From positions 15,314,001 to 15,378,000 of the forward strand of contig JAGIQG010000003.1 in the NCBI GenBank assembly GCA_024679065.1: DNA of 64,000 bases, read 5' to 3'. Numbering within the stretch: position 1 is the first letter of the stretch; each line of letters begins with the position of its first letter. The translations under genes and the position numbers were made by a program. The notes beneath the pieces were generated by a model. The model was not told the DNA's origin. It did not search any database and saw nothing but the letters and a program-made list of their open reading frames with translations. The DNA is from Sphyrna mokarran. Its lineage: Eukaryota. Shown here piece after piece: positions 1 to 64,000 of the stretch.

Positions 1-169
1 ATACAAAACATGAAAAGAATGGAGGAGTGACATTTCAGGACTGAAGATAAGTGATCGTAGCAGTGGGTTCCCTTGAGAAATTTAATTTGCAGTCTAATAA
101 AAATGGCATGGCAGGACATCTCCACCCGACATCTGAACGCCAAGGTGCTTCTGATACACTGGAAAATCA

Positions 170-285
170 CTTGGTGTACGGGAAAAAGGCAGGGGAATGG
201 CAAGAAGTCATGATATTCATTTGAAAAGCTGGTGCAAATGGGACAACTGACTTCCTTTTGCACTGTAATAATTTTGTGAGTCAAG
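170..285 (+). mobile_element. Degraded CR1-like LINE 3' end fragment
   Basis: ggaaaaaggcaggggaatggca...cttccttttgcactgtaataattttgtga resembles the CR1 3' UTR/tail seen in better preserved copies at 4905-5250 and 12323-13240. Confidence 0.45.
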
Positions 286-827
286 TCCAAGCCGCCACTC
301 TTGGGCTACTGAATTCATCTACAAACTCAAGCCACACTTTCTCAGAAATGCTTGTTGTTGCTTCCTCCTATCAAAGGAAAAAATATTTACATTTTCATTA
401 TCAAAGGAAGAAGCACCATATCCTTGCTACTAGGAGGAGTACACTGCCTCTAATTGCAACCATTCTTTGCATTCAATCCATTTCAGGCAACTCTTTTTGC
501 AATGCTTGAAAAATCAAGTGTTGCCAATTGTTTAAATATGGATTTACTTCAGCCCACAACTCTGCTCCCTCCCATTGTCCTCATCATTGGCATCTATGCC
601 TCAAGCTGTTAATTCGACACAAAAGACAAAATCTGCTTCCCTTTCCTGCCAAGTGATCACATGGTCAAATTTGGGTCCACACAAGGCAATAACTTCCTAT
701 CTGGTAAAATTCAGCTTTTTGCATTCTCATCACAACTTACATTCACATCCAGCTTTGTATCGTCAGGATACACACTTAAATTACTCCCAGCCTATTCATC
801 TCAGTTATTAGCATTCATTGGCACAAA

Positions 828-1146
828 TCATCATAGAATCACTACAGTGCTGAAGGAGGCCATTTGGCCCATTGACTTTGCACTGACCACAAGCCCAACC
901 AGACCCTATCCCCATAACCCAGATGCATTGACACTAACTTGTCCACCTGACACTAAGGAGCAATTTAGCATGGCCAATGCACCTAACCAGCACAATTTTG
1001 GACTGTGGGAAGAAACCAGAGGAAACCCATGCAGACATGGGAGTATGTGCAAACTCCACACAGACAGTGGTCTGAAGCCAGAATTGAACCCAGATCACTG
1101 GTGCAGTGAGACAGCAGTGCTAACCACTGTGCCACCATGCTGCCCC
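828..1146 (-). mobile_element. tRNA-derived V-SINE (HE1-like) with CR1-type 3' tail
   Basis: Minus strand reads ggggcagcatggtggcacagtggttagcactgctg (A box)...gggttcaattc (B box)...tgtgtggagtttgcacat...ggccatgctaaattg (V-domain) and ends aatgggccaaatggcctccttcagcactgtagtgattctatga. Confidence 0.8.
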
Positions 1147-1447
1147 TTCTCGGCAAAGGCAATGATGAGTGGATTGTTGCCGTGCTTGAAGATTCCCATG
1201 ATATGGTGCTGTGGTACATTTCTTCCAAAATTTTCTTATTCCTTCTGTCGAAGAGATCTGCCACACAGTGTCCCTTTGGAGGCTGTGTCAAAGCGGGGTG
1301 GAGGTGAGGAAAGGCAGGTCAAGGCATTAGCTGATACATGGTAAGTTTAAAGATCCAGTTTTCTAATCTTTCAATATTAGTGACTAGAGAAGTGAATTGG
1401 TGAGTGGATCAATGGGTGAGTGAGTGAATGGTGAGTGATGTGGATAG

Positions 1448-1745
1448 GTTGATTTGATTAGATTAGATTTATTATTGTCACATGTATCAGTATACAGTGA
1501 AAAGTATTGTTTCTTATGCACTATACAAACAAAGCATACTGTACATAGAGAAAGAAAGGAGACAGTGCAGAATGTAGTGTTACAGTCACAGCTGAGATGT
1601 GGAGAAAGATCAACGTAATATAAGGCAGTCCATTCAATAGTTAGGTGACAGCAGGAAAGAATGTATTCTTGAGTTGGTTCATATATGATCTCAGACTTTT
1701 GTATCTTGGTGAGGCAACAGGTGGATGAGGTAGGTGTATAAGGTG
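1448..1745 (-). mobile_element. Rex1/Babar-like LINE 3' end (5'-truncated)
   Basis: Reverse complement aligns by eye with 9195-9460 (aagatacaaaagtctgagatca...gttgatctttctc...ctgtaacactacattct...catgtgacaataataa plus aatc-type tail). Confidence 0.75.
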
Positions 1746-2629
1746 GTGTGCGGATACTCATGTTGAGTCAGGATAGTTGGGTGTTCTGGGTGTTTTAATG
1801 TATCTTTGAGCTTTCCTATTGTTTCATCTGTTTGAATTCTTGAATATTGTTTCAATCCTTCTTTTACAACAGTATCAAACACAAAGGGGGCGACTCTCTC
1901 AAAAATATTCTTAGAGTTGAACTTGCGCAAAAACTGGAGTAAATCTCACTGGTTTCTTCAGTCGGGTTTTCAAATTGAATCTCCCACACTTTGTGCACTG
2001 CAAAGAGCACTAGCGTACATCGGGGGCAGGGCCTTTTCCCACTGAAAAGACTGAAATCAGAGTGGGAGTGGACCACCGCGCATGTGCCAATTTCTGAGAG
2101 ATCGCTAATCAAGTCCTCCCAGCAATGTGACAGCTGGTCTCTCATTCCCCTGTGGACATTGCTGGCCTGATAGCTAGCCTCTCACCCCCTTTCTCCTTCC
2201 ACAAGAACATTGCTGTCCTCTCACTTCTCCTTTGCCCCCCAGCAAGAACATTACTGTCCGCTGCTACTCATAAAACCAATTGATAAAATTTGGATAAACA
2301 AGACAAATGACAAGACAAAATATTAATGGCAAAATTAGGTATGTCCCTGCATTTATTTTTCATGAATTTTATACTGAGCACTCATGATGAGTCAAATTGA
2401 AATGATACAAAGTTCTCTTTATGTAGAGGTTGTTAACCACTTCTGCCGGCAGACTAGCAAATCCCATAGAATAATATCCATGGTAACTCCAGATTAGCTG
2501 AACTTCTCCAAACTTGTCATATGATTGCGTATGAGCAGAGTTAGAGTACACAAGAGCAAAAAGTTATGGAAAAAGCCATCATTTAACATTGAAATCTCTT
2601 TGCACAGGCAAAGCTGTGAGTATGGTTGA

Positions 2630-3900
2630 ACCTATCAGAAAGCTAAAAGTGTTGTCAATCACAGAGAAGGTGAAGTTGATATGCAAGTGGAAAACTGTGG
2701 CATGAACTGGAAACTGGACATTGCAAAGATGTGGAAAATTCCACCATTTGATTTATCCATCATTACAAAACACAAGGCAAACATCTTGGAACAACAAGCA
2801 GGCATTCCCTCCACAAAGAAAAAGGACGAGAAAGGCTTCTTCTCCTGACATTGAAGATACTCTGAGAAGTTGTCTGAAGACAGCCTGAGCAGAGAATATT
2901 CCTATCTCAAGCGCAATCTTGTGAGAAAGGGAGTCACCTAGGCAAAGAAACTGGAGTTCACCTGGAGGTTAGCTACAGTGACAGATGGCAGAACTGATTG
3001 GTAAAAATGGTGAGGGTGGGTGGATGCGGCAGCATTGACAGACAATTGGCCCCAAAATGGTCTCATCCATGTCTTGAACGAGTGTGCACTATGAAACATT
3101 TTTACACAGATGAAAGCAGACTGTTTTATCATCTTTTGCCAAAGCGCTCTTTGATGTTTAAAGATGAAACATGTAACGATGGAAAGTGGAGCAAAGAGTG
3201 CATCACTGATATGATCTGTGCTAACATGGACAGCACTGGAAAGCTGCTGTTTCCTGTGATAAGAAAGTCAAAGTAACTTCATGAATGTCAAGACACTACC
3301 CGCACAGTATGAGGCTAACAAAAATGCCTCGATGACCTCCAAAATTTTTGATGCACAGATCAAGAAAATGGACAAAATGTATCAGTGAAAGAAAATGAAG
3401 ATTGTCATTGTTTCAAACAACTGCTTTGCACATGCTGACATTAACGGTCTCTCAATACCACAGCGAAGCTCCAAGGATCAAGGGATAATTAGGAAACTGA
3501 AACTCCATTACCCTGGCAACTGATCTCTCAAATAATCAAGCGCATCGATGAAAAGCAGACGTGCAATTTAACTTTCAAAAAGATTATGTTCATACTGAAG
3601 AAAGCATGGAAGATGGCAATGGAAGTGACATGTGCCACTGCTTCCACCGTGCTGTGCTCAAACACGTTACGATTGCTCACAACGTTGAGAACAAGGAGGA
3701 TCAGGGTGAGACATAAAACTATGAAGATGAGGCCTCTCTGGTCGCCACATGGAAATTCCAGCAGAAATAACCGTGGAAACCGATGCAGAGGTTGACGATG
3801 TCACAGAACTGACAGAAAATGCAGTGGGAGGTGTAGTCTGTCCATTAATCGAGCAGCTTGAGGAGACCAATGACCTTGAAAAGTCTAATGAATGGTACTT
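2630..3900 (+). mobile_element. Decayed pogo/Tigger (Tc1-mariner superfamily) transposase
   Basis: Broken frames give KVLSITEKVKLI (HTH-psq), FYTDESRLFYHLLPKRSLMFKDETCNDGKWSKECITDMICANMDSTGKL (DDE_1 NADETGLF...GGK.SKERIT motif), YEANKNASMTSKIF and KIVIVSNNCFAH; many stops and frameshifts. Confidence 0.8.
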
Positions 3901-4383
3901 CAGTACATTATGAAGTGACACGTGATCAGAGGTGATAAAGTTCTGAAAGCAAAAATGAACATGAACATCAATTTTAAGACTTTGTAAGTAATTGCCTGAA
4001 TAATCCTAGGTTTCTATTTATCTATGCTTTGACTGACTGACATGAGTTTATCAAGAATCAATCTCAATACAATTCCCCATGTTCAGCATTTACCTACTCT
4101 CAACAAAAATATTTCTAATTTTCTACTCGTGATAAGTTATGATCAAATGTTCTGACAGAATAGCCTCAATAACTGCATGAACTCATGAACTCATGAGAAG
4201 GGACTTTGTACTAAAAGATTTGAATGTTAACTCCAAACTCACAATCCTTTGTACAACTATTTTCTTCCTTATTAATTTTTTTGCAATACATTTATATTAA
4301 AACATGGTATGTTCTGTAATTACGTCAGACCAACAGAAAGCATAATTGGTTCTTATCTGATTGTGTCGATTTTATTTGTCTCG

Positions 4384-4493
4384 TTTCTGAAATTTTGATT
4401 TTCTCCTCATTATGCCCTCTTTGACCAAAGCATTCAAGTAACAATGCTAGGTTTTGATAGGGCATAATGAGAAGAAAATCAAAATTTCAGAAA
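4384..4493. repeat. Inverted repeat, 35-bp arms with 1 mismatch, 40-bp spacer
   Basis: 4384-4418 tttctgaaattttgattttctcctcattatgccct versus 4459-4493 agggcataatgagaagaaaatcaaaatttcagaaa. Confidence 0.9.
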
Positions 4494-4904
4494 TTCAGAA
4501 ATTTCAGAAAAGATAGATCCAAGGATAAATCAGTTATTTTTTGTGTTCACTTTTATCTTGAATCTGTAACACCTCATTCAATCTAATTTATTAACTATAA
4601 TGAACCCTCGCTGTGACCTGTGAAGAATTGTGAAGAATAAATGTTGCATTATTTAATTCCAACACAAGAGTCCAAAATAATGAAGTTCCACTCTAGTTGA
4701 TGCATCTTTCTTGATGTCTGAGTGAAACAACGATATGTTATGACTGAAAAATCTTAAACCATTTGAAGTTACTCTTCAGACCAACATGTCAAGTGACAAT
4801 TTAAAATGGTGCATATCTGATTTGCATGAGCTGCAAGCTACTGTTCTTCAAATTGGACTTTGGATGCAGCCTATGTTGGACTAGACAAAATTGGAATATT
4901 ATTT

Positions 4905-5250
4905 GTACCATAGATTGAATGAACACACATTGTCTTTTTCCCAGGAGAGAGGAATTAAAAACTAGAGGGCATAGTTTTAAAGTGTGTAGGGAAAAATTTA
5001 AAAGGGACTTGAGGGGCAACTTCTTCATGCAGAGAGAGGTGCATGTATGAAATGAGCTGCCAGAGAAAATGGTTGAGGCGGATACAGTAGCAACATTGAA
5101 AAAGCATTCGGTTGAGTAGGTGAGTGGGAAATGGTGAAAGTGATATGGGCCAAACGCAGGTAATTGGGACTAACTGGGAGGACACCATGGTCAGCTTGGA
5201 CCAGTTGGATCAAAGGGACTATTTCCATGCTGCACTGCTCTATGACACAA
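4905..5250 (+). mobile_element. CR1 LINE 3' end, degraded
   Basis: Encodes remnant KTRGHSFKV...GNFFMQR...ELPEKMVEA, matching the ORF2 C-terminus of the intact copy at 12420-13202, followed by a ctctatgac tail. Confidence 0.8.
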
Positions 5251-5492
5251 TGGGCAGGATTGCTTGAGCTGAGACCAGAAAATCCCAGCCGAGATCAACT
5301 GACCTTCCCATTGTCCTCACCTGCTCCAATTCCCATGGTTAATGGGGTGGTAGAATTCCCCTCTTTGGGGGAAATTTTTCCATTCTACCCACCATAATGA
5401 ATCATAATGAATGGAGGGCAGACCATGCAAAGATTCATTAACTCAGGCAGGATTTTACAGTTTTGGGGCCAGTGTGGGCAGAAAATCCCACC
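5251..5492. mobile_element. Two inverted copies of a ~115-125 bp MITE-like repeat
   Basis: 5251-5361 (reverse) and 5367-5492 (forward) share ggggaa(t)tt..., gggattttc and gaaaatccc.cc motifs with 11850-11965 and 12170-12282; each unit has short terminal inverted repeats. Confidence 0.55.
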
Positions 5493-6349
5493 ATATGACT
5501 ATTAATTTATGGGCCCTTCTCTCATAAAAACTGGCAAATGGGTGCATCCAAAGTGTTTTGAGCGGAGTTACATTTGTTGAGTCATTGTTTGGAGCAAGGT
5601 ACTTACTCAGGATGACATTTGCACAGGACGTTGCCATTCGGTAGGTTCAGTTGTTGCTGTATAAAGCCCAGAAGTGACTAAATTAGTTGTCTCAGCTTTC
5701 GGGCTCCTGTAAGAATCCAATAGTCACAATCAATAATGTGCAGTCTTGGTCATTTTTGGGAAAGCCAATCTTCGTTAGAATTCTGTTTTCAAAGAGTGAG
5801 AGCAAGATTCAAAACAGGCAACTGAACAGTGTGCAGCTCCAGCAGTAAAGTAAATTAGAAACTTTAGCAGTTAAGGTAGACTGGGGAACTAGGGTCTTAA
5901 AGCTGCAAAGTGATTTGAATAAAAGTTAAAATTTTGAAGGACATCACAAGTCAAGAAACCATGTTCAAGGGACTAAGATAAAGAGAAGACCAAGAATCCG
6001 TGGAAAGACAGACTGACATGTTGAATCTTTATATTGTACCATATCTCAACTAGTGGAATATAAATATTAATCTTTGCTGTTGAATAAATCCTGTTGGTGA
6101 TTGTTATTTTTGTCAATATGGTTATTCCTTGACAAGAGTTTACTTAATGTGGGGTTTACTATAGACTTCAAATCGAAAAGAGGATTACCTTTTGTTAAAG
6201 AATCAGTTATTTTAGACATTATCATAGAAACAGAATCACAATCAATTGTTTCTTCAATATTTGTCGGTTAAGCCAATATATTCCAGTCAAACAGCACTAG
6301 CTGAGCACTGTGTATGATACTGAATATTAGGGATATTTTTTGAAATGGG

Positions 6350-7570
6350 ATGTTAGAGTCATAGGATCAGCATCATCATCATCTTCAAAGTTCTCGCCAT
6401 CCTTATTAATTTCAATCCCGGTTGGATCAAAGCTTTGATGGAGATTTGGCTGTTCAAAGTGTCATCAACTGTGATATAGTTAGACTGAGGAATATCAGCA
6501 GAGATTATTCCAGCTTACTGCATCAAATACTTCTCTTCTTTACAGGCCATACCTGGATTGCAAAGCCTTTTGCAAAGTTGCACTGAGATAGAATATTCCA
6601 ATACCTAGCAGCTAACTTAAAGACATCCAGCTAATTAACTGAGAATTCCATCTTACTTTATAAGTTGTCTTCTTGTCAGAATCTTCCAATATTGACAACT
6701 GAAAAGTTGCATTCATCAGCTGATGCTTTGAATGGCATTCTTTGAAAAAATAATAAGTTCAATACTCAATTGGTTGGAAATCCCAGATTGCTCAGGATAA
6801 TTACCCATTATGATGAACATGTCTCGGAACTGATGTTTTCTGATCACAGATCACAGGCTCTCCCTATAAAGATTACTGAGGGAATCCAAGACCTTGGGAT
6901 GAAATGATAGCTGATGCTTCCAGCAAGCGCCAAACATTTTGTAAAAACGTAACTGCTCATTTTAACTCCTCAGATTTATCAATATTGTTACCTGGAAGAG
7001 TAACTCATTTCTTGATCTGCTTCCCACTGACACAATTCCTATGCAAAAGCTTCAAGACACACCTGGCAAGAAAACTCTTACTTCACAAGGTTAGCACATT
7101 TGAGTTATTGCAGGCAGAGTTGATGAAAGCCATCATTTTGTCATTTTAAAAGTCATTCATAGATTTGTCTATCAATTCCAGCATGAACTTTTTCCATCTT
7201 CTGATCCATCCTGTTAGCTTTAGAGAGATCATTATCAGGATTTTGCCTGCAGTTTTGATGGCTTTTCCCAATAAAACTGTACTGGAATCATGGGGAGATT
7301 TTTAATTCGACACTGCGTTCAACTATTCAGAAGTTCTCCTCCAGTGCCACTGTGTTAGAAGTTTCAGGTCATTTCTGAAATCTCATCTCCATTTCTGATT
7401 CATTTCAAGAGAGAATCCCATTGTTCTTTAGTATGGGCCCCATTATTTTTGAAGTCTTTGATGATGTTTGACTGAGTGACACTGCATTTCTTAGCTAATC
7501 CAGTCTGTAACTTTGACTTTTTTTTCCAGAGCAGTGGTAATTCTGTACTCATAGTTCATATTCAAACCCA
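6350..7570 (-). mobile_element. Second, more decayed pogo/Tigger transposase
   Basis: Minus-strand fragments in the expected order: TALEKKVKV, LAKKCSVTQSNI (HTH-psq), TQCRIKNLP, GWIRRWKK (CENP-B HTH), SGKQIKK*VTL..NIDKSEELK, MFIIMGNYPEQ, FQPIE, acidic tail. Confidence 0.65.
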
Positions 7571-7994
7571 AAACCATCAAGCCTGGGCACTTTAACAAAA
7601 GTGGAATATATTTTTACAAAAATATCTATTGCTATAGATGCGACAATGTTGCACTGGTCAGCATCTCTTCAATAACAACTCATATAAGAAATGCTAATTT
7701 TGTAAGAAAGTGAAGCAATTAATAAGAAGATGTCCATCTGTGGTTGCTAACGTTAAACTAGAACAAACACAGTCTATTTGTGATTCCCTAACTTCTATCA
7801 CCCATCCCAATTCCTATAATTTCACAACATCAACATAAATATCATCATATTATGTACTGTCTGAATATACTTACAAGTTTGTTTAGATTCATAAATTAGT
7901 TATGAACGTAAAGTGCAATTACCATTATGTTTCCTTCTTTCAAATGTGAGTTTTCTTTGATATATTCAAAAACCCATTTGTAATTAGTATCCAG

Positions 7995-9460
7995 ACAAGC
8001 ACTCAGGTTCTGCACAGCCCAGCTGGTGGGGATATTCATAAATCCCTTCAAACTTTGCTTACATCAATCTGAGGTCCCTACCCACTTCAGGAAGACAACC
8101 ATCATCCCTGTACCAAAGAAAAGCCAGGTAACATGCCTCAATGACTACCACCTGATGGCTCTGACATCCATCATTCTGAAGTGCTTCAAAAGTTTTTCAT
8201 AGCATGCATCAACTTCGATCTCCCAAATTGCCTGGATTCACTACAGTTTGCCTATCAATACAACAGGTCTATAGCTGATGCTATCTTCCTGGCCATGTAT
8301 TCGATACTGGAACAACTAAATAACATATGTCAGATTCCTATTTATTAACCACAGCTCAGCCTTCAACACCACTATTCCAACAAAACTCATCTCCAAACTC
8401 CGTGGCCTAGCGCTTGGCTCCTCACTCTGCAAATGGATCCTACACTTCCTAACCCACAGATCAAAGTCAGTAAGGATAGGGATAACACCCCTTCACAATC
8501 ATCCTCAACATCAATGTCCCACAAGGCTGTATCCTCAGACTCTTATTACATTCCTTATACACTTATGACTGTGTGCCAAATTCTGCTCCAACTCCATTTT
8601 CAAGTGAGCTGATGACACCGCCATAGTGGGTCGGACCTCAAACAATAAGACTGAGGATAGGAAAGAGACAGATAACCTTGTGAAATCATACATCAACAAT
8701 AATCTCTCCCTCAATGTCAGTAAAGTGAAGGAGATAGTCAGCAACTATCATGGAAGGAAGGATCATGGAGGACATGCCTCTGTCTACATCAATGGGGATG
8801 AAGTGAAATGATCAAGAGCTTCAAGCTTCTCGGTGTCCAAATCACAAACAACCTTTCCTGATCCCTTCACATGAAGTTATAGTTAAGAACACCCACAAAT
8901 GCCTCTACTTTCTCAGGAGTGTAAGGAAATTTGACATGTCTGCTATGACTTTCTCCAATTTTACAGATGCAAAATAGAAAGTATCCTTTCCAGGTGTATC
9001 ACATCTTGGTATGGCTCTTGCTTTGTCCAAGACCACAAGAAACGACAAAGGACTGCGAATGTAGACCCACCCATCACGCAGACTAGCCTCCCATCCATTA
9101 AGTCCATTTACATTTCCCATTGCCTCAAAGCAACCAACATAATTAATGATCCCACACACCCCAGACATTTTTTCCTCCACCTTCTTCCATTGGGAAAAAG
9201 ATACAAAAGTCTGAGATCAGTTGCCAACTGAATCAAGAACAGCTTCTTCCCTACTGCCATCAGATTCTTGAATGGATATACTTTATACTTAGTTGATCTT
9301 TCTCTACACCCTAGCTATAACTGTAACACTACATTCTACAGTCTCTCCTTTCCTTCTCTATGTACCTTATGAATGGTATGTTTTGTCTATGTAGTACACA
9401 AGGAATAATAATTTTCAATGTATCTTAATACATGTGACAATAATAAGTCAAATCAAATAA
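7995..9460 (+). mobile_element. Rex1/Babar-like non-LTR retrotransposon, 5'-truncated, degenerate RT
   Basis: EVPTHFRKTTIIPVPKKSQVTCLNDYHLMALTSIILKCF near 8068-8190 and FK*ADDTAIVG near 8598; 3' end catgtgacaataataagtcaaatcaaat. Confidence 0.85.
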
Positions 9461-9949
9461 TTCTGTTGCTAATTTCCGATTGTTGCAAACTTATCCATAA
9501 TTTAATACAAAAACTTCTCATCAGTAAACGTGAAACAAACAATAAGGTGGCTAAAGACACTTGTATATGCAAATTAGGTGGTGAAGAGTAAAGTAGAAGG
9601 GCAGAAGATCCACAATGGCAGTTTTACATTAAGATAGCATATTGAAAACATATACCATAAAGTATAACATAAGCTAAAGATGGGAGGAACAGAGAATTAA
9701 TTGACCACTCTCCAGAGTTTAAATGTCCAATGTCGGGAGAGCTAACAGGCAAATTAAACAAAATGTTAAGTTATATTGCCTCTAATGTTCCATACAAAAT
9801 TCATGCCACTTTAACAAGGTTGTAAAAGGCTTCTTTGGTGATGCTCCATTTGGGTACAATGTGAAGTTTTATCTCTCCAATCCCACTTCAAAAAGTGGGT
9901 GGTAGCTGTAGAGGACTCCCAGAAAGGGAAAACAAAGATAATCCAAACC

Positions 9950-10300
9950 TGGCACAATGGCACAGTGGTTAACACTGTTGCCTCATGGCACAAGGGACCT
10001 AGGTTTAATCCCAGCCTTGTGTGGAGCTTGCATATTCTCTCCATGCCTGCATAGGTTTCTTCCAGGTGATCCAGTTTCCTCCCAAAGTACAAGGATGCGC
10101 AGCTTAGATGGATTGGCCATGCTAAATTGCCTTTCAGTGTTGTAGGATGTGTAGATTAGATGGATTAGCAGGTTAAATGAATATGGTTACGGAGATAAAG
10201 CAAGGGTAAGGGTCTGGGTAAGATACTCTGTCAGAGAGTCAATGCACATTCAATGGACCGAACGGCCTTTCTCTGTCATGTAAGGATTCTATAAATCTGT
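9950..10300 (+). mobile_element. V-SINE (HE1-like) with CR1-type tail
   Basis: tggcacagtggttaacactg...tgtgtggagcttgcatattctc...gattggccatgctaaattgcc...aatggaccgaacggcc...ggattctat; same family as 828-1146. Confidence 0.8.
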
Positions 10301-10761
10301 ATAAATGCCTTGAGTTTAGATTTGTTGCAGCAGGATAAACTAATTTAAACATTTAAAATGACCACAAGTCTTGATAACATGCAAGCACATGCTTGCTTGA
10401 GTTAATGGAGTCTGGTTGAATGACTAAATTAATTTATAAAGCAGGGAATGAGCTTTGGTGTTTGGAAGTTTTATTTTTCTCAGAGTGGCAGAGGATTCTG
10501 GTGATGGTGGTAAACTCTGGTTCTTTGCAGTCTTTCATGAAAGCATTCAACAGTTTTTGGACAAAATTGCGGCAGAAGGAAGATAGGGCAAATTGCTCTG
10601 GGAATAGACTAACAGCTGGCCATGTGGAAGGAAATAAGGTTGGACTCATCAATGTAAGTCCAGCAAAACATTAGGTGAGTGTGCTTTTGTTATCCTGGTT
10701 CCTTAACTTAATCAGTCAGATTTTGCTGCCAAAATAACGGTGAGGCTAATAGCATTCTTTG

Positions 10762-11110
10762 TTTTATTTTTCTTTCATTTATTCAGTCGTGGGACATGTC
10801 TGTCGCTAGCAGCTTAGCATTTATTGCCCATTCCTATTTGCCCTTGGAGGCCAGTTGAGAGTCAACCATTTGCTGTGGCTCTGGAGTCACACGTAGGCCA
10901 CACTGGTTAAGGACAGCAGATTTCTTTCCTTAATGGGCACGAATGAACCAGATGGTTTTTTCTCACAATCGACAATGGTTTCACAGTTATTAGTATATTC
11001 ATAATTCCAGATTTTTTTGATTGAATTCAAGTTCCACCATTCAAATCCAGGTCCCCAGAACTTTCACTGAATTTCTGGAATAATAGACTGGCGATAATAT
11101 CACTGCCTGC
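10762..11110 (-). mobile_element. tRNA-headed SINE, second family
   Basis: Shares gcatttattgccc, gtcaacca..tgctgtg..tctggagtcaca, gacaatggtttcac and attccagattt with 17718-18100; A-rich tail on minus strand. Confidence 0.7.
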
Positions 11111-11604
11111 CCCTTATTGTTATTTATGCATAAACAGCAACTTTGGCAACGGCAGATGAGTTATCAAATGCTAATGTCCAAAGTTGTTGTTCAAGTTGCA
11201 TCACTCCAGCAATAGCATGGTCAAAATGGCATTTCACTGTCTGGCTCACCACTGAGTTGCATTAAACATTGTGAAATGGCTACTTTGCACAGTGGATATA
11301 ACTAGATCACCATAGTTTTGTTGCAAAAAGCATTAATACCCTTTTCTAACAATAGGCTAATATTTAATTCCTGTGAATCAATCTTTCTGGTAGTGGATAT
11401 TAATTTGCATGAATAGTCTCAATTTTTGCAATTGCAAATTTTAAATATTTCAAATGCTAAAAAATGTTTTCCTTTTCTTCTCTGTCTTTTGCTCTCTCTT
11501 TCTTTCTTCAAAGCATTTTTTCACTCTCCAGTTCGAATTCTGCATCTGATTTGACATTCAATTCAACCACTCTAATTTACAATTCCTTCTCAGTGCTACG
11601 AATG

Positions 11605-12075
11605 GACAAATAAGGAGCAAAAGTAGGCCATTCAACCCCTCAAGCTTGCTCTGCCATTTAATATAATCATGGCCAATCTGACATTAATATCAAATTACAT
11701 TCTACCTACTGATAACCTATCACCCCTCCCCACCTTGCTTACCAAAAATCTATCCACTTTTATCTTAAAAATATTCAAAGACTTTGCTTCCACAAATTTT
11801 TCAGGAGAAGAATTCTAAAGACTCACAACCCTCTCCACAAAAAGATGTCGGGGGGATTTCTCCCCCCGCCATGGGAATTGTCACAGGTGGTGGGGTTCAA
11901 CCATGCAATAGTTCATTGACCCCAGGCGGGATTCTCTGGATGACAGTAGCTGGAGAATCCTACCCGTTGTCTCATCTTCATTTTAATCAGTGACCCTGAG
12001 TTCGAGCTTCTTTCACAAGAGAAAATATCCTCTCCATGTCCATCTTGTCAAGATCCCTCAGGATCTTATGTTTCG
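11605..12075 (-). mobile_element. Old CR1 3' fragment interrupted by a MITE-like unit (11850-11965)
   Basis: ggagcaaaagtaggccattcaacccctcaagcttgctctgccatt is a CR1 tail in reverse; CR1-like sequence resumes after the insert. Confidence 0.65.
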
Positions 12076-12169
12076 GTGAAGTGTTTTGTTGTTTATTTTC
12101 TAATCCTTCAATCTGACTGCTTACAGATACATGGTTGGTAGCTGTATTCATTCAGTCCCAGATACCAAA

Positions 12170-12282
12170 GGTAAGATTTTCTGGCCGCACTCGCCTCATG
12201 GTTGCAAAATCCAGCCCAATGTCAATGGTCCTGTCCCACCCATTTCAATTCCCGCGGTGGGCATGATGGGAAAATTTCCCCC
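12170..12282 (-). mobile_element. MITE-like repeat unit
   Basis: Reverse complement ggggaaattttccc...cgggaattg...ggctggatttt...ccagaaaatcttacc resembles 5367-5492 and 11850-11965. Confidence 0.55.
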
Positions 12283-12322
12283 TAGTTTCCCTTGTTGTGC
12301 TTGTATCAACTTAAGCTTTCAG

Positions 12323-24900: not shown

Positions 24901-27685
24901 TTTTGTCACCCTTAACACTAAACACGTTCACTGAATGATTTTTTTTAATGTTTTTTTTCCCCCCGAATGTTTTAGTCTAACCCGCCAACTTTGCTGGTCC
25001 TTTGCTACTAACAAATCCGCAAATAAATTTAAAAAAAACATTCAAACGTATCTTGGCCTATGCAGCAAGCGAAAACTCTACAAATGACCTTTCTTATGTT
25101 GTTGCTTAGCGAATCTCCATCTCACTGGCAGCTCAGTCCTCACCATCCTTCCTTCTGCAAGGTGGCGCTCTATGATTTGGTTTTACTTTGAACACTGCGA
25201 TGGCTGACTGTTACTGGCTGCTGAGAAGATTAATTTCAAAAAAGTGCCATTATTCGCGAACGTACATAAGGCCACGGCTTGGTTTTACCAAAAAAATACA
25301 CAAGCTAATGAATTACTAAGTATCATAGTTGAAACGTATCTTCGCTGGTGGGGATCAGCATTCTGCGCACTGCCAGTTCGGCAGTTAAGGTTATTCCAGT
25401 TCGCTGTTGTAAAACACCAACATTACGTTTCAGAGTATGATTGCTGAACTAATATTTACGAATGTAATTGCGTTTGGTGCTACATTGCGCTTTCCGGACC
25501 GGATGGACTTATCCCTTCCTCTAAGCCGTTTGCTTACCATATAGCACTGGCCTCTCTAACCCTAATCTTCGAATAAGCAGTTAAACTATCAATCTCACCT
25601 CGCGGAAGGTCAGTTTCTGTTATGTACTCTATGGACATCACAAGCATTCGTAACTTCAGCTAGCATGATGATTTGTGTTGTCTGTTGATATGTTGTCTGC
25701 TTAATGGGGCGGTCATGCAAGCTACAATGAAGAACAAAGCCCAACAGTTCCAACAAGCGTAGCTAAGTTAGTGGAAGCAGTATTGCCTGCAAATCTATCA
25801 AAGTAAATAGCAAAGAAGACAATCTGATTTAGTGAAACAGGCGTTCGGCTACAGTCATTAAACATAAGTAATTTAGATTTTTATTTTTTCTCCTCACTTA
25901 GCAATTTCTATCAGAGCATCTTGGAATGGAACTGGATTTTAAAAGCGGATGGGAATTAAATAAGGAAAGGCGCATAAAGAAAATCAGATTACATAAAATA
26001 AATTGTGTTCTTGTAGATTTAATTTCGCACTAAGTGGTTGGATTTAGAAGCATTGGTTATAATTCACAGAAAAGAACATAAATTAAAAATGATTTCAATT
26101 AATGCCAGCTATGAACGATTGTAATTGCAATGATATGAAACCACGAAGGCCTCAGCTAATGGTAAACACGCATTTCCTGCCCTTCCATATGAAAAAGTTT
26201 GAGAAATCTGTCATAATTGAATCTTTAAAAGGTATTTGCAATGAGGCCTAATTAAATAGATACATTTGAAAATTCTTTGGCTTTCAAAAATAATGCAGTA
26301 TTTATCAACGCATTTCCAGAAACAATCGTGTCTAAAAAGGACACATTATTCTTTCGCTAACTTCCTGTGAAGTCAGGCGGTTGTCTTTACCCGATGCATC
26401 AATTAAATGGCAGCGTTAATATTTATGTCGGGAGGGTAATCTTTTTTCATCTCTAATATTTTATGGCTGCTATTGCAAGCTCTGAAAAGTTAATTTAAAA
26501 TATTATTATATAGAGATCCAAAATTTGGGTTTTATAAATTTAGGTATGAATACTAATTACGTAATAAGCTAATATCAGCAGGGGATGCTTGCATCCATCA
26601 TTTTTATATTTCCAAAGGCAGTTTTCTGATGGCTTAATAGAGATGAATCCAGCAATGTATATTATGTATATATAATATGTATTATACATATATATCATTT
26701 TACTCCCTGTTTCCTTGATTATTTTATTATGTGACGTGTAACAATTTGTGGTATGAATAAAAATACTGAATGCAATGCATTGGATTTTGGAATCTTTAAT
26801 ATTGTACGAAATGTTATGGAACAGTTTGTAAACTAGGTTTTACATACGAATGCATCTTTCATAAATATCGAATATCTGTAACACGTAATACCGGTAATTT
26901 ACGTACATGCGGATAAATATGGAGATTGGGGATATATACATAAATTTATCGCAACTGCGAAGGCAATGAAGAGATAAATTTCTTATTTTGCTTCAATATC
27001 AAGTCTTACATAAAACAAAGTTACAATTTAACACGGAGTTCCAAGCTTGCACTACGATTTTTTTTTGACATAACAAGCAACACTTTGAACACTTCACTAT
27101 TCCGACTAGACTTTGGGACGAAAGGTTTGCACTGGATACAAAAAGCACATTAATAACAATAGTATCTGCTAGCTTTCTGATGCTCAGTTGAGACTGAAAT
27201 ACAAAGTAATTCACATTTTGGTACACATCGACTATAGTAACTTTTTTTTGCCATCCATAAACAAATAGTTGCGTTTTTTTTCCAACCGTCGCCCAGATAT
27301 GCAAATACCACGTTGACAAATCCCCTGTGATATGCCTATGTACAAGATTCAAACATTAGACTTTTAAACTAGTAATTCTATATTTACAAAAACGGAAAGA
27401 GCAAAGGCCGCTGCCAAAGAACACATGCAATTTCAGAGCTTTGTCAGTCCTTTCTTAAACCTAGCACTAGGCAATGGCTAGTGAAATAGCATCGTCCTAC
27501 ATGCATTTTAAAATTCGCAACTATGGAACCTTTCAAAGGTTTTGGTTTCTTCCTGTATTATTCCTCTCGGCGTCTATTGGCAGCTTTTTTTTTGTCTTTG
27601 ATTCCTCGCGATCGTAACTTTGGAGTCTTTTTTGAAAAGTTTTTATTTTGTTATGCTTTTGTGTATTTTTTTGATGTAGGTTTAC

Positions 27686-27883
27686 TTAAACGTACCATTC
27701 GTTAAAGTTCGATGAAAGCGTGCTGTGGTTGGATGTGTGGTGGACTGCAGACGATGTTGGGGACATTGAACTGTTGGTCTGATTTTCTGTTGTCGGCGAC
27801 ACGATGGTGGGGGGTGTTGAAGACTCGTAGCCAGAACTTGCCGCAGGAGAAGGCTGTGACCCTTGAGAAGATGCTTCGTGGAC
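27686..27883 (-). CDS. zic1: Zic1 coding exon 3 (C-terminus)
   Basis: Acceptor tttctttgctag then [30 protein letters not shown]...[10 protein letters not shown]; phase 0; the NFNEWYV stop is typical of Zic1-3. Confidence 0.96.
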
Positions 27884-28341
27884 CTAGCAAAGAAAAAAAA
27901 AATTCCACCATGTAAGGCTTAGACAACCACGGCGTTTGTGTAAAGCTTGATTAAGAATCTGAGAAGTATATATTATATACATACACGATAACAATAATAA
28001 AGCATTTCAAAAAATCCAACTCCTTTTTTTAAAAAAAACTGCTGTAATATTCCAAAATTGCTAAGCGACAAAGTAGCAAAAGGAAAATGCCCGAAATAAT
28101 TTCACACGAGGCCGAAAACTGCTGTAATTGTGAACGGTGTGCAGGTTTGACCTATGATAGAATAAAATATATTGAGCAGGCAAGGGATGGTATCTCTTTA
28201 ATTTAATGTGCAGAGTGTGGAAGCTGTCAGCTATTCAAGATGACCATTCAATTTCCTTACGCCCTCAGCGTTGTACTCACTTAATGCAACTGTAAATATT
28301 TCGCAATCCCACAGAGATGATTTTATTTATTTATTTATTTA

Positions 28342-28551
<210 letters not shown>

Positions 28552-30074
28552 TTAGCTCTTCTCAAATTCACCAGTCATATGTACATATATACGTTAATAT
28601 CACCTTCCTTTACGACCTTATATATCTCGAGTTTACAAAAAGAAAGCAAAGCAAAACAGGCACTCATTTTGGAATTCCCTCCCGTAGGCATCTGCGAACA
28701 TGCCTTGCAAACCGTAGATTTCCACAGCGGTATTTATTTTTTTTTCCCTAACCTTTTTTTTAAAATATATGTGGTGCACACAGCTGGGAATTTTATGAAG
28801 AATGAATAAGATTGATTAATAAATGTTGATTCTTTGCTTAATTTGTGACATCGTCAGTGGCTGGTTGCACTACGTTTGCAGCTGCCGTGGCGCCCTTCAC
28901 ACGAAGCTCTGACTTGCTTTATTTCCCTTTGAAAATTGCGGTGATGCGTTGAATAAAGTTGAAAAATATGTAACAGAACAGTTTTAGGTTTCCGATTCTC
29001 GCACGTAATACCGTCCCTCCCCGAAACAAGCTCTTGCTTCTGTGATGAACCTTTGCAACGCCAACGCTGAAATGGCGATTTCGAAAATGTAACGAGGATT
29101 TGCTAATGCCATTAACGTTTTCGCTTTAATTGAACCGTTTCCAATTCTGTTTATTTAGCGTAGGAGTTGGTGGACATCTCGTGCAGTGAAGTGAATTGTC
29201 GCTAAGTGCCCCTGGAGGTTTTATAGTCGAGAAAGTGTTAAATCTCGACTTTGCAAAATCTTTACAACTACCTAACCATTATATGTCATTAACATCGACA
29301 TTGTGGTCGTGTGCTATCTTCTCCACGGCCGCACATTGTGAACTAAGTTTTAACAAAACTGTAAGCCCTAGAGAGCCCAAAATGTATGTAAAGGTATACA
29401 TATATTATATAGAGATATACGCACACACACCGATATATATATACTACAGTATGCATGCATACACAGACAAATACATACGCACAAATATATTTAAATATAT
29501 GCGCCTGCGTATAAAAAAGTTAGCATTGCAGTTATATATGCACGCACTTGCAATCACATACAGATAGATATAAATATTCAAATATAAGACAGAAAAGAGG
29601 AAGCGAGAAACAAAAATATACACTCCAGTTGCTGCCTGCGAATTTTTAACGAAACTAAGCAAACCAGCAAGTAGATAATTCCACCCTCAAAAGAAATAAG
29701 CTTGGTGACAATTTAAATAAAAATAAACACATCACAATATATCTGTAGCTAAACCATTTTCCGTCAATGTTGGAATCAGTAAGTAATGCATTAAATGTCC
29801 TTTCAGGACGGCACAGAATCTAATAACACTCTACGTGTTTAAAAGAACGGCGCCCACAACATCAAAAATACAGAGCACAGGGAGTTAAGGGGAATCAAAA
29901 TACTTAAACATGCTAATTTTATTCTGATATAAATATTTATCTACACACGCATCTACAACACGTTTACTAAATAAATACTTGGAGTGTCCCATTTATTTTT
30001 TTAATGGAAAGTATGATTGAAACGGCTATAAATGCTTCGTAGCATTTCATTCTCTCTAAATACATTCGCCATAC

Positions 30075-31053
30075 CTGTGTGAGTTCTTTTGTGGATCTTG
30101 AGGTTTTCTGATCTGGCAAAGACTTTGCCACAGCCAGGGAATGGACAGGGGAATGGTTTCTCACCAGTGTGGACTCTGATATGATTCACAAGTTTATATT
30201 TGGCTTTGAACGGCTTCCCCTCTCTTGAACACTCTTCCCAGAAACAGATATGATTCGACTGCTCTGGTCCCCCAACGTGTTCCACCGTTACGTGAGTAAC
30301 CAGTTCGTGCATCGTGCTAAAAGTTTTGTTGCAGGATTTTTTAGGATTCGTCAACTGTTCGGGCTCTACCCATTTACATATGAGTTCTTGTTTAATGGGC
30401 TGCCTCATGTAACGAAAGAAGGCCCCGGCCCCATGGTGGGCCGCCATGTTCATGTTCATGGGGCCATAGCTGTGTAGCTGGGTCGAGGCGTAGTGGTCCG
30501 ATCTGGGACTAGTGACCTGGCTGTATTGGTCTGCTCTGCCATACATGTCCCCGGAAAAGCCTAAGCGCATTTGGCCGTTCATTACATGTGCATTGGGAGA
30601 AGCGTGGGTCGTCGCCTGCTCGTGTAGACCCGGGAAGAGTAGGTGCCCCGCAGCGTCAGTGTGTCCATGGGGTCCCGCAAAACTGCCCGCAGCCGCCGCC
30701 GAGGCGAACAGGCTGTGGCCGGCGCTGGCAGCCGCCGCCGCCTCCCCAAAGCCCCGATTGCGAAACAGAAAGTCCCGGGTCGAGTTGAACGCTGCGCTGC
30801 TGTACGAACTCACATGGCTGGGATGGTGACCGAGAGCGGCGGCGTAGCCTGGAGCCTGCGACGTGAAGGCAGTTTGACCCGAAGCGAGATCGTGGGTGCT
30901 GGGGCTGATTTTAAAAGCACCCATCCCGTCGGCGAAAGGATTGATCCCCAGCCCCACTTCCCGGTCGTTGACATCGCCTGTTGAGTGATGTCGGGATGTT
31001 CCGAAGGTAGTCACTCCAAGAGTAGGGTACTGAGGTCCAGCGTCCAGAAGCAT
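30075..31053 (-). CDS. zic1: Zic1 coding exon 1 (N-terminus, ZOC, ZF-NC, zinc fingers 1-3)
   Basis: [18 protein letters not shown]..., [36 protein letters not shown]2H2 fingers, donor ACAG|gtatgg; spliced CDS 1341 nt = 446 aa. Confidence 0.97.
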
Positions 31054-31439
31054 CGTCTGGCGATGGGGGTACAGAAGCAAAAATGATACAAATTTTGTAA
31101 TAAAAAAAGACGCTACAGACAATTCACAACGAAACTTGCTTAATACAAAATAGTCTCAGAGTCTGTTTGGAGGACTTGCAAAAACTCCTTTTTGTTTCCC
31201 CTTTTTTTTCTCCCCTCCTTCTCCCTCTTCTCTTCAGCGTGTGGGAATTTGCTGAAAGGTATTTTCTTCCCCCCTCTGCAAACGCAAATCATGCAATATT
31301 GTCTTTTGCGGTTTATCTTCCTGGGGAGAAACTTTCACCTCATCAGCCGGGCGGTGAGCTCGAGAATGATAGCGGCAATCATTCCTGCAGATAAATGAAT
31401 TGAAGAGACAACACCATCCCCTTGATGAATGGGAGTTGG

Positions 31440-31565
31440 GGGAGGAGTCACGTGGCGGAGGGCGTCTCTGCCCATTGGTCAGGCCCGTGCTGCCCCGTTG
31501 CGCCAGGCCGCCAATCACAGGCGCCCGCCCTTGCTCCCGCCGCCTGATTGGCCCGCTCGCCTCAT
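31440..31565 (-). promoter_or_regulatory. Zic1 proximal promoter (GC-rich; E-box, three CCAAT boxes, GC box)
   Basis: CACGTG 31449-31454, ATTGG 31474-31478, CCAAT 31511-31515, GCCCGCCC 31523-31530, ATTGG 31547-31551; ~400-500 bp upstream of the ATG. Confidence 0.7.
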
Positions 31566-34500
31566 CAATCCCAGGTATTGTACGCGCATGACAGTGGCTC
31601 CTGATAAATTATTGTCGAGTCCAGATTTCCCTTTCTTTTTCACTCTCTCTGTTTTTTATAGATATAATATGGGAAGAGGAGTGGGGGGGGAGGGGGTTGT
31701 GGGGGTTGGAGGGGGGAGAGAGGAGGTGGGGGTTGGTGGTGCAAAGAGAGTACTGAAGAGGGAGAGAGAAAAAAAAACTCTTGTCTTCTTCGACTTCACA
31801 AATCAGTCACCCCTTGTCATGCCTGCTTGAGATTCGTTAATGTGCCACAACTCCAGACGAGGGGGGAAAAAAAGCGGGCGGCTTCCTTTGTTGTTCAGTA
31901 GCTTTTTGATCGCCGGTGAAAATTCACTTACCCAGATGAGTGAGCAAAAAGAGAAAGAACACTCTCTTGAATTGGGTTAGGAAAATGCATATGTTTGGAT
32001 TCAGTGCAAACATACAACACTTGGTTGTTTTTTGAAGGCGAAACCCTTGATTAACCTGTCTCTCCCCATGTAAAAGGCGACTGAAAACATCTTGCTTGGG
32101 CCTTTTTTTTAAACCACAGTGACACTGAATCGCCGCTATACATATCTATAGGCTCTCGAACAATTGCAGAATAGCTGCGAGTAAGGATTCCCCCCTTTCT
32201 AAAAAAAACAGATTTGCTTCTTTCATCGATTATGGACAAAGAGAGCGAAAATGCGTTATGAATACTGTCAGCTAAGAAAAAAATATAGCTTATTTCCACC
32301 TCATGTTTTAGTTTATTCCTTGCCATTCACGGCCCCAAATTTGTTAAAGTCCATCTTCTGTGTTTCTGCAAAGTAATTTAATTATTTACGTGAGGCCAAT
32401 GGTTTGCATATTCATTAAGTCTAATTATATTCTAGTAATAGAAACGTAAAAAAGCCAACAAAGAATCGGAATCGTTCAATTTACCTTTTGTTCGCCACTT
32501 CAATGGATTTCCTTGAAGCTAAATCTGTGTGTTAAAGTCTTATTTTATTACAAAGAAGCCTTGCCGCATCCTTCAATAATTATCTCCGTTAGCAGACCAT
32601 CACTTTTTTGAAGGGCACTTTGAATTAGTTGCTATGTTTCCTGTCTTCCCACTTTAGCATTTTCCCCCCTTATCGAACAACACATTTATACGAACACTCT
32701 GGCTTGCTTACGTTTTGTTAAAAAAAACTCATACATCTTAAAGGTTTTCATAGAAAGTACAACAGGTTAATCTTTAGTGGGGGGAAGGGGGAGGAAAAAA
32801 TATTGTTCGCGCGGAACTATTGGCGCAAGTGTGTGGCAATGAAGTTCCAGTTATATTTTTCAGCCGCATTTTTCTGCAAGGAAACAAGTTTAACATTAAA
32901 TGTTAGTAAACTGAGGGGAGGGGTAGGGGGGTGCAATCTCCACGATTGCAGTGTTGTAGCATCAAAGGGTTTAAAATGAGTGGCTGTTAAGTGCATATTC
33001 CCAATTTACGACGACTTGAGGCTGTGCTCATTTTGCTGATGACTATTAGGGCGGCGTGGCTGCTTGCTAGAGAATTCCAAGTGCAAGTTTTTAGGTGCTT
33101 TGACGGTCCTTGTGCGAGGGTGTTGCCAGTTAACCTGGCTTTCCCGATGCAACAGATTCCAAATTTGCAGTGCACATAATGAAATGTTTTTTTTCACCCT
33201 GCTTCGGTCCTTGTATCTGCGCCCCAAGAATTAAGTGGAACGCGATATTGACTTGCTGAGTGAGTACAATAGCTAACATCACGGCATTGCTCTAAATGAT
33301 GCAATATGCTGAAAACATGGATATTAAAATCACAGCAGTCTAGTAGCAGAAGCAGGCGTAATTTGATTCAAAAAGATTTACTGCGCGCTGATAGAGTGTG
33401 CAAATTCTAAAGGGACACTTTAAGAGTATGAAAAGTAAACGTTTCCCATAGCATTATCTTTGGGCTACCATCTCCGAATATACAAAGAAGGGCTGATTTT
33501 AAAAGTTGTGGGATGGTGGAAGTTATCAAGTGGGATTTGCGGCGCTCTCCGCAGGAAACGCAGGCTGCTTGAGTTCAAAGCCACATGCACCGACGTGACA
33601 TATAAGCCATTAAAATATCATCCTGACGGCTCATTTCTGCTTCATCATACATTCCCTAACTGCTTCCAGAAACCTTGAAAAGGCGAAATGAAGAATGGCT
33701 ACCTAGACAAAGCTCCAAAGTAGATTTTTTTTTACTTCGAAGTTACCTGAATTAAACGATCGAAGGCATCTTCTTCAACAGGTGGAGGACGGTAAGAGAG
33801 GCACGTGTATTCGACTGACTTTTACTAAACGACTCCTGACCTCTGAATTTCCATCATCTTTCATGTAAATGCAATTGACTAAAAAGAGAATGGAGATATC
33901 AGTCAGATTTTTGTTTCCTCAGAATAGCCCTTGTCAGGGGCCATCATGTTGTAATAAAAGCAATCTAGGTGCGAATGGCTCTGAATTATACATTTCCATT
34001 CGAATGCACTTGTGTGAACCGATATTTTGCCTCGGATTGTTTTCAGTCGATGGATAGCAAAGCAGTTAGTTGTTCTGTGGAAGGGAGGGTCGTGGGGGGA
34101 ACGTTTGCCTCGGGGTTGAAGTGTTAGTTTACAAAAGGAATTGTTTTTACTCGCTTTAAAGCGCTGGCTATTTTCATCCAGTCCGATTTAAAATTTAAAT
34201 TTGATTTATACCTCGGAAACGAAGTTAATCGTTCAACCGCTTATTTGCGACGAACATATATATCGTATACGTTGCTGCCATTAAAGTCGAGTTTTACAAC
34301 TCTGCGCATTTTTGTACCCAATACGGTTTATTTTTCGGATGCGCGAATGTATATTTGGAAGTTCTTCAGTTTGTGAGTTGAGCAACGCGTGACCTTTATC
34401 CCGCGTTCTCTTGATAAGTAAACGCTTTCGAATATTTGAGATAATGAATTGGTAGTTGCGTCCACGCTCTCCTTAAACACAAATTCCCACTAATGGAACG

Positions 34501-37500
34501 CCATTTAAGTGAATTCAATTGTAATGCAAAAGTTATCTTGCAAATTTGTTCCTGATGACTGACCCCAGCACCGCATGTTTAATTGATATCTTTTTCTTCT
34601 CTCTCCAGATCTGCTTTTCCTCATTGTTCGAAATGCAATAATGCTAAATGTCACCCCATAGTTTAGGATTTTTCTCATACAGTTTCAGGGACTCACATAG
34701 TTTTTTTTCCCGTTTATCATACTTATCACTGTTTAAACTGATCCCAATCAAGTTAGTCACTTGGCTTTTGCGCGCAAGAACAGCTCTGAAGTCCCCGACT
34801 TTTGAAATACCATATCTTTTGACCCCTGACCCGTGACCGACCACATGTGCCAGAGTCACACAATGCCACACAATGCATACCTCGGAAAATATTAGCTGTG
34901 TTGAAAGAGTCGTTGGCTAAAGTGGATGACAATAGTTCAATATATATACGCTCTTTATTTGGACCACGGAACGGAATGCAATTTTCCTGCTATTAAATCT
35001 ATTCGCTAGTTAGGTACGTTGAGATTCCGGTGTTGGGTGCTTCATTGATTTGTTTCTCATGTGGCGGTGTTTTAACTTTCTTTTTCTTCTTATTATCATT
35101 CAGGCAAGCGAGATTATGAATCATTTTTTACACATGCCCTTAAATAAATCCTCATCAAAGCAAACCCCAAAATTAAACTCGTCGTCAACAGATATCTGGG
35201 CAAACTCAAATAAAAACTCAGCTCCGCTCAAACTTATTAGTTCTAATAGTGCCCAAAGCCAAGCGTTTAAACATTTTATTATACTTCCGATTAGGCAGAC
35301 ACTCACATTTCTAGTATTTTGTTTCAAGTTGCCCGTGGCTTTGAATTAAAATTCCAACTGCCTGAGGTTCGCCTTAGAAACTTTGGGCGGGGGGGTGTGG
35401 AGGGGGGTGGGGGGGGAGGTGAGTGGGGGAAGTTTGAAGGTCACCCTTGCCTTTACCCATTATCCGCCTGCTTGCCTTGAGATCTGTGCATCACATCACT
35501 ATAAGAGATGTGATTGGTACTTTGACCGATTTGTTGTACAAAGATATTTCCATTTTTTGGAATTACTTCCAGTGTGTGTGTGTGTTGTGTACACACATAT
35601 ATACGCTATATACATAAATATATAGAGAGAGATGGAAAAAAATTATCTACGTAATATTTTCACGTAAATTTCGCGTTACCAAATTTGTAGGTCCTTTACG
35701 CAACGTATCGGGGAGCCCCGATGTTGAAATAAAATATTCTGACACTAGTTCCTGTATCTTATTTTACTGAATTTATTCTTGGGCTGTAGATGGTTTAAGG
35801 ATTGCGTCAAAAGTTCAAAGCTAGAGATTTCCAACTTTTTGGAAAGGACGAACTTTTTTCCCATGTATTTATTTTTCGATGTGGACAACTGTGGAACAAT
35901 AGTGTGAAAGGCAGTTTTACTGGACACACTCCTGCAGTTTTGAAATGTATGCTTTCCATCCACTTAACTAAAAAAACACATCAAAAACAAGCTAGCGTAA
36001 AATCCGCCAGGACACGAATGTTTTCACATTGTATGTGGAAGTTCACTAAATTTTCTGAGTTCTGGGGTTGGCACACCGAGTTCATGAGACATTGTACCGT
36101 CTAGCCATCAGCAATATTAGGTTTAATATTAAGCATACAGACCTAGAGCAAGATCTGAAATGTCACAACTATATTCTGCAGCTAGCATGGGATTGGGCCA
36201 ATTTGGAAAAATATGTAAAAATATATCAAAAATCAGAATAATTAAGTACTATGGCAGTTAATAGATCAATAATTTATTGTGGAAAATGCGTTCATATAGT
36301 AAGTCTTGTTATGGTATTGTTAGTGCACTTTACATATTAGCAGCCTCTCAGTTCTTCAACAGGACAAAATGTTATCCCATTAAATTTAGCCAGGTATCCA
36401 GAGTTACGCGAGCTAGCTACGTTCTTGTGGCTTCATGACCTGATTTGGAGAAATTGAAACCAGCAACAAAACTAATCCTGTTATTTTGTTAACCATGTTA
36501 TTTATTTAAAGAGCAAATGTACCTTAAAGCATCCGCCCACTAACTTTCAACTTTGTTTTACTGGATTCGTTTGATCTATCTATCTATCTAAGTATCTGGG
36601 AGTTCAATCATCTGGCTGTGTATTCGTCTGCCTCATTGTACCAAAAAGTTATTACGAAAGCACTTTTTTTTGTAAGTTGTCAAACATCCCGTTGTGTTGC
36701 TGGCCTGTTTGAGGCAATATAATGCAATAGAAGAATCTAGGAATCCCTTCCAAAACTGCACTTACAGTGAAGGGTGCCACTGTAAGAAAAATTTACAGGT
36801 CTAAGCATTAATTTGAGGGATTACTGATGCACAACACACACACACACACGCACACACACACACAAAATCATGTTTCTAAAATAGTTGCTTCGGCACAGTT
36901 TTTCTTGGAAATTCTTTCTATTGATACTGTTTATTAAAAACTGAAACTGCCAACCCTGGTTTTTCCCCTCAGAACTATTTAACACACTGTGTCCATAATC
37001 AAATCCAGCCGTCACCAGTTTTAATACAAGTGCAACGTTTAACATCATCAAATTGTGAACTTGCAGCTAACTGCAAAATTCGAATTGCACCCATTGAAAT
37101 ACAGGCCTGCTTGCGACTGAAGGAACTATTCATTTTTAATAATTCCCGTGATTACGTTTAAAAACACTTTCTTACTGAAGAACTGCTTCAGGTTTTACCA
37201 TGGCATCATTGCTCCCTCAGTATGTGGAGAGGAACTGAAAGTTGTTATTTGCTCAATTGGTAACTTATTAGCATGTAGACTTACACTGTCTTCTGCATAA
37301 ACCTGAATACAGAATTGTTTTAAAGCAATCGTTGCCCCTGACGAGATTACTAGTATAAAACACTTACCTATGAAATTAAGATCAAACACAATTTTTTTAA
37401 ATTCCTCTCTTAACTCTTGGTTTTCAATCTCCAGTCTCTATCGTTGTCACTTGCAGTGTTTTATGTGTCACATACTGTACAAATTAGTGACAGTACATCC

Positions 37501-40500
37501 CACAAGCAGCTGTTTGCTGTAGTTCAATGTTCTCTGCATGGCAGTACTAGAATTAATATTTGACGACCATCGCATTGTAACAACAACCTTCGACCCAATG
37601 TGCCTGGACTGCCATATTATTCCATGACACTTGCATTCTTTAATTTATTTACGGACGGTTTGAGTGTAATGAAAATTGGACGCGTATTTGGATCAATTCA
37701 AGTCTGAGACTTTGATCTCCGTGATAGGTTTATGCCCCCTTATAAGTATCAGGGTTACAGGTATCTACATTTCAGTGCTTAATCACAGCCACGTACAGTC
37801 GGACCCGTATCAGAGAAAAAAAAAACTTTCCAAAATTAGAATCGTTTGTCAATGATGGAGAGGTAATGTAGAAATTACCAGAAATATATTTGTCGATTTA
37901 TTGTGGCCAAAGCTAATGGATTATCAAGTTGGGGATAAGAGATGGGTGGGGGCTAGGGAGAGGTAGGGCTTTGGGGGTGATGGTGGGGGGGGGGGGGGGT
38001 GGAAATGGCAAGAGAATGACCACAACTTTGAAAGTGTAGACTCGTCTTCACAGTAATTCTGTATTAACAACACAGTGGGACAAAAACCGCACAACTTGTA
38101 GGCCTTCTTAAAGCCATCAGAACATTAATATTTCTGACAATGCTAAAATCGATATCGTTCAGATTTATGGAATTCACAAATGTGTGTGTTTTTTTAAAAT
38201 TAATCGGTGATTGTAAAATGTTTAAAATATTGTTCACAAATGTGTTTTGCGTCAGTCACACATTTAACCCTGTGAAATTTAAATAGTGCCGCTTATTAGT
38301 GTAATAATCCTGCATTGATCCAATCGTATGCACGTTATATCGAATGAATTGTGCAAGTTTTTTATTTCTAGCTCCTTTCCTAGGCTCTTTTAAGAGTTCC
38401 AACCATTGACTGCTGAGAGGTGACCTAGACCATGATGGCTATCTCCATGATCAAAACAACAGGTAAATTAACTTGCTGTGTGCATGTTTTCTTTTTTCTG
38501 AACTGGAGTATTATGCTTGAAATTTCGCAATATTCTATATAATTTAGTATCTATGTGCAGCATGTTTACGCCGTGGTCTTTACTAAAGGTGAAAATAGTG
38601 ATCTTAAGTGACATTTATATATTATATATATGTATATATAGAGAGAGAGGGTTCGTAGTATTCTCCACTATGGTGATAACTTGTTATCACACCCTAACTT
38701 CCGCCGATGGGATTAACTGTAGCGCTCAGTGAAACAAATGCCTCCTTCCGTCCAGACACTCATGGCTATGGATTACGACTATACTGTCCATTGAGGTTCC
38801 CTAGCCTTTTACTGTTTCAATTGCTGTCAAACATGTATAGTAACATATTTCTTCTTATTTTGTAGCTGACGTTTGCAATATTGCATGAGTACATAGCAGG
38901 TATGATGTCGTTACTGAAATATTGCCGGGGAAAACAAAACAATGAAACCAATCGGTGTTGCTTGACGAATACTTTCAATAATGTCATTAACCAACCAACA
39001 GCCTAACAATTATTGGTACATAAAATTAACATCGTGAGTTACTAGGGGAGGGGTCTCTATGCGGCATCTTACACAGGACAATTACATATGTATTTTTAAA
39101 GGTAATAATAACAGTCAATGCAGTATATGTAAAACGCAACCATACTTTCGGTCCTTTATCTTGTAACATACCAATGTCGCTTATTGAAATGTAAAGTGTA
39201 TCATTCAGTACTGCACACTTACTGGAGTTGCTTTATTTAGAATGCTACCCTTGTTTGATTATTGTTTCTTAAAAGGGACTCTTTGCATATTTTGCACATA
39301 AGCCTGCTAAAGGACGTGTTTTTAATCAAAATTCTTCCACAAATATTTACAAAATGCACATCGATGAAGGCCGAAATGTACCGAATTCTAGCTGTTATGT
39401 ATGGCAACTAATGTAAGCCACTCACATCTTGGTTGTGTAGAGTTTTTCCTAGCAATTAGATGAACTAGCTCATTCTGTTTTTCAGGTTTCATTATCCTTT
39501 TTTTGAACGATTTCGTGAGGAAACAATTACAGTTTCCCAGAAATGTAGTTGGATCATTGTATCTGTTGACACCAGGAGTCAGTTGATTCTCAGATTAAAC
39601 CATATGATTTAAACTGCAAGCATATACAAACCCATAGATATGCAACAAGCCAAATTAATCTGTAGTAAAAATGAAGTATTTCCTTGTTCATTACGCCAAG
39701 CGTTTGGTGGGTGGGTTGAAAGGTACAAGTATAACGCATGGAATCTTGGGAATCTAAATTACTAGGCTTCTAGCTGTTTTTTTTTAAATCGAGCTTCTGA
39801 TTAGAAGGAGGGAATAAAATATTGCATCAAAACTATTCCAGAGTTGAGCTTCAGTAAAAAGAGCGGGTTTCCCTTAAACTGTTTATTTCAATGCATTTTC
39901 CGAAAGTAAATTTTGCCAGAAAATAATTTAATTTGGAATTTACACTGCTCAGTTCTGACTTAACCAAAAGCAAATACCACGCCTATTTGTTGCATTTCCA
40001 ATGTTTTCTTTTCCCGCCGGGCTTCACTTTACACTAGGGTTTAATCAAAGTTCCTTAGCATCTCTGTTGGATTTCTTTAGTGCTGATCCTGCAGTCTGCA
40101 AACCTGGAATTCTGCAATAATTTCCTGTTTATAATGGGGTGCAGGAAGCTGTGAACTGCCCGCCATAAGAAGGATATAACGTCTGCCTCGTATTATTCTG
40201 TGACATCTTAATCACATAGTGAAATATCCTGTCGGTAAGAGAAGTAGTAACGCGCTAATTTCTGAGGAATTTTGTTTGGACTACAATGTAAACCATATGT
40301 CCAGCAAAAATAAACTTTTCCACACTTTATCGACGTTTACAATCTTTGCAAATGAATTAAACGATAGACTGGAAAGATCAATTACGTGAAATAAAGAGGG
40401 AAACTGAAGAACCCTCACTTCATCTGTATAATTGCATTATTATGGCACTGTACGCATTTTATACTTAACTAAAAGTGCAAAATTTGCCATCTGCCAAAAT

Positions 40501-43500
40501 AGATATTGACAACGAAGAAAAATAAACAGCGTGATCGGCAATGCATATTGCATATCAAAAATTCTTAAAAGTCAATTGCAATGAACAATCTCGTGATTGT
40601 CTTTCAACAACTTAAATAAGATGGGAAAAGTCAGAGGTCCATGTCACGTTATGTGGAATAAATGTAGAATTGTATAGTATAACAACATTACGCTCAGTCA
40701 CACCGTGCAAATTGGATATTTTACAATACGTTTACTTCAGAGATTCCACTAATCTAGATTTAGGCTGTAGCAAACATTGCTATATTGCAACCTGCATATA
40801 AGCACTGTGCTCTTTTCTAGGGACCGTCGCTCGCGACTGACAAACTGCTCGAAAGACAACGGGTAAACTGACATCAAGGTGGGGACTTGACCAGGTATGC
40901 AGCAGCACAAGTGCGAATCCCAGTTTAAGCCTGCAGTGTGAAGCCCTGGAGGCTGAAATACAAACGTGTCAACAATCAGAGACCCACATTGCATCCTTCT
41001 CTATTACACGTTAGAGCTTTGGAGTGTGTTGGGATGGGGGCAGGAGATATGTTTGTGTGTGTGTGGAAGGGGAAGTAATGTGGTGGGGGATGATGGGGAA
41101 GGGGAGTTGATGATGGGGTTTAGACACTCCAGATTGTGCTGGTCATTAATTCGGTTTGGGACTCCGAATGATGGTCTGAGGCATAAATGGTCTGGGCACA
41201 AATATCGAATGCGAGCAAGTGAAACACTTATTGTAAATAATTGGACGGGGTGGGGGGAGGGAAAGGAAGGGGGGGATGCACAGAGTTATGCAGCTAGCAA
41301 TGCAACTTCAATCTAACCTTCACTGCACAACATTAAATATCCCAAAAGCCTTTAAGATCATATCTGAAATTACTAGTAAACAGTGAACATGAGTTAATTA
41401 CATTTTTCGCATTATTTGAATGGCGTGTCTTCAGTTTTAGGGTGTGTGTGTGGGGGGGGGGGGGGGAAGTTGAGGTTGATGTTTACAAATCCAGCGAGCC
41501 CTTCATCATATTTAACATACTTGCTATGACTGCGGAGAATTGTTGTGGACAACTGTGTGATTGTTTTCTCCGCTGCCGTGCCCCTACCCTTCCCCCACGT
41601 GTTCTCATTTGATCATACTTTTTTGTAGGGGGGGTGGTGAGAAACATTTTTCTTTCTTGTTCTGAGTATTTTGCTTGTCTCTGGGTATATTCCTCGCACG
41701 TTTGGCATTACTTACGTCTTTCTGCTTCTTTCTCTTCCCCCCCTCCCCCCCCGTACTCCCCCCCCAAAAAAACACACACCTTAAATTTGCTATTTCGCTC
41801 TCTCAAGCTCTCCCCCCCCCCCGCCCACCCACCTTGCCCCTCATCACCTCCCATCCACACCACTACCTTCCCCCCCCACCCCACCTCCCTTCCCACCATA
41901 AATTTCTGTCCACCCTATCACTCACAACTCCTTTTCAGAAACCTACCTTTTCTCTCTCTCTCTCTCTTTCTTGTATTGTAGGTATGCCGTGTGCTAGACT
42001 GCAGGCTTCAAGCTCTGTCGCCAGATCAGCTTAGAACGACGGCCTAAATCCACGGGAAAGCGCAGCACCGGGGTTTCCGCTTCCCTTCTGCTGAGCAAAT
42101 CTGAGAGGGGCTACAACGTACATATTTGAGTTAGTGGCCTGGTTTGTGTTACCCTCCCCTTCGTTGTTTCCAAAAAAAAAGACGCTAAACTACTTTTTTT
42201 TTTCTCTTGCATATGCACGGTTTTAGACGGGCGTATGCAGTCAGGGCGAATATAAAAGACAATATGCAGTGAGGACAAGTTACAGTTGCGGGCATATATG
42301 TTGGAGTGTGGAGGGAGGGGGGAGGCGGTGGGGGTGGGAGGGATTGCGGCTAGCATCACGTTCTGGTATTAGAGGAAACATATGAAAAAGTGAGACTGAT
42401 ATATGGAGCGCAGTTCGGTCTAAAAAGCCTCTCACTCGTGTTTACGTAGACAGAGGCGATCTACTGGCAATTTATCATTGCCCTATCTGTGTTTTTGTTT
42501 TGCAATTCCTCTCGATAGTACACTGCAGCTCACTTTCTTTTTTCCCCTCTTCCCCTAGCGATGCGAGTTTCCTTTTCGCGGATCGCAGCATTTACAGATT
42601 CTCGCAGCACGGTGTACTTTCGCATTCACAAACTTGAAATTGAAAACAGGTTTTTTTTTTTGGGGGGGGGGGTGAAGTAGAGCGTGAAATAAAAGGCAGC
42701 AAAATGCCGATTGTATCCAGGCGGCGATCCAGAACTCTCGGCAATCCGTCCAAACACAGCATTGAAACAAAATGAAAACTTACCCTCTCCAAAACAAAAA
42801 GAAAGCTGAGAAAATAAAACTAGCCCAGCTTCCCCCCTCCACCAATCGCCCACCTCCCCCATCACCCGACTACGTCCCCCTCTTGCCGCCATCCCACATC
42901 CCTCCACCAGAACCCAAACTTCCCCGGATTCTGGCTTGGGGGAAATGCCCGCGACTGCAGGCAGAACTCAAAAAGTTAAGTTCCTAAAACAAAAGTTAAC
43001 AGATACCACTGACTTGGGGGGGTCTCTTAGATCGGCTGCGCTGCTCGGAAGAAGAACTCGGCGTCTGATTTTGTCCGAAAATAAAGGGGACCATAACACG
43101 CCTGGAATTCGGGAAAGATTAAAAAAAAAACGACTAATTTCCCGCCCGAGCATAAACGGACCGTTTTCACTTCAACTCTCTAATCTCCCTTTCCCGTCCA
43201 TTTAAAACTTCGGTTCTTAACGTTAGTCGCAGGGGTTGAGGTGGGTGAAATATAAAAAAAAAGCCTGGGGGGAGGAGGTGGTGGTGGGGACGGGGATGCG
43301 GCCAGGGATACCGCTAAAGAGATGATGATATCTGACCGGGCTTGGGATAAACTTTCCGACTCTCCTAACTGTACATTTGTTCGTGCAGCGTACACGGGGC
43401 ACATAACACCTCGTAAATTATCAAACTTTACTGCTGCGCACTCTTGTTCTCTTTAGTCTAATAGACGGTTCCAATTGAACCGCTCCGAAAAAAAAGTGCC

Positions 43501-44039
43501 CAGTGGGTGCTTGTTAATCAGGAACATACCTAATTTAGTTTCATAATTTAGGGAAACTTGCATGTGCACACAGGCTAACAACTAAGGAGTAACCTTCAGC
43601 GAAAAAAAAAACCCGTTAAATCCTGTCCCAATTTATCGCAGCTTGATGGATCTGATGCTAACCGCCTCCCACACCCCACACCACCCCCCTCCCAGAAATG
43701 AATTACTGCATGATCAAGTGTCTGAGAGGGGGACGGGGTGGCGGGGAGGGGGGGGGGGACGCTAGTCATTCATTCTTTGCGGTTAAGGGAGAAAAAGCCA
43801 ACTCCCATCAACTTTTAGAGAAAAAAAATCCTCATTTTATTTATTTAGTTTTGTAGAAAATCGCTGAAACACGAAACCGCCTTCCACTCAGAGTTAGTAG
43901 TAATAAAATGAATATGTTTGAAAGAAGCCAACCAAAAAAAAACACATCCCCTGGCCAAAAAAAGAGACTTTTCAGCGTTCTCTCTCTCTCTCTCTCTCTC
44001 TGTGTCTATGGCTCTCCCCTCACCCCCACCCCCAACCAC

Positions 44040-44140
44040 TTGGTGGAAATACGCATGTGCCCTGACTGGGCCCTGTAACTGGCATTGTCAATCATCTGTA
44101 AGTGACCAATGGGATTGCTGGCTGCTCGCAGAGCTCGACG
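44040..44140 (+). promoter_or_regulatory. Candidate Zic4 proximal promoter
   Basis: GACCAATGG (CCAAT 44106-44110) plus gtcaatca ~20 bp upstream, ~230 bp before the ATG; the same GACCAATGGG context occurs in the Zic1 promoter. Confidence 0.45.
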
Positions 44141-44334
44141 GGCTGCAAAGCTGTTCATGAATCTCAAATCAGTTTCTCAATGCGTCCTGCTGCTGCAATC
44201 CGTCTGCACACTCTCTACACCGAATGGCTATCAACGTTGGCAAAGAACGACTTTCTAAAGTTCGGTAACTTTAAAGAGAGAAAAAAAGTTTTTTTTGTGT
44301 CTTTTTTTTTCCCCGCTGTTAGGCATTATTGAGC

Positions 44335-45496
44335 ATGGATGCTTTGGGGAGTCCGATGATGGACCCAACATTCGCCAAGCGAAACCCAGCGCTGAGATTA
44401 GTAGATTTGGCAGGAGCTCACCACCATCACCATCATCATCACCATCCCCCCCAGAGCATGACAGGCTTCCCGGGGCTCAGCGGCCATCCCCACTCAATGG
44501 CACACACGCACCCTGGGGAGAGTGCTGGAGAACCCCGCCTGGGGCCGAGTCCTTTCGGGCCTGAACACATGGGGCACCCTGCAGCCGCCGCTGCGCTTAA
44601 ACTCAGCCCAACCCATCCCCACCACCATCACCACCATCATCATCACCATCATATGGCAGGCCACGCTGAGGCTGTCTCCAATCCAACGGCAGCTTTTGGC
44701 CCAGCGCAGGCGGCGGCAGCAGTCAGTTACTCGGTCTCTCACTCCCACGCCAGCTACACTGCCCAGGCTATCTCGGCAGGTAGAGACTTCCTCATCCGCA
44801 GAGATTTGACATCCTCAGTAATGCCAGGTCTCACTGATCAATATCCTGGCACAAGTTCTCACCACGGAATGTTTGTATCAACAACAGGTAGCTACCCCGG
44901 ACACCATGGTCACCCCGAGGCTGGAAGCCACTCTCTATTCCCTGGACTGCATGACCAGGCTTCCCATACAGCCCCAGCTGGACACCATCTGAACGGACAG
45001 TTAAGACTGGGGCTACCTGGAGACATGTACGCCAGGTCTGATCACTACAGTCAAGTAGCAAGTTCCAGGAGTGATCCCTTTGCCTCTTCCCCTCTACATG
45101 GCTACGGTGGCATGAATATTAACATGAACCTGACTGGCCACCACGGTCCAGGTGCATTTTTTCGCTACATGAGACAACCCATCAAGCAGGAACTGATCTG
45201 CAAGTGGACTGAACCGGACCCTGTCACTAAAAAACCATGCTCAAAAACTTTTAGCACGATGCACGAATTGGTTACTCACGTAACAGTGGAACACGTTGGG
45301 GGACCAGAGCAGTCGAATCATATCTGTTTCTGGGAAGAGTGTCCAAGAGAGGGAAAACCTTTCAAAGCCAAATATAAACTTGTAAATCACATCAGAGTCC
45401 ACACTGGCGAGAAACCATTCCCCTGTCCATTCCCTGGCTGTGGCAAAGTCTTTGCCAGATCAGAAAACCTCAAGATCCACAAAAGAACTCACACAG
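44335..45496 (+). CDS. zic4: Zic4 coding exon 1 (poly-His N-terminus, ZF-NC, zinc fingers 1-3)
   Basis: [37 protein letters not shown]..., [44 protein letters not shown]2H2 fingers, donor ACAG|gtcagt; divergent from Zic1 as in the known Zic1/Zic4 pair. Confidence 0.94.
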
Positions 45497-48400
45497 GTCA
45501 GTATTTTCGAAGGATCATTATCATTCTGTTTTACTTCATTTTACGGTACCCGAAAGTTCATTACAGTGTTTTCGGTCTGTTACCAGGGGATACTTCAGTC
45601 CAAATAGACAGCGAAGCTGGGCTTGATGTGGCTTGGAAAGTAGCCTGATTTTTGCAGCATTTGTATATGTCACACAGCTCTAAGAACTTTGCATTGCTGT
45701 GGGTAGTAAATAATTTATCATGTATTCGCTGTAAACACTCGTGCGGTTGCAGATAATAAAACAGTCTGATTCAATATCTGCAAAAAGTGAAAGTCACTGG
45801 CTTTCTTCCCCTAAGCTATTATTAAAGATTGTTCCAAAACGTAACATTTGGAACTCTGTGGACCCCGTCTTGTCATTAAGTAAATTTCAGTCAATGCTTT
45901 AGCTGAGAATTATTAATGAGTGAATTGCATATTTTGTCCTATTCGTTGCAGTGTCCCACGAACATAAATCTGTTAACTCCAATCACCATGTGCAGTAACT
46001 GCACTACAAGTGTTTATCTGCATCCTAATCTACTTGTTTTTTTTATATATATTTAAAAAAATCTAAAGACGTTAGAAGCCTCAGACTCAATGAAAACAAA
46101 TGTTCAGGCCTACGTTTTCCGAAAATGTCATTTGCAGAACCATCTCTGAAACTGGGACATGTGTCAAAAACATCTGCTAGTTCCACTTAGCAGCAAGGAA
46201 ATTGAGTAGATCGAAGCGTATTCAAAGCTGCGTTTGAACTTCCCAAGCCAGGAATAATCTATAAGTAATGAAACCGCGCAGATTAAAAAAAATCGCACTC
46301 CCTGGGAAAAGCCTCTATTAATTGGGCTTGCAGCAGCGGTTCGATCCGTCGCGGGGACTCGCTCTCTGTTATTATGCGCCTTGAGCGCGGCCTAGAAAAC
46401 CTAGCCGGGGACTTCCCTTCGAATCTCTCCCCCCTCAGAAGCCGAAGATATTTCAGTTTTATGGTCAGTCTTGTGGTAGCAAAACATGTTTCTTGGCTGT
46501 TTCCTTTCGATCTCGAGTGGAAGTTTGAGAAGGTGTGGTGGTTGGACTGGCGGTGTGTGGAGGTGGAGCGGGGGGGGGGTATTCGGCGGAGGGGGGGCTT
46601 GTGGGGAGAATGTTGTTTGAGGATTGGGTGGGAGGGGGAGGAGGGTGTGAGAGGTGGGCGGAAGGTTTGGGGGTGGGGGGGGTGACTCTTTGCAAAATGA
46701 GGAGGCACATTTTCATCTGAGGCACTTTCCTGCACCGAAACTTGTAAACTCTTCCAAACTGTCCGCTTATGTTTTCTCCACCATGCCTCGCAACCATCTC
46801 TTGTATTTACTCGTTACATTATGTGCAATGTCCGTTTTGGGGGTTTCAACCGAATGGAAGGTGTGTTTTGAATGCATATCATAACAAGTGGGGGCGGGGG
46901 TGGGGTGGGGGTGGGGGGCGGTGGTGTGGGTCTTTTTCTAGGTCTGTTCCTCGGTATATTTCAAATTCAAAAGATATTTTCCATTTACAATTTAAAGATA
47001 ACATTTCTAAACTGCAGCGTTTAGTTGGGGAAAAGAAATACAATGTAAGGGGCACGTTGTAGCGGAGGTAATGTGTGAAATGGATAATTCAAAAATATAC
47101 CACGTAATGAACGCGTTACGTTTAATATTTTTAAACAACCGATAGCACAAGATACACAAATTCATTTGTGCTGTGGGCCCACATACGCACACTGTGCGTA
47201 TCTGACACTTGATAGTATTGTCTGTGCTTGCCTAAACAAACTTTCCTAGCACTGCATGGACTTCAGCTCAGCAGTTTAGAGTGATGAGCACTTAATTTGC
47301 AAGAACAATTCATTGGACAGACCATATTTCTATTTATTTAAAAAATACTACAGTAGCCCATGAAAGGGCCGTGTGTTTAGTTGAGTTGAGTGCTCACACG
47401 TTCCCATATTTCAGTTAAATAGCATTCCCCATATGTTGCAATTAATCACTGTAGCTGTGATAAATACTGCATTTCTCTTTTAGTTTAAAATTGCACACAC
47501 TATTGTTACTAAATTCTTAAATAAAAAATAGCAAGTATAGTAATTCTATTAACAAAGTAATTATCTTGTAAAATATTCATGCCGTTTGATTGGCTTCAGT
47601 CCTTTATAGGCTAGTTTTATTGAATTGAAATCCCGTCCCTTTTACATTATTTATTTCAACAAGCATGAAAAGATCGCCTCTGGGTAAACAGAGGCTTCAG
47701 TAGTTTTGTCACCTCACTTATAAAATATTACCGTACAAAGTCCAAAGCTGGAATTAAACATGCATGTTAAAAGATTGATTAGAATGTGAAACCCGCTTGC
47801 AGAGCTTATCACCAGGTAGACATTTATTCCTCTCTCTCTCTCCAAGTTATCTAATGCAAAGTTTGAATTCAATTTCAGGGAGGCTTTCGTCGACTTATTT
47901 ATTTTAGCCCGGACTAAGCTAACTGGTGAGATGACACTTAACAAGGATTGGTCGCAGTTAATCTTATATTACTCACTCCTTTATACACAGCATTAATAGT
48001 AAAGAAGGAGAAATGTGTAGCCAGGAGGAGTTTAGAGCTCTCGGGAATTGTCAGAGCAGACTTCATGCTCACAGTGTCGGACGCTCCAGACACGGCACAA
48101 TAACAGTGTTTATGAGTCTGGGCTTCCCCTTGGGTCCACTAACTTACCACTAGCTTGTACTACACTAATATCGTTGATTGGCCGTCTCAACCTAGCAAGT
48201 GAAGGTCAAATTATTCTAACGGCTTTCTGAACGTTTGGCTAATTACGGTGTAATATTAAATCGACATTTTGAGAGTTCAGTGAAGGACCTCTGCTGTAAA
48301 GCACGCAGCCTTGCTTTGTAGCCGCACCGGATTGCATTTACCGGAGATTGTTTTTTTTAAATCAAATTTAGAATTTATGGGAGTGTAATGTTTTATAGGA

Positions 48401-48771
48401 ATAATCACCGATGCTCCTTTTTTGAAAATAAGTTTTTTTTTCCTCTCTCTAAATTTCCCATCTCTGCTAATTCAGAAATCCGTTGTGTGTCACACTGATT
48501 TGGTGACGGTGTTTGCAGGCCTTGGCTTTAAGCACAGCTTTAACTTCACTAACAAGGATAAACCATTACGTCACAGCAAATCTGTAAGAACCTACCTGCA
48601 ACCTACCACTGGAATATGCATGCCTCGAATGGATAATTTAACATTTCTTGGAATGTGTGTTGGTGATTAAATTGCACTTTTAATAGTGGATAATAACTTA
48701 ATGTTAATAATGAATGGTAATACCTTAACGTCTGTGAACTCATCACTCTGCCCCTTGTGGTTTTCCTTCAG

Positions 48772-49208
48772 GAGAAAAGCCCTTCAAGTGCGAGTTTGAA
48801 GGCTGTGACAGACGTTTTGCTAACAGCAGCGACAGGAAAAAGCACTCGCATGTGCATACAAGTGACAAGCCCTATAACTGCAAAGTAAGGGGCTGTGATA
48901 AATCGTACACGCACCCCAGCTCCCTCCGTAAGCACATGAAGGTCCATTGCAAATCTCCACCTCCCAGCTCGGGCTACGAATCCTCCACCCCTTCGCTGGT
49001 GTCGCCTTCTTCGGACTCAGGTCGGGACCCCCCGGCTCCAGCCTCCCAGCTTGACCCCATCACATCTTCCCACGCAGCTAACCTCAGCGAGTGGTACGTG
49101 TGTCAGAGCACAGGAGCAAGCGGCATCCCAACACCTCCAAGTAACTCCTCATCACCTGGACCTAGAGAGCACCCTTACAGAAACTCTGACCCCAGAACTA
49201 TTCTCTAA
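48772..49208 (+). CDS. zic4: Zic4 coding exon 2 (zinc fingers 4-5 and C-terminus)
   Basis: Acceptor ttttccttcag|GA GAA AAG; ...[53 protein letters not shown]...LSEWYVCQ...RTIL*; HSHVH and CKVRGC are Zic4/5-type; spliced CDS 1599 nt = 532 aa. Confidence 0.96.
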
Positions 49209-49373
49209 CCAGAAGGTTATGGCCACTCGGACATGAATCCACAATAATGTAACAAACATGACGTGGTCGTTGTTGGTGGTGTAGCAATGTCCTTGCTGCA
49301 CTGGACTTGAGGAACTACTTGAGTTTCTGGAGGCCTACCGCCTAAGAAAACAATGTAATGCACTGGCATGCAA

Positions 49374-49404
<31 letters not shown>

Positions 49405-50612
49405 GTATTAAAGAGAAAGTATCCCGAATGTAATCTTACACAAGTTGCAGTTTATAATTAAGAATGCGCGTATTGAACAATGCAGCACCTCCCTTCACTT
49501 ACAAGTGATGCCAACATATAGTATTGTCTTCACAAGATGTTGGTGTAAAGAATATCACTATCTCATTTCTTGTTATTACCTTTCTTTCTTATGGAAGAAA
49601 AAAATACACTGTTATATCGATTTGTTAAGAAAGTACGTTGCAATTCTTTTTTTGAAAGCCAGGGAGGGTGATAGAAGATATTCGGTACACCTGATGTGAA
49701 TAGTAATGAACAAAAGCCTTTGGAGGCCGAAACAAAATGGATACTTTAAAAGCCTGCCTAGCCTTTGACTTTATAAAGCAATTCTGCAAACCACATTTTC
49801 GGTGTTAGGCATCCTTGCAGAATATGTCTGTAAAAACATATAAATATTGGTATTGACAAATGCAGCGTGCATCTGTGTTAAATAATTCGTTTCTTTTTTT
49901 CCTGTTTTATTTTCTTTGAAATAATTTATTTAAAATGGTACAATAAAACACATTTTGTATAAATGACCCAAAGTGTTTTATTACAGGGCGATTAGACAAG
50001 TGTACATTTTTTTCTTGGATTATTTTAAATAATTAGCGCGTGTTCTGTAAATTATAGTGTTTTATAACTGGAAGTTTTGACTATGTAGGATACTTTTCTT
50101 TTTGTATTTTTGCTCCTATTTTGATATACATTCGTACTGGTTTGTAACAAATTGATAATACTAGGAATACTGTTTAAAACTTTTAGAAAATGAGCCATTT
50201 GTCGTTAATATGCCTAGTAAAACATCGGTTCTGTCTTATCTCCGTGTCATACATATTTAACCACTACTAAAAACCAAGATCTAACTCATTGGTATAGTCT
50301 TTTTTTTGTAGTCGGGAGCTACAGATATTTTAGAACTTTTGATTTACGCTGAACGCACGTTTTCTTTTTAAATAGAACGCATTCTCTTTAAAATGTAACA
50401 TCCGCGAAGCGCGTTTTCCCTTTGTGGAACCCTTAAAAAATAGTTGGTGAAAAGTTGTAAGACCGAGGTATTGTTACGGTGAAATCCTACTGTTTAAGCA
50501 GAAATCGTTGGAATGTGTACTGAACCCACATTGTACTTTGCCAATGTACGAATGGACTGTGCATAGTTTATAATTGTATTGTCAGAATTCACAAGTAAAT
50601 GCGTCTTGTAAA

Positions 50613-50637
50613 AATAAATTTTGTAAAATAAAATAAA
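50613..50637 (+). terminator. Candidate Zic4 polyadenylation signal cluster
   Basis: Three AATAAA in aaaataaattttgtaaaataaaataaaatg followed by GT-rich gctgtttgtc; a proximal AATAAA also lies at 49942-49947. Confidence 0.55.

Positions 50638-64000: not shown

Follow-up and report, generated by a model that had tools for sequence, protein, structure and literature searches.

The window, a stretch of 64,000 nucleotides of the Sphyrna mokarran genome, contains a head-to-head pair of genes transcribed divergently, Zic1 from the minus strand and Zic4 from the plus strand. Zic1 encodes 447 amino acids in three coding exons and Zic4 encodes 533 in two, every intron having GT-AG boundaries. Both proteins carry the Pfam zf_ZIC domain and five C2H2 zinc fingers (ZF1 to ZF5), and the solved structure nearest to them is that of ZIC3 (2RPC). 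The best named matches were cartilaginous-fish Zic4 and cartilaginous-fish Zic1, which confirmed the gene names; Zic4 of the window is identical to Scyliorhinus canicula Zic4 at 520 of 532 residues and likewise to Carcharodon Zic4 (520/532). As a head-to-head Zic1/Zic4 pair the locus is ordinary; its coding features are as follows.

30075..31053, minus strand: coding part of Zic1 exon 1 (open reading frame and alignment, Pfam, named matches)
28354..28517, minus strand: Zic1 exon 2, encoding ZF4-ZF5; a control region with silent sites saturated relative to Zic4
27686..27883, minus strand: coding part of Zic1 exon 3, including the stop codon
44335..45496, plus strand: coding part of Zic4 exon 1 (open reading frame and alignment, Pfam, named matches)
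48772..49208, plus strand: coding part of Zic4 exon 2, encoding ZF4-ZF5 and the C-terminus, with the stop codon; a control region

Zic1 and Zic4 are a much-studied developmental pair, known from the cerebellum and the neural crest. Their deletion is linked to Dandy-Walker malformation in the abstract of PMC4564895. According to passages of PMC7403390 and PMC6175831, a head-to-head tandem duplication that predates the vertebrate genome duplications produced subclass A (Zic1/2/3) and subclass B (Zic4/5/6), and the vertebrate bi-gene pairs are Zic1/4, Zic2/5, and Zic3/6. The same passages treat the subclasses as diverging after the tandem duplication and make no mention of DNA exchange.

One part of exon 1 departs sharply from the rest of the pair. 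Zic1 (30327-30075, minus strand) and Zic4 (45244-45496, plus strand) differ here at 9 of 253 nt, an identity of about 96%. Over 84 codons, the differences comprise eight synonymous changes and one Ser/Pro replacement (TCA/CCA), which reproduces exactly the count given in a preliminary description of this DNA. The perfect runs of 57 and 88 nt reported there also hold, at 45286-45342 and 45409-45498, the latter extending to 90 nt when the GT donor is included. Immediately after the donor, identity between Zic1 and Zic4 breaks at the very next intron base; at its 5′ end, the tract starts just past the second Cys of ZF1, by a two-codon gene-specific indel. The extent proposed earlier, ZF1-ZF3, is therefore right for ZF2 and ZF3, but ZF1 contributes no more than its second half, past the second Cys. 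The two arms, about 14.9 kb apart, form the top-scoring inverted repeat among the 102 in the window, and no Zic1-Zic4 similarity was found in the non-coding DNA of the window outside the tract, introns included. The tract and its surroundings are divided as follows.

30075..30327, minus strand: homogenised tract as found in Zic1 (residues 243-326), comprising ZF2, ZF3, and the latter half of ZF1
45244..45496, plus strand: homogenised tract as found in Zic4 (residues 304-387), in the opposite orientation to that in Zic1
45244..45342 (plus), paired with 30327-30229: 5′ sub-tract with two synonymous differences, dS 0.11, including the 57-nt perfect run
45343..45408 (plus), paired with 30228-30163: middle sub-tract, dS 0.61, with 7 of the 9 differences, among them the Ser/Pro replacement (tract residue 34)
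45409..45498 (plus), paired with 30162-30073: 3′ sub-tract of 90 nt from ZF3 to the GT donor, with zero differences
45145..45207 (plus), paired with 30432-30370 (minus): ZF-NC and the start of ZF1; a control with a near-identical peptide and saturated silent sites
30343..30348, minus strand: two additional Zic1 codons in the ZF1 loop, a gene-specific indel just beyond the 5′ boundary of the tract
30328..45243, no strand: 14.9-kb spacer between the inverted arms, containing both start codons and the N-terminal halves

A crossover within the inverted arms would flip the 14.9-kb spacer. Net inversion in this shark is ruled out, as the N- and C-termini pair correctly.

We compared degenerate codons that specify the same residue in both genes. 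In the tract, 73 of 82 were identical; elsewhere the figure was 69 of 188 (Fisher p 1.6e-16), and the two conserved flanks taken by themselves gave 28 of 70 (p 1.3e-10). The observed clustering was matched in none of 100,000 permutations. Four-fold sites matched at 27/33 in the tract and at 18/75 outside it, the latter indicative of saturation. The internal controls of the preliminary description were confirmed, with 13 of 19 codons differing for the upstream peptide and 12 of 24 for the peptide in exon 2; silent sites of the ZF-NC peptide and of exon 2 are saturated between Zic1 and Zic4. Chance or codon bias is ruled out as the cause of the identity: for the 81 in-exon degenerate codons, codon usage predicts 31.3 identities, and the tract's own usage 46.0, where 73 were observed (P 5e-24 and P 2e-13, respectively). 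The identity of the tract is real and statistically overwhelming.

An assembly or polishing step that copied one gene onto the other might in principle produce such a pattern, and bird assemblies do appear to stumble at this very repeat (see below). We nevertheless consider an artefact highly improbable. Nine dispersed differences persist, including the Ser/Pro difference, which is found in independent skate and ray records; the window is free of N; each gene joins its proper N- and C-termini; and the 57- and 90-nt perfect runs adjoin unique DNA. Moreover, mis-mapped reads would presumably be unable to make 96% identity out of saturated sequence.

The age of the pair was addressed with quick trees, subject to long-branch warnings, of 58 named proteins hand-picked for balance over genes and lineages. 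The N-terminal tree recovered subclass A versus subclass B with an SH-aLRT of 99.9, and the C-terminal tree did so with 88.8. A Zic1+Zic4 clade was rejected by both regions (AU p 8.5e-46 for the N-terminal and 0.0013 for the C-terminal), so the pair is no recent duplicate and recent duplication is ruled out as a cause of the identity. The earlier premise that the pair is ancient and its silent sites should be saturated thus agrees with both the trees and the four-fold sites outside the tract (18/75). With flanks that are old and saturated, the tract must be either far younger than the surrounding genes or frozen. The tract protein alone rejected no topology (AU p 0.27-0.50); four Zic1 and five Zic4 rows of that tree are identical, which simple retention of an ancestral peptide would also fit. 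It had further been suggested that the tract distorts Zic phylogenies. This applies only to DNA trees of this exon, which would be misled; with proteins, the N- and C-terminal trees give the accepted 1/2/3 versus 4/5/6 division, the tract alone resolves nothing, and whole-protein Zic phylogenies are little affected. A profile search for an invertebrate or jawless outgroup, dominated by long zinc-finger proteins, yielded none, and the six matches checked were bird Zic3 and mammal Zic4.

A frozen tract would imply constraint at the nucleotide level, the exon end being a regulatory element (an exonic enhancer or a splicing element) held in both paralogues since the duplication. The Zic locus is rich in conserved enhancers, according to a passage of PMC6175831, and in birds Zic4 intron 1 is strongly conserved at its start, where emu and falcon agree at 48 of 50 translated positions. 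Constraint would also account for the bird gene models described below and for the lack of GC enrichment in the tract, where GC3 is lower (0.48/0.43) than outside (0.60/0.53). Raised GC, characteristic of converted regions according to a passage of PMC2720389, was sought as a sign of GC-biased conversion and not found in the tract; it is a common accompaniment of conversion and no requirement. Constraint, however, requires that two genes have preserved 96% identity, each on its own, from a time before the jawed-vertebrate genome duplications, and that this identity ends exactly with protein identity, the adjoining introns having nothing in common. Folding gave no signal against synonymous shuffles (z -0.95 to +1.56), which rules out RNA structure as the cause, and the window had no Rfam match and no tRNA. 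In ray-finned fish, the tract residues change freely. We therefore regard nucleotide-level constraint as quite unlikely.

Conversion is favoured by the age of the pair, by the saturation of silent sites beyond the tract, and by the failure of codon bias, RNA structure, and recent duplication to explain the identity. We propose, with a probability of roughly 65%, that repeated intrachromosomal (ectopic) gene conversion acts between the inverted paralogous exons and is confined by selection to the sole long protein-identical stretch. The preliminary description had invoked recurrent ectopic conversion. For this shark, conversion is the best explanation and the mechanism is probably right; recurrence is what we infer from the unevenness of dS, which is 0.17 over the tract and 0.11, 0.61, and 0 along it. 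The process may likewise extend to other lineages.

The proposed process would run as follows. Purifying selection would hold the 84-codon peptide alike in Zic1 and Zic4, such that the DNA stays similar enough for the inverted paralogue, 15 kb away, to serve as the repair template when one copy breaks. Every conversion event would reset silent divergence and thereby favour the next one. Conversions reaching the ZF1 loop, the introns, or ZF4-5 would hit non-homologous DNA or replace gene-specific residues and be lost, and in this way heterology and selection would set the tract boundaries. Crossovers would invert the 15-kb spacer and exchange N- and C-terminal halves, and would be purged. A minimum homology length may explain why conversion spares the shorter stretches of identical peptide found upstream and in exon 2. 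The middle 66 nt would have been converted longer ago than the tract ends, probably least recently of all. ZF1 and ZF2 constitute one structural unit, as described in a passage of PMC2837044, which offers a plausible reason for strong constraint on the tract peptide.

A different history would have a single conversion, or a replacement of an exon segment, early in cartilaginous fish, followed by slow decay instead of ongoing exchange. The dS of the tract, 0.17, is above near-zero, and sharks have slow substitution rates, as such decay would need. The 29-codon perfect run at the 3′ end is no longer than the tract-wide rate predicts (p 0.18) and is thus compatible with a uniform rate. The Ser/Pro split at tract residue 34 also occurs in skate and ray, so that Ser34 in Zic1 and Pro34 in Zic4 (12 of 12 cartilaginous-fish Zic4 proteins) have persisted alongside each other. 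However, 7 of the 9 differences fall within 22 codons (clustering p 0.016, for a block chosen post hoc), and the Zic1 of Heptranchias carries Pro34, as Zic4 does. Nor could one event in a shark ancestor provide the DNA identity that the bird models imply in a distant lineage. We consider a single old event unlikely. The Ser/Pro site opens the middle block, the most diverged part of the tract, and its split in skate and ray suggests that this block has long escaped conversion.

We extended the comparison to other species at the protein level, using the 303 proteins, out of 325 named ones, whose 85-residue tract was clean. Between Zic1 and Zic4, the tract differed on average by 1.0 residues in cartilaginous fish, 0.2 in birds and reptiles, 2.7 in amphibians, and 5.2 in ray-finned fish. 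The corresponding means were 3.3, 2.5, 1.6, and 5.4 for Zic1-Zic2 and 4.1, 7.0 (with one Zic5), 4.6, and 7.3 for Zic4-Zic5. In cartilaginous fish and in birds and reptiles, the tract is thus closer in Zic1-Zic4 than in the younger pairs Zic1-Zic2 and Zic4-Zic5, whereas in ZF4-5 the order is reversed, Zic1-Zic4 differing by 3.0-3.8 and Zic1-Zic2 by 0.8-1.6. The amphibian tract is nearer in Zic1-Zic2 (1.6) than in Zic1-Zic4 (2.7). Low protein divergence would fit conversion in sharks and sauropsids, and would equally fit a retained ancestral peptide.

Sixteen genera were represented by both genes, and after two with broken models were dropped, 14 were usable. A non-consensus tract residue was common to both paralogues in three of them (Hymenochirus, Ranitomeya, and Lissotriton), at hypervariable sites, and residues found only in the Zic1 tract occurred in nine (six teleosts, skate, ray, and Spea). 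A repeat of the comparison for Zic2/Zic5, proposed earlier and carried out here on proteins, did not reveal homogenisation, and the same held for Zic3/6 and, in ray-finned fish, for Zic1/Zic4; same-genus differences were 3-9 residues for Zic2/5 and 14-21 for Zic3/6, in a measure to which changes in the near-invariant 3′ half would be invisible. Silent third positions, sought through alternative-frame gene models among 350 named proteins, gave no usable match.

Bird gene models bear on the DNA itself. In a set of 192 named Zic1/Zic4 proteins, 29 continue past exon 1 into intron 1 and show which intron follows the tract. Of the 23 bird Zic1 models of this kind, 17 enter a Zic1-type intron, three enter the intron of Zic4, and three are unclassifiable. 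The models that switch come from Accipiter nisus and Nipponia nippon (twice); they have a Zic1 N-terminus and ZF1 loop and switch precisely where the tract ends, although in one Nipponia model just the first two residues of the Zic4 intron are present. A swap between subclasses A and B was seen in none of the 150 spliced named Zic1/Zic4 models. A switch at the exon end needs near-identical Zic1 and Zic4 DNA there in birds, whether it arises by misassembly or by a real inversion. The switches are probably assembly errors, and it is very unlikely that some of these apparent chimeras are crossover (inversion) alleles. In either case, they show DNA identity and not what causes it.

Taken at its widest, repeated conversion could mean that Zic1 and Zic4 have exchanged the tract since before the jawed-vertebrate genome duplications, that the exchange continues in sharks and in birds and reptiles and has ended in ray-finned fish, and that the arms are able to cross over, flipping promoters and making hybrid genes. 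We offer this only tentatively, as a possibility that we would not bet on. If so, the pair would be among the longest-lived conversion partnerships of vertebrate developmental transcription factors, with the ZF1-ZF3 modules of one subclass A protein and one subclass B protein locked together. If conversion here is general, the identity of the fingers would be owed in part to DNA exchange and not only to selection acting in parallel, a mutation newly arisen in either gene could spread to the other or be erased by it, and the loss in ray-finned fish would serve as a natural control.

Most likely, the tract adds one more example to a known process, ectopic conversion; what makes it notable is how old the pair is and how important the genes are. 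The transcription-factor genes engrailed and invected form an old tandem pair that undergoes conversion in the part encoding the DNA-binding domain, on evidence from multiple species. They differ from shark Zic1/Zic4 in being insect homeobox genes, and the present case concerns the DNA of one species. Their concerted evolution in hexapods is cited in PMC3199776, a passage of which describes conversion between Dlxa and Dlxb of Capitella teleta over a 150-bp tract in the exon for the DNA-binding domain. As far as that account goes, the Dlx genes resemble Zic1/Zic4 as a linked, inverted pair of developmental transcription factors in which identity is limited to the exon for the DNA-binding domain and the remainder has diverged. 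They are, however, annelid homeobox genes, arranged tail-to-tail, with a tract that enters the intron and a duplication internal to annelids, whereas Zic1/Zic4 are head-to-head zinc-finger genes that arose by duplication before the jawed-vertebrate genome duplications, and their tract is longer and ends at the donor.

Mosaic concerted evolution of BMP8A/B (inverted), DDX19A/B, and TUBG1/2 in mammals is described in PMC2720389; conversion of part of each gene has lasted more than 100 million years, with stable boundaries and low dN/dS in the converted parts. Unlike the Zic tract, theirs cover two or more exons with introns, are more than 97% identical, and have no clear relation to domains. ZIC had no match in the available text and five supplementary files of that paper. 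Lefty1/2 of mammals and LeftyA/B of cartilaginous fish group species by species, which the passages seen of PMC12344233 attribute to conversion. Like Zic1/Zic4, Lefty is a vertebrate developmental bi-gene cluster with sharks included; unlike them, it encodes signalling ligands, conversion distorts its protein tree, and independent duplication is an alternative, which the flanks exclude for Zic1/Zic4. No paper was found for amphioxus Brachyury, considered as a further analogue.

Conversion has been little noticed in vertebrate developmental genes, as a passage of the 2024 review PMC12344233 states. Our search, which covered the subscription literature thinly, turned up no account of Zic genes undergoing conversion or concerted evolution, so an earlier mention is possible. 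The available passages of PMC6158797, PMC2988786, PMC2837044, and PMC2908108 do not address conversion, and one in PMC2908108 records high homology among chick zic zinc-finger regions.

In practical terms, the two shark genes cannot be told apart with probes, guides, or short reads placed in this exon; the cross-reaction of probes anticipated earlier follows, for shark probes that span the tract, from its 96% identity. Among public bird Zic1 models, some have the look of chimeras at the tract end. As to the direction of exchange, codon likelihoods for the donor tie (-76.6 versus -77.2). CpG density is 2.8 and 2.4 per 100 nt in the tract, 3.4 in Zic4 exon 1, and 7.4 in Zic1 exon 1, a weak hint that Zic4 may have been the donor.

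The end of the near-identical tract shared by Zic1 and Zic4 also marked a point at which several bird gene models were disturbed. In the public Zic1 models P0128 (Accipiter nisus) and P0203/P0204 (Nipponia nippon), exon 1 is followed by intron 1 of Zic4; judged by their sequences, these models are chimeric at the tract end, through misassembly or inversion. The bird read-through models P0047, P0052, P0087 and P0117, predicted proteins that continue past exon 1 into translated intron 1, cover the opening ~150 nt of this intron in Zic4. The stretch is highly conserved, with 48 of 50 translated positions the same in emu and falcon. A conserved non-coding element likely adjoins the tract at the start of bird Zic4 intron 1. 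Two further bird records are wrongly labelled: the duck 'ZIC 4' (P0054) is of Zic5 type with a duplicated finger segment, and the pheasant 'ZIC 1-like' (P0074) is Zic4.

The Latimeria models of Zic2 (P0217) and Zic5 (P0298) break at nearly one point, tract residues 50 and 52, a pattern that a collapsed repeat formed by the two genes' 3′ exon ends would produce. These breaks hint that the gene conversion proposed for Zic1 and Zic4 may operate in the Zic2/Zic5 pair as well.

Cartilaginous fish possess a Zic6-type gene (P0108, P0242-P0253 and P0263), named ZIC 1-like or ZIC 3-like in the databases. At tract residue 47, their Zic3 and Zic6 mostly have Ile in common (11/12 and 11/13, respectively); ray-finned fish have Val in both (7/7 and 15/15).

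The majority of the other shark Zic4 proteins begin two codons further upstream, with Met-Ser-Met, and in the window the first ATG of this motif is replaced by TTG (44329-44337). Three segments match alternative N-termini present in Zic4 isoform models from sharks and rays and, on the strength of these matches, are probably upstream Zic4 exons:

44109-44272, match to alternative N-termini
40821-40880, match to alternative N-termini
33759-33791, match to alternative N-termini

The Zic1 start lies <3 kb from one of these candidates.

The Zic pair sits within a large CpG-retaining domain with few dispersed repeats (window ~20000-64000), where CpG observed/expected has risen to 0.51-1.01; over the initial 20 kb of the window it is 0.11-0.40. 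Repeats and other features of the window were:

950-1134, 9958-10140, 15237-15526 and 18199-18439, dispersed SINE-like repeats
1457-1707 and 9198-9458, a separate group of dispersed SINE-like repeats
4384-4493, imperfect palindrome
12423-13238, open frame of 272 codons, presumably resembling a LINE reverse transcriptase fragment
18606-18883, minisatellite with a 23-nt unit in 12.3 copies
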